Shown: positions 1 through 64,000 of the stretch, in pieces
Position numbering within the stretch: the first letter of the stretch is position 1
How the letters are laid out: every line of letters begins with the position of its first letter
Assembly (NCBI GenBank): GCA_902491535.1
Contig: CABUHS010000007.1
Span: forward strand, 17,743 to 81,742
Origin: an uncultured Eubacteriales bacterium
GTDB lineage: Bacteria > Bacillota > Clostridia > Oscillospirales > CAG-272
DNA: 64,000 nucleotides
Direction: 5' to 3'
Program-made: the position numbers and the translations under genes
Notes under the pieces: generated by a model
Databases searched by the model: none
What the model saw: the letters and a program-made list of their open reading frames with translations, nothing else
What the model was told of the DNA's origin: nothing

Positions 1-59
1 TAGTAATCCCCTTGTAATGTATAAGTACCACCCATCTGTTCAAATATTGTCTTTTCCAT
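1..59 (-). CDS. partial CDS, N-terminus only (runs off left edge); TnpV-like transposon-associated protein suspected
   Basis: ATG at 57-59 lies 4 nt after the stop of the 64-249 ORF. The translation MEKTIFEQMGGTYTLQGDY resembles, from memory, the conserved N-terminus of TnpV-type proteins of clostridial mobile elements. Only 19 codons are visible. Confidence 0.3.
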   Translation of the reverse strand, partial: MEKTIFEQMGGTYTLQGDY

Positions 60-63
60 AAAT

Positions 64-249
64 TTAATCCTCCGTCTTTTTGATTTTGAATTTCTTAATT
101 GGTGCTTTAGCGAATTTGACAATGAGTTCGTCAACCACATCAGTGTATCTTCCGTCGGCAATAAGTTTGTTTCGCAAACCATTCAGCGCATTTATAATGG
201 TGCTGTATTCATAATCATCAATCGCTAAATAATACTTCTTCTCTCGCAT
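64..249 (-). CDS. small hypothetical protein (61 aa), probably mobile-element associated
   Basis: ORF with a GGAGG about 9 nt upstream of the ATG, tightly followed by the next ORF start. No recognisable domain. Confidence 0.5.
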   Translation of the reverse strand: MREKKYYLAIDDYEYSTIINALNGLRNKLIADGRYTDVVDELIVKFAKAPIKKFKIKKTED

Positions 250-324
250 ATGCTGAGCCTCCTTTTTTGCCTATATTGTAGCAGGGGATTATCAAGAGGA
301 CGAATGTGCGATTTTGTTTTCAGC

Positions 325-375
325 ATAAAGAAAGACAGCGTGGAAAGCATTTCTGCTCTCACACGCTGTCTTTTC
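325..375. terminator. hairpin terminator downstream of the AraC/GyrI-like gene
   Basis: 10-bp stem agacagcgtg (333-342) / cacgctgtct (362-371), flanked by an A-rich run on one side and a T-run on the other. Confidence 0.5.
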
Positions 376-579
376 GCCTTTGCAACACCCATAAGTTTGT
401 ATTTTGATGTGTTTTCAAATTACTTCCTTATGTGGCGTTAGTATTAGAATATCTCTTTTTGTGAAGGGGCTATAAAAAAGATTTTTTGGGCTGTTTCGTG
501 TAGGAGTTTGAACTCTCGCCGTGCAAGACTCGGAAACAAAGCAGCAACCTAAAATTCTTTTACTATTGGAGCTATAAAT

Positions 580-1485
580 CTATACGATCTTCTTTATCGG
601 ACGAAGAACCTGATAACCGATGGCTTCGGGATAATGTCTTTGATAGTCTTGACATTCGAACTCGTTCCATTCGTAACCGATCGTAGAGGGATCAAAATTC
701 CACGCCAAATCCTCAACTCTTCTCATAACTTCGCTGTTTTCCGAAAAATATTCAAAGGGTGGATGATTAAATACAATATAATAACTTTCTGGTATAATGT
801 CCGTAAGTACAAATCCTTCGGGTATAGGACCGGCGTAATTGGTATTTACACCAAGTCCGTAAAAGTATTTTCTTTCACCATTTGACCATTTCCACCCGGC
901 AGTATGATTTGCAACAACTGGATGACAATCGGCAATGCTTTGCACAATTCCCGTTAGAAGATCACAGTCGTGTGCGGATCAGATAGGTCCTTTCGATGTT
1001 TCCGTATACTCATAACAGCCAAGATACCGATGTGCAGGGATAAATTCGATGCGATAATTAGGAACAGTTAAATTACTCATTGCAATATCTCTTTGTTCAA
1101 TATAATGAGAAGGTGTGATAACAATTTTTTTCATAGTCAAAAGTATTGGAATAGGTTTCTTTCTGTATGCAGCCGGTGCGCATCCGTATGCATTTGTAAA
1201 AGCCCTCGTCAGAGCTTGTTGCGATGAAAAACCATATTCAAATGCAATGTCTATTATCGGTATGTCTGTATCCCTCAGAGCAAAAGCGGCTAAACACAAC
1301 CGTCTTCTTGCCATATACTCCTTGATTGTCATTCCGACAACACGGTGAAATTGCTCGGAACAATACCACGGTGAATATCCGACATGACATGCTATCTCGG
1401 TTAATGACGGATTTTCGATTGCATGGTTGTCAATCCAATCTATTAACTTTTGCACTGTGAAATACCATTCATACATAAGCGTCAT
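580..1485 (-). pseudogene. AraC-family regulator with C-terminal GyrI-like effector domain, interrupted by one in-frame TGA (979-981)
   Basis: ORFs 979-1485 (AraC HTH: ...YSPWYCSEQFHRVVGMTIKEYMARRRL...) and 580-945 (GyrI-like) are in the same frame. Reading through gives ...TSKGPI*SAHDCDLLTGIVQSIADCH..., about 290 aa, the usual length for this fusion. Confidence 0.75.
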
Positions 1486-1565
1486 CCTCCCTTCCGAACT
1501 AATTATATCATATACATTGATTCTGTTTCTTTACATGAATTGGGGGGTGTGTATGATTTCTATAA

Positions 1566-1604
1566 TATAAAAACGACAAACTTCTGCTAAAGTTTGTCGT
1601 TTTT
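1566..1604 (-). terminator. intrinsic terminator directly 3' of tRNA-Arg
   Basis: Stem acgacaaact (1573-1582) / agtttgtcgt (1591-1600) with A/T runs on both sides. Confidence 0.6.
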
Positions 1605-1605
1605 C

Positions 1606-1682
1606 TGGCGCACCCTGGGGGATTCGAACCCTCGACCTACTGCTTAGAAGGCAGTTGCTCTATCCGACTGAGCTAAGGGTGC
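1606..1682 (-). tRNA. tRNA-Arg (anticodon TCT)
   Basis: The reverse complement gcacccttagctcagtcggatagagcaactgccttctaagcagtaggtcgagggttcgaatcccccagggtgcgcca folds as a cloverleaf. The anticodon loop is cTTCTAa and the CCA end is encoded. Confidence 0.95.
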
Positions 1683-1737
1683 AAAATATGCTGATACATG
1701 TTAAAATCAAAGCTGTTTAAATCTCAGTACAAGATAT

Positions 1738-1766
1738 ATATTATCATATTTTAAAACATTTGTCAA
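1738..1766 (-). promoter_or_regulatory. sigma-A type promoter for tRNA-Arg
   Basis: Minus strand reads TTGACA, 17 nt, TAATAT, about 55 nt upstream of the tRNA 5' end. Confidence 0.5.
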
Positions 1767-2089
1767 TAGACAGGACGCTTTTTTTGAAATTTTTCAACGT
1801 TTTCCGATAACTAAAGCAAACACGAATGTGACTGTCCAATTTCTGTATTCTTATATACCGTCAATTGATATACCCATTAACAGAACAATTAAAACGGCAT
1901 AACGCCTTAACTCCTGCGCCGTTTTCTGTAACAAAATAAGGACACTGATATTGTTTTGAAAATAATCACGGAGAATAAATAATTTTTATGTTATACATAT
2001 ATAACAAAACACCGACAAGAAAAATCAACCTTGCCGATGTTCAGTTGCATATCCGAACTCAAAAATATTGCTTCCGGATTATACTATAT

Positions 2090-2164
2090 TGGTGACCCGT
2101 AGGGGAATCGAACCCCTGTTACTGCCGTGAAAGGGCGGTGTCTTAACCGCTTGACCAACGGGCC
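2090..2164 (-). tRNA. tRNA-Glu (anticodon TTC)
   Basis: The reverse complement is ggcccgttggtcaagcggttaagacaccgccctttcacggcagtaacaggggttcgattcccctacgggtcacca. The anticodon loop is cTTTCAc and the CCA end is encoded. Confidence 0.95.
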
Positions 2165-2203
2165 GAATGTTCTGGCAAAGCAGAACTACAGACACTGTCT
2201 GTA

Positions 2204-2280
2204 TGGTAGCGGAAGTCGGATTTGAACCAACGACCTGCCGGGTATGAACCGGATGCTCTAGCCAGCTGAGCTATTCCGCC
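2204..2280 (-). tRNA. tRNA-Met (anticodon CAT), elongator type
   Basis: The reverse complement is ggcggaatagctcagctggctagagcatccggttcatacccggcaggtcgttggttcaaatccgacttccgctacca. A G1-U72 acceptor end argues against the initiator tRNA. An Ile-lysidine tRNA cannot be excluded from sequence alone. Confidence 0.9.
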
Positions 2281-2320
2281 ATACAAATTATCAAAGCATT
2301 GAATAGCTCAATGCTTTGAT

Positions 2321-2349
2321 ATTATATCACACTTTTTCAATGTTGTCAA
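2321..2349 (-). promoter_or_regulatory. consensus sigma-A promoter for the tRNA-Met/tRNA-Glu transcript
   Basis: Minus strand reads TTGACA, 17 nt, TATAAT. A perfect 12-bp hairpin (2290-2320) follows, ahead of the tRNA. Confidence 0.55.
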
Positions 2350-2512
2350 TAGCTTTTTTATATTTTTTATAAATCATGTAATCAAACAATTTATGTCCTC
2401 CGAGCAGACAATATAGTGATTACCGCGCAGTCGGGAAACGGCAGAAATAACAGCTTCAATCTGTATTCGTAAATGTCAGTCACGGAACACTTTTTTATGT
2501 AAAATTCCGCAG

Positions 2513-2541
2513 TTGACAATCGCGCCGCGTCATGGTATAAT
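2513..2541 (+). promoter_or_regulatory. consensus sigma-A promoter for the AraC-family gene
   Basis: TTGACA (2513-2518), 17 nt, TATAAT (2536-2541). Confidence 0.55.
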
Positions 2542-2607
2542 TATATCAAAAATATATGATGATTTTACCCAACTCGAAGATAATTCAAAAAGAAAGAAGA
2601 TAATGTT

Positions 2608-3390
2608 ATGAACCTTGACAGTATCAAATTTCTGTCCGCAGGAAAATTTTCGACAGATTCGGACACATGGATTCATCCGAAAATAAACTCACCCTTCTAC
2701 GAGCTTATTTATGTCATCAAAGGAACACTTTGCATATGCGAGGACTACAGCGAATACAACGTGACCGAAAACTCGGCCATATGGCTACAGAGCGATCATC
2801 TGCATTACGGTATCTCACCGACAGACAAGCCGCTTTCATTTATTCGTGTTATATTCTCATCCGTGGATCGTGACAAATCACCTGACGACCGATGTATACA
2901 TCTGCGCAGGCTGTCATGTCCTGAAAATCCCGATAAGTTCATTGCGCTGTGCGATTCACTTATAGAAAATTCCAACGATCCAGAATATCCGCCATATTTC
3001 AGTGATTATATTGCCCGGCTGCTTCTGACCGAACTTGCCGTACACAGTACAGAATACGACGGTACTGTAAACATTCAGCAAACGATAAGTAATTGGATAA
3101 AAAACGATGCGCCGTCTGATATAAGAGTCAGCGATGTAGCAAAGCATTTCGGATACAGTGAGGATCACATAACACGTATATTCAAAAGCTTTTATGCTAA
3201 AGGAATAAAAAGTTATATTGATGAAGTACGGATCTGCCGCATAAAACGCAATCTTCTTGAAAAGAACAAATCACTATCTGATATATCCGAAAAAAACGGA
3301 TTTACAAATATGAATGCATTTTACAAATTTTTCAAATCGAATACCGGAATGACGGTAAGATTATTTCTCTCCCTTTATAAAGGATCATAA
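2608..3390 (+). CDS. AraC-family transcriptional regulator (N-terminal cupin-like sensor, C-terminal HTH)
   Basis: 260-aa ORF whose C-terminus (SDVAKHFGYSEDHITRIFKSFYAKGIKSYIDEVRICRIKRNLL...NGFTNMNAFYKFFK) is a typical AraC double HTH. Confidence 0.85.
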   Translation: MNLDSIKFLSAGKFSTDSDTWIHPKINSPFYELIYVIKGTLCICEDYSEYNVTENSAIWLQSDHLHYGISPTDKPLSFIRVIFSSVDRDKSPDDRCIHLRRLSCPENPDKFIALCDSLIENSNDPEYPPYFSDYIARLLLTELAVHSTEYDGTVNIQQTISNWIKNDAPSDIRVSDVAKHFGYSEDHITRIFKSFYAKGIKSYIDEVRICRIKRNLLEKNKSLSDISEKNGFTNMNAFYKFFKSNTGMTVRLFLSLYKGS

Positions 3391-3426
3391 AAACACCTCC
3401 GATTTTAAAATCGGAGGTGTTTTTTG
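3389..3426. terminator. bidirectional intrinsic terminator
   Basis: Stem cacctccga / tcggaggtg with A-run and T-run flanks, between convergent genes. Confidence 0.8.
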
Positions 3427-3453
3427 TGCGTTATTATACGAATATCAGCTATG

Positions 3454-4104
3454 TTATTTAAATCTCGTATACTTTTTATTCAGCACTGCACCGACTGCAA
3501 CAAACACAGTCCCGACAATAAGCTGCGGAAGGCATATTTCCGTAAATACTCTGCGGCTCAGCAGATCTCCCGAGACAAAAAATACAAAGCTGTATTCAAA
3601 GTTTGATATAATTATCCCAAAAGCATAGAACAGATCTGCCATAAGTGTAAGCACAACCGAGCTTGTCAGATATATCAGAAAATATGTAAACCCGAAAAAC
3701 ATGAAGCATGCGCACGCTACCGTAATAAAATCATATATCAGATGAGGATATACAAAATACGCAAAGCCGGCAAACCACAAAAGTCCGTTGACCATAAATA
3801 CTGCGAATACCGCAGCACTCAATCCGAGCTTGCATTTATGCCTTATAGCATACAAAAGTTCGTTTCCGTCGCTTTCCGCATACTCACGCAATACAAGTAT
3901 CACCGACCACACCGAAAAAAAGGGGAACACAGCGCACGCGTTTGAAATAATTGCGGAGATAAAAAGCGGACTGTCAATTCCAAACGCAAGATACGCATTG
4001 TAAACTAAAAGCGGGTAGATAATATTCACGGCAATAAACGGCACAAAGGCAAGAAACCTGATACTTTTAAGGTGCAGATGCACACTGGTAATAAAATTTT
4101 TCAT
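3454..4104 (-). CDS. polytopic membrane protein, probable permease partner of the adjacent ABC ATPase
   Basis: About 6 predicted hydrophobic helices. The ATG at 4102-4104 overlaps the TGA of the upstream ATPase (ATGA coupling). The ORF-track start at 4122 is less likely. Confidence 0.6.
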   Translation of the reverse strand: MKNFITSVHLHLKSIRFLAFVPFIAVNIIYPLLVYNAYLAFGIDSPLFISAIISNACAVFPFFSVWSVILVLREYAESDGNELLYAIRHKCKLGLSAAVFAVFMVNGLLWFAGFAYFVYPHLIYDFITVACACFMFFGFTYFLIYLTSSVVLTLMADLFYAFGIIISNFEYSFVFFVSGDLLSRRVFTEICLPQLIVGTVFVAVGAVLNKKYTRFK

Positions 4105-4946
4105 ATATTTTTCAACACGCACATATAACCGTCTTCAAGTGTCGGTATCGCCGCCTCGCACATCTGGGGCACAGCTGATAAAATCCGCATTTTAACGCCG
4201 TTTTCTCCGTCCGTCTGATCCTGAATAACATATTCCCCGGATAAAGATTCGATATACTTTCCGTCAACGGTATATACCTTGCCTTCTGCTTTCCGACGAA
4301 TCTCCTCGCAGCTTCCGGCAGCCGCAATGCAGCCGCCGTTCATGACAAGCACATGATCGCAAAGTGCTTCTATATCACTGACAATATGAGTTGAAATAAT
4401 AACCGTTTTACCCTTTTTATTTTCGGATATGATCAATTTGAATCTGAGCCTTTCCTCGGGATCAAGTCCGGCGGTCGGTTCGTCAAAGATCATAATATCG
4501 GGATCGCCGAGAAAAGTCTGCGCTATGCCGAGACGGCGTATCATTCCGCCGGAAAGCGCGCGTACCTTGCTGTCTATCCGATCCGAAAGATTAACCATAT
4601 CAACGCATCTTTCGACCTCCTCCATAGCCTTTTTCCCTGCGCATTCTTTCATATTTGCAAGCATAAGCATCATTTCACGGACGGTAAGCTCCTTGAAAAG
4701 TCCGAATTTCTGAGGAAGATACCCGACACGGGAGATAAAATCCTTTGATTTTTTCGTCGGAGTCCCGTCGCAGAGAATATCTCCAGAACTGCATTCAAGA
4801 AGTCCCGTCATGCATCTCATAAGCGTTGTTTTACCCGCACCGTTAGGTCCGAGAAGACCGTAAACACCTTCATTAAACTCCTGTGTTATACCGTCAAGCA
4901 CGGTCTTTTTTCTGAATTTTTTTGTAACACCCTGTATTTCAATCAT
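4101..4946 (-). CDS. ABC transporter ATP-binding protein
   Basis: Walker A GPNGAGKTT, signature LSGGMIRR and Walker B IMIFDEPTAGLD are present. Confidence 0.9.
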   Translation of the reverse strand: MIEIQGVTKKFRKKTVLDGITQEFNEGVYGLLGPNGAGKTTLMRCMTGLLECSSGDILCDGTPTKKSKDFISRVGYLPQKFGLFKELTVREMMLMLANMKECAGKKAMEEVERCVDMVNLSDRIDSKVRALSGGMIRRLGIAQTFLGDPDIMIFDEPTAGLDPEERLRFKLIISENKKGKTVIISTHIVSDIEALCDHVLVMNGGCIAAAGSCEEIRRKAEGKVYTVDGKYIESLSGEYVIQDQTDGENGVKMRILSAVPQMCEAAIPTLEDGYMCVLKNI

Positions 4947-6882
4947 CGAAGTTGCCTCCTGTTAATTCCGCCGCAGAGAGAAATTCTCCGACAGAGCGAT
5001 TATCCCATCTGTCAGTTACATATATGTCAGCTGCATTCAGTATCGCTTCTTCACCGATACGATCGACAGCCTCCGTCAAGAGCATTGCATAACCCTTATC
5101 TCCGGTCAGATCAAACGCCGCGAGTTCTTTATCAAGAGCTGCATCAAAGGCTGCTTTTTCATTTCTGTACGCATATACAAGCTTGCGGAGCTTCTGCTTA
5201 TGCGCTCTGCTAATACATGCAGTCCATTCATGCCAATATGTCCTCACCTGCAGGCTGACAAGAGTACCGTCCGAATACATCACCCATGGACGGGACACTC
5301 CGTATGTCATGATCGGCATAATAACAATCCTTTTCAAGTCTTCATTATCCGTGCGGTATTCGATAAAAGCATTCATTTCTTCATGCTTCGTACTGTCAGA
5401 AAACTGTTCCAAATCGGTATAAGGATAAGCGAGAGATATGCCGTTTACGGTATCCTCTTCCACAAATCCGGCTACAAATACACAGCCGTCGGACACTCCG
5501 GAAAAGGTGTTGTCTCCCGTCTTTTCAAGATTGGAAAACACCTCTTTTTTATATCCGAAATTCACATTGAAAATTGCATCGCGCTCGAGCAGTGACGTGG
5601 AAAAGCTCTGATTATCCACGTCAAAAACAGGTTTATATCCGCAATGCGGGAAGAACGGCACTCTGTCGAATAAAAACAGTCCCTGTGCATTTGCAAAGCA
5701 AAGCGGCGAGATTCCACTGTAGCTGAAGGTCAGCGACGTGACGGGAGAATCCCCCGCGGTCACCTCTACGTAATCTCCGTCATATTCAAAGCTGAGCTTT
5801 GCTCCGCTCTGATCGGTTATTTTGCTCACCTTATATCCGTGATAAAGTGTGAATTTATATACAGGAAGATCCGGTTCGGTAACATAAACCGTGACCTTTG
5901 CGTCGAGCATGTTTCTGACATTCAGTTCCATATCATACCGCTCTGCGGCAAAGCCTCCGTCCTCCTCCTTCTGCAGATGAGTCCAGTAGTACAGTACGTC
6001 GCCCGCAGGATTTCCCGCAGGATTTTCGCCGGCAAGCATCCTGTCCTGCGGAAAAACATACACGACAGCGGACAGCACGCATACTGCAGAGAGCGCGGCA
6101 GTAGCTGTGCGTTTTATTACGCGTCTATTTTCAAATATCTTACGAAGAACCGGCAGCGCAAACAGCGCCGCGTAAAATATAGCCGCTGCAACAGTATACG
6201 GAAGCAGACTGTAACCAAAATGAAAACGCGGAATTTCATCTATATACCTCGGGATCGGGTTTGTGACCTCGTATATAGGATAGAAGTTGATATTATAAAC
6301 ATAATACATCATTGAAGCAAAAGATTCTGAAAGCGGAGAGACAAAAAACGCCGTCAGCGCCATGCACAAACATGCAGGCAGCCGCCTCATTTTCATCGCA
6401 ATAAGCGTTCCGAGCAATATTGCAATTGCAGACATGCAAAAAATATAGAAAAAAATGCACACGACAGAATATATCAGCACATCGGTATGTTCAAATTTAA
6501 GGACAAAATATGTGATCACATTATAGACCATAATTGTGAGTGTGATAATAAGATCAACAATTCCGAATATCATCAGATGCTTACCAAAAAAGTCCGGCAA
6601 GCCTTTTTTTGTAGCGCGAAAACATTCCTCAAGCGAGCTTTGTCTGAGCTTATCGGCAAAATAATATGACGCAAATAAAAAGAAAATAAAGCAATAAAAG
6701 ACCATCCTTATAGATATCTGCAGCATTGTAAATTCGCCCTCAATCGGATCGTAGGGATAATTTATCAGATTATTTAAAACAAATATATGATAATAATTTA
6801 TATAAATAAAAAATGCCGCTGTTATTAAAGGAAGAAAAATATCCTTAAAAAACAGCCGGACATACAAATTCTTACGTTTCAT
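4939..6882 (-). CDS. large membrane protein: N-terminal multi-pass region plus a C-terminal soluble/extracytoplasmic domain of about 370 aa
   Basis: 647-aa ORF whose first approx. 280 aa are hydrophobic helices. It overlaps the ATPase start by 8 nt, indicating an operon. No catalytic motif recognised. Confidence 0.6.
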   Translation of the reverse strand: MKRKNLYVRLFFKDIFLPLITAAFFIYINYYHIFVLNNLINYPYDPIEGEFTMLQISIRMVFYCFIFFLFASYYFADKLRQSSLEECFRATKKGLPDFFGKHLMIFGIVDLIITLTIMVYNVITYFVLKFEHTDVLIYSVVCIFFYIFCMSAIAILLGTLIAMKMRRLPACLCMALTAFFVSPLSESFASMMYYVYNINFYPIYEVTNPIPRYIDEIPRFHFGYSLLPYTVAAAIFYAALFALPVLRKIFENRRVIKRTATAALSAVCVLSAVVYVFPQDRMLAGENPAGNPAGDVLYYWTHLQKEEDGGFAAERYDMELNVRNMLDAKVTVYVTEPDLPVYKFTLYHGYKVSKITDQSGAKLSFEYDGDYVEVTAGDSPVTSLTFSYSGISPLCFANAQGLFLFDRVPFFPHCGYKPVFDVDNQSFSTSLLERDAIFNVNFGYKKEVFSNLEKTGDNTFSGVSDGCVFVAGFVEEDTVNGISLAYPYTDLEQFSDSTKHEEMNAFIEYRTDNEDLKRIVIMPIMTYGVSRPWVMYSDGTLVSLQVRTYWHEWTACISRAHKQKLRKLVYAYRNEKAAFDAALDKELAAFDLTGDKGYAMLLTEAVDRIGEEAILNAADIYVTDRWDNRSVGEFLSAAELTGGNFDD

Positions 6883-6951
6883 AGCAATTCTCCAGTAATG
6901 TCAATTTCCGGGCAGACCGTTCCCGGTCTGCCCTTTCCGTAAGTTTAAACG

Positions 6952-7380
6952 TTATTTATTTCTGAGATAGCCTGTTGCAGTACAACCCTTAGCAAGCCAT
7001 CCTTGAACCTCAAGTCTGAGCCTCCACTCATGCGATTTCGCAAATTCATTGCTCTGAGTTTCCGGCAACTGCTTGCCGGGAGCAACAAGTATCTTGGCAA
7101 TTTTATCCTCACACCATACTCCGTCATTCGGATTCCGATATTCTGTATCAAACCAAACATTGTGTGCAGAACCCGATGAGTTATTCCCCCACATGATCTT
7201 AAATCTTCCGGTACATGTTTCTGTTGAGTGAGTACTCGTTTCATTTGTGTGAAGATCAACTTTTATTGCAAGATTTTAGTTATAGCTTTCATCTGCAAAA
7301 GAATTTACAGCAAGGAGTGATGTAGAGAGCGTTAATGCACAAAGCAGCGTAGAGATTTTTCTTTTAGTGTTGATTTTCAT
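6952..7380 (-). pseudogene. small secreted protein gene with an in-frame TAA (7276-7278) between the signal peptide and the mature part
   Basis: ATG at 7378-7380 follows a GGAGG. It encodes MKINTKRKISTLLCALTLSTSLLAVNSFADESYN, then TAA, and continues in the same frame as NLAIKVDLHTNETSTHSTETCTGRFKIMWGNNSSGSAHNVWFDTEYRNPNDGVWCEDK...YLRNK. It heads the ABC cluster. Confidence 0.6.
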
Positions 7381-7540
7381 TTTACTTCCTCCTGTTAAAT
7401 GTTTTTCAAAAAGTATTCACAAACATGTTTGTACTTGTATAATACCATATATTTTCTCAAATGTCAACATGTTTTTAATATTTGCACAAAAAATGTTTTA
7501 GAATGCAATTTTATTTGTGTAAAACTCAAATGACATCAAA

Positions 7541-7580
7541 ATAAAAAGCTGAAAGGCGATTGCCTTTCAGCTTTTGTATT
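7541..7580. terminator. intrinsic terminator after leuS
   Basis: Stem agctgaaaggc / gcctttcagct with a 4-nt loop and A/T runs on both sides. Confidence 0.8.
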
Positions 7581-7596
7581 TTAGGCTGATATACTA

Positions 7597-9999
7597 TCAT
7601 TTTACAACTATATTAACAAGCTTACCCGGAACATATATCTCTTTAACAGTTGTCTTACCGTCGGTCATAGACGCTACCTTTTCGTCGGCACGGGCAAGCG
7701 CAACAGCCTGCTCCTTGTCCGCATCAGCAGGTATAACAATAGTCGAACGCAGCTTTCCGTTGACCTGAACGGCTATCTCCACAGATTCGTCAACCGTCTT
7801 TGATTCATCATATTCCGGCCATGTTGCAAGAGAAGCAAGTCCCTTACCGCCGAGCAGCTGCCACATCTCTTCGCAAAGATGCGGAGCAAACGGGCAAAGA
7901 AGCTTTACGAATATAATGAGTTCGTCTTTGGTAAGACTTCCTTCATCATATATATCATTGAGAAGCGCCATAAGCGATGCAATAGCAGTATTGAACTTCA
8001 TTGAATCAATGTCGCCGGTAACCTTCTTGATAGTCTTATGGAATGCACTTTCAAGGGCAGGTGTAACTCCCGTACCTTTTATCATATCTGTCAGAGCAGC
8101 AGTCCTGTCAAGGAATCGGCGGCAACCCTTCACTGAGGTATCACTCCACGGAGCAGCAGAACCGTAATCGCCCATGAAAAGTACATATGTACGAAGTGTA
8201 TCCGCACCGTACTGATCCACAACATCATTAGGATCTACAACATTTCCGAGAGACTTTGACATTTTGACGCCGTTTGCGCCGAGAACCATTCCCTGCGCGG
8301 AGCGCTTAGCGTACGGTTCCGCAGTCGGAACTTCTCCTATATCATAAAGGAATCTGTGCCAGAAACGCGAATATATAAGGTGTCTTGTGACATGTTCCAT
8401 TCCGCCGTTGTACCAGTCTACAGGGAGCCAGTATTTCAGCTCCTCAGGATCTGCAAACACCTTGTCATTATGAGCGTCAATATAACGCAGGAAGTACCAT
8501 GACGAGCCTGCCCACTGAGGCATAGTATCCGTTTCGCGTTTTGCATCTCCTCCGCACTTCGGGCATTTACAGTTAACAAATGACTCTATTTTCGCAAGCG
8601 GTGATTCCCCGCCCTCTCCGGGTTCAAAATTTTCAACGTCAGGCAGACGGAGCGGAAGCTCCTCATAAGGAACTCCGACCATTCCGCATTTCGGACAGTG
8701 AACGATCGGTATAGGCTCACCCCAATAACGCTGGCGGTTGAACGCCCAGTCCTTCATCTTGTACTGTACGCCCTTTTCTCCGATTCCCTGCTCGGAGAGA
8801 TGTTCAATCATACGCTCTATTGAATCTTTCTTATTGGTAAAGCCGTTAAGAAATCCGGAATTTATCATTTCTCCGTCGCCTGTATAAGCTTCCTTTGAAA
8901 TATCTCCGCCCTTTATGACCTCAACAATATCTATGCCGAATTTTTTTGCAAAATCGTAATCGCGCTCGTCATGTGCGGGTACTGCCATAATAGCGCCTGT
9001 TCCGTATCCCATCATGACATAGTCGGAAATGTATATCGGGATCTCTTTACCGGTTATAGGATTGATTGCAGAAAGACCGTTTAAGCAAACTCCGGTCTTG
9101 TCCTTAACAAGCTGTGTACGCTCAAATTCTGTTTTCTTCGCACACTCTGCTCTGTAACCTGTAACCGCGTCCATATTAGATACGCGGTCGGCATATTTAT
9201 CGATAAGCGGATGTTCAGGAGCCATTACCATAAATGTAACGCCGAAAAGCGTATCCGGACGAGTCGTATATATACGGAGCTTTTCGTCAGTTCCTGAAAT
9301 ACTGAAATTAACAAATGCGCCTGTTGAACGTCCTATCCAGTTTTCCTGCTGCATACGTATATTAGCAGGATAATCGACAGTATCGAGACCTTCGAGCAGC
9401 TTATCCGCGTATTCAGTTATTCTGAGATACCATACATCCTTGGACTTCTGTACAACATCGCTGTGACAGATATCGCACTTTCCTCCCTGTGAATCCTCGT
9501 TAGAAAGAACCACCTTACAGGACGGGCAATAGTTTACAAGTGTCTTGTCACGGAAAACAAGTCCGTGATCGAACATTTTACGGAAGATCCACTGCGTCCA
9601 TTTATAATAGTCTTCCTCTGTTGTATCGACCGTTCTTGTCCAGTCAAATGAGAAGCCGACACGCTTTAACTGTTCCTTGAAATGCGTGATATTCTTATCG
9701 GTAACCTCTCTCGGATGCATATTATTTTTTATCGCATAATTCTCTGTAGGAAGACCGAATGCATCAAAACCTATAGGAAACAGAACGTTATAGCCCTGCA
9801 TGCGCTTTTTGCGGCATATGACCTCCATTCCGGAATATGCCTTTATATGACCGACATGCATACCTGCTCCTGAAGGATACGGAAACTCAACGAGACCGTA
9901 AAACTTCGGCTTCGTTTTATCGAATGACGCGTGAAACGCGCCCTGCTCCTCCCATATATCCTGCCACTTTTTGTCGGATACTTTAAAATCGTACTTCAT
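7597..9999 (-). CDS. leuS: leucyl-tRNA synthetase
   Basis: 800-aa ORF with class I motifs (PYPSGAGMHVGH = HIGH, KMSKS), typical LeuS length and a CP1 editing region. Confidence 0.97.
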   Translation of the reverse strand: MKYDFKVSDKKWQDIWEEQGAFHASFDKTKPKFYGLVEFPYPSGAGMHVGHIKAYSGMEVICRKKRMQGYNVLFPIGFDAFGLPTENYAIKNNMHPREVTDKNITHFKEQLKRVGFSFDWTRTVDTTEEDYYKWTQWIFRKMFDHGLVFRDKTLVNYCPSCKVVLSNEDSQGGKCDICHSDVVQKSKDVWYLRITEYADKLLEGLDTVDYPANIRMQQENWIGRSTGAFVNFSISGTDEKLRIYTTRPDTLFGVTFMVMAPEHPLIDKYADRVSNMDAVTGYRAECAKKTEFERTQLVKDKTGVCLNGLSAINPITGKEIPIYISDYVMMGYGTGAIMAVPAHDERDYDFAKKFGIDIVEVIKGGDISKEAYTGDGEMINSGFLNGFTNKKDSIERMIEHLSEQGIGEKGVQYKMKDWAFNRQRYWGEPIPIVHCPKCGMVGVPYEELPLRLPDVENFEPGEGGESPLAKIESFVNCKCPKCGGDAKRETDTMPQWAGSSWYFLRYIDAHNDKVFADPEELKYWLPVDWYNGGMEHVTRHLIYSRFWHRFLYDIGEVPTAEPYAKRSAQGMVLGANGVKMSKSLGNVVDPNDVVDQYGADTLRTYVLFMGDYGSAAPWSDTSVKGCRRFLDRTAALTDMIKGTGVTPALESAFHKTIKKVTGDIDSMKFNTAIASLMALLNDIYDEGSLTKDELIIFVKLLCPFAPHLCEEMWQLLGGKGLASLATWPEYDESKTVDESVEIAVQVNGKLRSTIVIPADADKEQAVALARADEKVASMTDGKTTVKEIYVPGKLVNIVVK

Positions 10000-10037
10000 T
10001 ATATATAATGTCCTTTCAAAACTTTCACAGTGCCGTA

Positions 10038-10568
10038 TCAGTAGAGCAGTTCGGAAATGTCTATTTCCTCAGCTTCTCCCCACAGCTTTTCAAGATTATA
10101 GAAATTGCGCGATTCGCGGTCAAATATATGAACAATTACCGATGCATAGTCCATTATTATCCAACTTGCCTCATTATATCCCTCAATATGTCCCGGATGT
10201 ATTCCCGCCTCGGCGAGTTTTTCCTCAAGCTCTGACGAAAGAGCGCGAAGCTGAGTGTTGGATGTTCCGGTACACAGAACAAAATAATCTGCTATCACCG
10301 TTTTATCGCCAACATACAGAACTTTAAGTCCGCGTGCTTTTTTAGAATCAAGCACACTTACTACCGCTTTTGCAAGCTCACGCGGATCCTGCATATTTTC
10401 GGGAATAATAGCCTTCTTCTGCTCACCGCTTTCCGCCATAAGAGTTTCGTACTCTATCTCGGTATATTCTTCATCGTCTATATAATCTTCCTCGGTCTCA
10501 TAAATGTCAGTATCACCCGGCATCTGCAGTTCATCAAACTGCCCGGAACCGTTATTCTCAAGTTTCAT
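10038..10568 (-). CDS. rsfS: ribosome silencing factor RsfS (iojap family) with an acidic N-terminal extension
   Basis: The C-terminal approx. 110 aa (DYFVLCTGTSNTQLRALSSELEEKL...SWIIMDYASVIVHIFDRESRNFYNLEKLW) is a canonical RsfS core. It lies 38 nt upstream of leuS. Confidence 0.85.
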   Translation of the reverse strand: MKLENNGSGQFDELQMPGDTDIYETEEDYIDDEEYTEIEYETLMAESGEQKKAIIPENMQDPRELAKAVVSVLDSKKARGLKVLYVGDKTVIADYFVLCTGTSNTQLRALSSELEEKLAEAGIHPGHIEGYNEASWIIMDYASVIVHIFDRESRNFYNLEKLWGEAEEIDISELLY

Positions 10569-10665
10569 ATCGCCTATGCCATCCCTTCTTTATAAACAAG
10601 CACTCCGGAGAATCGTCCTCCGGATACATAAATACAATTTAAATTACGGTTTATATATTTAATTA

Positions 10666-10694
10666 ATTTTATCACATTTTCATATTAAGGTCAA
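10666..10694 (-). promoter_or_regulatory. promoter for rsfS-leuS
   Basis: Minus strand reads TTGACC, 17 nt, TAAAAT. Confidence 0.45.
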
Positions 10695-10844
10695 GTAGTT
10701 TGATAATAAATCACATGTATTTGTTGCATCAATACCTTACCAATACACTTGCCGGCAATATTTCCGGTTCTTAAACAGCCTGTGCTATCCAAAACATGTT
10801 AAACGGGCAGAGCCATTCGGCTCTGCCCGCATAAAAGTTATGAA

Positions 10845-12293
10845 TCAGTGCGATATAAGAGGGATATTAAGCTCACCGTTATTTATTTCATTTGCATTGT
10901 ATATATCGTCATCAAGCGATTCATTGTGTGCGGAAAGATATATCTTACTTATATATTGATTATTTTCAGCATTAAACATAAGCTTAGGATCAATTGAAGT
11001 CTCGGTCAGCGGAGTTGTATACGGATTGAAGTACTTGTTAACCAGATCAAGCATGTCTGCGCGGCGCATTACGTAATACGAAAGTCCGTATGTTCCGTGT
11101 TCACGGGTAGCATCTCCGGGCATAGTCAGAAATGTTATGTTTTCAAAATCAACGTTATTAAGGAAATTCTTTCCGAAATAAACACAGTCAAGTACCTTCA
11201 TATTGGTGTTTACCATTCCGATCGTTGTTTCAGCAAGCTTTGCAACATTGGAAATGCTTACACTGCTTTTAAGCTGTCGGAAGAGCGCGCTCATGAATAC
11301 CTTCTGCGCATCTACTCTTCCTATATCTCCCTCAACATAACCGTATCTGAAACGGACAAAATGCTCAGCCAGCTCACCGTTAAGCTTGTGATGTCCCTGC
11401 TTCAGATCTATATAAAGATCCTGATCCGGATCCTGATATTTCATATCATAAGCAAGATCGATCTCAACGCCGCCTATCGCGTCTACAATATCATTAAATC
11501 CGCCCAAATCAACCATAGCCCAAAAGTCGATCGGAATACCGAGTCCGTCCTCAATAACATGTGCCAGTCCGCTCATTCCGGAAGCGATCTTTTCATCCTT
11601 ATCAGTCAAAGATCTATCGCGCATAGCTCCATACACACTGTTGATTTTGCGCGCATATCCGTTCGCTTCTATATACGTATCTCTCGGTACCTGCATTATA
11701 GAGACAGCTCCGTTTTCGGTGTCAAACGAAACAAGCATTATAACATCGGTATTAACTGCAACCGCGTCGTGTCCGACCGCAAGCATAGTGTAAAAGCCTT
11801 TTTTACGTTCATTGCCTACGTTCGATATTACGGGAGCAGTTCCGAGATCGTCAGCGGCAGTTTCGGTATCCTTAGGAGTATCCGTAAACACAGCCGACGT
11901 GTCGCGTCCCGAAGGTCCGGGAGACATAGGCGGCTCGTAGGTATCAACTACACGCCAAAAAATAAATATAACAACAGCAAGAACAACAAGAAAAATTCCG
12001 ACGCTTATAAGCGCAGTGTTTCTTCTCCGTTTCTTTGCCGCCCGGCTTTTTTCCGGACGTCTTGCCGAACCTACAGATGAAGTGCCGGAATGAGTTCTCT
12101 TGTCTTCGGCAGATGAAGCACGGCGATCCGAATGTAACTCACGATGATCGTCGCTGCTGCGCTTTGAGGAATTTCCGCTTTGGGAGCTTACTCGGGAACG
12201 CTCCTGCGAAACATGGGAATTGCTGTCCGTATGATTTCTTTCTCCGGACGGGCGTCGGTTTGATCCGTTTATATCATTTCTGTTGTTATCCAT
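10845..12293 (-). CDS. LytR-CpsA-Psr (LCP) family cell-envelope phosphotransferase with a disordered N-terminal tail
   Basis: LCP core motifs (NTDVIMLVSFDTENGAVSIMQVPRDTY, RFRYGY..GDIGR) follow a single TM helix. The preferred start is the ATG at 12291-12293, which has a GGAG 6 nt upstream. The ORF track extends to a GTG at 12347. Confidence 0.85.
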   Translation of the reverse strand: MDNNRNDINGSNRRPSGERNHTDSNSHVSQERSRVSSQSGNSSKRSSDDHRELHSDRRASSAEDKRTHSGTSSVGSARRPEKSRAAKKRRRNTALISVGIFLVVLAVVIFIFWRVVDTYEPPMSPGPSGRDTSAVFTDTPKDTETAADDLGTAPVISNVGNERKKGFYTMLAVGHDAVAVNTDVIMLVSFDTENGAVSIMQVPRDTYIEANGYARKINSVYGAMRDRSLTDKDEKIASGMSGLAHVIEDGLGIPIDFWAMVDLGGFNDIVDAIGGVEIDLAYDMKYQDPDQDLYIDLKQGHHKLNGELAEHFVRFRYGYVEGDIGRVDAQKVFMSALFRQLKSSVSISNVAKLAETTIGMVNTNMKVLDCVYFGKNFLNNVDFENITFLTMPGDATREHGTYGLSYYVMRRADMLDLVNKYFNPYTTPLTETSIDPKLMFNAENNQYISKIYLSAHNESLDDDIYNANEINNGELNIPLISH

Positions 12294-12407
12294 TTTAATC
12301 TCCATTCTGATGGTGCGTCTGATAAATGATACTTTCAAACGCTGCACCGTATTGCTTTATTTATTTCCGCACTGCAGATCATATTCAGAATTGCGTGCAG
12401 GTTAAAA

Positions 12408-13100
12408 TTATTCGCCGATAAATGCGCATTCACCGCGGATAAGCGCATTCCGAGCTACAACCGTTTCCGAAAAAATCTCCTGTCTCTCCTCAAGCAGGCA
12501 TTTTACAGTCATATCAAACGACAGGATAAGCGTTTCCCTAAGATGCACACAAAGCGCTGCTATATCACCGCTTACCTTTTCTGCTCCTTTATAGAAAAAG
12601 TGTCTGAGCTTTACGCAGTCTTCAAAGCTGCGTCCCGGTTCAATATAATCCGCAAGATAAAGCAGACTGTCGAAAAGCGTCATGCCGCTCCTTCCGGTAG
12701 TATGAGATGCGATCGCCGTACACATCTCTTCATCGCAAAACTGCGGATACAGCTCACGGACAAAAGCTGCCGCAGTCCAACCGTGAAATACTTTCGGCGA
12801 GCATACAGCATCAGCAGGATACACGATTCCAAAACGGTCACAAAGAGCGATCTGCTCCTCCGTATTTTTTTCCTTAGTTATATCGTGAAGCAAGCCTGAT
12901 GCACAAAGCCGCAGCGAATCGTTTTTACTGAATCCGAAAAGTTCTGCAAGAGCCTTACATTCAGTTTCAACCCCAAGTGTATGTGAAAATCGGCGATCGC
13001 TGATAAATCCTTCTTTTCTTATTTTATCGCGAAGTTCCGACAGCTTTTGCTCATCGTATTGACAGCTGCGTCCATCCTTCGCCGTTATTATTTCCGTCAT
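12408..13100 (-). CDS. yqeK: HD-domain phosphohydrolase, YqeK family
   Basis: HD motif region RFSHTLGV...GLLHDITKE, and the conserved position immediately after nadD. Confidence 0.8.
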   Translation of the reverse strand: MTEIITAKDGRSCQYDEQKLSELRDKIRKEGFISDRRFSHTLGVETECKALAELFGFSKNDSLRLCASGLLHDITKEKNTEEQIALCDRFGIVYPADAVCSPKVFHGWTAAAFVRELYPQFCDEEMCTAIASHTTGRSGMTLFDSLLYLADYIEPGRSFEDCVKLRHFFYKGAEKVSGDIAALCVHLRETLILSFDMTVKCLLEERQEIFSETVVARNALIRGECAFIGE

Positions 13101-13161
13101 AAATAAAAATTATCCTCTTGAGCATAAATATACATCAAAATCTCAGCCGGACACCGTATTG

Positions 13162-13800
13162 TCAGCATTTTGTGCCGTACAGTCCCTTTTTTTGTATATA
13201 TTCAGCGACAGCTGCAGGGACAAGTCCGTCGATATTCCTTCCGGATAACAGCGCTTCTCTCACCTCGGTCGATGAAAGCTCGACTGCCGGCGACCGAAGC
13301 ATAGTTATTCTCGCGCCGAATCTTTTTTTATAATGATCACATGCTTCCGATATCTGTATTTCAACAGATTCAGATACACGCTCACGCCGCATAAAAGCAA
13401 TCTCGGCAAGCTCAAATATCCGTTCCGGTCTGTACCATGTTCCGAGTGATAAAAACATGTCTGTTCCGCACAGAAATATCAGATCGCCCTCGTCACAAAA
13501 ATATTCAAGAGTATTCACCGTATAGCTTTTTCCGCCACGGACAATCTCAAAATCAGACACTGAAGCCCCGTCAATCCCCGAAAAAGCAAGTTTCGCCATT
13601 TCGAGCCTGTCAGAAGGATCGTCATCAGGTTCGCTTGTTTTATGCGGCGGTATAAACGTAGGCATAATATACAGCTTATCGAGCCGTACTTCTTCGGTAA
13701 AACACCTCGCGGCATGAACATGACCGTTATGAGGCGGGGCAAACGTCCCGCCGTATATGCCTATCCGTTTTCGCGGCGCATTGACTGATGCCGCGGTCAT
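13162..13800 (-). CDS. nadD: nicotinate-nucleotide adenylyltransferase
   Basis: GIYGGTFAPPHNGH nucleotidyltransferase motif, about 200 aa, in nadD-yqeK synteny. Confidence 0.9.
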   Translation of the reverse strand: MTAASVNAPRKRIGIYGGTFAPPHNGHVHAARCFTEEVRLDKLYIMPTFIPPHKTSEPDDDPSDRLEMAKLAFSGIDGASVSDFEIVRGGKSYTVNTLEYFCDEGDLIFLCGTDMFLSLGTWYRPERIFELAEIAFMRRERVSESVEIQISEACDHYKKRFGARITMLRSPAVELSSTEVREALLSGRNIDGLVPAAVAEYIQKKGLYGTKC

Positions 13801-14435
13801 TTTCCGCAGATCCTTCCGGACTCAAGCTCTGACGCGAAAATCGAAGAAAACTTTTCAAGCGCCATAGCTCTGTGACTTATACGGTTTTTTTCGTCGGCGG
13901 TAAGCTCCGCAAAGGTTTTTTCAAGCGGAGCATAATAAAACAGCGGATCGTAGCCGAAACCGCCTTTTCCGCGCGGCGAATCAAAAATCAGCCCCTCGCA
14001 TTCGCCGCGGCATAATATCTCTCTGCCGTCCGGCATAATGCAGCATATTACCGAGACAAACCGCGCGGTACGCTTTTCGGGAGAAACTTCTTTAAGCTCG
14101 AAGAGCAGCTTCTCGTTATTCGCGCTGTCTCCTCCTCCGGAATATCTCGCAGAATATACGCCGGGAGCGCCGCCGAGCGCATCGACTTCAAGTCCGGAAT
14201 CGTCTGCTACGGCAAACCGATCCGGAGCGGCAAGTGCAGAGGCTTTTATCCTCGCGTTCTCTTCAAAGGTACTGCCGTTTTCCTCTATTTCATCGGTCAT
14301 TCCGACATCCTCAGCCGTTAAAACACAAAATTCGACATCTGAGGAATCAGAAATTCCGGAGAGCATCCTGCCGAGAATACTCTCCATCTCTTTTACTTTA
14401 TTTTTGTTATGAGTTGCAAGCACAAATTTAAGCAC
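13797..14435 (-). CDS. rdgB: non-canonical purine NTP pyrophosphatase (RdgB/HAM1 family)
   Basis: Motifs LATHNKNKVKE, DDSGLEVDALGGAPGVYSARY and GFGYDPLF. It overlaps nadD by 4 nt. Confidence 0.9.
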   Translation of the reverse strand: MLKFVLATHNKNKVKEMESILGRMLSGISDSSDVEFCVLTAEDVGMTDEIEENGSTFEENARIKASALAAPDRFAVADDSGLEVDALGGAPGVYSARYSGGGDSANNEKLLFELKEVSPEKRTARFVSVICCIMPDGREILCRGECEGLIFDSPRGKGGFGYDPLFYYAPLEKTFAELTADEKNRISHRAMALEKFSSIFASELESGRICGK

Positions 14436-14464
14436 AGTGCAGCCATCCTTTTATATCAAAAATA

Positions 14465-15370
14465 TTATTCAAACAGCGCGCGGACAAAATCGTCTGCGCT
14501 GAACTGTTCAAGATCGTCCACCTGTTCTCCGACACAAATATATTTAACAGGGATTCCAAGTTCTTCTTTAATTGAAAATACTATTCCGCCTTTTGCAGTT
14601 CCGTCAAGCTTTGTAAGAACAAGTCCTGTTATGTCTGCAGCGTTTTTGAATTCCTTTGCCTGGCTTATCGCATTCTGGCCGGTCGTGGCGTCGACCACAA
14701 GCAGCGTATCGCGGTCGCATCCGGGAAGCTCGCGGGATATGACTCTGTCTATCTTTGCAAGCTCATCCATAAGATTTTTCTTGTTATGGAGACGGCCTGC
14801 CGTATCTATTATCAGCACATCGGCGTCCCTTTTCTTCGCCGCCGCAGCCGCGTCATATACAACAGCCGCAGGATCAGACCCCTCCGTATGCTTTATAAGC
14901 TCAACTCCGACACGGTCAGCCCATACCTGAAGCTGGTCTATCGCAGCCGCGCGGAATGTATCTGCCGCCGCAAGAATAACCTTTTTTTCGCCGCGCTTAA
15001 GGCTAGCGGCTATCTTAGCTATCGACGTAGTCTTTCCGACGCCGTTTACTCCTATGACAAGAACCACAGACGGTTTTGTACCGAGCCGCAGCGGTTCGCC
15101 CTCTCCAATCTCATTTTTAAGAATATCTATAAGAGCTTCTCTCGCCGCTTCCGTATCGGAAATACGGTCATTCTTTATACGCTCACGAAGTGCGTCAATT
15201 ATCTTTTCGGTCGGAGCGACTCCGACATCAGCCATTATAAGCAACTCTTCAAGCTCCTCAAGCATATCCTCGTCGACGCGAACAAACGCTTTGAAAAGAT
15301 TATCCACCTGCTTGAAGATGCCGTCCTTTGTTTTTGTAAGACCTTTTTTAAGCTTATCGAAAAAAGACAT
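14465..15370 (-). CDS. ftsY: signal recognition particle receptor FtsY
   Basis: SRP-GTPase NG domain (GVNGVGKTTSIAK, DTAGR, TKLDGTAKGG). The start is set at MSFFDKLKKGL (ATG 15368-15370). The ORF track extends to 15412. Confidence 0.95.
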   Translation of the reverse strand: MSFFDKLKKGLTKTKDGIFKQVDNLFKAFVRVDEDMLEELEELLIMADVGVAPTEKIIDALRERIKNDRISDTEAAREALIDILKNEIGEGEPLRLGTKPSVVLVIGVNGVGKTTSIAKIAASLKRGEKKVILAAADTFRAAAIDQLQVWADRVGVELIKHTEGSDPAAVVYDAAAAAKKRDADVLIIDTAGRLHNKKNLMDELAKIDRVISRELPGCDRDTLLVVDATTGQNAISQAKEFKNAADITGLVLTKLDGTAKGGIVFSIKEELGIPVKYICVGEQVDDLEQFSADDFVRALFE

Positions 15371-15615
15371 AAAAACTCCATTCCGCCGCACCGCGGCGTT
15401 TAATATTATCACAAAGCAAGCGGCATATCCGGCACATAACAGCTAAATGCCGATAACGGAGAGCAACATTCTTAAGCTGACTGTATTTATAAAGCAACTT
15501 TCCAGTCACCAAACCGAAAAGTCAGCCGATAATCTCCGTATAATATAATAACACATATTTTTTATAAGTTTAAAATATTATAATAATATTATTCGAATAC
15601 TTTGTGAATTTTTGA

Positions 15616-18600
15616 TCAGTTTATTTTTACACCCAGACGGTTTTCCACCTCGGTAATATTAAGCGTGAGAACTCTCGAAATTCCGCGTTCCGGCATGGTA
15701 ACACCGTAAAGCGTATCCGCAATCTCCATTGTTCCTCGCCTATGAGTTATAACAACAAACTGCGTGTTGCCGGAATAACGTTTGATATAATCCGCAAATC
15801 GGGCGACGTTAACGTCGTCGAGAGCCGCCTCTATCTCATCAAGTACCGCAAACGGCGTAGGATTTACACTGAGTATCGCAAAAAACAGAGCGATTGCAAC
15901 AAACGACTGCTCGCCTCCGGACAGCAGGGACATGCTCTTTACTATCTTTCCGGGAGGCGCGACGTTTATCTCGATTCCGCAGCCGAGCGGATCTTCGCGG
16001 TCGGTCAGGCGCAGCTCTGCGGTACCTCCGCCGAAAAGCTCTCTGAACGTAACCTTAAAGTTCGCGTCAAGCTGCTCCATAACGTCTATAAAGCGTTCTT
16101 TCATCTCGGTTTCAAGCTCTGAGATTATATTTTCAAGATCGTCCTTCGACACGCACAGATCATCGTACTGAGTTCTCATAAACTCAGCGCGTTCGCTTAC
16201 CTCTTTATATTCGTCTATAGCGCCGACATTAACCGACCCGAGCGCGCGTATCTTTGTTTTAAGCTCATTCTGCCTTGAAACAGACTGCACTCTGCTCTCC
16301 TCCGTAACAGGCGGATAGTCAAGCGCTGCGGCAGCCGCATATGTAAGCTCGTATTCATCCCAAAGCTTTGACGAAAGCTTGTCCTGCTCCGACTTCGCCT
16401 GTTCGTATTTTGAATCAAGTCCGGTATATGCACGGAAAAGATTCTCCCGTCTGTGAGATTCTTCTTTTATTTTATCGCGAAGCTTTGAAAGCGCCGCATC
16501 GCTTTCAAGTCCCTTATCTGCAAGCCTTGCATTTTCCTGTTCGAGCCGCTGTGCATCCGCTTTGAGTTCGGAAAGCTCTGCCCGGGCGGTCTCAAGCTGT
16601 GCTTTATACTGCCCGGTCTGAAAATCGGCTCCGGCAATGTTTTCTTCATCGCCGGCTGCTCGCAGGCGAAGCGACTCCTCCGTGCTTCGGCTGAGTTCAA
16701 CATCTCTTTCGGTGCTTTCAATATCCTTTTCGGTCTGGGTTATCCTGATAAGCTTCTCATTAGCACGCTCGAGCGCGCGTGAGATATTCCTGTTAAGCTC
16801 CTCATGCTGCTTTTCAAGCCCGTCTCTGCGGCCTTCCTCTGCAGACAGCTCAGCTGTGAGACGTTCGTTTTCACTCTCAAGATTTTCGCGTTCATCATCT
16901 CCGCGCTCACTCTCGGCGCTGAGCTGTTCAAGCTCACCTGATATCCTGCCGTACTGTTCGCGATCGTTTTCAAGCTGAGACTGAAGCACAAGCTTCTGCG
17001 TCTGTTCAGCTCCGATCATAGTCTCGAGTACCGAAAGATCCTGCTTTACACCTTCGAGTTCATCGGCAAGGCCGTCCGACTCGCGCTGAAGCGACTCAAC
17101 CCTTTCGCGGTTTGCCGTAAGCTCTATATTCAGCTTTTCAGCTTCACTTTCAAACCTTGCGATCTCCTGAGCGCGTGTAAGCATTCCGCTGTCGCGTTTT
17201 GAAGATCCGCCGGTAAAAGAACCGCCGGCGTTGATTATCTGACCGTCAAGCGTAACTATACGAAGTCTGTAGCCCGTAGCCTTTGCACAGTCTGTGGCAT
17301 TGTCGATATTATCGAATACAGCCGTTCTGCCGAGCATATATCCGATAACGCCCCCGCACCTGTCATCGCAGGTTATAAGCTCCGATGCAATTCCGAGATA
17401 ACCTGCATTGCGTTCAAGAGAGGATATGTTCATATTGAGCGGCTGCGCCTTTACCGAAGTTATCGGATAAAAGGTCGCGCGCCCGGCACCGCTTTGCTTA
17501 AGCAGGGAAATAGCGCGTTTTGCCGCCTCTTCGTTCTCAACTATAATGTTCTGAATATTAGCACCGAGAGCCGTCTCGACAGCAACGCTGTATTTTTTCG
17601 GAACATCTATCATTCGCGATACCGGACCGAGAATGCCGCTTAGGCGTCCTCTCTCCGAATTGTCCATAACAAAACGAACGCTGTTATTATATCCCTCAAA
17701 ATGCTCTTCCATACGCTTAAGCGTATCGGCACGCTGTTTTTTCGATGTAAGTTCGGTAACAAGCTTACCCTGAGCAGATCGAAGCTCCTCTATACGTGCA
17801 TCGAGAGCCTTTATTTTTTCACTCAGTTCGGTACAGAGTCCGTTTTTCTGTTCGGATCTCTGCATGTAATCCGCAATAGTCCGTTCAGCCTTTCCTATCC
17901 TTTCTTCAAGAAGCGCATCGCGCTCGGAGATTTCGGAAAGCTCGGAAGACAGGCTTTCCTTTCTTCCGCCGATACTGTCATGGAAGCCCGCTATCTCCGA
18001 AAGCCTGATTTTTCCGGCTACAAGCGTATCATTCATAGCACGAATCTTTCTGTCAGACTCAACCATATCAGATTCTATGCCGACACGCTTTTCCTTAAGT
18101 CCGTCAGCCTCTGCGATGATATCCTCATGTTCTCTGCGCTGACCTGCAAGCGTTTCTTTAAGTACGGCAAGAGCCGCACACAGCTCTTCCGTATTTTTTT
18201 CCGCATCTGCGATAGCTGCGCGATGCATGCTCAGATCTGCTCCCGCGCCAGTCTTTTTGTCTTTAAGATGTTCAAGCTCATTATTTATAACGCGGATATT
18301 TCCTTCAAGCTCAAGCGCCGCCGCACTGTTTTCGCGCAGCGCCCGCTGAGTCTGCTCAGCCTTTATTTTTGTTACCTGAGACTCGTCGTACAGATGCTCA
18401 TTTTTTGACTCAAGCGCAGAAAGCTCCCCGTCCGCCTCATCAAGCACGCGCTTTGCAACAGCTACAGAATCAGAAAGTTCGCTCACCTTTTTTCTGACAT
18501 TTTCAACGTCATACAGCCAAAGCGCAACGTCAAGGCGCTTTTTCTCTTCAAACAGTTCAAGATATTTTTTTGCCTTTTCCGATTCCTTTGAAAGCGGTGC

Positions 18601-19212
18601 AACACGTGCTTCAAGTTCTCTGAGTATATCTCCGACACGAACCATATTCTCGGCAACATTCTCCATGCGCCGCTCCGTCTCATTTTTTCTCGAGCGGTAT
18701 TTAGATATACCGGCTGCCTCCTCGAATATAGTCCGGCGGTCCTCGCTTTTCTGCGAAACGATCTCCGCTATCTTACCCTGCCCGATAATCGAATATCCGG
18801 ATTTACCTACGCCGGTATTCATAAAAAGCTCGTTTATATCACGCAACCTTGCCGGGCGGCGGTCTATCATATATTCGCTCTCTCCGCCGCGGAAGCAGCG
18901 TCTCGTAACGACTATTTCATCGCCGCGATCCGGTATCTTTCCTATCTCCTCGGTATTGTCGAGAATGAGCGAAACCTCCGCAGTACCCATCTGCTTTCGG
19001 GAATTAGCCCCGGCAAAAATCACGTCCTCCATCTTGCTTCCGCGGACGCCTTTTGCGGAGGTTTCTCCGAGAACCCAACGGATCGCGTCGGATATATTCG
19101 ATTTTCCGCTTCCGTTAGGTCCGACAACGATAGTCGCACCCGAATTAAAGTTCAGAACGGTGCGGTCGGGGAATGATTTAAATCCCTGAAGCTCCAATGA
19201 TTTTAATTTCAA
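15616..19212 (-). CDS. smc: chromosome segregation protein SMC
   Basis: 1198 aa with an N-terminal Walker A (GPNGSGKSN), long coiled coils, a hinge, and a C-terminal LSGGE signature plus Walker B. Confidence 0.97.
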   Translation of the reverse strand: MKLKSLELQGFKSFPDRTVLNFNSGATIVVGPNGSGKSNISDAIRWVLGETSAKGVRGSKMEDVIFAGANSRKQMGTAEVSLILDNTEEIGKIPDRGDEIVVTRRCFRGGESEYMIDRRPARLRDINELFMNTGVGKSGYSIIGQGKIAEIVSQKSEDRRTIFEEAAGISKYRSRKNETERRMENVAENMVRVGDILRELEARVAPLSKESEKAKKYLELFEEKKRLDVALWLYDVENVRKKVSELSDSVAVAKRVLDEADGELSALESKNEHLYDESQVTKIKAEQTQRALRENSAAALELEGNIRVINNELEHLKDKKTGAGADLSMHRAAIADAEKNTEELCAALAVLKETLAGQRREHEDIIAEADGLKEKRVGIESDMVESDRKIRAMNDTLVAGKIRLSEIAGFHDSIGGRKESLSSELSEISERDALLEERIGKAERTIADYMQRSEQKNGLCTELSEKIKALDARIEELRSAQGKLVTELTSKKQRADTLKRMEEHFEGYNNSVRFVMDNSERGRLSGILGPVSRMIDVPKKYSVAVETALGANIQNIIVENEEAAKRAISLLKQSGAGRATFYPITSVKAQPLNMNISSLERNAGYLGIASELITCDDRCGGVIGYMLGRTAVFDNIDNATDCAKATGYRLRIVTLDGQIINAGGSFTGGSSKRDSGMLTRAQEIARFESEAEKLNIELTANRERVESLQRESDGLADELEGVKQDLSVLETMIGAEQTQKLVLQSQLENDREQYGRISGELEQLSAESERGDDERENLESENERLTAELSAEEGRRDGLEKQHEELNRNISRALERANEKLIRITQTEKDIESTERDVELSRSTEESLRLRAAGDEENIAGADFQTGQYKAQLETARAELSELKADAQRLEQENARLADKGLESDAALSKLRDKIKEESHRRENLFRAYTGLDSKYEQAKSEQDKLSSKLWDEYELTYAAAAALDYPPVTEESRVQSVSRQNELKTKIRALGSVNVGAIDEYKEVSERAEFMRTQYDDLCVSKDDLENIISELETEMKERFIDVMEQLDANFKVTFRELFGGGTAELRLTDREDPLGCGIEINVAPPGKIVKSMSLLSGGEQSFVAIALFFAILSVNPTPFAVLDEIEAALDDVNVARFADYIKRYSGNTQFVVITHRRGTMEIADTLYGVTMPERGISRVLTLNITEVENRLGVKIN

Positions 19213-19269
19213 TTTCTTCGACCATCCATTTCAATTTTAAAAGCATTTCGAATATTATGTAAAAAAGTC

Positions 19270-20304
19270 TCAACTGTCACTGCACAGCTTAATATTATAT
19301 CCGTCCAGAGCTGCGTTCTCTGTAACCGTAAGCTTTTTTATCCCGTACATACGGAACAGCGCTTTTCTGTTCGCACTCCTGTGTCCGAACACCGCGGACG
19401 TCATGCGCGGAGGGCATATGACGTGAATTGATTCTCTGCGCAGCGCTCCATCGCTCACATTTTCGGGAGATCCGAGCGTCTCTGTCATTCTTCGTAAAAA
19501 AATACGGCTGACCGCCATTTCGCCGATCGCAGGCTCATAGCCTCCGGCTACTATCCCTGTGTCGGACTCAAGATCATCGCTCGAGCAAAGTCCTATCCTT
19601 ATAACAGGAATCGAATATCTGCCGAACACCTCGAGTACATCGGCTACCCTCTCTACAGTATCCTCTGTATCAGGCGGAATATATTCATCACGGGTCATCA
19701 TTGATTCAAGCTCTGTCTGAGCAAAAACCATCGTCGGATAGACTCGCGCAGCATCCGCTCCTGCACGGCAAAGACATTCCGCAGTATGTATCTCGTCCTC
19801 GCGCGACGATCCCGGAAGTCCGGTCATCATCTGACCGACAAGTTTCATTCCGCTTTCCTTTATCAGCCGGCACGCACGCATCGACTGTTCCGCAGTATGA
19901 CCGCGCTTGCTGAGCCTCAAAACTCTGTCCGACATGCTCTGTATTCCAAGCTCGACCGTCGTCATTCCGTGAGACATGAGTATACTTATTATTTCTTCAT
20001 CAATATAATCGGGTCTCGTCGAGCATCTGAGCGACTTTACATCTCCGCTGACGAGATATTCTCCTGCAAGCTTGAGAAGAGAAACCATCTGATCCCTCGG
20101 TATACCCGTAAAGCTTCCTCCGAAAAAGGCTATCTCTATCTCCGCCCCGCTGACGCGTTCGGATTCAAGAACAGCCTCAATCTTATCTCTGACGCTTCCG
20201 ATATCAAATTCAGAAACACCCGATATCTTTCTCTGATTGCAGAAAACGCAGGTATTCGGACAGCCGAGATGAGGAATAAAAACGGGAATATTTATATGCT
20301 TCAT
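19270..20304 (-). CDS. radical SAM protein (ELP3-like family)
   Basis: CxxxCxxC motif HLGCPNTCVFCNQ near the N-terminus. The preferred start is MKHINIPVF (ATG 20302-20304, GGAAGTG upstream). The ORF track extends to 20352, overlapping rnc. Confidence 0.8.
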   Translation of the reverse strand: MKHINIPVFIPHLGCPNTCVFCNQRKISGVSEFDIGSVRDKIEAVLESERVSGAEIEIAFFGGSFTGIPRDQMVSLLKLAGEYLVSGDVKSLRCSTRPDYIDEEIISILMSHGMTTVELGIQSMSDRVLRLSKRGHTAEQSMRACRLIKESGMKLVGQMMTGLPGSSREDEIHTAECLCRAGADAARVYPTMVFAQTELESMMTRDEYIPPDTEDTVERVADVLEVFGRYSIPVIRIGLCSSDDLESDTGIVAGGYEPAIGEMAVSRIFLRRMTETLGSPENVSDGALRRESIHVICPPRMTSAVFGHRSANRKALFRMYGIKKLTVTENAALDGYNIKLCSDS

Positions 20305-20326
20305 AATTTCAGCACTTCCGATCTTA

Positions 20327-21052
20327 TCAGTCTTTATCTCCGAAAAGCTCAAGCGCCTTTTTGGCAGCTATCTGCTCAGCCGCTCGCTTGCTGCCCGCTG
20401 TTCCGATACCGATAACATTGCTGTTCAGTCTCGCTTCCACGGTAAATACTCTCTGATGCGCCGGTCCTGTCTCGCTGACGGGAACGTATTCAAGAAGCTC
20501 CCCATGCTCCTGCTGGACTATCTGCTGAAGGATCGTCTTATAATCAGCGGTATGTCCGCTCGAGAGGATACGATCTATCTCCTCCTCAGCAAACGGAAGC
20601 AGAAATTTGCTGACCGGATATATTCCTCCGTCAAGATATATTGCGGCAAGAAGCGCCTCGAAAGCATCGGCAAGGATCGAAGGACGCTCCCGTCCGTTTG
20701 AAATATCCTCTCCGCGGCCGAGAAAAAGATAGTTTCCGAGCTTTATCCTACGGGCAAATCCGGCAAGAGCTTTCTCACAGATAGTTCCTGCACGCACCTT
20801 TGAAAGTTCCCCTTCGGGCATGTCCGGATACGTCTCAAACAAATAATCGCTGACTATTATTGAAAGCACCGAATCCCCGAGAAACTCAAGGCGTTCGTTG
20901 CACTGCCGCGCGATACCGTGGGCACGCTTTTCGTTTGAATATGACGAATGCGTAAGCGCGGTATGAAGCAGCTTTTTATTGGAAAAGGTATATCCTACAG
21001 TCCTTTCAAGTCCGGCCGTATCCGCTGGCAGCTTTTCTTTGACCTCGTTCAT
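20327..21052 (-). CDS. rnc: ribonuclease III
   Basis: RNase III signature NERLEFLGDSVL plus a C-terminal dsRBD (GPAHQRVFTVEARL...GSKRAAEQIAAKKAL). Confidence 0.95.
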   Translation of the reverse strand: MNEVKEKLPADTAGLERTVGYTFSNKKLLHTALTHSSYSNEKRAHGIARQCNERLEFLGDSVLSIIVSDYLFETYPDMPEGELSKVRAGTICEKALAGFARRIKLGNYLFLGRGEDISNGRERPSILADAFEALLAAIYLDGGIYPVSKFLLPFAEEEIDRILSSGHTADYKTILQQIVQQEHGELLEYVPVSETGPAHQRVFTVEARLNSNVIGIGTAGSKRAAEQIAAKKALELFGDKD

Positions 21053-21179
21053 TTTTTCTCCATTCTGCCGACTTTTAACAATACAACGGTGCAGCGGTAA
21101 AAACCGCTCCGTTTTTTCAGTTTCGGCATGTATTTAAGGCGGCACAGGTAAAACCGCTTTTCCGTTTCCGATATACGCA

Positions 21180-22244
21180 TTATTCGGCTTGCGATATCTC
21201 CTGTTTGTTTTCGCTGCCGACGCTGTCAGAACCTGCATTTTTAGCAGCGTCAGCTTCTACCCATTTTGCTATTTCGATATGAACTCCCGCTGACGTAAAG
21301 TCAGCCGCTTTACGTATTGCGTTCTTAAATGCCTTTGCGTTCGATCCGCCGTGCGCTTTGATAACAGGCTTTGACAGTCCGAGAAGCGGCGCTCCACCGT
21401 ATTCAGACGGATCAAAGGAAGTTTTCATCTTTTTGAGATTTCCGCGAAGTCCGAGCGCCGATACCTTAGTTATAATATTTTCATAAAAGCAGTCTTTGAG
21501 CTTTGAAAGCATATAAAGACCGAGTCCTTCGGTAAGCTTAAGGAATATATTTCCGGTAAATCCGTCGGTAACAAGAACGTCACATCCGCCGAGCGGAGCT
21601 TCCTTTCCTTCTATATTGCCGACAAAATTCAAAGTTTCGTCTTTTTCAAGAAGCTCATACGTCTCAATAAGCTTTTTAGTGCCTTTTGTTCGTTCCGCAC
21701 CGTTATTGAGAAGTCCTACCTCGGGATTCTCAACACCGAAAACATACTTCATATATATCGAACCCATTGCGGCAAACTGACGCATATACATAGGCTGAAC
21801 CTCTATATTGGCGCCTGAATCAATGAGAAGCACAGGCTTTGCAAACGGCAGAACCGTAGCTATAGCCGAGCGCTGTATTCCGCGTATACGGCGGACTATC
21901 AAAGATGATCCGGCATGAAGCGCGCCTGTGTTTCCCGCAGATACAAAAGCATCTGTCTTGCCGTCCGCAAGCATGTGAAGTCCGACAGCCATAGACGAAT
22001 CGCTCTTTTGCTTTACAACACTGAGCGCATCATCCTCCATGCTTATAACTCCGTCTGTATGTACGATCTCGATTCCGTCAAGCTCGTCGGAGCGCCCTGC
22101 TTCTTCAGCTGCGGCACGTATGAGACGCTCATCTCCGATCAGCGTGACCGAAAGATCGGAATATTCTTTTATCGCATCAAGCGCGCCGATAACGGGCGCC
22201 TGCGGAGCGTTGTCTCCGCCCATGGCATCTATCAGTATTTTCAT
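21180..22244 (-). CDS. plsX: phosphate acyltransferase PlsX
   Basis: Begins MKILIDAMGGDNAP and is PlsX-like across its full length. Confidence 0.95.
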   Translation of the reverse strand: MKILIDAMGGDNAPQAPVIGALDAIKEYSDLSVTLIGDERLIRAAAEEAGRSDELDGIEIVHTDGVISMEDDALSVVKQKSDSSMAVGLHMLADGKTDAFVSAGNTGALHAGSSLIVRRIRGIQRSAIATVLPFAKPVLLIDSGANIEVQPMYMRQFAAMGSIYMKYVFGVENPEVGLLNNGAERTKGTKKLIETYELLEKDETLNFVGNIEGKEAPLGGCDVLVTDGFTGNIFLKLTEGLGLYMLSKLKDCFYENIITKVSALGLRGNLKKMKTSFDPSEYGGAPLLGLSKPVIKAHGGSNAKAFKNAIRKAADFTSAGVHIEIAKWVEADAAKNAGSDSVGSENKQEISQAE

Positions 22245-22306
22245 TGTAATCTCACCTTCTGTATAAGATCCGAAGCTGATGCTCCATTTAATTATCCGAG
22301 CAGGAC

Positions 22307-24616
22307 TCAGCTTTCGCTTTCAGTCTGTGCTTCATATTCGCGCTTGTATCCGCACTCTTTGTTATGGCATACAACAAGCTGCTTGCCTTTTTTCCTGTAA
22401 AGCATCTCTCCGCAGTCGGGACATTTCTCGTCAAGAGGAAGATCCCATGAAGAAAATCCGCACTTTGTATAGTTTTCACAGCTGTAGAAAAAAGATTTGT
22501 TTTTTCCGCGCTTTGCAACTATCTCACCGCCGCATACAGGGCATTTGACACCTATCTTTTTTACGATCTGTTTTGTTGTCTTGCATTCGGGATAATTCAC
22601 ACACGCATAGAAGCTTCCGTATCTTCCCGTACGCAGAACCATATCGCCGCCGCACTTCTCGCACTTCATATCCGGTACCGTTTCCGGCTGCTTTGTTTCT
22701 TCACCGCCGTTTTTAGTATCCGCAGGCCGCTTTTCGATAGGTTTTGTGTTTTTACATTCGGGGTAGTTCGGACAAGCAGCAAATTTACCGTATCTGCCGT
22801 TCTTAACTATCATTTTTGCGCCGCATTTATCACAAATAATATCAGTTTCCTCGACAGGCAGCTTAACATCCTCGCGCGACACAGAGGATTCGGCAGATTC
22901 AAGCTGTCCGGCAAATTTGCCGTAAAAGCTTCCGAGTACATCCTGAATGCTGCTCTGACCGTGTTCGATATTGTCAAGAGACTGCTCCATCTGCGCCGTG
23001 AATTCGTAATCGACTATCTCCGGAAAATACTGTTTCATGAGATCTGTGGTTATCTCGCCAAGCGAAGTAGGCTTCAGCACCTTGCCGTCACGCTCAACAT
23101 ATCCGCGTGAGATTATCGTAGTTATTATGGTAGCATACGTACTCGGACGTCCTATGCCTTTTTCCTCAAGAAATTTTACAAGCGAGCCTTCATTATATCT
23201 CGCAGGCGGTTCTGTAAAATGTCTCAAATCCTTTATCTCACTTGCCGTAAGCGTCTCGCCTTCCGAGATCGCCGGAAGCATACCGGGCGCCGATGATTCC
23301 GATTCGTCGTCGCCTTCCTCTGTAGAACCGTAAACCGCAAGACAGCCGCGGAATTTTACGGTATATCCCGATGCTCTGAACACATGCTCACCGCACCTAA
23401 CATCTGCAGCGACCGTATCAAGCTCTGCCGAAGCCATCTGGCTTGCCATAAAACGGTTGAATATCAGCTTGTAAAGCTTATACTGATCGGCGCTGAGGTA
23501 TTTCTTTATCTTGTCGGGATCAAGCAGAGGATTTGCAGGGCGTATCGCTTCGTGAGCGTCCTGCGCGCCTTCTTTTGTCTTATATACACGGGGCGATGCA
23601 GGAACATATTTTTCTCCGAACCGGCCTGTAATATACTCGGCAGCCTTTTGTCTCGCCTCATCGGAGACGCGGAGCGAGTCGGTTCTCATGTATGTTATAA
23701 GTCCCTGAGTTCCGCCGTTTTCGCTTCCGACATTAACGCCCTCATAAAGCTCCTGTGCTACCTGCATTATACGTGTCGAGCGGAACCCGAGCTTACGCGA
23801 CGCGTCCTGCTGCATCGTGGACGTCGTAAAAGGCGGCTGCGGATTTTTCATACGTGTAGAACGCTTTACCGACGAGACCGAAAACGGCTTTCCCTCGATA
23901 TCACGAAGCACTGCAGCAGCATCTTCACCGGAATGAAGTTCAGCTTTTTTGCGTCCCTTTCCGTAATATTTAGCCTTGAAGCTCTCACCCTTTTCGGTTT
24001 TCAAGACAGCGTCGATAGTCCAGTATTCTTCAGGAACAAAACTGCGTATCTCAGTCTCACGTTCAACAATAATACGTGTTGCGACCGACTGAACGCGTCC
24101 GGCAGAAAGTCCGCCGTGTATAGTTTTCCAGAAAAAAGGACTGAGCTTATATCCCACTATACGGTCAAGTATTCTGCGCGCCTGCTGCGAATTTACAAGA
24201 TCGATATCGATCGCACGCGGATTTTTGATCGCCGCTTTAACCGCTTTTTTCGTAACCTCGTTAAAGGTTATACGGCAAGCCTTTTCCTCCGGTATTCCGA
24301 GCGCGGAAACCAGATGCCATGAGATCGCTTCCCCCTCACGGTCAGGGTCGGCTGCGAGATATACTTTATCCGCATTTTTTGCTTCCTTTTTAAGTTCTGC
24401 AATAAGAGGTCCCTTTCCCCTGATATTTATATATTTTGCTGCAAAACCGTTATCTATATCAACTCCGAGCGTACTTTTGGGGAGATCGCGTACATGACCT
24501 ATCGAAGCAACTACTTTATATCCGGAGCCAAGATAGCTTTTTACCGTTCCCGCCTTTGACGGAGACTCAACTATAACAAGATGTGACATTGTATCTCTGC
24601 TTTTATTCCCTTTCAT
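22307..24616 (-). CDS. topA: DNA topoisomerase I
   Basis: Toprim start LVIVESPSKA, active-site region YMRTDS, and C-terminal repeated Cys4 zinc ribbons. An alternative start is the ATG at 24589. Confidence 0.95.
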   Translation of the reverse strand: MKGNKSRDTMSHLVIVESPSKAGTVKSYLGSGYKVVASIGHVRDLPKSTLGVDIDNGFAAKYINIRGKGPLIAELKKEAKNADKVYLAADPDREGEAISWHLVSALGIPEEKACRITFNEVTKKAVKAAIKNPRAIDIDLVNSQQARRILDRIVGYKLSPFFWKTIHGGLSAGRVQSVATRIIVERETEIRSFVPEEYWTIDAVLKTEKGESFKAKYYGKGRKKAELHSGEDAAAVLRDIEGKPFSVSSVKRSTRMKNPQPPFTTSTMQQDASRKLGFRSTRIMQVAQELYEGVNVGSENGGTQGLITYMRTDSLRVSDEARQKAAEYITGRFGEKYVPASPRVYKTKEGAQDAHEAIRPANPLLDPDKIKKYLSADQYKLYKLIFNRFMASQMASAELDTVAADVRCGEHVFRASGYTVKFRGCLAVYGSTEEGDDESESSAPGMLPAISEGETLTASEIKDLRHFTEPPARYNEGSLVKFLEEKGIGRPSTYATIITTIISRGYVERDGKVLKPTSLGEITTDLMKQYFPEIVDYEFTAQMEQSLDNIEHGQSSIQDVLGSFYGKFAGQLESAESSVSREDVKLPVEETDIICDKCGAKMIVKNGRYGKFAACPNYPECKNTKPIEKRPADTKNGGEETKQPETVPDMKCEKCGGDMVLRTGRYGSFYACVNYPECKTTKQIVKKIGVKCPVCGGEIVAKRGKNKSFFYSCENYTKCGFSSWDLPLDEKCPDCGEMLYRKKGKQLVVCHNKECGYKREYEAQTESES

Positions 24617-24708
24617 ATCATATCTTCTGTTTTAATATCCGTATGCAATTCTGTATCTGTTTTTTCATATGCCGAACGCATAAATAATATTCATATCCGA
24701 AGCGGCAT

Positions 24709-26166
24709 TTATGCGTTCTCTTCACGGCGCAATTGCCGTCTCGACACTTCAGAATGCGCAAGTTCTACAGCGCCGATCATCTCAAGAGACGAAAGCATCT
24801 CCATAAGTTCTCCCATTTCAATCCCACCTCTTGAAAGCTCATCAAATGATATGCTTCCCTGATCCGGAATGCGTCCGTAAAGCTTAACCGCATCCTCACC
24901 AAAATCTAATTCCGAAAGCTTCTTCAATACCTCATTTTCTGAAAGCGCAGACAGTTCTTTCGAAGCTTCTTCCGGTTTCTTAACCGGCTTCTGAGCAACC
25001 TGAACAGTTTCAGGAGGCAAGACATTATTTCGGGGAGGAGTCAGATTTTTGCTGTCAGGCATTTTCTCTGCAGTCGGAGTATGCGGAGAGACAGACGATT
25101 CCTTTGAATAGATCCTTGCAGGAGCGCTTTTATTATGCCCGAACTGCGGAGGATATGATCTATTCGGCTGCTTACGAAACACATTTTTCAAACTGCCGTC
25201 GCTGCAGTATTTCGATAGCTTACACACTAAGTTTTCAAGATTTATGACATCATCATAAGATTCCGCAAAATCAGAGAGAACATCCAAAGCATTAGTAGCC
25301 ATCTTAGCGCCGTCTTTTATCAGCAAGTTTGTTCCGCAGCTGGTAGAATTCCCGATATTTCCGGGCAAAGCATAAACAGGTCTTCCCTGTTTAACTGCGT
25401 AATTTGCGGTTATAAGAGAACCGCTATTCCCATCAGCCTCGACAACAACTGTTCCTTGAGACAATCCGCTTATTATTCTGTTTCTTACAGGAAAATTCTT
25501 ACCTTTAGGCTCTGTACCCGGACAAAATTCTGTAATCACCGTTCCGCGTACCGCTATCTCCCTTATAAGATTCATATGCTCTTTCGGATAGATACGGTCA
25601 ATACCGCATCCAAGTACAGCTATAGTATATCCGCCTGCGTCAAGTGCGCCTCTGTGTGCAAATCCGTCAACGCCGAGCGCTGCGCCCGAAACAACAACCG
25701 CTCCGGACGAAGCAAGATCGTAGCCCATGCAATACGATTGTTTTCCGCCGTAATCCGTCATTTTTCTCGTTCCGACAACTGCCAAAGACAACCTACGGTT
25801 GATACGCGGAGGCATTCCGAGATAATAAAGCATAATAGGAGCAGAATCTATTATTTTCAGACTGTTCGGATAATATTCACTGTTGTAAGGCAGAAGTCCG
25901 ACATTATAACGCTTACACCAATCGATCAGATCATATGAAGTTTTAAGAGTTTTTCTGCAAAGTTTGTCAATAACTTCGCCCTTAAGTCCCGGAATATGCA
26001 TATATTCTTCAGGAGCCGCATTGTAAATCTGTCTTGCATCAACACCGAATACTTTAAAAAGCTTCTCCGGTGCAGTGCTTCCGGCACCGCATACGATACT
26101 TAACCACATCCAGTAGACAATATCCGCATCATACTGCATGTCCTCATAATGCTTTATCCAATCCAT
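24709..26166 (-). CDS. dprA: DNA processing protein DprA with a long C-terminal extension
   Basis: Rossmann-like DprA core (VVGTRKMTDYG...VVSGAALGVDG...GNIGNSTSCGTNLLIKDGA), followed by a low-complexity linker of about 100 aa and a terminal helical domain. Confidence 0.85.
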   Translation of the reverse strand: MDWIKHYEDMQYDADIVYWMWLSIVCGAGSTAPEKLFKVFGVDARQIYNAAPEEYMHIPGLKGEVIDKLCRKTLKTSYDLIDWCKRYNVGLLPYNSEYYPNSLKIIDSAPIMLYYLGMPPRINRRLSLAVVGTRKMTDYGGKQSYCMGYDLASSGAVVVSGAALGVDGFAHRGALDAGGYTIAVLGCGIDRIYPKEHMNLIREIAVRGTVITEFCPGTEPKGKNFPVRNRIISGLSQGTVVVEADGNSGSLITANYAVKQGRPVYALPGNIGNSTSCGTNLLIKDGAKMATNALDVLSDFAESYDDVINLENLVCKLSKYCSDGSLKNVFRKQPNRSYPPQFGHNKSAPARIYSKESSVSPHTPTAEKMPDSKNLTPPRNNVLPPETVQVAQKPVKKPEEASKELSALSENEVLKKLSELDFGEDAVKLYGRIPDQGSISFDELSRGGIEMGELMEMLSSLEMIGAVELAHSEVSRRQLRREENA

Positions 26167-26990
26167 GATCCTTTACCGGTCTCCCACATAAGTATTGCAG
26201 CCGCCGCTGCAGCATTCAAAGATTCGCTTCCCTCCCGCATGGGAATTATAACGCTTCCGCTGCAGATATCTATAAGATCTTTTTCAAGACCGTGTCCTTC
26301 ATTTCCGACCAAAAAACAGTCCCTGCCGCTGATCTGCATATCATTAAGCTTTACTGAATCTCCGCTGAGCGCTGCCGCGCTCACACGATATCCGTTTTTA
26401 CGCAAAGCGTATACCGCCGAATAAATATCGGCGCAAACAGTTATTTTCTGTCTGAACAGTGCGCCCATGGCGGCCCTTACCGTGCGCCGGTTATATAAGT
26501 CTGCACAATCAGAGGAGATAATAAATTCGTCGATACCGAGCGCATTTGCGTTACGTATCATCGTGCCGAGATTTCCGGGATCGCGTATCTGCGCAGCCAT
26601 AAATTTCGTTCCCGATGCATTGCCGTCACAATTATATATTGTAACAAATTTATGCAAAAAGTCAATATGTTTAGCTACGCATAAAATACCTTCCGGAGAT
26701 TTTTCTCCCGAAATCTTGTCATATACTTCCGGCGTAACAACGGTGACCTTATCTTCGGGAAGTCCGGAAACAAGATCAAGTGAAACATCCTCGCGTATAA
26801 ACACACTTACGATCTCCGCATCCGAAGCCAGAGCATCGCAAAGAAGTTTCCGTCCCTCAAAAACAAAGCATCCACGTCTATCGCGGTATTTTTTCTCCGA
26901 AAGCGCCGCAGTTGCAATAATCAGCTGATTAGATCTCGATGTTATATACCCGTACCTGCCGTTTTTTCCGTTTTTATAGCTGTCCTGCAT
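26154..26990 (-). CDS. TrmH/SpoU-family RNA 2'-O-methyltransferase
   Basis: SpoU motifs DPGNLGTMIRNANALG, FLVGNEGHGL and ESLNAAAAAAILMWE. Confidence 0.8.
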   Translation of the reverse strand: MQDSYKNGKNGRYGYITSRSNQLIIATAALSEKKYRDRRGCFVFEGRKLLCDALASDAEIVSVFIREDVSLDLVSGLPEDKVTVVTPEVYDKISGEKSPEGILCVAKHIDFLHKFVTIYNCDGNASGTKFMAAQIRDPGNLGTMIRNANALGIDEFIISSDCADLYNRRTVRAAMGALFRQKITVCADIYSAVYALRKNGYRVSAAALSGDSVKLNDMQISGRDCFLVGNEGHGLEKDLIDICSGSVIIPMREGSESLNAAAAAAILMWETGKGSWIG

Positions 26991-27130
26991 ATAAAAAATA
27001 CCTCCGAAAAATCATTGCCGCCTGCTCTTTAACGCGAAAAACCCGCGGACGCATACGCGCGATACGCACGGATGTGTCCCGGGTCTTTTTATGTTCGTTA
27101 AAGTCCGTACAGCAGATGTACAAACCGAAA

Positions 27131-27484
27131 TTAAAGAGCTGCTTTAGCCTTTTCAGCAAGTGCTGCGAATGCATCCTTATCGGATACAGCAAGCTCTGCA
27201 AGCATCTTACGGTTAAGATCGATTCCTGCAAGCTTCAGACCGTGCATCATTGTAGAATAGTTCATGCCGCAGATCTTAGCCTGTGCAGAAATTCTGGTGA
27301 TCCAGAGTCTGCGGAAATCTCTTTTCTTGAGCTTTCTGCCTGTAAATGCATAGTTACCGCTCTTCATTACGGCCTGTTTGGCCATCTTGAAATGTTTGCT
27401 CTTAGCGCCCCAGTAACCTTTCGCACACTTTAATACTTTATTGCGTCTTTTACGAGTCATTACGGCTCTTTTAATTCTTGCCAT
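27131..27484 (-). CDS. rplT: 50S ribosomal protein L20
   Basis: Begins [19 protein letters not shown] and is 117 aa, in infC-rpmI-rplT order. Confidence 0.97.
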
Positions 27485-27519
27485 TTTAATTTCCTCCTGC
27501 TAACGTATACTTGCCGGCA

Positions 27520-27717
27520 TTACTTGCTGGGCATAAGAGTCTTGATAGTCGCTGCGAACGATTCGCTGAGATATGCACCCTGTCTGAGATGTCTTTTTCT
27601 CTTCTGAGCCTTTATGCCGAGATTGTGGCGGTGATGTGAATGATTCATTTTTACCAGACCGCTCTTTGTGACATTGAATCTTTTAGCGGTAGCTCTGTGT
27701 GTCTTGATTTTTCCCAT
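27520..27717 (-). CDS. rpmI: 50S ribosomal protein L35
   Basis: Begins MGKIKTHRATAKRF and is 65 aa. Confidence 0.95.
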   Translation of the reverse strand: MGKIKTHRATAKRFNVTKSGLVKMNHSHHRHNLGIKAQKRKRHLRQGAYLSESFAATIKTLMPSK

Positions 27718-27783
27718 GATTAGGAACTCCTTTCGGTATTTATCCGTTTATACAGATTTTTATTTTCGAAATGCCCCGGAGAA

Positions 27784-28431
27784 TTACTCCCCGGTATTTT
27801 TCTCTGCGGATTCTTCTGCAGGCTTTTCAGCTTTCGGTGCCGCAGATTTCTTTGAAGAACCTTTTGACTGTCCCGCACCCTCACGCTTGCTCAAAGGTGT
27901 TATAAACATCGACATGAAACGACCCTCAAGATTCGGTGCCTTATCAACGCTTCCGATATCCTCGCATGCTTCACGGAACTTCTGAAGCAGTTCACGGCCC
28001 ACATCAAGATGGCTCATCTCGCGTCCCTTGAACTTTACAATAACCTTAACCTTGTCTCCGCCGGTAAGAAAGCGACGCGCATGATTTACTTTTGTATTGA
28101 AGTCATTCGTGTCTATCTTGCAGGACAGTCCTATCTCCTTGAGATTCATGACCTGCTGCTTTTTCTTCGCTTCCTTTTCCCGCTTGTCACGTTCAAAACG
28201 GAACTTACCGTAGTCGATTATCTTACATACGGGGGGATCGGCCTGCGCAGTGATCATAACGAGATCCAAACCCTTGTCGTATGCGTTGTTCTGCGCAGCG
28301 GCAACAGTAAGAAGTCCGAGCTGCTCGCCCGTAGGGCCTATGACCCGCACGATCTTGGTAGGAGCAAAACCCAACACGGTTTTGATCTCATCATTGATGT
28401 AATGCTCCTTAGTACTGTTATTGTTTCTGAT
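27784..28431 (-). CDS. infC: translation initiation factor IF-3, probable non-AUG (ATC) start
   Basis: IF-3 core INDEIKT...VRVIGPTGEQLG... The only good GGAGGTG Shine-Dalgarno sits 7 nt upstream of the ATC at 28429-28431, and IF-3 genes classically use AUU-class starts. The C-terminus has a K/A/E-rich tail. Confidence 0.9.
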   Translation of the reverse strand: MRNNNSTKEHYINDEIKTVLGFAPTKIVRVIGPTGEQLGLLTVAAAQNNAYDKGLDLVMITAQADPPVCKIIDYGKFRFERDKREKEAKKKQQVMNLKEIGLSCKIDTNDFNTKVNHARRFLTGGDKVKVIVKFKGREMSHLDVGRELLQKFREACEDIGSVDKAPNLEGRFMSMFITPLSKREGAGQSKGSSKKSAAPKAEKPAEESAEKNTGE

Positions 28432-28620
28432 AGTTAAGCACCTCCGCTCAAAAATAAAAAATCGCGATAAACATCTGTATACAGCATGCCTCCGCAATCA
28501 CAAACGCGCAAATTAAGCAAATTAAATTTAATAATTAATAAGCGCAATATCGACCTTATTGCTGTAAACATCCGAAGCATAAGGTGAGAGCGGAGCGCCC
28601 TGCTTACTCATTTCTAAGTA
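28432..28620 (-). promoter_or_regulatory. 5' leader of the infC-rpmI-rplT operon (candidate L20-responsive leader)
   Basis: A leader of about 190 nt lies between a consensus promoter and infC. It contains palindromes (ctgtatacag) and a T-run just before the RBS. Firmicute infC operons are known to carry an L20 leader, but I could not verify the fold by eye. Confidence 0.3.
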
Positions 28621-28649
28621 ATTATACCACTTCAGCGGCAGCATGTCAA
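28621..28649 (-). promoter_or_regulatory. consensus sigma-A promoter of the infC operon
   Basis: Minus strand reads TTGACA, 17 nt, TATAAT. Confidence 0.6.
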
Positions 28650-28874
28650 TAGTTTTAGACAAAAAAATCATTTTATTTTTATATTTTAAACATTTTGACT
28701 TATATTGCAGTTCATAAAGCGATCATGCTCCCGAACTCCCGTGAAACACAGTATCAAAACCTTACAAAACTACTTGAAAAATAAAACCTCGTATGATATA
28801 ATTATTTTATATAATGTAATACTATGTTTTCTATACAGACTATATACGCGTATAAAAAGGAGGCGGTATCACAA

Positions 28875-30818
28875 TTGAATAACACACATGTATACGACCT
28901 CCGTAAAGCTCCTCCGGGATACAGCGGAAAAACAAGTCTGCATGACGGAACACGTCTTATTCAAATAAACAACTCCGTAGATAAACCTGCACACAAATAT
29001 AATAACGGTGCAAAAGGCGGCAGCAATATAACAGCACAGCCGGACAGCCGTAAACGCTCCGCCAGATCAGAGGAATCACGTGCAAAAAACAGCCAGCCCC
29101 GCCATAATGCGCCGCCGTACGCCGCAGAAGTTCCGACCCGCTCAGAAAACAGACACAGCAGTACGGTATTTTCGGATGAGCATGTGCATACAAATGATAA
29201 TAAACGTACAGACCGCCCGAAACACAGCGGCATACCCGGAACCGGCAAAGCCGCTCAAAGCAGCAATTCAAAGTCTCCAACCGAAAACAAACGAAAAAAA
29301 GACAAAAAAAGCCGCGTACTACATAACGAATCCTTTGGCGGCGTAAAGCACATCGGCGGATCGGAAACTGAAAAAGCCGTGCAGAATAACGAACGGCAAC
29401 AAAAAAACAGTGCCGCAGAATACAGCGTAAACAATAAAAGATATAAACAATACGAAAGCCGAAATGCACCGTCTGACAGATATCCCGTAAAAGAAGCAGA
29501 CAGAAGCAGACAGATAAACGCGCATAATAATGAAAAAAGGGACAGAGGCAGGCAAAACGGATATCCTCAACCTAATGATAGATATACCGTCACAGAGAAC
29601 ATTCAAAACACCCGCGGCATGCGCACATCCGCATACGATACAAACCGCCCTTCGGATCGCGAAAGCCCGCAGAGGAAAATAAGAGTACCTCAAGCGGATC
29701 AAAAAGCCGCGCAAGCAGCTTCTTCCGGAATAATACAGACAGAACACGTAAGCCGAACTCCGCCGGAGAACAATCGGCGCAGCAGCTATAACAAAATTCA
29801 GCAACTCCGGAAAAACAGCCGGTATAACGCCGATAGACCAAATCCGTACAATTCGAATCCGGTATATAGTTACGGAAGCAGAAGCTCCGAAAATCCTCCG
29901 GAAAATCACCGCCGCTCCTCTCAGCGGCCGTCAAGACAAGAACATAAGCCTGAAAAGCCGAAAATGACAGCCGAAGAACGACGGATGATAGCCGCCGCCG
30001 AGGAAGCACGTAAAAAAGCGGAATCACAGCTTAAGCTCGAAGAGGCTGAGCGAAAAAAGGCCAATAACAACCGCAGGCGAGCTGAGATACGAAAACGCCG
30101 AAAAGCTTCCGTCAAGGAACTCAGAGCGGAGCTTTTCAGTATGCTGCTCGATTCCGTTCCTCTCTTCATTATGTTTCTGATAGCAACAGTTCTGATCGGC
30201 GGAATCGCCGTACTTTCTTTCACAGTCGCTCTGCGTGTCAACTTTTCCGTTGGCCCGGATACTGTAATTTATCAGATCGGAGAGGATAAGGAACGCGGCA
30301 CCGAGACATTACGCCTTTCTGCGAATAAATATATCAGAGACGGTGTACTTTATATGAGTATGGACGATTTCGCCGAACGTTTTGAATTTACAACCGTCGG
30401 AACTCCCGATGAACTTAAGTATATTTCAAGAGTCAGCGAAAATATAATGAAAGTAAAGATCGGATCATCGTTTGTTACGGTAAATGATATTCCGCTCCGA
30501 CTTTCCGATCCGGTAATACGGGACGGAAAGGAAGTGCTTGTTCCGTATGACTTTTTTGCAAGCTATGTATCCGGATTTTCTATATCCTACGACGGAGAAA
30601 AAGCCAAAATAAAACTGCTGCGTGACATAGCTGATTATACGGTTTCGGTCGGAGAAGGAAAACTGCCGGTTTATGCAAATATCGGATTCATTCCGAGCGG
30701 ATACACCGAGACTCCGAATATAATCGAAAATTCACTTCCTGCGTCCGTATACGCCGCCACAGATCCGAATCCTCCGCCGCCAGAGCCGGAACCTGCAGCT
30801 GCGAATACAGCTCAATAG
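28875..30818 (+). CDS. single-pass membrane protein: basic low-complexity N-terminal region of about 400 aa, a TM helix, and a C-terminal domain resembling copper-amine-oxidase N-terminal (stalk) domains
   Basis: The preferred start is TTG at 28875, with AAGGAGG 10 nt upstream. The ORF track start at 28824 is in the same frame. TM helix: LFIMFLIATVLIGGIAVLSFTVAL. The motif PPEN(N/H)RRSS occurs twice. Confidence 0.6.
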   Translation: MNNTHVYDLRKAPPGYSGKTSLHDGTRLIQINNSVDKPAHKYNNGAKGGSNITAQPDSRKRSARSEESRAKNSQPRHNAPPYAAEVPTRSENRHSSTVFSDEHVHTNDNKRTDRPKHSGIPGTGKAAQSSNSKSPTENKRKKDKKSRVLHNESFGGVKHIGGSETEKAVQNNERQQKNSAAEYSVNNKRYKQYESRNAPSDRYPVKEADRSRQINAHNNEKRDRGRQNGYPQPNDRYTVTENIQNTRGMRTSAYDTNRPSDRESPQRKIRVPQADQKAAQAASSGIIQTEHVSRTPPENNRRSSYNKIQQLRKNSRYNADRPNPYNSNPVYSYGSRSSENPPENHRRSSQRPSRQEHKPEKPKMTAEERRMIAAAEEARKKAESQLKLEEAERKKANNNRRRAEIRKRRKASVKELRAELFSMLLDSVPLFIMFLIATVLIGGIAVLSFTVALRVNFSVGPDTVIYQIGEDKERGTETLRLSANKYIRDGVLYMSMDDFAERFEFTTVGTPDELKYISRVSENIMKVKIGSSFVTVNDIPLRLSDPVIRDGKEVLVPYDFFASYVSGFSISYDGEKAKIKLLRDIADYTVSVGEGKLPVYANIGFIPSGYTETPNIIENSLPASVYAATDPNPPPPEPEPAAANTAQ

Positions 30819-30882
30819 TTTATTTCCTGTTTAATAATTAAATTTTACGTTTAATCATAAATTTTTGCGAGGTTGATACACA

Positions 30883-31938
30883 TTGGATAACCGAAACAAT
30901 TATACAAGGCAGAGTCACGGAAATCTTCAGTACCGTGCCGATGCGCCGAAAAGACCACCGCAAAGTCCATCGGCGCGAACACCGGAAAATACCGGAAACG
31001 CATTTATACGTGATACCTCAAGAGCGCGTATCGAGCGTGCAAAAGCACGCGAAAGACGCAGGCGCAGACGCCGGATCATAAATATAACCACCATGCTTGT
31101 GCTTTTCGCCGTACTCATACTGATAATTGCGGTAATTGCTAAAATTATATCCGGAGATTCCGAACCGCCAGTAAAACCTGACGGAAATACGGCATTGCCA
31201 TCTCAGACAGATACAACGGAAAAGACAGATACCGTCACCGACGCAGTAACAGAACCGCTGACAGGTCCTGCGGCATACGGCATAACATTTGTTTCCGACC
31301 TTTCGGAATATGAGCAATACATGGATCCTGAAAACCGAAATGACTATATGATAGTAGTAAACAAAGGATCTCTTCTTGACGAAAACTACAAGCCTGACGA
31401 TCTTGCCGATCTTACCGATACACGTGCAGACGGACGCGAAACTCAGAGGATGAGACTTGCCGCCGCGAAAGCTATCGAGGCAATGTTTATTGAGATGCGC
31501 GCATGCGGATATACAGACGTTTCGATAACGAGTGCTTACCGTCCGTACAGCCAGCAAAAATATCTGTTCGAAAAATATACCGCGGACGAACTGAAAAGCC
31601 ATCCGGGCTGGACACTGGAACAGGCAGAGGCGGAAGTCGAAACATACTCGGCGCGCCCCGGAACAAGCGAACATCAGACAGGACTTTGCTGCGACCTGCA
31701 CAATCTTCCGTCGGCAGACAAACGCTTTGCAAACGAAGAAGCCTATACATGGCTTTGTGACAACGCATGGAAATTCGGTTTTATACTTCGCTATCCCGAG
31801 GATAAAACATCAACGACAGGATACGATTTCGAGCCGTGGCATTACCGCTTCGTCGGACGCTATAATGCGCAGAAGATCCGCGAGCAGGGGTTGTGTCTTG
31901 AAGAATATGCCGCTCAGCAAAATCAAGTTACAAACTAA
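30883..31938 (+). CDS. M15-family D-alanyl-D-alanine carboxypeptidase (VanY-like), membrane anchored
   Basis: Motifs SAYRPYSQQ, SEHQTGLCCDL and EPWHYRFVG. It has an N-terminal RRRRRR-TM anchor and a TTG start. Confidence 0.85.
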   Translation: MDNRNNYTRQSHGNLQYRADAPKRPPQSPSARTPENTGNAFIRDTSRARIERAKARERRRRRRRIINITTMLVLFAVLILIIAVIAKIISGDSEPPVKPDGNTALPSQTDTTEKTDTVTDAVTEPLTGPAAYGITFVSDLSEYEQYMDPENRNDYMIVVNKGSLLDENYKPDDLADLTDTRADGRETQRMRLAAAKAIEAMFIEMRACGYTDVSITSAYRPYSQQKYLFEKYTADELKSHPGWTLEQAEAEVETYSARPGTSEHQTGLCCDLHNLPSADKRFANEEAYTWLCDNAWKFGFILRYPEDKTSTTGYDFEPWHYRFVGRYNAQKIREQGLCLEEYAAQQNQVTN

Positions 31939-31984
31939 AAAATATAAAAAATCACAGTTCAAAAGGTAAAACAAGAGGTACAAA

Positions 31985-33919
31985 ATGGCAAAATACGTTC
32001 CCTATCCGCTTTTTCACGATGATATGCCAGTAGACATATCCTTTGTATTCGAGTCCGAGCGCCCCGCCGGAAAGCACGGATTTATGCGCGCATGCGAAGA
32101 CCATTTCGAATTCGAGGATGGTACCAAAGCGCGCTTCTGGGGTGTTAACTTCAACGGCGGCGCATGCTTTCCCACACATGAATATTCAGAAATGGTTGCC
32201 GAAAGACTTGCAAAAGCAGGATGCAATATAGTCCGCTTTCATCAGCTCGATGCTGAATGGGACTGTCCCAATATCTTCTCCTTTACGCGAGGAAAGCGCC
32301 TTGCTTCAACAAGAGAACTTGATCCGCGAAGCATGGAGCGTCTCGATTATCTTATCTACTGTCTCAAGCAGCAGGGTATCTACTGCTATCTCGACATGCT
32401 CACATACAGACGTTACAAATCCGGAGATGAAGTCAAAGCCGCAGAGGATATGATCGATTCCACAAAATATCCGTTCAACTGTTTCGACAGACGCATGATA
32501 GAGCTTCAGAAGGAATTCATTCACGACATCTGGAATCATTTCAACCCGTACACCTGCGAAAAATACAAGGACGATCCGGTATTCGTCATGACCGAGATCA
32601 TCAACGAAAACGATCTTTTCAGCAAGCCTAACTTCACCGTCGAGCCCTATACTTCCAAGTTCCGTGAAATGTTCGCCGCATGGCTTGCGGAAAACGGCAT
32701 TGAATTCGATGCAGCAAACTGCGATCTTACCGCGAACGACGGCGTGCTTTCCGACTTCAAGGTACACGTGGAAAGAAAATATTTCCGTGAAATGCGTGAC
32801 TATATGATATCTATCGGAGTTAAAATACCGATAACCGGAACCAACTGGTTCTTCAACGATGCGCTTACAAGCGCGCACACCGAAATGGACTTCATGGATA
32901 CGCATTCATATTTCTATGACTGGCGTTGGAACGACCACTGCACGCGTCTCGACTCGCTCACCGACCAGGAGGACTGCGATCTTGCGAGAATCCTGCGCGA
33001 ACGCGTCGACGGACTTCCTTTCTTTGTTTCCGAATGGGATATGCCGTGGCCTAACCCTTGCAGAGCAGAAAGTCCGCTCCTCTTCGCTGCGGCAGGCTCG
33101 TACCAGGATTGGTCAGGCTTTGCAATACATACATATGCCTATACAACACGCCTCGATAAGCTCGATATTCTCGGAAAGGAAATCATTCCGCCGTGCATCG
33201 ACGGCGTAGGATACCGCGAGGGAGTATTCTCTGTATGGAACGATCCCGCAAAATTCGGCATGTTCCTTCACAGCGCACTTATAACCAGACGCGAGGATGT
33301 AAAGCCTGCATCGGATAAAGTTACAATAAAGGTCGGGAACGATGCACAGGAAGCATTCCGCGCAGCTACCGAATACAAGAAAGTCGGTGTAAGCTTTGAC
33401 CGCGGCGAAGATGCATCCAAGCCTCTGTTTGACGTAGATGCAGGAGAAGTCACCTCTACCGACGGTCAGCTCTACCGAAGCTGGAAAAAGAATTTCGGAT
33501 ACATAAACTCCGAAAGAACAAAAGCGGTATACGGCAGACTCGGCAAAAACGGCGAAATCGCAATGGACGGTCTGACCGTAAAAGCTGACAGCGATTGCGG
33601 CGTAATTGCAATATCTTCCCTTTCGGACGTTCCGCTCTCAGAGACAGACAATATACTTATTACCGCCCTGTGCGATGCAGTAAATACCGATATGAAATGG
33701 GACGGAGACCATATGCTTGAATACGGTCACGCACCCGTTCAGGTAAAGGTCATGGAAGCAGAGATCAAGCTGCGCGTATGCGGCAAAATGAGAATCCGCT
33801 CGGTAGGTCCGGAAGCTCAGTATACCGGAGAGATACCGACCGAGTACAAGGACGGCTTCATCAGCTTTAAGCTCGGAGACGTTCATCCCGGAATGTACTA
33901 TCTTATGACACGTGAATAA
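31985..33919 (+). CDS. TIM-barrel glycoside hydrolase (GH5-like), no signal peptide
   Basis: Motifs RFWGVNF, NIVRFHQLD, TEIINENDLF (acid/base NE motif) and FVSEWDMPW (candidate nucleophile E). 644 aa with a C-terminal beta domain. Confidence 0.6.
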   Translation: MAKYVPYPLFHDDMPVDISFVFESERPAGKHGFMRACEDHFEFEDGTKARFWGVNFNGGACFPTHEYSEMVAERLAKAGCNIVRFHQLDAEWDCPNIFSFTRGKRLASTRELDPRSMERLDYLIYCLKQQGIYCYLDMLTYRRYKSGDEVKAAEDMIDSTKYPFNCFDRRMIELQKEFIHDIWNHFNPYTCEKYKDDPVFVMTEIINENDLFSKPNFTVEPYTSKFREMFAAWLAENGIEFDAANCDLTANDGVLSDFKVHVERKYFREMRDYMISIGVKIPITGTNWFFNDALTSAHTEMDFMDTHSYFYDWRWNDHCTRLDSLTDQEDCDLARILRERVDGLPFFVSEWDMPWPNPCRAESPLLFAAAGSYQDWSGFAIHTYAYTTRLDKLDILGKEIIPPCIDGVGYREGVFSVWNDPAKFGMFLHSALITRREDVKPASDKVTIKVGNDAQEAFRAATEYKKVGVSFDRGEDASKPLFDVDAGEVTSTDGQLYRSWKKNFGYINSERTKAVYGRLGKNGEIAMDGLTVKADSDCGVIAISSLSDVPLSETDNILITALCDAVNTDMKWDGDHMLEYGHAPVQVKVMEAEIKLRVCGKMRIRSVGPEAQYTGEIPTEYKDGFISFKLGDVHPGMYYLMTRE

Positions 33920-34036
33920 AAAAGTGCTGTCTCTGTTCTAAATACCTGATCAAGGAAAACAACATATATTATTCCCTGCAGGCAAAGTACAGATTGCTAT
34001 TAATTCCACTGTCACATCTATTTTTTAACTGCAAAT

Positions 34037-34090
34037 TAAAAAATGCTTATCCTATCGAATGTCAGATTCGGTTTGATAAGCATTTTTATT
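34037..34090. terminator. intrinsic terminator after the glycoside hydrolase gene
   Basis: Stem aatgcttatc / gataagcatt with an inner hairpin and flanking A/T runs. Confidence 0.6.
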
Positions 34091-34293
34091 GTGCAATAAT
34101 AAAATTACGTAGTACCCGCACACAACCTTATTATTGCGTCAGCAGGTCGGGTTCTTACTCTAAAACAACAAGATTCTGAGTTGGTTTCTTATTTTAACAT
34201 CATAATGCGTATTTAAAACCGAAAATGGGAATACTTTTGAGTAATACACCGTAAAAGCAGTGTATATTTTAATTGAACAGGTACGGTATATAA

Positions 34294-35292
34294 ATGAATA
34301 TAACTCAAAATTCATACAGAAAAAGCTCTCATGTGAAGAGAAAAATCGCAATTGTCGGGGCCGGATACGTCGGAACAAGCTGCGCATTTGCAATTTTGAA
34401 TCAAAAGCTATGCGACGACATGGTACTGATCGACACCGACATTGCGCGCGCAGAGGGCGAGGCAGCAGATCTTGCTCACGGTGTCGCATTTTCAGGTACA
34501 AACATGCATATATTTGCAGGAAGTTACAGCGACTGTTCAGACGCAGATATAATGATAATCGCCGCAGGAGCAGCTCAGGTTCCCGGAGAAACCCGAAGCG
34601 ATGCAAGGATTCTGCGGCGCAACAGCGAAACGGTAAAATCGATTACCCGGAGCGCCGTATCCGCCGGATTTTCCGGAATTTTTATTGTAGCTACAAACCC
34701 CGTTGACGTTATGTCTTCTATCGTATATATGCATTCGGGATTTCCGGCGGCAAGAATAATCGGAAGCGGAACAACACTTGATACCGCCAGACTCAGATAT
34801 CTCCTCGGCAGTTATTTCGAAGTCGACCCGAGAAATGTACATGCTTATGTGATCGGAGAACACGGAGACACAGAGTTTGTTCCTTGGTCGTCTGCCTATA
34901 TCGGAGTTAAACCGATACGGTCATTGTGTAAAGAGCATCCGCTGCGTTTTTCGGAAAAGGAGCTGTCCGATATTGAACAGCAGGTACGGACCTCTGCATA
35001 CAAAATAATTGCAGCAAAACAGGCAACAAGCTACGGAATCGGCATGGCGCTTGCCCGTATCATACGTGCGGTATTCGGAGATGAACACAGCATTCTGACT
35101 GTATCCTCGCTCATTGAAGGAGAGTACGGTATCGGGAACATCTGGCTCGGCACTCCGTGTACAGTCGGAGGAGACGGAGTTATAGGAAAGCTGAAAATCG
35201 CTCTGACCGACGAAGAACTACAGAAAATAAAACTTTCCGCCGATAAGATAAAAAAAGATCTTTCCGCCGCAGAGCCTGAAAAAATATTTTAA
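34294..35292 (+). CDS. ldh: L-lactate dehydrogenase
   Basis: Motifs KIAIVGAGYVGTS, ATNPVD, GSGTTLDTARLR and VIGEHGDTEF. Confidence 0.9.
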   Translation: MNITQNSYRKSSHVKRKIAIVGAGYVGTSCAFAILNQKLCDDMVLIDTDIARAEGEAADLAHGVAFSGTNMHIFAGSYSDCSDADIMIIAAGAAQVPGETRSDARILRRNSETVKSITRSAVSAGFSGIFIVATNPVDVMSSIVYMHSGFPAARIIGSGTTLDTARLRYLLGSYFEVDPRNVHAYVIGEHGDTEFVPWSSAYIGVKPIRSLCKEHPLRFSEKELSDIEQQVRTSAYKIIAAKQATSYGIGMALARIIRAVFGDEHSILTVSSLIEGEYGIGNIWLGTPCTVGGDGVIGKLKIALTDEELQKIKLSADKIKKDLSAAEPEKIF

Positions 35293-35378
35293 GATACGTA
35301 AAAATCAGATATTTTCGCATAATTATGCAGAATATCTGATTTTTATTCTGTAAATTGTTTTTTATCGTCACTTTGTTG

Positions 35379-35407
35379 TTGACAGAAAGAAACTTTTCGA
35401 ATATAAT
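35379..35407 (+). promoter_or_regulatory. consensus sigma-A promoter for aspartate kinase
   Basis: TTGACA, 17 nt, TATAAT. The leader is too short for a riboswitch. Confidence 0.55.
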
Positions 35408-35470
35408 AATAAGAGTTATTTTATTATGATGGAATAAGTATTATTCGGAAAGACAGAGGATCATATCCCG

Positions 35471-36793
35471 ATGCAGAAGAATTTAAAAACAGCAAAATTC
35501 GGCGGAAGTTCGCTGGCAAGCGCCGAACAGTTCAAAAAAGTAATAGACATTATACTCTCTGATCCGAGTATAAAATATGTAGTACCCTCGGCTCCGGGTA
35601 AGCGCTATAACGGAGATTTCAAGGTTACCGACAAGCTTTACGAATGCTATGAACTTGCTTCTACCGGCCATAATATAGATGCAGTATATCATCAGTTTGA
35701 AGAAAGATACCGCGACATCGTCGAAGGTCTCGGAATGGACTACTCTCTCGACGATGAATTCGCCAAAATAAAAATGTCAGTCATTCATAACGCGGGGCGC
35801 GATTATGCGGCAAGCCGCGGAGAATATCTGAACGCAAAGATACTCGCAAAGTATCTCGGATTTGAATTTATAGACGCAAAAGAAATCATTTTCTTTACAG
35901 ATAACGGTCTTCTTGACACCGATAAAACATATTCGGTAATGAGCGAGCGCCTCAAAAACGTTGAAAAAGCCGTAATACCCGGATTTTACGGTTCAATGCC
36001 CAATGATACTATAAAGACTTTTTCGCGCGGCGGCTCAGATATCACCGGAGCGATAGTTGCACGCGCGGTCGGCTGCGATATATATGAGAACTGGACAGAT
36101 GTTTCCGGCTTCCTTATGGCAGATCCCCGCATTGTAAAAGATCCAAAGGTTATCGACGTTATAACATACAATGAGCTTCGCGAGCTTTCCTACATGGGCG
36201 CGGGCGTTCTTCATGAAGATGCCGTCTTCCCGGTAAGACTTATGGGAATACCGATCAACATCAGAAACACAAACGCTCCGGAGGATAACGGAACAATGAT
36301 TGTCGCATCATGTGATAACAAAACTCCTGAAAACCCGATTACAGGTATAGCAGGCAAAAAAGGTTTCTGTTCAATAACTATTGAGAAGGACATGATGAAC
36401 TCAGAGGTCGGCTTTACACGCCGCGTTCTGTCCGTTCTCGAAAAAGAAAACATATCGTTCGAACATATTCCGTCAGGAATAGATACCCTCAGCATAATCA
36501 TGTCCTCAAAAACGATCGAGGGTAAGCATGACACCATTCTGCGCAGCCTTTGCAATGCAGTACAGCCCGACAGCGTTTTCATCGAAGATCATATCGCTCT
36601 CATTGCAGTTGTCGGACGCGGAATGAGAAGCGCTACAGGGACAGCAGCACGCGCTATCGGAGCGGTTGCAAAAGCAAACATAAATCTCGTCATGATAGAT
36701 CAGGGTTCGAGCGAGCTTAATATAATTCTCGGCGTTAACGAAAATGACCTTGAAGCAGCTATATCTGCTATTTATAACGAATTCAACAGCTGA
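35471..36793 (+). CDS. aspartate kinase (kinase domain plus C-terminal ACT domains)
   Basis: Motifs KFGGSSLAS, SRGGSDITGA and C-terminal ACT repeats (IALIAVVGRGM). 440 aa. Confidence 0.9.
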   Translation: MQKNLKTAKFGGSSLASAEQFKKVIDIILSDPSIKYVVPSAPGKRYNGDFKVTDKLYECYELASTGHNIDAVYHQFEERYRDIVEGLGMDYSLDDEFAKIKMSVIHNAGRDYAASRGEYLNAKILAKYLGFEFIDAKEIIFFTDNGLLDTDKTYSVMSERLKNVEKAVIPGFYGSMPNDTIKTFSRGGSDITGAIVARAVGCDIYENWTDVSGFLMADPRIVKDPKVIDVITYNELRELSYMGAGVLHEDAVFPVRLMGIPINIRNTNAPEDNGTMIVASCDNKTPENPITGIAGKKGFCSITIEKDMMNSEVGFTRRVLSVLEKENISFEHIPSGIDTLSIIMSSKTIEGKHDTILRSLCNAVQPDSVFIEDHIALIAVVGRGMRSATGTAARAIGAVAKANINLVMIDQGSSELNIILGVNENDLEAAISAIYNEFNS

Positions 36794-36805
36794 ATATAAA
36801 TCCCA

Positions 36806-36845
36806 CAAAAAAATCCTGACTGCGAACGCAGTCAGGATTTTTTCA
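36806..36845. terminator. bidirectional terminator between aspartate kinase and the histidine kinase gene
   Basis: Stem aaatcctgact / agtcaggattt with A-run and T-run flanks. Confidence 0.8.
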
Positions 36846-36887
36846 TGTCCTTCGGATTTAACACAGAAAGCGCAGTCCTTTTACAAC

Positions 36888-37889
36888 TTACAAAGTGAAG
36901 ATCAATTTTATTCCGAATCCGCTTTCATACGGTATGACAGGATCTGTTTCAACCTCAGCGCAGAGCTGCTGCGCATATTTGCGAACAAGATAAAGCCCCA
37001 TACCGGTAGCTTTGCTCCCGTCCTGACTGCCTCCGGTAAATCCCTTATCGAAGATAAAAGGCGCGTCGCAGGGCGGTACGCCCTTTCCGTTGTTATATAC
37101 GGACAGATACACTTTTCTTTGATCCTGTTTCACAGAAATAAATACTTCTCCGTTTTCCGGATCAGCATACTTCAATGCATTATCTAAAAGCTGTCGCAGC
37201 ATAAATACAAGCACTCTTTTATCAGTTATCACCTCTGCATGATCAAGCTCTGTCATAACAGAAATATTATTTTCCTCAGCAAATACCGAATACTCGGCAG
37301 CAAGCTCCGATGCGCATTCATCTGCCCGTACTTTAACAAATTTATAATCGGAATGGTCGGTCTGAAGTCTTGCATAATAAAGTATCTGCTCGACCGATTC
37401 CCTCAGTTTATGGCCTGTATAGCTCATCCTTCCGTAAACATACGGCGACATTTCATCTTTACGGTTGGTAAGCACAAGCGAATTAAGAAAAAGCGGTGTT
37501 TTTATCTCATGTACCCACTCTTCGATATACTCCCGATATTCCTCAAGCTCCAGAGTTTTACCGTTTATCTGCTCAGATTGCATCAAAAGCTGACGGCACA
37601 CAAGCTCCGCTGCAGACAACCACTGTACGCCGGACACACGTATAAGCTCTTTTTCGGTCTCTGTTCCGGGAGAGTCTACAAGCCGCTTTACTGCTTCGGA
37701 TATTCGCTTTATGCGCTTCCTCTCAAGAAATGTTCCGACAATAAGTATCGCCGACGAAAACAGCAATATAAACAAACTGACTCCGATAATCGCTTCAGGT
37801 CTTAATATCCATACGAGAAAAACAAATACAAGATCGGTCACAGCGAGCAAAACCGTAAAATGAGTTATACTGCCCGTTATCTTTCTCAT
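36888..37889 (-). CDS. intramembrane-sensing histidine kinase (BceS-like)
   Basis: Two N-terminal TM helices with almost no extracellular loop, an H-box (WVHEIKTPL) and an HATPase_c domain (DNALKY...GMGLYLV). Confidence 0.85.
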   Translation of the reverse strand: MRKITGSITHFTVLLAVTDLVFVFLVWILRPEAIIGVSLFILLFSSAILIVGTFLERKRIKRISEAVKRLVDSPGTETEKELIRVSGVQWLSAAELVCRQLLMQSEQINGKTLELEEYREYIEEWVHEIKTPLFLNSLVLTNRKDEMSPYVYGRMSYTGHKLRESVEQILYYARLQTDHSDYKFVKVRADECASELAAEYSVFAEENNISVMTELDHAEVITDKRVLVFMLRQLLDNALKYADPENGEVFISVKQDQRKVYLSVYNNGKGVPPCDAPFIFDKGFTGGSQDGSKATGMGLYLVRKYAQQLCAEVETDPVIPYESGFGIKLIFTL

Positions 37890-38554
37890 TTCACATCCCC
37901 CAGTTTGTATCCGTATCCCCTGACAGTTTCCACGATACCGCCGATTTCTATCTCAGAAAGGTTTTTGCGAAGCCTTGTAATATTTACCTGAAGAATATTT
38001 TCATCGACAAATTCCTCCGTTCCCCAAACGGAGAAAAAGATATTGCGGCGGGAAACAGCATTCGGATAATTCTCCATAAGCAATCTGAGTATCTTTCCCT
38101 CAGTTTCAGGTAAAACAAGCATTTTTTCATTGTATACGAGCTTGTATGTATCTGTATCCAAAATGAGAGATCCCGTCTGAATAAGTCCCTTAACCCTGCC
38201 ATAGTTTCTAAAGAGATGTTCGGCGCGCGCAACAAGCCTGTCCGGATGGCACGGTTTTGTAAGGAAATCATCAGCGCCTATGCCGAGCGCCGTAAGTTCG
38301 TCGTCGAGTGTATCCCTTGCCGTAAGTATAAGCACGGGAACCGACATGCACGCCTTCACCGATCTGCAAATTTCAAAACCCGATCTGCCGGGAAGGTTCA
38401 CGTCCAGTACGATAAGTTCGGGCGCAAGCTGTTCAAGCTCCGCTTCGGCATCGTCAAACGACGTTATCCCGATTGCAGAGTGTCCTTTCTTTATAAAGGT
38501 ATCAGTTATTTCATTTCGAAGATAAACGTCATCCTCTATGACGGCGATCCTCAT
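37886..38554 (-). CDS. OmpR-family response regulator (BceR-like)
   Basis: Receiver domain (MRIAVIEDD...LDVNLPG) plus a winged-helix output (TVRGYGYKL). It overlaps the kinase gene by 4 nt. Confidence 0.9.
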   Translation of the reverse strand: MRIAVIEDDVYLRNEITDTFIKKGHSAIGITSFDDAEAELEQLAPELIVLDVNLPGRSGFEICRSVKACMSVPVLILTARDTLDDELTALGIGADDFLTKPCHPDRLVARAEHLFRNYGRVKGLIQTGSLILDTDTYKLVYNEKMLVLPETEGKILRLLMENYPNAVSRRNIFFSVWGTEEFVDENILQVNITRLRKNLSEIEIGGIVETVRGYGYKLGDVK

Positions 38555-38560
38555 GAACCG

Positions 38561-40573
38561 TCACTCCCCTCTGTCTGTTATTTCAAGCGTACGTATCTCC
38601 CTGTATGCGTTTTTCTTTACTACATGAATATATACCGTCTCGATCAGAACAAATGCAGCCATCGCGATTCCGGAAATTACGGCAACTGAAAGCATCGATG
38701 TTCCGGAAGGAAGTCTTGTCAAAGAAGTAAACATAGTATATATCGCCGCGGCACTGCTGATAACCGCGACAGACAGCACAAGAGAAAAGAAAGTGTTTAT
38801 CTGCACTCCGACCGAGCGGCACAGAGATTCTGTATCACTGCCGAGCATGAGCAGGGCTATATATCTGTGCTTGCTCTGCCGCTGGCTTATCAGATACTTA
38901 AGCCCGATAACCGTATTTGATATCAGAAGAAACAGCACTCCGAGATATACGGTCAGATAACCTGCCGATACGGAATAAAATAAATTTCTTCCTATACCTT
39001 TAAGATAACTTTCATATTCGAAGCCTGATACGTCAAGCACACTGCTGACCTGCTGTATCGACTGCATAAGTCCTTTTTCCGATGTAAGATCATCATCGAG
39101 AAAAACATTAACACAAAACGGTTCATCATATTTTGCAAATTTCTCATATATATTATCAGGAACAATCAGCGCCGTATACAGCGTAATAGCACGGTCAGCT
39201 ACAATATTGTCGCTGTAAAGCTTTTCACAGGTTTCATATGAAACTCCGCCGAAGCCTATATGAACATCCGACCGCAATATCTTCTGTAAAACGCCGTAAT
39301 ATTCTGTAGAGTCGCGTAAAGCCGAAGTATAAAGCGCAATTTTCCCGCCGTCAAGAGATACCTTATCCCCTCCCGACGACTCTGCCATACGGTTGTATGA
39401 ACTTTCCGAAATTATATGATCGGTGTGAAAACTCGATGCAAAACCCAAAGTCTCATCAGAAGCTTTTAAAATATCGGTAATTTCAGAAAAGTCGATCGGT
39501 TCGTCGGTAAGCGACAGCTGCATCGGATAGACATCTTTTACCGTCTCTTTTATACCGTCACGTTCAAAATACTCCAAAATATCTCTTTCATCTCCGAACA
39601 CCGAAAAATCCACCGAGCGGCTCGCTGTAGTACGGCCAAACCCCATAGAAATCCCATATGACACACATGCAAGGGCAATAAGCAAGAGAAGCGACGACAC
39701 GGAAAGCGCGCGGTATTGACCTATAACATTCTCCTGAATTTGTCTTCCGGTAAATGTAGAAAGTCCGACAGTATCCGCACTCTTTTTGCGTATACGTCTG
39801 CCAAGAAACCCGCCGAATCCCTTATACAGAAGAAATGTTCCCGCGGCTCCGCATATCAAAAGTCCTGCAAATACCGCAAGATCAAGAGTTCTCATGCGGA
39901 ATATCCCGAGATAATATGCAATAAGCAGAAGAGCTGCTCCGATGAAGAAATAAACCGAACTCTTTACCGACGACATGTCCGTCTGCTTTCCCGCTGCACC
40001 CGAGGAAATAAGGTCTGCCGGCTCCGCCTTCATAAGCGGAATACTTATAAGCAGCATTGTAACGAGCTGGACGAGAACATATCCGCATACGGTCATTAAG
40101 ACAGCATATGTCGAAAACGTAAAACTATGTCCTATAATTCCGAGTCCGACAAATTTAGCGGTTACGAGACTTACCGCCTCTGTAAGAAGAAGCGCAGACG
40201 GAATTCCTATAAACAGCGATATCAGGCTATTCCAAAGTGTCTCACAAAGCAGCATGAAAAACAGTCTTGATCGCTTCATACCGAGCATAAGATACATTCC
40301 GAGTTCTCTGCGGCGGCTGTCCGTCTGATAGCGGCAGGCAAAGAAAACAAGGAAAAATACAAAGAAAAGCGACATGCAGTACACAGCACGGAGAAGCATC
40401 AAAAGCTTATTTACCGCATCGCTTTCAATTTCTGCAAGAAATATCATAACATCCTGCTTGCCGAGCGAAAGCAGAGTATAAAATGCGATAACGGCAATCA
40501 CAAGAGATCCGAAGAAAATTCCGTTTCCTTTCCGGTTTTTGGCGGCATTCCGCCACACCTGTTTAAAGAACAT
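38561..40573 (-). CDS. FtsX-family ABC permease with a large extracellular domain (BceB-like)
   Basis: 670 aa in the typical 10-TM BceB layout, with an extracellular domain of about 200 aa between the TM blocks. Confidence 0.85.
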   Translation of the reverse strand: MFFKQVWRNAAKNRKGNGIFFGSLVIAVIAFYTLLSLGKQDVMIFLAEIESDAVNKLLMLLRAVYCMSLFFVFFLVFFACRYQTDSRRRELGMYLMLGMKRSRLFFMLLCETLWNSLISLFIGIPSALLLTEAVSLVTAKFVGLGIIGHSFTFSTYAVLMTVCGYVLVQLVTMLLISIPLMKAEPADLISSGAAGKQTDMSSVKSSVYFFIGAALLLIAYYLGIFRMRTLDLAVFAGLLICGAAGTFLLYKGFGGFLGRRIRKKSADTVGLSTFTGRQIQENVIGQYRALSVSSLLLLIALACVSYGISMGFGRTTASRSVDFSVFGDERDILEYFERDGIKETVKDVYPMQLSLTDEPIDFSEITDILKASDETLGFASSFHTDHIISESSYNRMAESSGGDKVSLDGGKIALYTSALRDSTEYYGVLQKILRSDVHIGFGGVSYETCEKLYSDNIVADRAITLYTALIVPDNIYEKFAKYDEPFCVNVFLDDDLTSEKGLMQSIQQVSSVLDVSGFEYESYLKGIGRNLFYSVSAGYLTVYLGVLFLLISNTVIGLKYLISQRQSKHRYIALLMLGSDTESLCRSVGVQINTFFSLVLSVAVISSAAAIYTMFTSLTRLPSGTSMLSVAVISGIAMAAFVLIETVYIHVVKKNAYREIRTLEITDRGE

Positions 40574-41345
40574 TTTCGCTTCCTCCTCCCATGCATGCCG
40601 TCACATTAAGGATTCTTTCGTAAAATGCCCCGGTAGTTTCATTTCCCGTATCACGGCGAAGCTCATGAAAAATAACGCCGTCCTTTATAAATAAAATACG
40701 TGAACAATAGCTCGCTGCACCGGCATCATGCGTTACCATTATTACCGTTTTACGGCGCGCTATGTTTATCTCGGAAAGCTTGTCCATAAGAATTTTCGAA
40801 TTACGGCTGTCAAGCGCTCCGGTCGGCTCATCGGCAAGCACAAGTTCGGGATCAGATATAAGAGCGCGCGCCGCTGCCGCCCGCTGCTTTTGACCTCCTG
40901 AAAGCTGAGACGGAAATTTATCAAGAGTATCAGCGATATCAAGCAGTTCAGACAGCATGCGCAGATCACTTTCAGCGCTTCGTTCGCTTATTCCGTGAAG
41001 AGCGAGCGGAAGACAGATATTTTCGCGCACAGTGAGATTATCAAGCAGTTCAAACGACTGAAAAAGATATCCTATCTCTTTGCCGCGGTATCCGGCAAGC
41101 TTTGCTCCGTCAAAGCCCGAAATATCCTGTCCGCGAAGTATTATCCGCCCGGAAGTCGGTCTTATCATAGTTGCGATACAGTTAAGAAGGGTTGTTTTTC
41201 CGGAACCGCTCGCTCCCATAATTCCGAGAAATTCGCCTTCAAGTACATCAAAGCTGACGCCGCGAAGTGCCTTCGTCTCCGTACTTCCCTTACCGTATGT
41301 TTTGGTAAGACTCTCAACCTTTAAAATACGATCTGAATTATTCAT
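40563..41345 (-). CDS. ABC transporter ATP-binding protein (BceA-like)
   Basis: Walker A GASGSGKTT, signature LSGGQKQR and Walker B LVLADEPTGALD. Confidence 0.9.
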   Translation of the reverse strand: MNNSDRILKVESLTKTYGKGSTETKALRGVSFDVLEGEFLGIMGASGSGKTTLLNCIATMIRPTSGRIILRGQDISGFDGAKLAGYRGKEIGYLFQSFELLDNLTVRENICLPLALHGISERSAESDLRMLSELLDIADTLDKFPSQLSGGQKQRAAAARALISDPELVLADEPTGALDSRNSKILMDKLSEINIARRKTVIMVTHDAGAASYCSRILFIKDGVIFHELRRDTGNETTGAFYERILNVTACMGGGSENVL

Positions 41346-41404
41346 AAAAAACCTCCTGAAGTTTTCTCTGATAACATTGTATCAGATCGCAATATTAAAT
41401 ACCA

Positions 41405-41421
41405 CTTACAGTCGCTGTAAG
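41405..41421. promoter_or_regulatory. perfect palindrome CTTACAG-tcg-CTGTAAG abutting the weak -35 of the bceA-like promoter (candidate response-regulator box)
   Basis: The minus-strand -10 TACAAT is at 41376-41381, with a poor -35 (TGGTAT) at 41399-41404. The palindrome lies immediately upstream, the geometry expected for OmpR-type activation. Confidence 0.4.
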
Positions 41422-41506
41422 GTTAACGTGAAACAATTCTTTCGTAAAAGCTTTTATCCACTCTATAATGTTATTCTACCACATAAAAAAGAAAAATTCC
41501 ATAGGA

Positions 41507-42238
41507 TCAGGCAATATCATTTAATACAGCCGCTAAGTCAGAGGTATCACGTTCCTGAAGCCGGCGCATTTTCAACCATGTTATAAATCCGTATATATCG
41601 TTCAGAAGAAACGTAACAAAGCAAACTGTCACAGAAAGATATGAAATATCCTCTGACACAGCCATCGACCATAAAATTATAAGGACAATATCATTAGCGG
41701 CATATGCAAGCGCAAAAAACGCACTGCGTCTGAATGTAAGATACGCCGCTATAAAGCTTGTTGCAACAGACACCGTACTCACAATAAGATTTGCCGTATC
41801 AAAATATTTCAGAATAAAATAGAATACGACCGTTACAGCCGTTGTCAGAATAAAAGCAAATACTGTCTCACAAACGGACAGGCGATTTATCTTAACCTTA
41901 AAATTATCGTCTCTGGACGGATTTCGGATCCACGATATAAGGGCAAATACCGCCATCGGCGCTGTCATTCCGAGATATGTTATCATCTCGCCGTAATATG
42001 CGCAGGTATACGAAATGATACCGTACATAATACTGAAGCATATTATAAGCACCTGTCCGAAAGGATTTCCGCGTGCATTAAAAATAAGAGAAGTACTTCC
42101 CACAAGTGAAGCGGCAAGAGCAAAAGTACTTCCTCCTCCGAAAATAAGCCGCGACGCAATTATAAGTATAACGGATGCGCTCCATATCGCAATGTCTGTG
42201 GCAGAAAAGCCTTTAAAAAATTTGATTTTTTTCTTCAT
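41507..42238 (-). CDS. pnuC: nicotinamide riboside (Pnu-family) transporter
   Basis: 243 aa with about 7 TM helices and a PnuC-like sequence (SLIFNARGNPFGQ...ISWIRNP). Substrate specificity within the Pnu family is not certain. Confidence 0.7.
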   Translation of the reverse strand: MKKKIKFFKGFSATDIAIWSASVILIIASRLIFGGGSTFALAASLVGSTSLIFNARGNPFGQVLIICFSIMYGIISYTCAYYGEMITYLGMTAPMAVFALISWIRNPSRDDNFKVKINRLSVCETVFAFILTTAVTVVFYFILKYFDTANLIVSTVSVATSFIAAYLTFRRSAFFALAYAANDIVLIILWSMAVSEDISYLSVTVCFVTFLLNDIYGFITWLKMRRLQERDTSDLAAVLNDIA

Positions 42239-42367
42239 TATGACAGTTCCTTTCCTGCAAAGCTGAAATTCAGTATTGATCTCGGCCGTACCGAAATAAC
42301 GTTATTCCGAGCGTCAAAGTACAAAACTTCTGTCCGAAAATTTATTTTCAGGTTTTACTGCCCGCTC

Positions 42368-42424
42368 AAAAAAACAAGCACCCGCATACACATCTTCAAA
42401 GACCTAACGATGTGTACCGAATGC
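42368..42424 (-). terminator. strong intrinsic terminator inside the pnuC 5' leader (attenuator candidate)
   Basis: On the minus strand, gcattcggtacacatc...gatgtgtatgcgggtgc is followed by ttgttttttt. It lies about 85 nt after the predicted TSS and about 130 nt before the pnuC ATG. Confidence 0.45.
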
Positions 42425-42456
42425 TAAGCATCTTACTACCCGGTGGCAGTGTTTTT

Positions 42457-42485
42457 ATTGTACCATATCAAGAGACAAAAATCAA
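42457..42485 (-). promoter_or_regulatory. promoter of the pnuC leader
   Basis: Minus strand reads TTGATT, 17 nt, TACAAT. Confidence 0.4.
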
Positions 42486-42537
42486 TAATAAATTTATATA
42501 AAAATAATCTGTCCGCCGAAAATATCGCCATATCATA

Positions 42538-42566
42538 TTGACGCAAAGCAAAAGATATGTTAGAAT
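42538..42566 (+). promoter_or_regulatory. promoter of the Nudix gene
   Basis: TTGACG, 17 nt, TAGAAT. Confidence 0.5.
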
Positions 42567-42596
42567 AAACGACCAATACAAGAAGAAAGGTAAAAA

Positions 42597-43118
42597 ATGA
42601 AACTTCTTTTTGAAATAGACACAAAAGACTATAATCCCGACGGAAAAGCATTCGTAAGACCGTCTGTGCGCAGTATCATAATAAAAAACGGAAAAGTAGC
42701 TATGGTACACAGTCTGAAATACGACTATTACAAATTCCCGGGCGGCGGAATTGAGAAGGGTGAAAGCCATGAAGAAGCTTTAATACGGGAAACCTCAGAA
42801 GAAGCCGGGCTTTCGGTTATTCCGTGTACTATTACTGAATACGGATATGTTCACAGAATCCAGAAAAGCCACACATCTGATGATATATTCATTCAGGATA
42901 ATTATTACTACTTTTGCAGTACCAAGCAAAAGATACATTCTCAAAATTTAGACGACTACGAATCAGAAGAACATTTTACTTTGGAATGGATAGATCCTGC
43001 GACCGCAATCGAAATAAACAGAAAATCAGATCACGGCCCGAAAGATAAAAATATGATCGAACGCGAAGCCAAAGTGCTGGAATGCCTGATTGCAGATAAA
43101 TATCTGAGTGCTGACTGA
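42597..43118 (+). CDS. Nudix hydrolase
   Basis: Nudix box GGGIEKGESHEEALIRETSEEAGL. Confidence 0.85.
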   Translation: MKLLFEIDTKDYNPDGKAFVRPSVRSIIIKNGKVAMVHSLKYDYYKFPGGGIEKGESHEEALIRETSEEAGLSVIPCTITEYGYVHRIQKSHTSDDIFIQDNYYYFCSTKQKIHSQNLDDYESEEHFTLEWIDPATAIEINRKSDHGPKDKNMIEREAKVLECLIADKYLSAD

Positions 43119-43134
43119 CTATTGTAACATTATA

Positions 43135-43182
43135 AAAAGCAAAGCGATAACCGTATCTTCTTAATCGGTTATCGCTTTTTAT
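43135..43182. terminator. intrinsic terminator between convergent genes
   Basis: 13-bp stem aaagcgataaccg / cggttatcgcttt followed by a T-run. Confidence 0.75.
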
Positions 43183-43223
43183 AATATACCGTAAACGGAC
43201 AATATTTTTTAGTGATATATCAT

Positions 43224-43877
43224 TCAGCAGTCACTGTCACAGTGCAGAACTGCATTATCCGCCAGTCTGTCCGGCATATATATCATACTATCGCTTTCGG
43301 TAAGCTCTCTTATTACTCTGCACGGAACACCTGCGGCAAAGCTTCCCTCCGGAATATCGCGTGTTACAACGCTGCCTGCACCTATTACACAGTTATCACC
43401 GATCGTAACACCGGGGCAAACCGTAACTGATGCGCCAAGCCAGCAATTATTTCCGATGTGAACCGGTTTTGCATAACAAAGATGCTTCTTTTCTCCATTT
43501 GCGGTCAGCATCTCCCGGCGCTCATCGGGCAGCATAGGATGAACGGGCGTTACAATTGTCACATTCGGTCCGAAATCGCAATAATCTCCGATAGTGACCT
43601 CTGCATCATCCTGAATAGTCAGATTAAAGTTACCGAAAAATTTTTTGCCTATTTTTGTATGCTTTCCGTAATGGAAAAAAATCGGTCCCTGCAAAACGCT
43701 TCCTTCGCCTAACTTTCCGATTATCTCAGAAAGAATTTCCGCACGCCTTTCGCTCTCATTCTCATAGGTACGATTATAATCTATATTTAAATTATGCGTC
43801 TTCAGCTTAATTGCCTTCAACTCAGGATCAGCAGGACTGAACAAAATTCCCTCTCTGATTTTTTCCTCTTCGCACAT
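43224..43877 (-). CDS. sugar O-acetyltransferase (maltose/galactoside acetyltransferase family, hexapeptide repeats)
   Basis: N-terminal Mac domain plus left-handed beta-helix repeats (IGNNCWLGASVTVCPGVTIGDNCVIGAGSVV). Confidence 0.85.
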   Translation of the reverse strand: MCEEEKIREGILFSPADPELKAIKLKTHNLNIDYNRTYENESERRAEILSEIIGKLGEGSVLQGPIFFHYGKHTKIGKKFFGNFNLTIQDDAEVTIGDYCDFGPNVTIVTPVHPMLPDERREMLTANGEKKHLCYAKPVHIGNNCWLGASVTVCPGVTIGDNCVIGAGSVVTRDIPEGSFAAGVPCRVIRELTESDSMIYMPDRLADNAVLHCDSDC

Positions 43878-43969
43878 AGTAAAATCCCCCTGTTTAAGCG
43901 GTATCGTTATTTAATCATAATTATAAGTGATTTTTATGAGGAAATCAAGATATACGGCAAAATCAGTTT

Positions 43970-44137
43970 TCATAATCTGTGTAAATAAATTCTGTCACAT
44001 ACTTTACATTGATCGGCATTTTCTGTTTGCATTTCTGATAATACAGGGTGGAGTGATTCTTTCTGTTCTTCTCCGCGTATCTTTTTGCCGCATACCGGAC
44101 AGATAAGCAGATCTTTTTCCGTCTCCGCGCCTCTCAT
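43970..44137 (-). CDS. 55-aa zinc-ribbon-like small ORF translationally coupled to the sirtuin gene (below ORF-track cutoff)
   Basis: Its ATG (44135-44137) overlaps the TAA of the sirtuin gene (TAATG). Translation: MRGAETEKDLLICPVCGKKIRGEEQKESLHPVLSEMQTENADQCKVCDRIYLHRL, with CPVC...CKVC pairs. No independent SD. Confidence 0.35.
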   Translation of the reverse strand: MRGAETEKDLLICPVCGKKIRGEEQKESLHPVLSEMQTENADQCKVCDRIYLHRL

Positions 44138-45006
44138 TATTTTAAGGCTACCAGGACCTTTTCTATATCACCGTCAATGCAAACCGACTGTTTTTCGATT
44201 TCTTTAGGATAAACGGTCTGACCGAGATTTACGCACGCATAAACTGCTTTCGGATTTTTTTCTGTCATCTGCCAGAACGGATATTTAATAATAACCGGAG
44301 TATTATAGCCTACGCCGAGTTCCAAAAACAGAATGTGCAGATCCTTGTGACGGCGGATAAAATCGCCGCAACGGTCTGCTGCGGCATACCATCCCTCATC
44401 CTGCACGAATTTGTCATCGCACCGCAGGTTCATCGTCATCGGCGCACCGCATACAGGACATTTAGGAATAAGCTCCGTCGGAATTTTCATATTCTTTTGC
44501 TCAATGGTCATCTGACGAACTTTTATTTCATTGTCATAGGTTTTATCGTGACAGGCCTCCGAACATTGCCACAGGCCGTAATCCCCCTGCGTATAAAACA
44601 GCCTCTTTTTATCAAAGCCGGCAAGCTGAAACTGATGGTCTACATTAGTAGTAAGAACAAAGTAGTCCTTATCTCTCACAAGCTCCAATAATGCCGCATA
44701 CGGCTTACCAACGGTGACATCATAGCGGTTTATCAGAATGTGCCTCGACCACCACGCCCAGTATTCTTCTAAACTGTCATACGGATAAAAACCGCCCGAA
44801 TACATATCGGTAATACCGTATTTCTGATGAAAGTCGGAAAAGTATTTTTCAAAGCGTTCTCCGCTGTATGCCATTCCCGCTGAAGCAGATAGTCCTGCGC
44901 CTGCGCCGATCAAAATACAGTCGGCGGTTTCTATCTCCCTTTTCAGCCGTTCGATCTTATCCAAGCAGGCTTCTGTAGATTTCATAATCGGTATCTTTGA
45001 AAACAT
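44137..45006 (-). CDS. SIR2-family protein of the macrodomain-linked (SirTM) class
   Basis: Motifs ILIGAGAGLSASAG and LTTNVDHQF, and a zinc-ribbon module (CPVCGAP). It overlaps the upstream macrodomain gene by 50 nt. Confidence 0.8.
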   Translation of the reverse strand: MFSKIPIMKSTEACLDKIERLKREIETADCILIGAGAGLSASAGMAYSGERFEKYFSDFHQKYGITDMYSGGFYPYDSLEEYWAWWSRHILINRYDVTVGKPYAALLELVRDKDYFVLTTNVDHQFQLAGFDKKRLFYTQGDYGLWQCSEACHDKTYDNEIKVRQMTIEQKNMKIPTELIPKCPVCGAPMTMNLRCDDKFVQDEGWYAAADRCGDFIRRHKDLHILFLELGVGYNTPVIIKYPFWQMTEKNPKAVYACVNLGQTVYPKEIEKQSVCIDGDIEKVLVALK

Positions 45007-45730
45007 TGAATATCACCTTGATTTTGCTTTGGTTTTTCGCTGTAAATTCCTTTACAGTGCGTATTGCAATTTCCGCCGCTTTACCGTTCGGAAAATGAAA
45101 CTCGCCCGTAGATATGCAGCAAAACGCAATACTGTCTATTCTGTTTTGTTCTGCAAGCTCCATGCATGAACGGTAACAGGAAGCAAGCTGCATTTTATCC
45201 GTTTCAGTCAGTCTGCCGTGAACAATCGGACCTACCGTGTGCAGCACATACCGGCAAGGGAGATTAAAAGCGGGCGTTATTTTTGCTCTGCCCGTTTCTT
45301 CCCCACACCCTTGCTTTTTCATAAGCTCCGAGCAGGCAAGACGAAGCTGAACGCCGGAAAAAGTGTGAATGGCGTTATCAATACAACCGTGACAGGGACA
45401 GAAGCAGCCGAGCATCTGCGAGTTGGCAGCATTAACGATTGCGCCGCATCGGAGCGTAGTAATATCGCCCTGCCAAAGGTAGATACCGCCATATAACGGA
45501 GTTAGATCCACAATGTCAGTGATTCCCTTTTGCGCAATTTCCCTCTGCAAGTACCCGTCTTGTATTTGCAAAAATTCCGCCGATACAGGGCCCGGCATAC
45601 GGATATTAAAAAGCGAGCGGAGCAATTTTTTCTGTCTCTGACTGTCTTCCGGAATTGCTATATCTACATATTCCGGCTGCTCCCGTAACAGCTCTTTGAT
45701 TAAATAAATCCGTTTTTCATCATGTGTCAT
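44957..45730 (-). CDS. macrodomain protein (ADP-ribose / O-acetyl-ADP-ribose hydrolase type)
   Basis: Motifs GDITTLRCGAIVNAANS and CISTGEFHFP. The start is set at the ATG at 45728-45730, which has a GGGAGAA RBS. The ORF track extends to 45766. Confidence 0.85.
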   Translation of the reverse strand: MTHDEKRIYLIKELLREQPEYVDIAIPEDSQRQKKLLRSLFNIRMPGPVSAEFLQIQDGYLQREIAQKGITDIVDLTPLYGGIYLWQGDITTLRCGAIVNAANSQMLGCFCPCHGCIDNAIHTFSGVQLRLACSELMKKQGCGEETGRAKITPAFNLPCRYVLHTVGPIVHGRLTETDKMQLASCYRSCMELAEQNRIDSIAFCCISTGEFHFPNGKAAEIAIRTVKEFTAKNQSKIKVIFNVFKDTDYEIYRSLLG

Positions 45731-45830
45731 TTTTATTTCTCCCGAGCAGCTGCTTTTCGCGGACAAACACTCCTTTACCTTAAAACCGAGACTATCGTTA
45801 CGACAGCCCCGGTTTACTTTGTATACCTAT

Positions 45831-46628
45831 TTAAGCAAAGAAGAATCCTGCCGTCATATCGAGATAATTCTGACCGCTGTACTGCGGATACTTTTTGCCA
45901 ACTTCCGTTTTGAATTCGTCTGCATTTTTGCAGTCCGCTGCAATCTTTTTGAGGTTTTCCAGATAGCCGATCTTTGTCTGTGCGTCTTTCAAATCCTCCG
46001 GGGTATAGTGCGAGGTGAGGATCAGATCATAGCCTTTTTCAATATAGCTGCGAAGCTCTGCGATCATAGCGTCGGCGTGTCCTGCGCCTGCAACGATGGA
46101 GTGGCAGTCATGGCCCAGCATATGAGTGTAAACGGCATTGATTTCTGGTATCTCCACATCGAATGCTTCATTTGTTTGCTTAATTACAAAATCAATACCG
46201 CCTATCGTTATTTTACCTGCTTCAATGACATTTGTAATCTTATGAACAGAATTGTCGAAAATTTCACCGAATACGCCGGTAAAGTTATCGATCAGAGCCT
46301 TTCCGCCGCCGTTTTCAGAGTATTCCTTTGCATTCTGTGTTGCATATTTCGGAACATCGGGAAGGAATGTTGCTCCTGCACCGTGGTAAGCAACGAGCAT
46401 TCCCTCAACCGTGACATCTTTCAGGTATTCGTCAAGCTCCTTGTTGTTGTCAAAGAAACACGGGGATTCAATGACAACAGCCTTGCCGTTCTTTTCAACG
46501 ATGAACACTTCATCGTCAATGAAATCGTTTGTTTTATATGCGTGCAGTTTAACAGTACCGAAATCGTAAATGTTCATTTCGCCTTTTGCAAGTTTTACGG
46601 TAGTAAATGTATTCTTATTCATGATCAA
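45831..46628 (-). CDS. hypothetical protein, possibly a degenerate metallo-beta-lactamase fold
   Basis: 265-aa ORF with His-rich segments (AYHGAGA, THMLGHDCHS, TSHYTP), divergent from an HxlR regulator. The fold assignment is tentative. Confidence 0.4.
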   Translation of the reverse strand: MIMNKNTFTTVKLAKGEMNIYDFGTVKLHAYKTNDFIDDEVFIVEKNGKAVVIESPCFFDNNKELDEYLKDVTVEGMLVAYHGAGATFLPDVPKYATQNAKEYSENGGGKALIDNFTGVFGEIFDNSVHKITNVIEAGKITIGGIDFVIKQTNEAFDVEIPEINAVYTHMLGHDCHSIVAGAGHADAMIAELRSYIEKGYDLILTSHYTPEDLKDAQTKIGYLENLKKIAADCKNADEFKTEVGKKYPQYSGQNYLDMTAGFFFA

Positions 46629-46748
46629 ATTCTCCTTACTGTGTTTTTTATTTTCCGATATTGAACTTCGGATCGGCCGCTGTCCTCAGCTCTTGTCTAT
46701 ATTATAATCAAGCAAATTTCGGTTGTAAAGTATGCACTTTATTGTGCT

Positions 46749-46792
46749 ATAGTTACCGACAGGAAACTCTTGGATAGTTACCGTATGGAAAC
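46749..46792. repeat. two 19-nt direct repeats (atagttaccgNNNggaaac), 25-nt period, in the divergent intergenic region
   Basis: Copies at 46749-46767 and 46774-46792 are identical at 16 of 19 positions. They are a candidate operator for the adjacent HxlR regulator. Confidence 0.5.
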
Positions 46793-46871
46793 AAATGCGT
46801 AACGACGGACTTTTTCAGCATTTTTAGTAAATAAAAAAATTTTTAACTTTTTTTATTTAACCTCAGAAACA

Positions 46872-46900
46872 TTGACTCAAAACAAGCTGTATGGTATAAT
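46872..46900 (+). promoter_or_regulatory. promoter of the HxlR-family gene
   Basis: TTGACT, 17 nt, TATAAT. Confidence 0.5.
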
Positions 46901-46943
46901 AAGGATAAAAGTATCGTTTAGAAACCAATGGGAGATATCATTC

Positions 46944-47279
46944 ATGAAAGAACAAAATACAACAAAGGATTTGCCCGCTTGTCCTGTCGAAACAACACTT
47001 ATGTTGATCGGAGATAAATGGAAAGTCTTGATTCTTCGGGATTTAATGCCGGGTACAAAGCGTTTCGGAGAGCTGAAAAAATCGATCGGAAGCGTATCAC
47101 AAAAGGTACTGACCGCACAGCTTCGCGATATGGAAGAAAACGGACTTGTGATCCGTCAGGTATATGCAGAAGTTCCGCCAAGGGTAGAATATTCATTAAC
47201 CGAACTCGGAAAAAGCCTGAAACCCATTCTTGATTCCATGCAAAATTGGGGCGAGGGGTATAAAGCTTCTATACGATAG
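46944..47279 (+). CDS. HxlR-family winged-helix transcriptional regulator
   Basis: CPVETTLMLIGDKWKVLILRDL...RFGELKKSI..VSQKVLTAQLRDMEENGLV.R. The start is set at MKEQNT. The ORF track extends to 46872. Confidence 0.85.
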   Translation: MKEQNTTKDLPACPVETTLMLIGDKWKVLILRDLMPGTKRFGELKKSIGSVSQKVLTAQLRDMEENGLVIRQVYAEVPPRVEYSLTELGKSLKPILDSMQNWGEGYKASIR

Positions 47280-47299
47280 AATAGGATCCTTGTTGTTTC

Positions 47300-47340
47300 A
47301 AAATAAAAATCCATCTGTTACGCAGATGGATTTTTATTTT
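47300..47340. terminator. bidirectional terminator
   Basis: Stem atccatctg / cagatggat with A-run and T-run flanks. Confidence 0.75.
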
Positions 47341-47372
47341 ATATGAAATTTATTTATCTTATAGATAATTAA

Positions 47373-48059
47373 CTATTCTGAATATATCTCCCCATCGTTA
47401 TCTGATATCTCCTTTAAAATTGTTTCCATGATGTCTTTGGGATGGGAAGTAAAAAATTCTTCAACCCAGTCATAGTACTCTTCCGCTGTCTTTCCCATTT
47501 CTTTGCCCTTTTTTTCGAGAATTGCTGATAATTCCGGATCGGATAATATCCGTTCTTTTTCATTTTGATGTTCTTCCATAAGCATTGCAACGAGTTTTTT
47601 ATCTTTCATAATGCAATCTGTGAATACATATTTTGAATTTTCAACTTCATCAAAGTAATTGATCCTGATAGACAGTCTTATTCCACCGTCTTCGGAAGCC
47701 TCAATTGTAATATTATGTGTTCTTTCAGCCATGTAAGATAATAAAGCAAAATCTTCGGAGCGGCAAACATCAAAGAACGGAAGATAAACATAAATATGAC
47801 ATTCATATTTATCGTAGTCAACTATACCTTTGATCTTACCGTGTTTCCTCCTTGCATAAATATCAAGGCGGGAAAGCAGATGTTCATATGTTTCTTTATC
47901 CTTTTGTACAATATATTTCGGCATTTTCCGTATAGCATCATCGTAAGCCTTAAAAAGGCCGCTTTCTACTGCATATTCCCAAATTTTCTGTTGATTTGGA
48001 GACAAAGTTTCTTTATTCTCCGTTCCTCGGTAATCTCTTTCAAAAATTTCATTTTCCAT
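47373..48059 (-). CDS. hypothetical protein (228 aa), AT-rich islet
   Basis: Clean ORF with no recognisable motif, divergent from the XRE gene array. Confidence 0.55.
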   Translation of the reverse strand: MENEIFERDYRGTENKETLSPNQQKIWEYAVESGLFKAYDDAIRKMPKYIVQKDKETYEHLLSRLDIYARRKHGKIKGIVDYDKYECHIYVYLPFFDVCRSEDFALLSYMAERTHNITIEASEDGGIRLSIRINYFDEVENSKYVFTDCIMKDKKLVAMLMEEHQNEKERILSDPELSAILEKKGKEMGKTAEEYYDWVEEFFTSHPKDIMETILKEISDNDGEIYSE

Positions 48060-48380
48060 AAAGCATTTAAACCTCCGTGTTTTTTATTATTATGTTTATT
48101 TATCTTAAATTTGCGTCTTCAACGCACTTTTTTGATATCGTATCTACATATGTATTTTCATATGAATGTCTTTATTAAACAATTTTATACTTCAATGTAT
48201 TAACTTAATATTATGTTGATTTAACAAAAGAACATAATATTAGTTTTTATGTAGAGATAGAATAATACGGTTAGTCTATGACTATATAATAACATAAAAT
48301 TAGTCGCTTTGCAACTAAAAGAATAAAAAAATTATGTCAGCTTCATTTATAATAGATTTAATATAGAAAGGTGGCAAAAA

Positions 48381-48698
48381 ATGAAACAAATCGAAGAAAT
48401 TATTTTAGACAGGATAACACAGCTAAGAATTCAAAAAGATGTATCGGAAAAACAATTAAGTAGAGAGATCGGTCGCTCATCCTCTTATCTTTCAGCAATG
48501 AATCAAAACAAAAGTATGCCTTCTCTACATTCAATAATTGGAATTTGCAAATATTTCAATATAACACTTTCTGAATTTTTTGACTTTGATTCTAATAAAT
48601 ATCCTGAATATATAAATGAGATAATTCAAAAAGTTAAACAACTTGATATCGCACAAATTAAGACTTTATCAGATCTTTTAGATTCGATGATAAAATAG
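48381..48698 (+). CDS. XRE-family HTH protein (paralog 1)
   Basis: HTH_3-like segment (ITQLRIQKDVSEKQLSREIGRSSSYLSAMNQNKSMPSLHSIIGICKYFNITLSEFF) with an AAAGGTGG RBS. Confidence 0.8.
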   Translation: MKQIEEIILDRITQLRIQKDVSEKQLSREIGRSSSYLSAMNQNKSMPSLHSIIGICKYFNITLSEFFDFDSNKYPEYINEIIQKVKQLDIAQIKTLSDLLDSMIK

Positions 48699-48823
48699 TC
48701 TTTTCTGTAAAATAAATAAATAATTATATAAACGTTTAAAAGGACTTTTTATATTTTTACCATTTGGCTCGTTTTCTATTATAATTAAAAGGCATTTATC
48801 GAACTAATTTAGGGGGATGCTTA

Positions 48824-49144
48824 GTGGAAGATAAAATTTTAAACCGCATTACGCAACTACGTATGCAGAAAAATATTACTGAAAAGAAAATAAGCAGAGA
48901 TATAGGAAAAACTTCAACATATTTATCCTCAATGAATAAAAATAAAAGCATGCCTTCACTTAGAACTTTAATTTCTATATGTGATTATTTAGGTGTTTCA
49001 TTGAGTGAATTTTTTGATTTTACAAATAATCCATATCCTATAAAAATAAACGAAGTCAGAAATGAGTTATTAAAGTTGAGCGAAAATGAATTAGATACTT
49101 TATTGGCGTTTTTAAAAGAAGTCAATAACAGTAAAACTAAATAA
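48824..49144 (+). CDS. XRE-family HTH protein (paralog 2)
   Basis: Collinear with the 48381-48698 product over its whole length, with roughly half the residues identical by eye. The start codon is GTG, after GGGGGA. Confidence 0.8.
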   Translation: MEDKILNRITQLRMQKNITEKKISRDIGKTSTYLSSMNKNKSMPSLRTLISICDYLGVSLSEFFDFTNNPYPIKINEVRNELLKLSENELDTLLAFLKEVNNSKTK

Positions 49145-49196
49145 AAAAACGCTTGCAGGACGCAGGCGGTTAGTATGGTGTTTTATAAGGAATAAA

Positions 49197-49547
49197 ATGG
49201 ATATTGAGAGAAAGCAATTATTAAAAGAAATGGGACAGCGTTACTTTGAATCACGAAAGTCTAAAGGACTGACGCAGGAAGAAGCCGCCGAAATAGCGGA
49301 TGTAACACAACAGGCTATTTCTGATGCGGAATTGGGCAAAAGCTTTTTATCTCCTGACAGTATGCTACGTCTTTGTAAGGCTTATGAAATTAGTTGTGAT
49401 TATTTGTTGACTGGTGAAATATCTGATAAAGATACTTTAATAATTGATAAGCACATACGAGAATTAGATGCAGAAACTTTTCGCCATTATAAAGGAATAA
49501 CTGAGCATTTTATAGCAGCAGTATTGAATCAAAAAGATAAATCATGA
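49197..49547 (+). CDS. XRE-family HTH protein
   Basis: HTH segment GLTQEEAAEIADVTQQAISDAELGKSFLSPDSMLRLCKAYEISCDYLL. Confidence 0.8.
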   Translation: MDIERKQLLKEMGQRYFESRKSKGLTQEEAAEIADVTQQAISDAELGKSFLSPDSMLRLCKAYEISCDYLLTGEISDKDTLIIDKHIRELDAETFRHYKGITEHFIAAVLNQKDKS

Positions 49548-49747
49548 TTATATTCGACAAATTATGGATCACCATGTCTCAAAAAGGCATGACAACATAT
49601 CAACTTAGAGAAAAGTGCGATATTGACAGTAAGACTATTCGCAGATTAAAAGCAAATGAAAATATTGAAACAAAAACTTTAGATAAACTTTGCGACGCAC
49701 TATCTTGTAGATTAGAAGATATTGCTGAATATAAAGAAGTGAACTAG
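49544..49747 (+). CDS. small XRE/Cro-like HTH protein (67 aa)
   Basis: MTTYQLREKCDIDSKTIRRLKANENIETKTLDKLCDALSCRLEDI. It overlaps the upstream gene by ATGA. Confidence 0.75.
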   Translation: MIIFDKLWITMSQKGMTTYQLREKCDIDSKTIRRLKANENIETKTLDKLCDALSCRLEDIAEYKEVN

Positions 49748-49805
49748 AAAATATTTTTATTATGAAATACGGTAAAATTAAAATAAATAAAGATATAGAT
49801 AAATA

Positions 49806-49836
49806 AGAGCGCAGAATCGATACGATTCTGCGCTCT
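49806..49836. terminator. bidirectional terminator
   Basis: 14-bp perfect stem agagcgcagaatcg / cgattctgcgctct. Confidence 0.8.
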
Positions 49837-49870
49837 TTAAACTGTTAAATATTTGTAATTTATCAGGATA

Positions 49871-50476
49871 TCAATAATTGCACATATCAAATCTCTCAGC
49901 AGGTAAAACACATTGCTGCATAACTGCAATGATATGCTCCACGGAGTCCCGGCAGTCCTGATTCAGCCACTCGGTAATAATCGCTATCAATCCGTGAATA
50001 TAAAAGGTCATCATGTATTCCCGTTTTTCATGCGGCACTTGAAAACGGTCCAATATCGGCGTGAATACATACCGAAACAGCTTGAAGTAGCTGTCTTCAA
50101 GCCGTAATGCCGATGCATTTTTCAGCATTGTCTGAAATAACCGTTGATTTTGTTTTATATTGCTGAGATACGGAATCAGATATTCCGGAGTGATCAGATA
50201 CAGCTCCTCCATCGAACAATTTTGGATTTTTTTCAGAAATGCAGAGTGTTCGGTCTGATTACGCTCAAAAAATTGCTGGGTTATATATTCCACACATTCT
50301 GAAATAATATCGCTTACAGTCTCATAGTGCAGATAGAAAGTAGAACGGTTTACACCGGCTTTTTCACAGATCTCCTTTACTGTGATATATTCAATCTCCT
50401 TTTTTTCGAGCAGATTCAGGAAAGCCACGTCCATTTTGACAGCCGTATTGAAATACTTACTTTCAGACTTGTTCAC
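49871..50476 (-). CDS. TetR-family transcriptional regulator
   Basis: N-terminal HTH ITVKEICEKAGVNRSTFYLHY. It is the last gene of a three-gene operon. Confidence 0.85.
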   Translation of the reverse strand: MNKSESKYFNTAVKMDVAFLNLLEKKEIEYITVKEICEKAGVNRSTFYLHYETVSDIISECVEYITQQFFERNQTEHSAFLKKIQNCSMEELYLITPEYLIPYLSNIKQNQRLFQTMLKNASALRLEDSYFKLFRYVFTPILDRFQVPHEKREYMMTFYIHGLIAIITEWLNQDCRDSVEHIIAVMQQCVLPAERFDMCNY

Positions 50477-51371
50477 AGCGCACCTCCTCCTTTCGTCTTT
50501 GTGCAGAATGAATCAGCATACATACAGCGATAATAATAACGGTTCCGTACACACCGCTTCCGGTTACGGTATTCATCAGCCTTCGGAAATTCGTATCTCC
50601 TTCCGAAAATTGAGCGATCATTGCCGTTTGCAATCCGAGGATCGACATCATGGAAGCAACAAAATTCAGCACTTTTGCGGCGGACAGGATCGGGCTTCCG
50701 ATTTTGCGGAATCTTACAAGATTGACAACCGATAGAATCATCGTGTAAAAAGTATAAAGCGCTGACAGATAGATTACATAACCGGGGTAAGTATAACCTG
50801 CATTTGCCCGTATCATCAATACAATCATGCCGCCCATAGGAATGTTCAATAAAAACAAAAACCACGCGGTGCGGCGGTAGCATCGATACTCATAGGACAG
50901 TCCGTACTTTTTTCTGCGGCGGTAACTGAAAATCAGATAGGCTCGCAAGGTTCCCAACACCAAATAGTATACAGCTATAGAAATAAACCATACAGACGCA
51001 TACCGAATGCCGGCGATAACACGGAACAGAAGATATAAAAAATTTACTGCCATTCCCTGATAGATACCTATGCTGCCACGGAAAGCCATATCAGACAGAT
51101 ATCTGCCTCCTATTTTTGTACCGGCTATCTTCTTCACGGCTCTGTTGTTCATGATTCCTGTTTTGACTGCTCTTAATAATTTCGGGGCAGAGACAAGCCA
51201 GATCATAAGAGAGTACGCTGACAATCCGTATATAGGATATGCCGCCGCACTCTCTGTTTTGTTTGCGGCAAAGATGAAAATAAGTGCAGCAAATACAATC
51301 GGCGGAACAGAAATCAAAATCCATTTCGACGGATACAACACTTTATTTAAAATCATCTTTGCTTTTTTCAT
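50463..51371 (-). CDS. polytopic membrane protein (302 aa), function unknown
   Basis: About 8 hydrophobic helices. It overlaps the TetR gene by 14 nt. Confidence 0.6.
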   Translation of the reverse strand: MKKAKMILNKVLYPSKWILISVPPIVFAALIFIFAANKTESAAAYPIYGLSAYSLMIWLVSAPKLLRAVKTGIMNNRAVKKIAGTKIGGRYLSDMAFRGSIGIYQGMAVNFLYLLFRVIAGIRYASVWFISIAVYYLVLGTLRAYLIFSYRRRKKYGLSYEYRCYRRTAWFLFLLNIPMGGMIVLMIRANAGYTYPGYVIYLSALYTFYTMILSVVNLVRFRKIGSPILSAAKVLNFVASMMSILGLQTAMIAQFSEGDTNFRRLMNTVTGSGVYGTVIIIAVCMLIHSAQRRKEEVRCEQV

Positions 51372-51374
51372 AGC

Positions 51375-51728
51375 TTAATCTCCGCTGATCTCTTTTGCAA
51401 GTTCCATAATCTCAAAAGCATACTTTTGCTTTCCGTTGTTCAGTATTCTTTTATATATGGGATAATTGATACCCATGCAGACCATTCCTATTATACCTAT
51501 CACAATTCCGAGCGTGAACATAACAGTGCTGCCGTTTCCTATAACTTTCATGCAAAGACACATACCGATTCCTAAAATTAAGGCGGAAATAATTCCAAAG
51601 GTATATGTGAAAACAGCAGCAGGACGTTTTGCTTTAGCGTCCAGCTTGCGAAGGGCGACCACCTTTGAAGCGCTCTTCGGTGCATATTCGTTAGCGAGCT
51701 GTTCTGCGTAAATCTTATCTGTATTCAT
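51375..51728 (-). CDS. small two-TM membrane protein (117 aa)
   Basis: ORF with an AGGAGG RBS and a central hydrophobic hairpin. Confidence 0.6.
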   Translation of the reverse strand: MNTDKIYAEQLANEYAPKSASKVVALRKLDAKAKRPAAVFTYTFGIISALILGIGMCLCMKVIGNGSTVMFTLGIVIGIIGMVCMGINYPIYKRILNNGKQKYAFEIMELAKEISGD

Positions 51729-51786
51729 GGCTTTTTGCCTCCTTTATTTGATGTCTTTATTATACCGGAGTTAAAAGTCAGATTGA

Positions 51787-51812
51787 ACAACACAAACGCT
51801 TATATGTGTTGT
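51787..51812. promoter_or_regulatory. inverted repeat ACAACACA-N10-TGTGTTGT upstream of the TetR-containing operon (candidate TetR operator)
   Basis: Perfect 8-bp arms at 51787-51794 and 51805-51812, about 60 nt upstream of the first gene. Confidence 0.4.
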
Positions 51813-51972
51813 ATTCAGAAAATATTGGATTTAATTACGTTTGGGGTTGTTAAGGCAGACCGATCTTCCTACAGCTTATATAATAGCAGGAGTTTAACAC
51901 AAATAGTTGAACTCCTGCTACTATATTATTTAAATACTTATTTTTAATGTGACTGCAATAAATCGATAGATA

Positions 51973-53505
51973 TTATTCCCACTCGATCGTTGCCGGAGGC
52001 TTACTGGTTATATCATAAACAACTCTATTGACACCGCGAACTTCATTTGTAATACGCGAAGATATTTTTGTCAAAAGCTCATACGGCAATCTTGCATACT
52101 CACATGTCATAAAATCACTTGTCGTAACCGCACGGAGTGCAAGAACATATTCATACGTGCGGAAATCTCCCATTACACCCACGCTTTTTGAATCGGTCAG
52201 CACTGCAAAATACTGATCGGCATGAGAATCGGACTTTCCGATCTCTTCACGCAGTATTGCATCGGCGCCTCTGAGAATAGAGAGCTTCTCCTCCGTAATT
52301 TCACCGATAATTCTTATTGCAAGACCGGGACCGGGGAACGGCTGACGGTATACAAGACTGTCCGGAAGTCCGAGAAGCTTTCCGAACTTTCTGACCTCAT
52401 CCTTGAAAAGTCCGGAAAGAGGTTCTACAACACCTTCAAAGCCGAGATCCTCAGGAAGTCCGCCGACATTATGGTGGCTCTTTATAACAGCGGATTTATT
52501 CTTACCTGACTCAACGATATCGGGATATATCGTACCCTGAGCAAGAAATTCGGGATTTCCGTATTTCTTTGCCTCATCTTCAAATGTACGGGCAAATTCC
52601 TCGCCTATAATTTTACGTTTTCTTTCGGGATCTGTAACACCCTTAAGTCTGCCGAGAAAACGCTCGTGCGCATCGACGTGTACAAATCTGAGATCACGTT
52701 TTTCAAAAACAGCCTTGATCTCATCGGTCTCACCTTTGCGCATAAAACCGTGATCTATGTATATGCATATAAGCTGACCGGGAATCGCTTCCGACAACAG
52801 CGCGGCACATACAGAAGAATCCACGCCTCCGGAGAGTCCGAGAAGAACCTTTTTATCTCCGACCTTCTCTCTGACCGCTTCGATCTGGCGGCGCAGATAA
52901 TCGTCGATCGAATAATCACCTGCGGCGCAGCACACATTGTAAAGGAAATTACGTATTATCTCCGTTCCGTTTTCGCTGATCTCAACCTCAGGATGAAACT
53001 GAACGCCGTAAATTCTGCGCTCTGCACATTCAAACGCTGCGTTTTCACAAAGCTCTGTACTTGCAACTGCGCGGAAATCTCCCTCAGTCGGAAGCTCAAC
53101 TACCTTATCGGTATGACTCATAAGTACATTCTGACCGCAGCCAAGTCCGGTAAACAGCAAAGATGAAGTATCGACCGTTGACGCTATGCGTCCGTACTCA
53201 CTTTTAGCGCACGGAGCAATTTTTCCTCCGAGCATATATGCGACAAGCTGCATACCGTAGCAAATACCGAGAATCGGTATTCCGAGATCAAAAATCGCTT
53301 TATCGCATTTCGGCGAATCGTCGAGATAGACACTGTTCGGTCCGCCTGTAAAAATAATGCCTATAGGCGCGATCTCACGCAGTTCTTCTACAGTCGTGTT
53401 CCACGGTTTAATAATAGAATAAACACCGCATTCTCTCACACGCCTTGCGATCAACTCTTTATACTGTCCGCCGAAATCCAGTATAACGACTTTTTGATTC
53501 TCCAT
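51973..53505 (-). CDS. guaA: GMP synthase (glutamine-hydrolysing)
   Basis: GATase domain (VVILDFGGQYKELIARRVRE, ICYGMQL), ATP-PPase motif GLSGGVDSSV and a C-terminal ...PPATIEWE. The start is set at MENQKVV. The ORF track extends to 53583. Confidence 0.95.
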   Translation of the reverse strand: MENQKVVILDFGGQYKELIARRVRECGVYSIIKPWNTTVEELREIAPIGIIFTGGPNSVYLDDSPKCDKAIFDLGIPILGICYGMQLVAYMLGGKIAPCAKSEYGRIASTVDTSSLLFTGLGCGQNVLMSHTDKVVELPTEGDFRAVASTELCENAAFECAERRIYGVQFHPEVEISENGTEIIRNFLYNVCCAAGDYSIDDYLRRQIEAVREKVGDKKVLLGLSGGVDSSVCAALLSEAIPGQLICIYIDHGFMRKGETDEIKAVFEKRDLRFVHVDAHERFLGRLKGVTDPERKRKIIGEEFARTFEDEAKKYGNPEFLAQGTIYPDIVESGKNKSAVIKSHHNVGGLPEDLGFEGVVEPLSGLFKDEVRKFGKLLGLPDSLVYRQPFPGPGLAIRIIGEITEEKLSILRGADAILREEIGKSDSHADQYFAVLTDSKSVGVMGDFRTYEYVLALRAVTTSDFMTCEYARLPYELLTKISSRITNEVRGVNRVVYDITSKPPATIEWE

Positions 53506-53646
53506 ATTTTTAATTATTTCCTTTCGATTGTCGCGAAAGCGCCGAGCAATCTGTCCGCCGACCGGACAAATAGATTTTTCCAAAACTCAATATGTATTTC
53601 CCTGTTTGGGCACATAGAAACATACTTCCGCATTTTAATATAGGTA

Positions 53647-53675
53647 ATTATATCACTTCAAACTGCATTTGTCAA
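53647..53675 (-). promoter_or_regulatory. consensus sigma-A promoter for guaA
   Basis: Minus strand reads TTGACA, 17 nt, TATAAT. Confidence 0.55.
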
Positions 53676-53718
53676 TTGTGAAGGAATATAGCAAAAAGAA
53701 GAAATAAATTAATATAAT

Positions 53719-55071
53719 TCATAAATAATTCGACAATCGCTCAGCTATAATGCCTATACGCTTATATGTAATCCTTTTACATAGAAAATCAGTAAATTTT
53801 CCGTATTTGCGGTAAAGCAAATTAAATAAAAGGTATGAGACTCGCTGCCCTTTGCTTTCAGGCATTCGTTTGAATATATTTTTCAAGCTGTAAACCTTCT
53901 TATATATCCATATATACCCATCATATAATTCTTTTTCGGTCATTCCTCTTGGCTTAAAGACAACATTTGCAGTATTGTACAGCGACAGATCATCGGAAAT
54001 AATACGTCCTTCAATTTTCATTCTGTCATATAAAGCCGTACCCGGGTAAGGAGTTAAAATATGAGAAGTAACTGTTTCTATCTTATTTTTCACTATCCAA
54101 TCGAGCGTCGCTTTGAATGTTTCGGGAGTATCGCCGTCAAGTCCGAAAACAAAACTTCCGTTTATCATAATTCCCCTGTCATGAATAGCTTTTATTGCTT
54201 TTTCATACTTGTCCGTGCTATTTTGTATTTTGTGGACATTGTTAATCGAATCAGCATTTATACTTTCAAATCCTATAAAGAGACTTTTGCATCCGCTCTC
54301 CTTCATCAGGTCAAGCAATTCGTCATTATATGCCGTATTTATCGAAACAGCCGCATTCCATTTAATTCCCATAGGCCTGATTCTGTTCAGAAAATCTTTT
54401 GTCCACCCGGGATTTCCTGCAAAATTATCGTCTATGAACATAATATGCTTTGATTTTACAACTTTTATATCCCGTAAAACATCGTCTATGTCACGATTTA
54501 TATACATTCGTTCCGCTGCACTGTTATAACAAAAATCACACTTAAACGGACAGCCACGGCTTGTGTGGATAACATTACAGTACAAATACTGTTCCTTACC
54601 CGGAAAATCATAGGCAGGAGGAACAATATCTTCGGGCTTGATTTTACTACTGCACCTATATAGCTTCTTTAAAGTTCCGTTTTCATAATCCTTTACAATA
54701 TCCGGCCACGTTCCCTCGGCAGCACCTACACACAAAACATCAAAACAGTCCGGCGGAACAGTATTGTAAGCAGTCGTAATATGTATACCTCCGGCAACAA
54801 CAATAGTACCGTATTTCCTGAATCTTTCTGCAATTTTAACAGCGCGCGGTAAAGTATCCACAGTAACTGATATCCCTACTATATCAGGTTTATCATTATA
54901 ATTTATATCCTGTATATTTTCGTTCTCCAATACGACCTTATGTTTTTCTCTGAGAATATTTACGATAGTCAAAAGTCCGAGCGGCGGCGCCATATGAATC
55001 TTAATATCGGTATCCATAGGTCTTTTAATCATTTTAGGCTGAATCAATTTTATATACATTATAATTTCCAT
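53719..55071 (-). CDS. B12-binding-domain radical SAM protein
   Basis: N-terminal cobalamin-binding-like domain followed by the CxxxCxxC motif SRGCPFKCDFCYN. An alternative start is the ATG at 55059. Confidence 0.8.
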   Translation of the reverse strand: MEIIMYIKLIQPKMIKRPMDTDIKIHMAPPLGLLTIVNILREKHKVVLENENIQDINYNDKPDIVGISVTVDTLPRAVKIAERFRKYGTIVVAGGIHITTAYNTVPPDCFDVLCVGAAEGTWPDIVKDYENGTLKKLYRCSSKIKPEDIVPPAYDFPGKEQYLYCNVIHTSRGCPFKCDFCYNSAAERMYINRDIDDVLRDIKVVKSKHIMFIDDNFAGNPGWTKDFLNRIRPMGIKWNAAVSINTAYNDELLDLMKESGCKSLFIGFESINADSINNVHKIQNSTDKYEKAIKAIHDRGIMINGSFVFGLDGDTPETFKATLDWIVKNKIETVTSHILTPYPGTALYDRMKIEGRIISDDLSLYNTANVVFKPRGMTEKELYDGYIWIYKKVYSLKNIFKRMPESKGQRVSYLLFNLLYRKYGKFTDFLCKRITYKRIGIIAERLSNYL

Positions 55072-55299
55072 CCTATTCTAACGATCATTCCATGTTGTTT
55101 TTTTATTTTATAAGACATTGATAGATAAGAGATAGATGAGAACAACATTCTGCATATTCAGTTCGCGGATATTATAACTAAATTGCACTTTGCACAGCTA
55201 AATTATTAACTCCAAATCACCATAATTTTAGTAACAACAAAATCGACAGGGCTCCTTTGAATTTTGTATATCTTACTCTAACTTAATATTTTAAAAATA

Positions 55300-55785
55300 T
55301 CATTCGGCACAGTAAAGCGAATACGGGGGATTCTTACCAATATAAGGAGTATAAACAAATCTATTATCTTTAATGGCGTTCCCTATCATGATTTTTGTTA
55401 ATTCCGGTATATCATCACGCGTTAACGATTCCTCAATCGGAATCCATATTACTTCACTGTTTTCATTTCCGTCGGATTGCGGATTTCCAGAAATATATTC
55501 CGCTGTAAAAACAACGTACCAATCATGTGAGTTAAAACGAATTCCGATAATATCTTTCGGTTCGATCACAATATTCACTTCTTCTAAAAACTCTCGTTTT
55601 AAAGCTTCTTGAGGAGTTTCCCCAAATTCAACATATCCTCCCGGTATAATTAATTTCCCCTTTCCGCCTCCATAAGTGTGACGGGCAAGCAGAACTTTAT
55701 TATTTTTTATACATACCGCAGCTACACTTTGACACCAATTCGTATTATCAGAACTCATTTTTTCTTTTCCCCTTTCACTTGTCAT
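55300..55785 (-). CDS. Nudix hydrolase
   Basis: Nudix box GGYVEFGETPQEALKREFLEEVN. Confidence 0.85.
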   Translation of the reverse strand: MTSERGKEKMSSDNTNWCQSVAAVCIKNNKVLLARHTYGGGKGKLIIPGGYVEFGETPQEALKREFLEEVNIVIEPKDIIGIRFNSHDWYVVFTAEYISGNPQSDGNENSEVIWIPIEESLTRDDIPELTKIMIGNAIKDNRFVYTPYIGKNPPYSLYCAE

Positions 55786-55908
55786 TCTTTCCTTACCTTA
55801 TATTACTTTTAATATCTACGTTAATGCAAGTCTCAAGTTCATACATCAAAATCATAGTACACAAGAGAGTCAAAGCCTTCTTTATAACAAAAAGATCTGT
55901 TTGTACAT

Positions 55909-55951
55909 AAAAAATCCCGTGTTCATAACTCAATCCGTTATAAACACGAGA
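55909..55951 (-). terminator. intrinsic terminator immediately 3' of the tRNA-Leu fragment
   Basis: On the minus strand, tctcgtgtt...aacacggga is followed by tttttt. This looks like the native terminator of the original tRNA gene. Confidence 0.6.
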
Positions 55952-55953
55952 CA

Positions 55954-56008
55954 TGGTGCCGGTGGCGGGACTTGAACCCGCACGATGTTGCCATCAACGG
56001 ATTTTGAG
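55954..56008 (-). other. 3' fragment of tRNA-Leu (anticodon CAA): anticodon loop through CCA only; probable attachment-site or junction remnant
   Basis: The reverse complement ctcaaaatccgttgatggcaacatcgtgcgggttcaagtcccgccaccggcacca covers the anticodon loop, the 3' anticodon stem, a long variable arm, the T-arm, the acceptor 3' strand and CCA. No matching 5' acceptor strand (gccggtg) lies within 100 nt upstream. Confidence 0.7.
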
Positions 56009-56313
56009 TTTTAAATGAAACTCCGTACACCGCCGAATTGACCGCCTTTCAGGGGATTAGAACCGAACCCGAAAAGTCAATGTTTTCAAGTCTTTTGAGG
56101 TAGTTTCCTCTGAAAAGCCTTGATTTATAAGGGCGCATTGAATTTTTCCGATTTGGCGCTCGATTTTGCAAAACGGAGGGATATTGGAGGGATGTTGACA
56201 GGATCGCAATTCCCTCCGAACAACAACTGCGTGCATTAACACACGCACTAAATTCATTTTCAAAGCATACGATCATCTGCCATTGACAAATTTTATAAAG
56301 GAGATCGTAAACT

Positions 56314-56559
56314 ATGAAATTCAAACCTAACGATTATTTTCTGAAGCAATACCCTGATCTGTTGAACACCAAAGAGGTAGGAGAAATTTTGCGGATAAGC
56401 ACAAAAACGGTTTGCAAAATGATCCATGAGGGCGAAATAAAAGCTTTTAGTGTGGCAAGAAAGACACTCGTTCCCAAAGTCTATTTGCTCCAATATATCT
56501 ATGGAAAAGACGCTCCGAAGATTGACGACTTGGTAAAGATATATGGAGGCGAAAAATGA
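56314..56559 (+). CDS. excisionase-family (MerR-like) HTH DNA-binding protein
   Basis: LNTKEVGEILRISTKTVCKMIHEGEIKAFSVARKTLVPK is a typical helix-turn-helix_17 pattern. Confidence 0.7.
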   Translation: MKFKPNDYFLKQYPDLLNTKEVGEILRISTKTVCKMIHEGEIKAFSVARKTLVPKVYLLQYIYGKDAPKIDDLVKIYGGEK

Positions 56560-56798
56560 AATCAAGGATGCACTATGAAAAACTTTTTGCCCCATATCCT
56601 GATGTTGTGACTTTGCCGGAGTTTTGTAATATGCTCGGCGGTATCGGAGACAGCACAGCCCGAAAACTTATACAGGCAAACAAGGTCAAGCACTTCTACA
56701 TAAGATGTACATATCTTATCCCCAAAGAAAGCGTAATTGACTATGTGATGAGTTATGACTACTTAGAGTACAGCAAAAAGTTAAAAGCGAGGATTTGA
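56556..56798 (+). CDS. second excisionase-like HTH protein
   Basis: VTLPEFCNMLGGIGDSTARKLIQANKVKHFYIRCTYLIPK. It overlaps the upstream gene by ATGA. Confidence 0.6.
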   Translation: MKSRMHYEKLFAPYPDVVTLPEFCNMLGGIGDSTARKLIQANKVKHFYIRCTYLIPKESVIDYVMSYDYLEYSKKLKARI

Positions 56799-56804
56799 CC
56801 ATCC

Positions 56805-56837
56805 AAAAGCCGTTTGCAGAAATGCAGACGGCTTTTA
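56805..56837. terminator. bidirectional terminator shared by the HTH pair (+) and the Argonaute operon (-)
   Basis: Stem agccgtttgca / tgcagacggct with one G-T pair and a 4-nt loop, flanked by AAAA and TTTT. Confidence 0.8.
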
Positions 56838-56850
56838 AATATTATATGTT

Positions 56851-58380
56851 TTATATATAGTATTTAAATGGCTTTGCCGCCCAATTCACATCAGGAATGG
56901 CTGTTAGAATATCTCCTATTTTATCAGAAAACCGAAGAGTAACTGGAAGCCCATCTCCATACAAACAAGCATTATAATTAAGTTTTGTTAGGGCAAGGAT
57001 ATCTCTCATAACAGTCTTAATATCTGCTTGTCCTCTATTTATTTCAATATGTAATGGGCAAGCAACCTCTAAATGATTAGCGGTTTCAGTTTTGGGGATG
57101 AATCCTTTTGTCCACAAATAACCGCTTTTTTCATCTACATATAAACACAATCCGCGTAAAATGCCATATTGCGATTTGGGGTCGGTATTATCCTTTAACA
57201 ATCTCAGTCCACTTTTTTCTCTAATTGCTACGCCCACCAAATTTGTCGTTGGAGAAATGTTTGCGGCATCTTGAAACCCATTCCATTCATCATTTGTAAA
57301 TGCAGTTCTTCCGTGAATAAATAATTCTTTTGGATAGGATTTGTGTTTGTCGTAATATGCGTCAATAGCTATTGATAACAGTGCTTTTGCTGATATTCTA
57401 TCCAAATGAAAAGTTTTTTCATTTTTGCTTATCCACGGGCCAATATTTCCTCTAAAAACAACGCCATCACCTGAATCAAGAAACATTTGTGCCGCACTGC
57501 AAGCATATCCTTTCTGTTTGCCTGTATCTTGTAGTTTCTTAAACACAAGGCCAACATAACATACGCCCTCTCTTACAGCATCTAACTTCCACGGCAAACA
57601 TCCCAATTTGTAATATAAAGAGCTTGAATGTGTCCATGCAAGATGTGCTTTCATATCGCTATTGTATTCGTCGCTACCATCTTTAGGTTGGAATTGTAAT
57701 GTTGATTCAAGCATTACTTGAATGGGGCATGCTATTTTATTGTAAATTGCCCTCGCTTTTAACTGATCGTGAAAATCCGAATCTGATTCATACATTTCAA
57801 CATATTGGCTCAAATCTTCATTATCTTCTGGAAACAATGATATCTGGCCCGAAGTAAAGGTTTCAATTTGTTTTTTACTATAAGTTGCTTTACCAGAAAG
57901 GGATTTTGGTCTGCATAAAGTCAAGACTGCATTAGGAACAACTACATACCAAATATCTACAACCGATTCTTCGTCCTCTATGTATTTTTTAATTGCATTC
58001 AAATAAAGTGAAACTAAATTATATGTTCTCTCTTTTAGATTTGTAATCGCCAATGCAGTATCTAAGTCACTTTGTGATAAAATTATAGTTGCAGTAGGCT
58101 CGACAGACCATTCAATGCCAAACACTGATTTGAATCCCGGAAAAAATGGTCGTCCGGACGAATTTGTAAAAATTGGTTTATTCATTTGGCATACAAAAGA
58201 GCGATAATATTCCAATCCTTTTTCAGTACAAATAACGCCAACACGAATTGTACTACTATTTTTTTCATACGGTCCGAAAAGAGTTAGCCCATCCCTACTG
58301 TCCTCTGCGGATTGATTAAATGCAAATTTGAGCTTTGGTTCTTCCATATAGTATAATTGATTATTCGGCATTTTCATCAC
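56851..58380 (-). CDS. short prokaryotic Argonaute (MID-PIWI only), SPARTA-type
   Basis: 509 aa, too short for the N and PAZ lobes. It shows the blocks I recognise from characterised SPARTA Agos: EEPKLKFAFNQ..DSRDGLTLFGP, FHDQLKAR...PIQV (HK-type MID 5'-phosphate pocket), HLAWT, PWKL, AAQMFLDSGDGVVF, LTKLNYNAC, PVTLRFSDKIGDILTA and the C-terminal KPFKYYI. GTG at 58380; ATG alternatives at 58377 and 58371. Confidence 0.9.
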   Translation of the reverse strand: MMKMPNNQLYYMEEPKLKFAFNQSAEDSRDGLTLFGPYEKNSSTIRVGVICTEKGLEYYRSFVCQMNKPIFTNSSGRPFFPGFKSVFGIEWSVEPTATIILSQSDLDTALAITNLKERTYNLVSLYLNAIKKYIEDEESVVDIWYVVVPNAVLTLCRPKSLSGKATYSKKQIETFTSGQISLFPEDNEDLSQYVEMYESDSDFHDQLKARAIYNKIACPIQVMLESTLQFQPKDGSDEYNSDMKAHLAWTHSSSLYYKLGCLPWKLDAVREGVCYVGLVFKKLQDTGKQKGYACSAAQMFLDSGDGVVFRGNIGPWISKNEKTFHLDRISAKALLSIAIDAYYDKHKSYPKELFIHGRTAFTNDEWNGFQDAANISPTTNLVGVAIREKSGLRLLKDNTDPKSQYGILRGLCLYVDEKSGYLWTKGFIPKTETANHLEVACPLHIEINRGQADIKTVMRDILALTKLNYNACLYGDGLPVTLRFSDKIGDILTAIPDVNWAAKPFKYYI

Positions 58381-59665
58381 CTACCTGTTTATAAACATAC
58401 GGTTCTATATAACTCTTTTCTGAAATGAAACGCTCTGATTGACTTCTAATGTACATAGCATTTTCTTCGCAACAAGGGGTATAGAAAATATTTTCTGTTC
58501 CACCTGACAAGAAAAACATACTTGCTTGCAACCATTCTTTCCACTGCTTGTTGAACATCAAACGGCCTTTGCTTCGACGAGCTGCAATTTGTGAGGCATC
58601 AGGTAGAGGAATACCCTTTTCATCTGTAAAGATTATATGCCACTTAAATATTATCCCAGACATCGGATAATTTGTATAATACCCGCTCAATCCAAAATGC
58701 CATCTTTTTATACTTCTATAAGTTCCCGAAAGAGCTTTTTCTCTACTTGTTGCAAAGCGCTTTGATTTCGCACCATTAGGGAAAAAGTAAACATTTTTAC
58801 TGGTTTTACCTGAATTTGATTTATAACGACGCAAGCCGTGTTTGTAAAACATTTCACCTATCATCCAATTCACTATTGAAACAATATCGCGCGAAAGGTT
58901 GGATATGGATTCTCCAAGATATGTATTGGGTAAGGTGTGGTTTTGGATAGCGTCTTTTGTGTCCAACTTAATGAAATCTACTTCTCTCAAACACCAATCA
59001 CAGATACATTTGTTGCAGGCAAATGTCACGATTACTTTCTTATTCTTTTTCATAGGAATATGTCGAGTAGTTAAAACTTCTTCAACATCTTCTCTTTTAT
59101 AAATATAAACGGATTCGGGAAGATCGAGAGCAAAAAGGTTACTGCAATATTCATCTTCGTTATCAACTGTTTGCGATCTGAGCTTGGTTTGAGAACTAAA
59201 CCATCTATCGATATAATGCTGACTATCAGTATTTGACATGACCTTAACTATGTTTTCATCATTTAGATATTTTAACAAAGTCTCTAATCCCTTTGCCCAA
59301 TCATTGTAGAAATCAATTGCATTTAGTCGCAATATTTCTACAGGAAGGTCATTGTAGCTTACATTATCGATTCTAACTGGAACGATAAAATTGGGGTTCT
59401 GCCTTCTTATTTTATCTGCAACAGCCAATTCTTTTTGTACACCATCTCTGTTCGGATCAATAGATGCATTACTCATTACGAAAATAAACTTCACGGCATC
59501 ATTGCGAATTGTTTGGTCGATAGTATTCCAAAAATCAACGGATGGAGCAAGATCATTTAAATCTACCCACACCTTGTAACCGCAAAGTTCAAGTTTTGTT
59601 GCAAGCCATGTAGCAAAAATATTGTCAGTCGGAGTTGCATGACTAATAAAAATAGTATCTTTCAT
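58361..59665 (-). CDS. TIR-APAZ protein (TIR NADase effector fused to an APAZ Argonaute-partner domain)
   Basis: The N-terminal TIR domain (IFISHATPTDNIFATWLATKLELCGYKVWVD...FIFVMSNASI...GVQKELAVA, with a candidate catalytic Glu) is followed by about 290 aa. The 3' end overlaps the Argonaute start by 11-20 nt, and the size (434 aa) matches SPARTA partners. Confidence 0.9.
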   Translation of the reverse strand: MKDTIFISHATPTDNIFATWLATKLELCGYKVWVDLNDLAPSVDFWNTIDQTIRNDAVKFIFVMSNASIDPNRDGVQKELAVADKIRRQNPNFIVPVRIDNVSYNDLPVEILRLNAIDFYNDWAKGLETLLKYLNDENIVKVMSNTDSQHYIDRWFSSQTKLRSQTVDNEDEYCSNLFALDLPESVYIYKREDVEEVLTTRHIPMKKNKKVIVTFACNKCICDWCLREVDFIKLDTKDAIQNHTLPNTYLGESISNLSRDIVSIVNWMIGEMFYKHGLRRYKSNSGKTSKNVYFFPNGAKSKRFATSREKALSGTYRSIKRWHFGLSGYYTNYPMSGIIFKWHIIFTDEKGIPLPDASQIAARRSKGRLMFNKQWKEWLQASMFFLSGGTENIFYTPCCEENAMYIRSQSERFISEKSYIEPYVYKQVGDENAE

Positions 59666-59667
59666 AA

Positions 59668-60600
59668 TTATCTACCTCCTGACAAAAGTTCTGCATAGTT
59701 ATTCAACCGTTCCTCTACATACTCAGCAATCATCTGAACTATAGCCCCTGCGTCGTTATCTCTGTAATAACTGTCAAAGGTTTCATAATACCGCTTGCGG
59801 TCAGCAAACTTCACATTGATAGGAGGATAGCCGTTCTGCATAAGAAACAGGTTCAGGATCAAACGCCCTGTACGGCCGTTGCCGTCTACGAACGGGTGGA
59901 TTCCCTCAAATTTTAGATGAAACAGCGCTGCACTCTCAATCGGGTGTAGCTTTTTCTTTGAAAACTCTTTTATGAGCTTTTCCATCTGTTCCGGTACAAC
60001 AACCGGCTCCGGCGGCGTGTGGTATGCTCCCATGATTCTAACGGGAATCCGTCGATAAACGCCGCGATCTTCCGGTCTATCCATCAAAACCAGAGTATGA
60101 ATCTGCTTAATAATGTTTTCTGAAAAAGGAACTTTATCTTTTACTAATTCCTGTACATAAAGAAATGCGTCTTTGTGCCCGACGGCTTCTAAATGATCTT
60201 TCAACGGCTTTCGGTCAATCGTAATACCCTCTAAAACGAGAGCTGTTTCCTGCAAAGTTAAGGTGTTTCCCTCAATCGCATTCGAGTTATAAGTGTATTC
60301 AACCAAAAATTCTTCTTGTAACCGCTGTAATTCACCTCTCGTAAGTGGTCGCCGCTGATCTAACTGTTCCTTTAGGCTGTCAATGCGGGAAAACAACGGC
60401 AAATATTGTTCCGACACTGCTTTATGACGAAGGGTGCGCCCGTCAATCGGCTTTACAGCGTCACACGGTATTAGGTAAGAGCGCCCTTTTTGAATAACAC
60501 CTTCAATTTTTCCTTGCTGGCACAGAATACGAACCCTGCGATCAGAAATGCCCCATTGTTCCGCCGCCTGCGTGACTTTCATATATTCCATTGCGTTCAC
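59668..60600 (-). CDS. Fic-domain protein with an N-terminal HTH and an internal inhibitory motif
   Basis: It has the canonical Fic motif HPFVDGNGRTGR, an upstream SNAIEGN segment matching the (S/T)xxxE(G/N) inhibitory helix, and an N-terminal MerR-like HTH (VTQAAEQWGISDRRVRILCQQGKI). Its stop lies 2 nt before the TIR-APAZ ATG. Confidence 0.9.
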   Translation of the reverse strand: MNAMEYMKVTQAAEQWGISDRRVRILCQQGKIEGVIQKGRSYLIPCDAVKPIDGRTLRHKAVSEQYLPLFSRIDSLKEQLDQRRPLTRGELQRLQEEFLVEYTYNSNAIEGNTLTLQETALVLEGITIDRKPLKDHLEAVGHKDAFLYVQELVKDKVPFSENIIKQIHTLVLMDRPEDRGVYRRIPVRIMGAYHTPPEPVVVPEQMEKLIKEFSKKKLHPIESAALFHLKFEGIHPFVDGNGRTGRLILNLFLMQNGYPPINVKFADRKRYYETFDSYYRDNDAGAIVQMIAEYVEERLNNYAELLSGGR

Positions 60601-60756
60601 CGCCTACATAACATTCTTGTTTTTTATAGTATAGCACATAATCGGAATAATATCAATCTATTTTGCAGAAACTTCGGATTCATATCATTCCTAAATTTAC
60701 ATAGCCGTCTGCTTCGCCGCAGGCGGCTAAATCTATGTAAAGGAGGAAACCCCAAA

Positions 60757-61581
60757 ATGGCGAACTGTAAAGTAATAGCGGTGACGAACCAAAAAGGCGG
60801 CGTGGGTAAAACCACAACGACCGCCAACCTCGGAATCGGTCTTGCACAGGAAAACAAACGGGTCTTGCTGGTCGACGCAGACGCGCAGGCTTCTTTGACG
60901 CTCTCCCTCGGCTACCCCAAACCCGACGAGCTGCCCGTTACCCTTACGGACATTATGCAGGCGGTAATTGACGACGCCCCGATTCCCGACGGTCACGGTA
61001 TTCTGCACCACGGCGAGGGCGTTGATCTGCTGCCCGCGAATATCACATTGTCGGGTATGGAAATCCGGCTCATAAACGCTATGAACCGTGAACGGGCGCT
61101 GCGGACATATCTTAATGAAGTGAAACCCCATTACGACTATATCCTCATTGACTGTATGCCGTCGCTCGGCATTATGCCGCTGAACTCATTAGCGGCAGCG
61201 GACAGCGTTATCATTCCGTCGCAGCCGTCGTTTCTATCAGCAAAGGATCTGGATTTGCTCATGCACTCCATTTCACAGGTTAAACGGCAGATTAACCCCA
61301 AGCTAAAAATCGACGGGATTCTTTTCACGATGGTGGATAGCCGTACCAACGAGGCAAAGGAAATCATCGCTTCTCTGCGCGCTCACTACGGCGAGAAAAT
61401 CCGTGTGTTTAATACGGAAATACCCTTTTCCGTAAGAGCCGCCGAAACCAGCGGCAGAGGCAAGAGCATTTATGCTCACGACAAAAACGGTAAGGTTGCC
61501 GCCGCATACCACGCGCTGACAAAGGAGGTGTTGGAGATTGAGCGTAAAAACGAGAGATTTAGGAATGACGCCGTTAGATGA
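60757..61581 (+). CDS. parA: ParA-family partition ATPase
   Basis: Deviant Walker A NQKGGVGKTTT with an AAGGAGG RBS. The ORF-track N-terminal extension (from 60490) is antisense to the Fic gene end and implausible. Confidence 0.9.
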   Translation: MANCKVIAVTNQKGGVGKTTTTANLGIGLAQENKRVLLVDADAQASLTLSLGYPKPDELPVTLTDIMQAVIDDAPIPDGHGILHHGEGVDLLPANITLSGMEIRLINAMNRERALRTYLNEVKPHYDYILIDCMPSLGIMPLNSLAAADSVIIPSQPSFLSAKDLDLLMHSISQVKRQINPKLKIDGILFTMVDSRTNEAKEIIASLRAHYGEKIRVFNTEIPFSVRAAETSGRGKSIYAHDKNGKVAAAYHALTKEVLEIERKNERFRNDAVR

Positions 61582-62467
61582 CCTGTTTTCTACTGATGAA
61601 AGCCGAGCAGAATCACAGCTTGAAAAGGTCGTGACGCTGAATCCCGTTGAAATCTCCGACTTTCCGAACCACCCGTTCAAGGTCAAGCAGGACGAGGCAA
61701 TGGCTGAAATGGTCGAGAGCGTCCGAAAATACGGCGTGTTAGTTCCGGCTCTTGTCCGACCGAAAGAGGACGGCGGCTATGAAATGGTCGCAGGCCACAG
61801 GCGAAAGTTTGCGGCCGCTCTGGCTGAACTGACGGAAATTCCGTGTATCGTCCGCAATCTCTCCGACGATGAAGCTACCATTATCATGGTGGATAGCAAC
61901 CTGCAAAGGGAAACGATTTTACCGTCCGAAAAAGCATTTGCCTATAAAATGAAGTTGGACGCTATGAAAAGGCAGGGACAGAGGTCGGATTTAACTTCGC
62001 GCCCACTGGACACGAAGTCACGATCTGATGAACAGTTGGCAAAAGATTCTCCCGATAGTGCAAGGCAAATCCAACGCTATATCCGTTTGACCGAGCTTAT
62101 TCCCTCTGTCCTGCAAATGGTTGACGACGGAAAAATTGCTTTCCGTCCTGCCGTTGAGCTTTCCTATCTTTCCAAAGAACAGCAGGAATCCCTATACAGC
62201 ACAATGGAATGTGAGGACTGCACCCCGTCTTTGGCACAGGCTATCAAAATGAAAGAGTTTAGCAAAGATGGCAAGTTGACCGACGAGGTGATTCTCTCCA
62301 TTATGCAGGAGGAAAAGCCGAATCAGAAAGAACAGTTCAAAATGCCGAAAGAGCGTATCAGCAAATATTTTGCGCCGGGGACGCCCGCGCAGAAAATTGA
62401 AGATACCATTATTAAGGCTTTGGAACTATACCGAAAGCGTGAACGGCAAAAGGGCATGGAAAGGTAG
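61538..62467 (+). CDS. parB: ParB/Spo0J-family protein (ParB N-terminal nuclease-like domain)
   Basis: Motifs NHPFKVK, VLVPALVRP and VAGHRRKFAA. The start is TTG at 61538 after AAGGAGGTG. Confidence 0.85.
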   Translation: MSVKTRDLGMTPLDDLFSTDESRAESQLEKVVTLNPVEISDFPNHPFKVKQDEAMAEMVESVRKYGVLVPALVRPKEDGGYEMVAGHRRKFAAALAELTEIPCIVRNLSDDEATIIMVDSNLQRETILPSEKAFAYKMKLDAMKRQGQRSDLTSRPLDTKSRSDEQLAKDSPDSARQIQRYIRLTELIPSVLQMVDDGKIAFRPAVELSYLSKEQQESLYSTMECEDCTPSLAQAIKMKEFSKDGKLTDEVILSIMQEEKPNQKEQFKMPKERISKYFAPGTPAQKIEDTIIKALELYRKRERQKGMER

Positions 62468-62668
62468 AATTTTCCTAACAAGGGATAACTATACCCTAAA
62501 ATAAGGCAAGGTGCGGCGGTGTTCGCTTGTCCCCCCTCTCCACACCTCTCCCCCTCAAAAACTACCTGTACTACCCGAAAAAAGAGATATTACAGGGCGG
62601 CGATTTTCGTACCTTTGCAGAAATCCGCAAAAATTCGTACAATGAAGCTGCAAAGGAGGTTTGCGAAT

Positions 62669-63382
62669 ATGAAAAAAGCAAGGATAATCGCTGTTATGGC
62701 GGCATTGATTGTTTCTTTGTCGGGTTGTGCGAATACGGATTACCCGCAGGCGATACAGGACAGTTCGGGCATTGAAACGGTGACAAGAGGGATTGATGAG
62801 CGTACAGAGCCGGAAGAAAGTTCGTCCGCTTCTGTTTCGGAGAGTAAAGAGAACGCCGCTGACAGTACAGCCGCAGTCAAGGCAGAAACGGAATCGGCAC
62901 AGGCTGAAAATGCACAGCCTGCCGCAGAACAAAGTCCTGCACTGGGGACGCAATCACCACAGACGGCCGTTTCAAACAATACGCCGAAGCCTAAAACGCC
63001 GAAAGCCGTTGAGCCTACGCCGGAACCAAAGCCTGCGCCGACACAACAGCCCACGCCGCCCCCTGCGGAAGAAACGCCAAAGGTCGAGCAGCCGCGGGAA
63101 ACCACACCGGCGCCCGAAGAACCTGCCGTTCCCGAATTTAACATTCAGACTTGGATCGACTATGCCAAAACCTACGCTGTGAGTGTTGGGTTACGGCTTG
63201 AAAGCTCGGCGGTTGACTGTTGGGACAATCCTGTTGCCGCAGGAGCATACAGCACTTGTCTGGAACGGGATATTGCAGGCAGGCTGGATCGGTACAGCCG
63301 TGATGAAGATATTACCGATGTTTGGATATGGGCGCAGGCACGCTCCGACGGGAGCTACGATTTGTATATCGGCTACGCCTAA
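62669..63382 (+). CDS. lipoprotein with a Pro/Thr/Glu-rich linker
   Basis: MKKARIIAVMAALIVSLSGC contains a lipobox (LSGC), with an AAGGAGG RBS. The ORF-track start at 62519 is rejected. Confidence 0.7.
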   Translation: MKKARIIAVMAALIVSLSGCANTDYPQAIQDSSGIETVTRGIDERTEPEESSSASVSESKENAADSTAAVKAETESAQAENAQPAAEQSPALGTQSPQTAVSNNTPKPKTPKAVEPTPEPKPAPTQQPTPPPAEETPKVEQPRETTPAPEEPAVPEFNIQTWIDYAKTYAVSVGLRLESSAVDCWDNPVAAGAYSTCLERDIAGRLDRYSRDEDITDVWIWAQARSDGSYDLYIGYA

Positions 63383-63457
63383 ACAAAACCGAATATTTCA
63401 CTATGAACGCACTGTGTAAAAACACGGTGCGTTTTTTCATTTCAAGGAGGATTTCAA

Positions 63458-64000
63458 ATGAAAACGCAGAAAATCAAAAAATGTATGTCGCTGTTTCTGG
63501 CGGCGCTGATGTGCGTTACCACCCTGTTTGGGGTTGGGACGACCGCTTATGCCGCAGAAGAAACCGACGAAGTTTGCCTTGTTTCCTTTCCCCGTGACGG
63601 GGACGCCAATTACGGCGGCGAATGGGGACACGGCAGTTACACCTATATGAACGGCTGGAGCATGGCAAGTTCCCGCTATACTACCGTCCGCGCTATGGGT
63701 TCGTATGAGGGCAATATCTGTTACTGCATTGAACCCGGCGTTCCGCAGGAATCGGGCGACCGTTTCACGAAAAAGGGCGAGAACTTTTGGGACAATTACC
63801 CCTCGTCCTATAATCACACCATTTCGCCCGATGATATTAAGCTGTTTATCGGCCGTATCTTTCAGTACGGCTATACGGGTACGATTTCGACCTCTTGGCG
63901 TTCACAGAATGATGGCGGCGACAAGCTGGCTCACGCTGTTGCCACACAGCTTTTAGTTTGGGAAACCGTCGTTGGCGAGCGTGACGCCGATTTTAACAAG
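63458..64000 (+). CDS. secreted surface protein, probable thioester (TQxA-type) adhesin domain; partial, runs off right edge
   Basis: It has an AAGGAGG RBS and a signal peptide (MKTQKIKKCMSLFLAALMCVTTLFGVGTTAYA), then ..NICYCIEPG.. (candidate thioester Cys) and ..VATQLLVWE.. (TQxxxW motif). It is absent from the ORF track because it remains open at the window end. Confidence 0.55.
   Translation, partial: MKTQKIKKCMSLFLAALMCVTTLFGVGTTAYAAEETDEVCLVSFPRDGDANYGGEWGHGSYTYMNGWSMASSRYTTVRAMGSYEGNICYCIEPGVPQESGDRFTKKGENFWDNYPSSYNHTISPDDIKLFIGRIFQYGYTGTISTSWRSQNDGGDKLAHAVATQLLVWETVVGERDADFNK

Follow-up and report, generated by a model that had tools for sequence, protein, structure and literature searches.

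The closest described systems belong to SPARTA, an intensively studied family in which a short prokaryotic Argonaute (pAgo) is paired with a TIR-APAZ protein; dozens of its structures have been solved, it is already well understood mechanistically and it is in use as a nucleic-acid detection tool. In MapSPARTA (Maribacter polysiphoniae; 8FEX/8FFI) and BabSPARTA (8QLO/8QLP) the TIR-APAZ gene lies upstream of, and overlaps, the gene for a ~507-aa Ago. BabSPARTA originates from a MAG labelled Bacillales and is 80% identical to MapSPARTA (PMC10899771); the source of CrtSPARTA (PDB 8ISY and others) is Crenotalea thermophila, a thermophilic member of the Bacteroidota. Mutagenesis has established the roles of the catalytic glutamate and the assembly arginines of the TIR domain (PMC10899771, PMC9097488) and of the functional residues in Ago (PMC9097488, PMC10899771, PMC11156904), the involvement of the pocket histidine and lysine in 5'-phosphate binding being known from PMC11156904. 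[quoted passage not shown] Known SPARTA systems are triggered by high-copy transcribed plasmids rather than phages, and they protected E. coli little from phage (PMC9097488). The MID-PIWI and APAZ scaffold is common also to SPARDA (DREN-APAZ), SPARSA (SIR2-APAZ) and SPARHA (HNH), which differ in carrying a DREN, SIR2 or HNH effector instead of TIR.

Both proteins compared with solved SPARTA systems

In a 64,000-nucleotide stretch of DNA from an uncultured Clostridia bacterium of the human gut (the window), two intact ORFs on the minus strand, spanning 56851-59665 in the ORF list, are arranged in the same order as in Bab/MapSPARTA. The module is textbook SPARTA, as the original prediction had it: PADLOC, phmmer and Foldseek agree on the assignment of both proteins, which match all SPARTA structures solved so far (Ago, E 2e-133; TIR-APAZ, E 1e-56). 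We put at about 90% the probability that the pair is a functional SPARTA system, built from a clade S2A short pAgo and TIR-APAZ.

The TIR-APAZ gene (58361..59665, minus strand; ATG start, 434 aa) encodes the effector subunit, which also mimics the N lobe. The PADLOC profile Aga_TIR-PNTD1-PNTD2 matches it over aa 1-427 (9.5e-115), and a phmmer search of the PDB returned full-length matches to BabTIR-APAZ (8qlo_A, 1e-56), Crt (8ifk_A, 2e-50) and Map (8fex_A, 8e-48), with 35% identity to characterised SPARTA. Its AF2 model (pLDDT 85.9) aligns in Foldseek to 8qlo_A over 438 columns (E 1.5e-34), and the best 35 matches are SPARTA TIR-APAZ chains without exception; against the APAZ-only chains 8jr8_B and 8oze_E, TMt is 0.77-0.78 and rmsd 3.5-3.7 Å. 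The TIR NADase domain expected at the N-terminus is indeed there (59255..59665, minus strand; about aa 1-137), as Pfam TIR_2 (aa 5-131, E 5.2e-21) and residue mapping to Bab/Map indicate. On the same strand, catalytic Glu79 (59429-59431; E77 in Bab/Map) is invariant among 26 homologues, the tetramer-interface arginines Arg54 (59504-59506; R54) and Arg113 (59327-59329; R114) are present, and in the BB-loop Trp46 (59528-59530; W46) is kept, whereas D40/K41 of the characterised systems are replaced. Full-length alignment to the solved chains places the APAZ domain at 58400..59173 (minus strand; about aa 165-422), where Asn176 (59138-59140, minus strand), the equivalent of the essential Asn174, is nearly invariant among homologues. 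Membership of the Mrr-TIR-APAZ subclade was rejected: the TIR begins at residue 1-5 with no N-terminal Mrr/REase, and the PADLOC REase-TIR profile matched just from profile position 155 onward.

[quoted passage not shown] Past the conserved YxEP motif it extends ~12 aa (15 aa when counted from the equivalent of Map residue 417), as compared with ~34 aa in Bab/MapSPARTA, and its acidic content is 25-27%. This is not a unique trait of the protein, since tails of homologues run from 0 to about 35 aa.

PADLOC pAgo_I, a profile of 493 positions, matches aa 7-509 of the Ago with its positions 2-493 (7.6e-183), and phmmer alignments to BabAgo (2e-133), MapAgo (5e-133) and CrtAgo (1e-131) run end to end: residues 8-509 of the longest form pair with 3-507 of the SPARTA Agos, which are 507 aa long, at 44-45% identity. 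CrtSPARTA is the best structural match of its AF2 model (pLDDT 77.9, pTM 0.79; 8isy_A, E 6e-54, TMq 0.89, ~41% identity over the structural alignment), and all of the best 36 Foldseek matches are SPARTA Agos. Other short-pAgo systems match far more weakly (Foldseek TM 0.78-0.79 at 22-24% identity; PDB phmmer 1e-29 to 4e-45). The protein thus consists of MID and PIWI, with the N and PAZ lobes absent as had been claimed, and a long, catalytic pAgo was rejected, as long pAgos (CpAgo) match aa 254-496 alone (E 1e-5) and there is no N/PAZ region. One of the profile checks proposed with the original prediction gave nothing and, by the terms set there, speaks against it: Pfam Piwi (PF02171) had no match to Ago at E<=0.01; precomputed Pfam domains were likewise found for 0/120 of the Ago homologues listed. 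Because pAgo_I matches the full length, we attribute this to insensitivity of the Pfam model to this Ago clade.

All the Ago motifs quoted earlier were found (FHDQLKAR, AAQMFLDSGDG, LTKLNYNAC, PVTLRFSDKIGDILTA and the C-terminal FKYYI, the last shared with Bab/MapSPARTA), and the HK-type MID pocket can be mapped residue by residue. In 506-aa numbering the MID domain covers about aa 1-255 (57607..58371, minus strand), and its 5'-phosphate pocket contains His201 (57769-57771, minus strand) and Lys205 (57757-57759, minus strand), corresponding to Map/Bab H207 and K211. H201, K205, N467 and I506 are invariant among 22 homologues. The Mg2+/phosphate ligands Asn465 and Asn467 are present together with Arg480 (mapped from N466, N468 and R481), and the C-terminus reads Lys503-Tyr504-Tyr505-Ile506 (mapped from K504, Y505 and I507).

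Is the PIWI domain (56854..57606, minus strand; aa 256-506) able to cleave? Active Agos carry GxDV on beta1 and RDG at beta4. Here DSSP of the model together with the sequence finds no Asp on beta1 (aa 270-279, VCYVGLVFKK) or at the end of beta4 (aa 349-355, ELFIHGR), so that, judged by topology from these two positions, the domain appears to lack the DEDX tetrad and is predicted to be catalytically dead. The structural papers on SPARTA that were searched state that the tetrad is absent, the substituting residues not being given there, and aligning the Ago family profile with that of the human AGO2 PIWI gave nothing usable (probability 0.04).

Across the two proteins, every residue that experiments have proved essential is conserved. 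Among residues involved in dimerisation and sensing, Y262 (Y254 here) and K504/Y505 (K503/Y504) of the pAgo dimer are kept and D133 and K395 are conservatively swapped to E and R. On the surface that binds guide and tail in Bab/MapSPARTA, however, three contacts are altered (Y148 to L, R225 to L, R243 to E), of which Y148 in characterised SPARTA touches the first base of the guide. With an autoinhibitory tail as short as this one, guide preference, sensitivity and temperature optimum could differ as well. With BabSPARTA 80% identical to MapSPARTA, the system in the window is the more divergent one.

Gene overlap, transcription and the neighbouring Fic gene

The longest form of the Ago ORF (56851..58380) begins with GTG and encodes 509 aa, and in-frame ATGs at 58377 and 58371 would give 508 and 506 aa. 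The overlap with TIR-APAZ is then 20, 17 or 11 nt, which accords with the predicted 11-20 nt. An AGGTGA Shine-Dalgarno lies six nt 5' of 58371 and Ago homologues are 505-506 aa long; this spacing and length favour the start at 58371, and the short pAgo gene 56851..58371 (minus strand; 506 aa and stop), overlapping by 11 nt, is most likely the real form. Searched as exact sequences, the 509-aa and 506-aa forms of Ago gave zero matches because public gene calls take the 508-aa start. TIR-APAZ is itself preceded by a ribosome-binding site, GGAGG. In all examined relatives at 60-99% identity the order of the pair is kept with an 8-11 nt overlap, whatever the flanking genes.

Upstream lies an HTH-Fic gene (59668-60600), its stop 2 nt from the TIR-APAZ ATG, and no terminator-like site was found between the two. 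A promoter-like site upstream of Fic (60628..60656, minus strand; TTGATA-17-TATACT, extended TG) probably starts a transcript that covers Fic, TIR-APAZ and Ago. Another candidate, recovered by a consensus scan with 10/12 matches, sits in the Fic 3' end (59910..59939, minus strand), just within the segment 59943-56852 that is shared with 80%-identical SPARTA relatives having no intact Fic; in two of these (L010 and L011) homology has its left edge at 59943 and a 3' Fic remnant alone is retained. SPARTA is probably transcribed with Fic and/or from the promoter in the Fic 3' end, to judge from these sequence signals.

The mobile element and its end

SPARTA is horizontally acquired, AT-rich cargo on an integrative conjugative element (ICE) of a gut Oscillospiraceae-like host, and on this point the original prediction, which had proposed a mobile element in a Clostridia host, was right. 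The GC content of the pair is 35.7% as against 51% for the element backbone. Fic, a backbone gene, borders the pair on one side and the Xis-like/att end on the other, and ~0.9 kb separates the pair from the tRNA-derived terminus. This terminus (attR, 55954..56013, minus strand) is read as the 3' part of a class-II tRNA that runs from the anticodon loop (CTCAAAA) as far as CCA; copies inserted independently share homology up to 55954, and a host terminator hairpin follows beyond it (55952-55914). ARAGORN detected no tRNA at the element end, and the Rfam tRNA-clan match there (E 2e-7, model named tmRNA) is below the gathering score. The tRNA reading comes from comparison with two related copies (L009 and L013), across which changes in the T arm and in the variable arm are compensatory.

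Relatives at 60-80% identity travel on other mobile elements, whose vehicles include relaxase with T4CP, serine recombinase with TnpV/W and MobA, and IS66 with integrases. In the human gut the module thus moves as a discrete two-gene cassette among ICEs, mobilisable transposons and IS-rich islands.

Predicted action and its beneficiary

What follows on complex formation, on the preferred guides and targets, on NADase output and on phenotype we infer from the characterised orthologues. TIR-APAZ and Ago would form a 1:1 heterodimer in which APAZ stands in for the missing N/L1/L2 lobe, and the MID pocket (His201, Lys205 and an Mg2+ that Asn467 and the carboxylate of the C-terminal Ile506 coordinate) would hold a 5'-phosphorylated small guide RNA, presumably derived from highly transcribed, multicopy invader DNA. 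Pairing with complementary ssDNA is expected to drive pAgo-pAgo dimers and then tetramers assembled via the TIR domains, so creating composite NADase sites around Glu79 that would deplete NAD(P)+. The invaded cell would stop growing, with abortive infection and plasmid interference as the likely outcome, and the PIWI domain would act as a sensor alone, without cleavage.

Several other readings of the locus can be weighed against this one. TIR domains of other bacterial systems yield cyclic ADPR isomers, and the TIR here might likewise make a signalling nucleotide for a separate effector, as in Thoeris, leaving NAD+ undepleted; no ThsA/SLOG/SAVED-type effector stands beside SPARTA, however, and both the architecture and the residues at the tetramer interface match the SPARTA TIR, which depletes NAD, so this is most improbable. 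We give just as little credence to the idea that the element carries SPARTA as a mere passenger, inactive or in decay. Loss-of-function variants do exist, as two metagenomic alleles (P0032 and P0057) are in-frame TIR::Ago deletion fusions, but in the window both frames are intact with all key residues conserved, dN/dS relative to the L009 orthologue (91-94% identical) is 0.061 and 0.064, which places the SPARTA genes under purifying selection, and the identical TIR-APAZ protein recurs in several samples, on 16 contigs in total. A three-gene system, in which HTH-Fic is a partner or regulator of SPARTA, is suggested by the 2-nt gap without a terminator, by matches of Fic to the PADLOC candidate defence families SoFic and PDC-S04 (1e-35 to 1e-37) and by its adjoining SPARTA in all relatives at >= 91% identity. 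It is nevertheless very unlikely and largely refuted: related ArdA-ParB-ParA-Fic elements without SPARTA (L022-L029; homology to these ends at 59707) have Fic at >= 90% identity as their final gene, relatives of SPARTA at 60-80% identity have no Fic gene, or in L010 and L011 only the remnant described above, and characterised SPARTAs function with two genes (PMC9097488). Fic is a gene of the element backbone and not a SPARTA component.

A different question is whom the predicted SPARTA activity serves. With the mechanism unchanged, the main beneficiary could be the conjugative element itself: SPARTA would kill cells into which rival multicopy, highly transcribed DNA has entered, and would in this way arm the element against competing plasmids and ICEs or stabilise it. 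The location inside the element close to its att end, the presence of relatives on other mobile elements, the plasmid rather than phage triggers of known SPARTA and the frequency of Proteobacterial relatives on conjugative plasmids (46/87 records) all point this way; on the other hand, defence genes often ride mobile elements without serving them specifically, and we regard a mainly element-serving role as plausible but somewhat doubtful. A more elaborate proposal is speculative and rather unlikely: that the SPARTA clade of gut Clostridia is dedicated cargo of conjugative or mobilisable elements, an inter-element weapon driven from the Fic promoter, with the minimal tail and the Y148 to L change tuned for a lower activation threshold or for another guide class than in Bacteroidota systems. 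If it were true, an ICE in the anaerobic gut could eliminate cells that a rival plasmid or ICE has entered.

The current understanding of SPARTA is unchallenged by this locus, which adds to it a divergent, mesophilic orthologue from an anaerobe (Ago 44-45% and TIR-APAZ 35% identical to the solved systems). A 2022 survey of RefSeq found SPARTA hosts only among Acidobacteria, Bacteroidetes and Proteobacteria (PMC9097488), and our literature search returned no paper joining TIR-APAZ with Firmicutes, nor SPARTA or short pAgo with Clostridia. The documented host range now reaches gut Clostridia. The original prediction had contrasted this lineage with characterised Bacteroidota examples; the host, a gut anaerobe carrying the module as ICE cargo, does differ, but the characterised set is not Bacteroidota alone, and the contrast is less clean than first stated because of the Bacillales label of the BabSPARTA MAG. 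The locus should be of use for defence-system ecology, and it is a source of variant enzymes whose inhibitory tail is short by nature. Relatives in the plasmid database are all at <= 41% identity, the hosts listed being mostly Proteobacteria, with some others, e.g. Haloarcula and Nostoc. The '702 members' of the Ago 90% cluster were rejected as a measure of Ago abundance, since this cluster mixes TIR-APAZ and Ago, which the deletion-fusion proteins may bridge.

The gene pair and its assignment to SPARTA

Both open reading frames of the original prediction were recovered on the minus strand: a TIR-APAZ gene at 58361-59665 (434 aa) and a short Argonaute (Ago) gene of up to 509 aa, which ends with its stop codon at 56851 and overlaps the former by 11-20 nt. 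The Ago could start at GTG 58380 (509 aa), at ATG 58377 (508 aa, the start used by public gene calls) or at ATG 58371 (506 aa), giving overlaps of 20, 17 or 11 nt, respectively. Because a Shine-Dalgarno sequence, AGGTGA, is found six nt 5' of ATG 58371 and Ago homologues are mostly 505-506 aa long, this last codon is most likely the start. A ribosome-binding site, GGAGG, lies 5' of the TIR-APAZ ATG; in the related loci L010, L014 and L020 the gene starts with TTG instead and the overlap is kept (the L010 and L014 proteins are 73-74% identical to that of the window). With dN/dS values of 0.061 and 0.064 against the 91-94%-identical orthologue L009, both genes are under strong purifying selection.

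The profile searches proposed for the pair succeeded for TIR_2 (Pfam, residues 5-131 of the 434-aa protein, E 5e-21) and, in PADLOC, for both proteins over their full length (Aga_TIR-PNTD1-PNTD2 against TIR-APAZ, 9.5e-115; pAgo_I against Ago, 7.6e-183), but failed for Pfam Piwi: a Pfam search of the Ago (56851-58380) gave no domain, with PF02171 unmatched at E<=0.01, and none of the 120 closest homologues listed has a precomputed Pfam domain on record. The absent match is a problem of model sensitivity, and because of it pipelines relying on Pfam only call the Ago of this clade a 'hypothetical protein', as the source names also show. Sequence comparison with the PDB aligned both proteins end to end with the solved systems, Ago with those of BabSPARTA (2e-133), MapSPARTA (5e-133) and CrtSPARTA (1e-131) at 44-45% identity, and TIR-APAZ with Bab (1e-56), Crt (2e-50) and Map (8e-48) at 35%. 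The AlphaFold2 model of Ago (pLDDT 77.9) matches the free CrtSPARTA Ago (8isy_A) with TMq 0.89 and E 6e-54; its best 36 structure matches are all SPARTA Agos, and SPARDA Agos come next, at 22-24% identity. The TIR-APAZ model (pLDDT 85.9) matches 8qlo_A over 438 columns (E 1.5e-34) with an overall TM-score of only ~0.5, since the isolated-chain model places TIR differently relative to APAZ; APAZ-only chains superimpose at 3.5 Å rmsd. The defining features of SPARTA that can be tested from sequence are present, the acidic C-terminal tail in a short form, and we consider the pair a true SPARTA system, intact and maintained by selection. It belongs to a divergent Clostridial clade carried on mobile elements and is not a new variant in architecture or predicted mechanism; what makes the locus valuable is its host range, ecology and enzyme diversity, not its mechanism.

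Functional residues, C-terminal tail and fusion alleles

Residues essential by mutagenesis or structure (PMC9097488, PMC10899771, PMC11156904, PMC10474274) were mapped onto the window proteins, with Ago numbered in its 506-aa form. In TIR-APAZ the TIR catalytic Glu77 corresponds to Glu79, which is invariant in 26 homologues, the tetramer-interface Arg54 and Arg114 to Arg54 and Arg113, and Asn174 to Asn176, and Trp46 is present. In Ago, His207 and Lys211 correspond to His201 and Lys205, and Asn466, Asn468 and Arg481 to Asn465, Asn467 and Arg480; Tyr262 and Lys504/Tyr505, which act in dimerisation, are retained, Asp133 is replaced by Glu and Lys395 by Arg, and most of the mapped residues are invariant in 22 homologues. 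The C terminus, FKYYI, is identical to that of characterised SPARTA Agos, where its terminal carboxylate helps to hold a Mg2+ ion (PMC9097488, PMC10899771, PMC11156904, PMC10474274). In contrast to the characterised Agos, the window protein has Leu in place of Tyr148, which contacts the first base of the guide, Leu in place of Arg225 and Glu in place of Arg243, and the TIR domain of the partner protein differs at BB-loop Asp40/Lys41. In the model and the sequence, no Asp is found in VCYVGLVFKK and ELFIHG-R, the Ago strands matching the two RNase-H-fold strands on which active Argonautes carry their first and third catalytic aspartates. The PIWI domain therefore probably has no catalytic Asp at these positions, an assignment based on topology because direct profile alignment to active PIWI gave nothing usable. 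Short pAgos are generally without DEDX (PMC9097488), and the window strands agree with this.

In BabSPARTA and MapSPARTA an acidic tail of ~34 residues lies inside the nucleic-acid cleft and cuts guide affinity roughly 20-fold (PMC10899771), whereas the window TIR-APAZ has only ~12 residues, YVYKQVGDENAE, after the conserved YxEP motif, as do its 70-99%-identical relatives. Since tails in the wider TIR-APAZ family vary from absent to ~35 residues long, this is a clade trait and not a categorical difference; weaker autoinhibition would be predicted from it.

Two metagenomic proteins from Logan contigs of ~3 kb, P0032 and P0057, are 96-100% identical to the window, and in them different in-frame deletions join TIR (or TIR and part of APAZ) to the C-terminal two-thirds of Ago. 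These fusions lack APAZ, and P0057 also lacks the MID 5'-phosphate pocket; in P0032 the FHDQLKAR motif is still there. Both may have arisen as loss-of-function escapes from a toxic system, or as artefacts of assembly, and such fusions may be the cause of a 90% protein cluster (702 members) that contains both TIR-APAZ and Ago sequences.

The mobile element and the unit that moves

The pair was also predicted to ride as AT-rich cargo on a mobile element whose host is Clostridia-like, an inference supported by host, insertion and GC evidence. GC content is 35.7% in SPARTA, 44.6% in the Fic gene, 51.2% in the ParA-ParB region and 43.3% in the chromosome. Otherwise the window consists of ordinary chromosome (LeuRS, RsfS, FtsY, SMC, RNase III, PlsX, TopA, DprA, IF3, LDH, aspartokinase, GuaA), and the named relatives closest to its LeuRS (78-83% identity) are MAGs that carry the label Clostridia, Ruminococcaceae/Oscillospiraceae or Eubacteriales. 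The exact TIR-APAZ protein occurs on 16 contigs, human gut metagenome samples included, and all those of sufficient length share a one-sided gene order: ArdA, a 1400-aa SpaA-like surface protein, ParB, ParA, HTH-Fic, TIR-APAZ, Ago and two HTH_17 (Xis-like) genes. Past the HTH_17 genes the contigs diverge: the window's genome has NUDIX, radical-SAM and guaA there, others have SNaCT13 and MFS.

Nucleotide homology to independent insertions ends at 55954. The element's final 60 bp (56013-55954, minus strand, within 55954-56034) form the 3' part of a class-II tRNA, with a CTCAAAA anticodon loop, variable arm, T arm, acceptor strand and CCA, and in other hosts (loci L009 and L013) there are compensatory changes in the T and variable arms. 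Rfam gave a sub-threshold tmRNA/tRNA-clan match here (23 bits, E 2e-7), and ARAGORN called no tRNA at 55954-56034; a 16-bp host terminator hairpin (55914-55952) follows directly. This end is a signature of site-specific integration into a tRNA gene; the target is probably tRNA-Leu(CAA) and the end attR. Between it and SPARTA, two small overlapping excisionase-like HTH_17 genes (56314-56559 and 56556-56798, plus strand) run convergently towards the Ago gene; they are missing from SPARTA-less relatives, and the stretch from them to the att site contains no integrase gene. Downstream of ParB the backbone encodes a 287-aa Pro/Thr/Glu-rich protein (62519-63382, plus strand) without a Pfam match, 48-86% conserved among related elements; past it, beyond the window, lie the SpaA-like surface protein (~1400 aa) and then ArdA.

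How far does the moving unit extend? The HTH_17-Fic gene (59668-60600, minus strand) has an intact active-site motif, HPFVDGNGRTGR, and is hit by the PADLOC profiles of two candidate defence families, SoFic and PDC-S04 (1e-35 to 1e-37); its cluster has 1086 members, one named as a Fic family protein of Hominenteromicrobium sp. With just 2 nt between the Fic stop codon and the ATG of TIR-APAZ, and a good promoter-like site 5' of Fic, the Fic gene and SPARTA are likely co-transcribed. Fic is rejected as a SPARTA component, as a Fic of the same 90%-identity cluster is the last gene of SPARTA-less ArdA-ParB-ParA-Fic elements (L022-L029) and no Fic was found beside the SPARTA relatives examined at 60-80% identity. 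The neighbours of the latter are instead IS66 and integrases, a relaxase and T4CP, helicases, or a type II R-M system with serine recombinase, TnpV/W and MobA. Homology to the SPARTA-less elements ends at 59707, ~40 nt short of the Fic stop, and loci L010 and L011 keep only the last ~275 nt of Fic, from 59943. Fic is thus an element backbone gene, present with or without SPARTA, and, because L010 and L011 have only a remnant of it and the 60-80% relatives none, the conserved mobile unit is the TIR-APAZ/Ago two-gene cassette. A promoter-like site at 59939-59910, just within the remnant, is possibly part of this unit.

Taxonomic spread and chromosomal surroundings

Reference-genome matches at 75-99% identity come from an uncultured Ruminococcus sp., Oscillospiraceae and Acutalibacteraceae MAGs and an unclassified uncultured bacterium (the 99% match), and a 51%-identity relative has no annotation beyond 'TIR domain-containing protein [Eubacteriales bacterium]'. 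Among the 120 homologues listed, named relatives below ~60% identity are Bacteroidota (e.g. Dysgonamonadaceae, Runella) and Ignavibacteriales; plasmid-borne relatives, mostly proteobacterial, reach at most 41%. Koopal et al. 2022 gave Acidobacteria, Bacteroidetes and Proteobacteria as SPARTA hosts (PMC9097488), and BabSPARTA, nominally from Bacillales, is yet 80% identical to MapSPARTA (PMC10899771). Our literature search found no paper tying TIR-APAZ to Firmicutes, or SPARTA and short pAgo to Clostridia.

Elsewhere in the window, 47000-50000 is strongly AT-rich (GC 0.29-0.31 against 0.43 for the chromosome) and, read via correspondence with gene calls of the related locus L001, contains a run of four small HTH_3/HTH_26 regulator genes beside a TetR-family gene; ORFs without a Pfam match lie in or near it (47373-48059, 50463-51371). 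A second islet of horizontal origin may be present here. Several chromosomal genes near the insertion relate to NAD or ADP-ribose, namely a PnuC NMN transporter (41507-42238), two NUDIX hydrolases, one at 42597-43118 and one at 55300-55785 right beside the element end, and a Macro-domain protein (44957-45766); their proximity to an NADase system is probably a coincidence.

Follow-up and report, generated by a model that had tools for sequence, protein, structure and literature searches.

Defence hotspots on mobile elements are known from the SXT ICE (hotspot 5) and from P2/P4 (PMC9122126). In these hotspots, as in the locus described here, defence systems replace each other at a fixed position between backbone genes, and the cargo spreads across diverged backbones. 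We analyzed a 64,000-nucleotide stretch of DNA from an uncultured Eubacteriales bacterium (hereafter "the window"), in which a SPARTA pair lies directly behind a Fic gene. The cargo slot at this locus differs from the SXT ICE and P2/P4 hotspots in host group (gut Clostridia) and in element; its left border lies within the 3′ end of Fic, its right border is a common terminator, and its cargo seems to lack promoters of its own, so that expression probably comes from the backbone. We consider it highly probable that Fic is a resident backbone gene of a conjugative element and that SPARTA is exchangeable cargo behind Fic. The features of the region are as follows, with positions in the window.

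55954, no strand: mobile-element end; seven independent relatives lose similarity at or near this base
56314 to 56798, plus strand: two small HTH_17 genes (81 and 80 aa; Pfam), excisionase-like, part of the backbone
56805 to 56836, no strand: hairpin terminator lying between the stop codons of Ago and HTHb; it bounds the cargo slot on the right
56851 to 58380, minus strand: short pAgo (MID-PIWI) gene of SPARTA, 509 aa, overlapping the end of TIR-APAZ
58361 to 59665, minus strand: TIR-APAZ gene of SPARTA, 434 aa (Pfam, PADLOC, alignment to solved chains)
59668 to 60600, minus strand: HTH-Fic gene, 310 aa when counted from GTG, member of the element backbone
59675 to 59679, minus strand: GGAGG ribosome-binding site of TIR-APAZ, within Fic codons
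59698 to 59730, minus strand: left border of the cargo slot in the last ~13 Fic codons, where similarity to backbones with other cargo ends
59863 to 59898, minus strand: predicted catalytic loop of Fic, HPFVDGNGRTGR, aa 235-246
60265 to 60285, minus strand: SNAIEGN (aa 106-112, from the translation), which fits the auto-inhibitory helix motif (S/T)xxxE(G/N)
60628 to 60656, minus strand: promoter-like site upstream of Fic (TTGATA, 17 nt with TG, TATACT), a consensus match only
60757 to 62467, plus strand: parA-parB pair, divergent from Fic, part of the backbone and upstream of Fic in most loci

Domain and structure matches identify the two genes behind Fic as a bona fide SPARTA pair, i.e., a TIR-APAZ fusion and an adjacent pAgo consisting of MID-PIWI only. 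In the TIR-APAZ protein, Pfam revealed TIR_2 (aa 5-131) and PADLOC revealed Aga_TIR-PNTD1-PNTD2 (aa 1-427, E 9.5e-115); the protein matched solved SPARTA chains over its full length (E 1e-56), and Glu79 of the TIR domain (E79) was invariant across aligned relatives. The second protein matched PADLOC pAgo_I (E 7.6e-183), and its residues 8-509 aligned with the short pAgo of 8fex and 8qlo (E 2e-133). Gene order, overlapping junction, and full-length alignment of both proteins are the same as in described SPARTA systems (MapSPARTA, CrtSPARTA; 8fex, 8ifk, 8qlo), and nothing essential differs. What sets the pair apart is its setting (an apparently promoterless cassette that follows a foreign gene within a conjugative element) and its start codon: TIR-APAZ begins with ATG in the element version vs. 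TTG in close relatives elsewhere. The ATG may reflect adaptation to Fic coupling, and we count it against the interpretation of SPARTA as exchangeable cargo. SPARTA would be expected to act here as a canonical two-protein system, in which the RNA-guided short pAgo would sense invading DNA and the TIR domain would then deplete NAD+.

The initial annotation had described an intact Fic loop, an internal SNAIEGN, and an N-terminal HTH; translation and Pfam analysis bore this out. Pfam detected Fic/DOC at aa 158-253 (E 1.4e-23) and HTH_17 at aa 6-49 (E 3.4e-6; 27.6 bits, cut-off 27). The ATG at 60591 (MEYMK...), at which relatives begin, is a likelier start than the GTG. From established knowledge of Fic proteins, we take SNAIEGN to indicate class II (self-inhibited) Fic. 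The best solved relatives were FICD/HYPE (E 8e-36), BtFic (3CUC), and CdFic (4X2E); the FICD alignment of the core spans aa 68-300, and SoFic structures aligned over aa 215-257 only (~40 residues). Fic thus appears to be a class II-type AMP-transferase-like protein, with the HxFx(D/E)GNGRxxR loop and, N-terminal to it, the inhibitory helix on one chain. The same combination of canonical loop and inhibitory helix in one chain is found in SoFic/PDC-S04 and in the class II proteins FICD, BtFic, and CdFic; however, SoFic has a C-terminal winged helix, and the window's Fic has an N-terminal HTH_17 head. The PADLOC match to PDC-S04 (E 3.3e-37) was better than that to SoFic (E 4.1e-35). On these PADLOC matches, the subfamily is a candidate for defence. 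Having an HTH, an inhibitory helix, and a catalytic loop of its own, Fic would be self-contained: a PDC-S04/SoFic-like candidate gene for defence or element maintenance, and not a SPARTA subunit.

Comparison of loci established the anatomy of the module. The hairpin (-21.5 kcal/mol, z -5.3) is common to all cargo variants, and the HTH_17 gene pair at the element end is kept in L001, L131, L136, and L182. The terminal module consists of parA-parB, divergent HTH-Fic, the cargo slot, the hairpin terminator, two Xis-like HTH genes, and the element end, in that order. The slot begins in the last ~40 nt of Fic (about 59705) and reaches to the terminator at 56805-56836. The contig of L018, which has the same ParAB-Fic-SPARTA module, encodes a relaxase, a VirD4-type coupling protein, a VirB4-like ATPase, a CHAP hydrolase, and a tyrosine integrase. 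By homology to L018, in which the conjugation genes were read (the window's own contig stops 1.7 kb past the window), we assign the region from 55954 to beyond 64000 to an integrative conjugative element of gut Clostridia, as one of its ends. Around this end (55700-56300), ARAGORN detected no tRNA. A search for direct or inverted repeats around the cassette (attC-like, target duplication) revealed only the terminator hairpin and short matches at chance level. The backbone had no match in the plasmid collection, and the element-end HTH protein matched the window's own genome alone in a search of 400 Clostridia genomes.

The same ParB-ParA/Fic backbone was found with other cargo. The DNA of L001 is 92% identical to that of the window as far as 59714 and from 56798 onward; the intervening segment contains HNH/CTD11, MC6/7, and DUF2326 genes, which PADLOC assigned to PDC-M68A/B (a PDC-M68/ABC-3C-like system). 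SIR2-HerA was found at the slot in L136, L158, and L182, Gabija (GajA/GajB) in L179, and PDC-M14A/B in L160-163, L170/171, L176, L190, and L197. Five cargo types, including SPARTA, thus fill one position, from the Fic 3′ end to the common terminator/HTH pair. In every clear cassette variant the cargo lies on the same strand as Fic and starts between 8 nt before the Fic stop (overlapping) and ~55 nt after it. With conserved flanks and alternative defence systems at one position, the slot is a mobile-element defence hotspot. Among ~46 informative metagenome loci with Fic of at least 85% identity, a sample skewed to close relatives of the window's Fic, SPARTA was present in 16, even though the search patterns were taken from that Fic itself.

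In three backbones, breakpoints at the Fic 3′ end fall within 59698-59730, the interval in which the near-identical SPARTA cassette also starts. Fic DNA in L164 shares 70-85% identity with the window, yet SPARTA DNA shares 98-100% from ~59705 on. The identity step at ~59705 is repeated in L131 and L159; across the three loci, Fic identity is 70-95% and SPARTA identity 98-100%. L136 and L179 have Fic proteins 96% identical to that of the window, and different cargo. GC content in the window also changes stepwise, from 0.35 (SPARTA) to 0.44 (Fic) and 0.50 (parAB). These findings demonstrate that Fic and the SPARTA cassette have different evolutionary histories and were not inherited as one unit.

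The Fic stop codon TAA (59668-59670) is followed by TT and then by the TIR-APAZ ATG (59665-59663). The coordinates confirm the earlier description of a TAA 2 nt ahead of this ATG, with GGAGG in the last Fic codons. The GGAGG was assigned to the SPARTA cassette, because Fic-less relatives have an equivalent site. A search between Fic and TIR-APAZ revealed no terminator-like site. SPARTA-specific DNA begins only ~40 nt ahead of the TIR-APAZ ATG, and there is therefore no room for a promoter of the cassette's own. The site upstream of Fic, which matches 10 of 12 consensus positions and has an extended -10 TG, is a candidate promoter for Fic and for the cargo behind it. A second promoter-like site, the sole candidate inside Fic (59939-59910), could drive SPARTA independently; its conservation is uninformative, because it sits in strongly conserved coding sequence. 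The geometry (2-nt gap, no terminator, no room for a promoter) argues for read-through transcription from Fic into SPARTA, which we consider likely, with less confidence than the cargo interpretation. Cargo transcription would come in from the Fic promoter or from a point within Fic, and would stop at the common terminator. The Fic/cargo junction would then be tight because, as we propose, the cargo is expressed by transcription entering from the Fic side.

The junction had led the initial annotation to propose Fic as a dedicated, obligatory partner of SPARTA in a new three-gene variant (Fic/TIR-APAZ/pAgo), in which Fic would be a SPARTA-specific regulator, a second effector, or an anti-anti-defence component. 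The 2-nt stop-start gap and the ribosome-binding site in Fic codons fit this proposal, and the arrangement is kept in L013, L018, and the 16 metagenome loci. However, a survey of related SPARTA loci for an upstream Fic gene showed that Fic is not conserved: the relatives of 55-78% identity that were examined lack this Fic or have dead remnants of it. Intact Fic was present in just 2 of 80 SPARTA loci from species genomes (L013 and L018, which are near-identical relatives); all intact copies fall in one element family. In the 73% clade (L004-L011, L014, L015), Fic remnants stand in the same geometry, which favors a three-gene unit; however, they carry an internal deletion plus a stop or frameshift, the catalytic His is replaced by Leu in L004 (ILPFADGNDH), and the SPARTA ORFs beside these dead or frameshifted remnants are intact. 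The closest SPARTA outside the element family, L209 (78%), has no Fic, nor do L210 (71%), L213 (69%), L214 (63%), L016 (60%), and L019 (55%), and no Fic lies within 6 kb of SPARTA at ~70 more distant loci. In L003 a SoFic-type gene lies 168 nt upstream of SPARTA, in line with a partnership, but it is unrelated to the window's Fic. The cassette boundary leaves out all of Fic except the last ~13 codons, and at least four other defence cargoes take the same position. A dedicated or obligatory Fic partner, and with it a new three-gene SPARTA variant, is not supported, in view of the absence of conserved Fic beside related SPARTA loci, the alternative cargoes, and the identity step at ~59705. The three-gene model appears largely refuted by these comparative data, and we regard it as exceedingly improbable.

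If Fic and SPARTA were instead independent, they would be adjacent only through the clustering of defence genes, with separate transcription and no common platform. SPARTA relatives are indeed always found amid defence genes (type IIG R-M, PDC-S27, MmeI, HipBA, OLD-type nuclease), and the promoter-like site within Fic could serve such an arrangement. However, the ~40 nt of SPARTA-specific DNA ahead of the ATG contain no promoter, no terminator follows Fic, and the start of all cargo types within ~55 nt of the Fic stop, together with the common terminator, is more order than clustering yields. We regard this model of independent neighbors as very unlikely. A role of Fic tied to the slot and not to SPARTA was also considered: Fic would be a general regulator or gatekeeper, its HTH autoregulating the promoter, or its AMP-transferase forming a second layer with any cargo. 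Several points favor such a role. Fic is always co-oriented with the cargo, which is promoterless by geometry; it has a DNA-binding HTH_17 domain; and PADLOC files its type under PDC-S04, a defence-island candidate. In other genomes, more distant HTH-Fic homologues (57-63% identity) likewise precede defence genes: PDC-S41; an HKD-Snf2 helicase with type III R-M; SpbK with type III R-M; PDC-S72; type I R-M; and type IIG R-M. Against it, the Fic family also has members that stand alone next to housekeeping genes or are not followed by any defence gene (including L146, L224, L225, L231, and L233), no operator was identified, and the 73% clade retains intact SPARTA while Fic decays. SPARTA, Gabija, and SIR2-HerA are moreover self-sufficient in heterologous hosts. 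We consider a gatekeeper role of Fic distinctly unlikely.

Fic is widespread in its own right. The protein collection contained >8000 close Fic homologues, vs. a best identity of 78% for full-length relatives of TIR-APAZ. Fic was present in 44 of 400 Clostridia genomes (35 of 217 genera), in some contexts with neither ParA/ParB nor SPARTA nearby. Near the window's SPARTA clade, Fic-type genes (intact ICE-type, 73%-clade remnants, and the SoFic-type gene of L003) were commoner than expected for a purely random neighbor, which speaks against the cargo interpretation. Some degree of functional synergy between Fic-type genes and SPARTA may exist.

The slot, with Fic as resident gene and SPARTA as cargo, adds to the defence hotspots already known on mobile elements. 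A limited literature search found no paper on a Fic-flanked ICE slot or a Fic-SPARTA link. In sister elements the slot is filled by SIR2-HerA, Gabija, PDC-M14, or a PDC-M68/ABC-3C-like system in place of the promoterless SPARTA cassette. As in integron platforms, interchangeable and apparently promoterless cassettes are inserted behind a resident promoter and gene, at one fixed point. Unlike an integron, the slot holds one cargo unit (a single defence system) and no cassette array, and there are neither flanking attC-like repeats nor an integron integrase; exchange probably occurs by homologous recombination in the flanks. A further-reaching interpretation is that, on conjugative elements of gut Clostridia, HTH-Fic acts as the conserved driver of a plug-in slot for defence systems, integron-like in that promoterless SPARTA, SIR2-HerA, Gabija, PDC-M14, and PDC-M68 cassettes would run from the Fic promoter, perhaps under control of Fic, with exchange perhaps at a narrow site in the Fic 3′ end. 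We put this interpretation forward as speculative and rather unlikely.

A tight stop-start junction alone is evidently insufficient to make a gene part of a defence system, and a tempting false lead is thereby removed. Conjugative elements of a widespread gut Clostridia family are now documented to carry a defence-cargo slot, via which a near-identical SPARTA cassette has recently spread between diverged backbones. If the Fic-driven platform is real, the genes behind Fic would provide a handle for finding new defence systems, and the platform would shed light on the expression of cargo acquired by conjugative elements.

By sequence, the two genes downstream of the Fic gene are unambiguously a SPARTA pair. 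PADLOC recognized TIR-APAZ and pAgo with E values of 9.5e-115 and 7.6e-183, respectively, and each protein could be aligned from end to end with its counterpart in solved SPARTA complexes. The description of this region in the initial annotation (ORF, domains, motifs, stop-start geometry and GGAGG position) was confirmed. The features are as follows.

59668-60600, minus strand: Fic ORF, 310 aa, listed with a GTG start
Fic aa 106-112: inhibitory-helix motif SNAIEGN
Fic aa 235-246: catalytic loop HPFVDGNGRTGR
58361-59665, minus strand: TIR-APAZ
56851-58380, minus strand: short pAgo

Fic more likely starts at the ATG at 60591, because the resulting MEYMK is the beginning of the relatives. Pfam matched Fic/DOC (E 1.4e-23) and, marginally but above threshold, an N-terminal HTH_17 (27.6 bits; cut-off 27). 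The core is nearest to FICD/HYPE, BtFic and CdFic, and PADLOC ranked the defence-island candidate class PDC-S04 above SoFic.

Two nucleotides (TT) separate the Fic stop (TAA, 59670-59668) from the TIR-APAZ ATG (59665-59663), and GGAGG at 59679-59675 falls inside Fic codons. This ribosome-binding site belongs to TIR-APAZ itself, since an equivalent site lies 8-10 nt before the TTG start in relatives without Fic. The element-borne TIR-APAZ starts with ATG, and every close relative examined elsewhere (loci L003, L004, L016, L019 and L209-L214) with TTG. Consensus scans revealed a good promoter-like site directly upstream of Fic (60656-60628) and no terminator between Fic and TIR-APAZ; the ~40 nt of SPARTA-specific DNA 5′ of the ATG contained no promoter. 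A single Fic-to-SPARTA transcript is plausible, and the promoterless cassette and shared terminator, if anything, strengthen the idea.

The initial annotation had also proposed that Fic is an obligatory partner and the locus a new, three-gene variant of SPARTA. This proposal was not borne out, because Fic is not conserved next to related SPARTA loci. A TIR-APAZ profile scan of one genome per species yielded 80 loci with 6-kb flanks, in which Fic was sought by phmmer and motif. Intact Fic was found only in L013 and L018 (TIR-APAZ 98% and 94% identical) and fragments in L014 and L015 (73%); Fic was absent from the flanks of all the others, including L016 (60%), L019 (55%), L017 (45%) and ~70 distant SPARTAs. 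Four further close relatives had other genes upstream and no Fic remnant: a type IIG R-M-like gene (L209, 78%), PDC-S27 (L210, 71%), an MmeI-type enzyme (L213, 69%) and HipBA (L214, 63%). In L003 (74%), a different, SoFic-type Fic lacking the N-terminal HTH and 31% identical to the window Fic lies 168 nt upstream; the island around it also contains an OLD-type nuclease and integrases.

The Fic fragments of the 73% clade (L004-L011, L014, L015) are dead: ~60 residues are deleted internally, and the frame is broken by a stop or a shift. The L004 copy has Leu in place of the catalytic His (ILPFADGNDH). The adjoining SPARTA ORFs (434 and 506 aa) are intact in many samples. This clade lies outside the conjugative element, beside IS66 genes and integrases, and retains a decayed 3′ piece of an ICE-type Fic in unchanged geometry upstream of TIR-APAZ. 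The lineage was probably once in a Fic slot. SPARTA itself seems to have been inactivated repeatedly in nature: proteins P0168 and P0186 are in-frame TIR-APAZ::pAgo fusions resembling internal deletions of the window's SPARTA (pieces 96-98% identical), and pAgo is frameshifted on contig L174 and fragmented on contig L215.

Sliding-window identity to the window showed a sharp step at ~59705. In L164, Fic DNA was 70-85% and SPARTA 98-100% identical; L131 and L159 showed the same step (88-95% to 98-100%). Fic and cargo were also mismatched: the Fic proteins of L136 (SIR2-HerA) and L179 (Gabija) were 96% identical to that of the window, those of several SPARTA carriers only 88-92%. Fic is also far more abundant than TIR-APAZ: its close homologues number >8000, the best being 96-97% identical, and in the protein collection no TIR-APAZ relative that aligned over the full length exceeded 78%. 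GC content was 0.35 for SPARTA, 0.44 for Fic and 0.50 for parAB. The identity step, the Fic/cargo mismatch and the GC steps indicate that the SPARTA cassette moved recently between diverged backbones, without Fic.

In all comparisons with different cargo (L001, L136, L179, L182, L160, L146, L142), DNA similarity to the window ended at 59705-59714, ~40 nt before the Fic stop. It resumed at 56798-56840, at a hairpin terminator (56805-56836; fold -21.5 kcal/mol, z -5.3) kept after every cargo type that precedes the HTH genes. In every clear cassette variant the cargo lay on the Fic strand, starting between an 8-nt overlap and ~55 nt past the Fic stop. The left breakpoint of the near-identical SPARTA cassette in three backbones (L131, L159/L194, L164) fell within ~30 nt (59698-59730) at the conserved EYVEER codons of Fic, where other-cargo similarity also ends. 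A range this narrow hints that exchange may take place at a preferred or site-specific position.

L001 and L002 have a 94% identical Fic, the same ParB-ParA/Fic backbone and the same small HTH_17 gene pair after a cargo of HNH/CTD11, MC6/MC7 and DUF2326, assigned by PADLOC to PDC-M68A/B. Scanning metagenomes for close relatives of this Fic yielded 79 loci, ~46 of them informative (Fic at least 85% identical, with enough downstream sequence); the search patterns came from the window's own Fic, so this sample is tilted towards SPARTA carriers.

Genes behind Fic at the ~46 informative loci (number of loci)
SPARTA: 16
PDC-M14A/B: 10
Mn-catalase gene, then teichoic-acid glycosyltransferases in longer loci: 10
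Convergent AAA-ATPase/PD-(D/E)XK gene: 4
SIR2-HerA: 3
Gabija: 1

In sister elements such as L137, L142, L147 and L150, the convergent gene encodes a 625-aa AAA-ATPase and PD-(D/E)XK protein whose N-terminus resembles the Fic HTH; the 5′ fragment of a second parA that follows it suggests nested or tandem elements. In the Mn-catalase elements L146 and L142, the PDC-M14A ribosome-binding site and first codons persist just past the Fic stop (in L146 with ATG changed to ACG), and look like remnants of lost cargo.

Of 400 Clostridia genomes sampled, 44 (from 35 of 217 genera) contain Fic homologues at E below 1e-80; the window's genome has one copy. The family also occurs with neither ParA/ParB nor SPARTA nearby. 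Behind more distant HTH-Fic homologues (57-63% identity), defence genes often come next, and in others housekeeping-looking genes. Seven such loci from other Clostridia and gut metagenome contigs (L219, L220, L222, L228, L193, L196, L199) carry, directly behind on the same strand, PDC-S41, an HKD-Snf2 helicase with a type III R-M system, SpbK with a type III R-M system, PDC-S72 (the second Fic type), type I R-M or type IIG R-M. Fic is thus a self-contained gene habitually heading variable defence cargo; regulation of that cargo is a candidate role.

The element ends at 55954, where similarity to seven independent relatives stops at or near the base; ARAGORN found no tRNA at 55700-56300. The window's contig ends 1.7 kb past the window. 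L018 shares the ParAB-Fic-SPARTA module, and beyond it the same contig encodes SpaA-type adhesins and a DUF3991/Toprim protein, followed by a C5 methylase, a MobA/VirD2 relaxase, a VirD4-type coupling protein and a VirB4-like ATPase. A CHAP hydrolase comes next, and a tyrosine integrase lies at the far end. The element is thus predicted to be an integrative conjugative element, its conjugation genes being read in this relative.

We consider it unlikely that the locus is an expression platform driven by Fic, with exchange confined to a narrow site. From its sequence and that of its relatives, the arrangement is best described as a slot for defence cargo that follows a resident Fic gene at one end of a conjugative element and here holds an ordinary two-gene SPARTA. 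The slot is a new example of an already known kind of hotspot.
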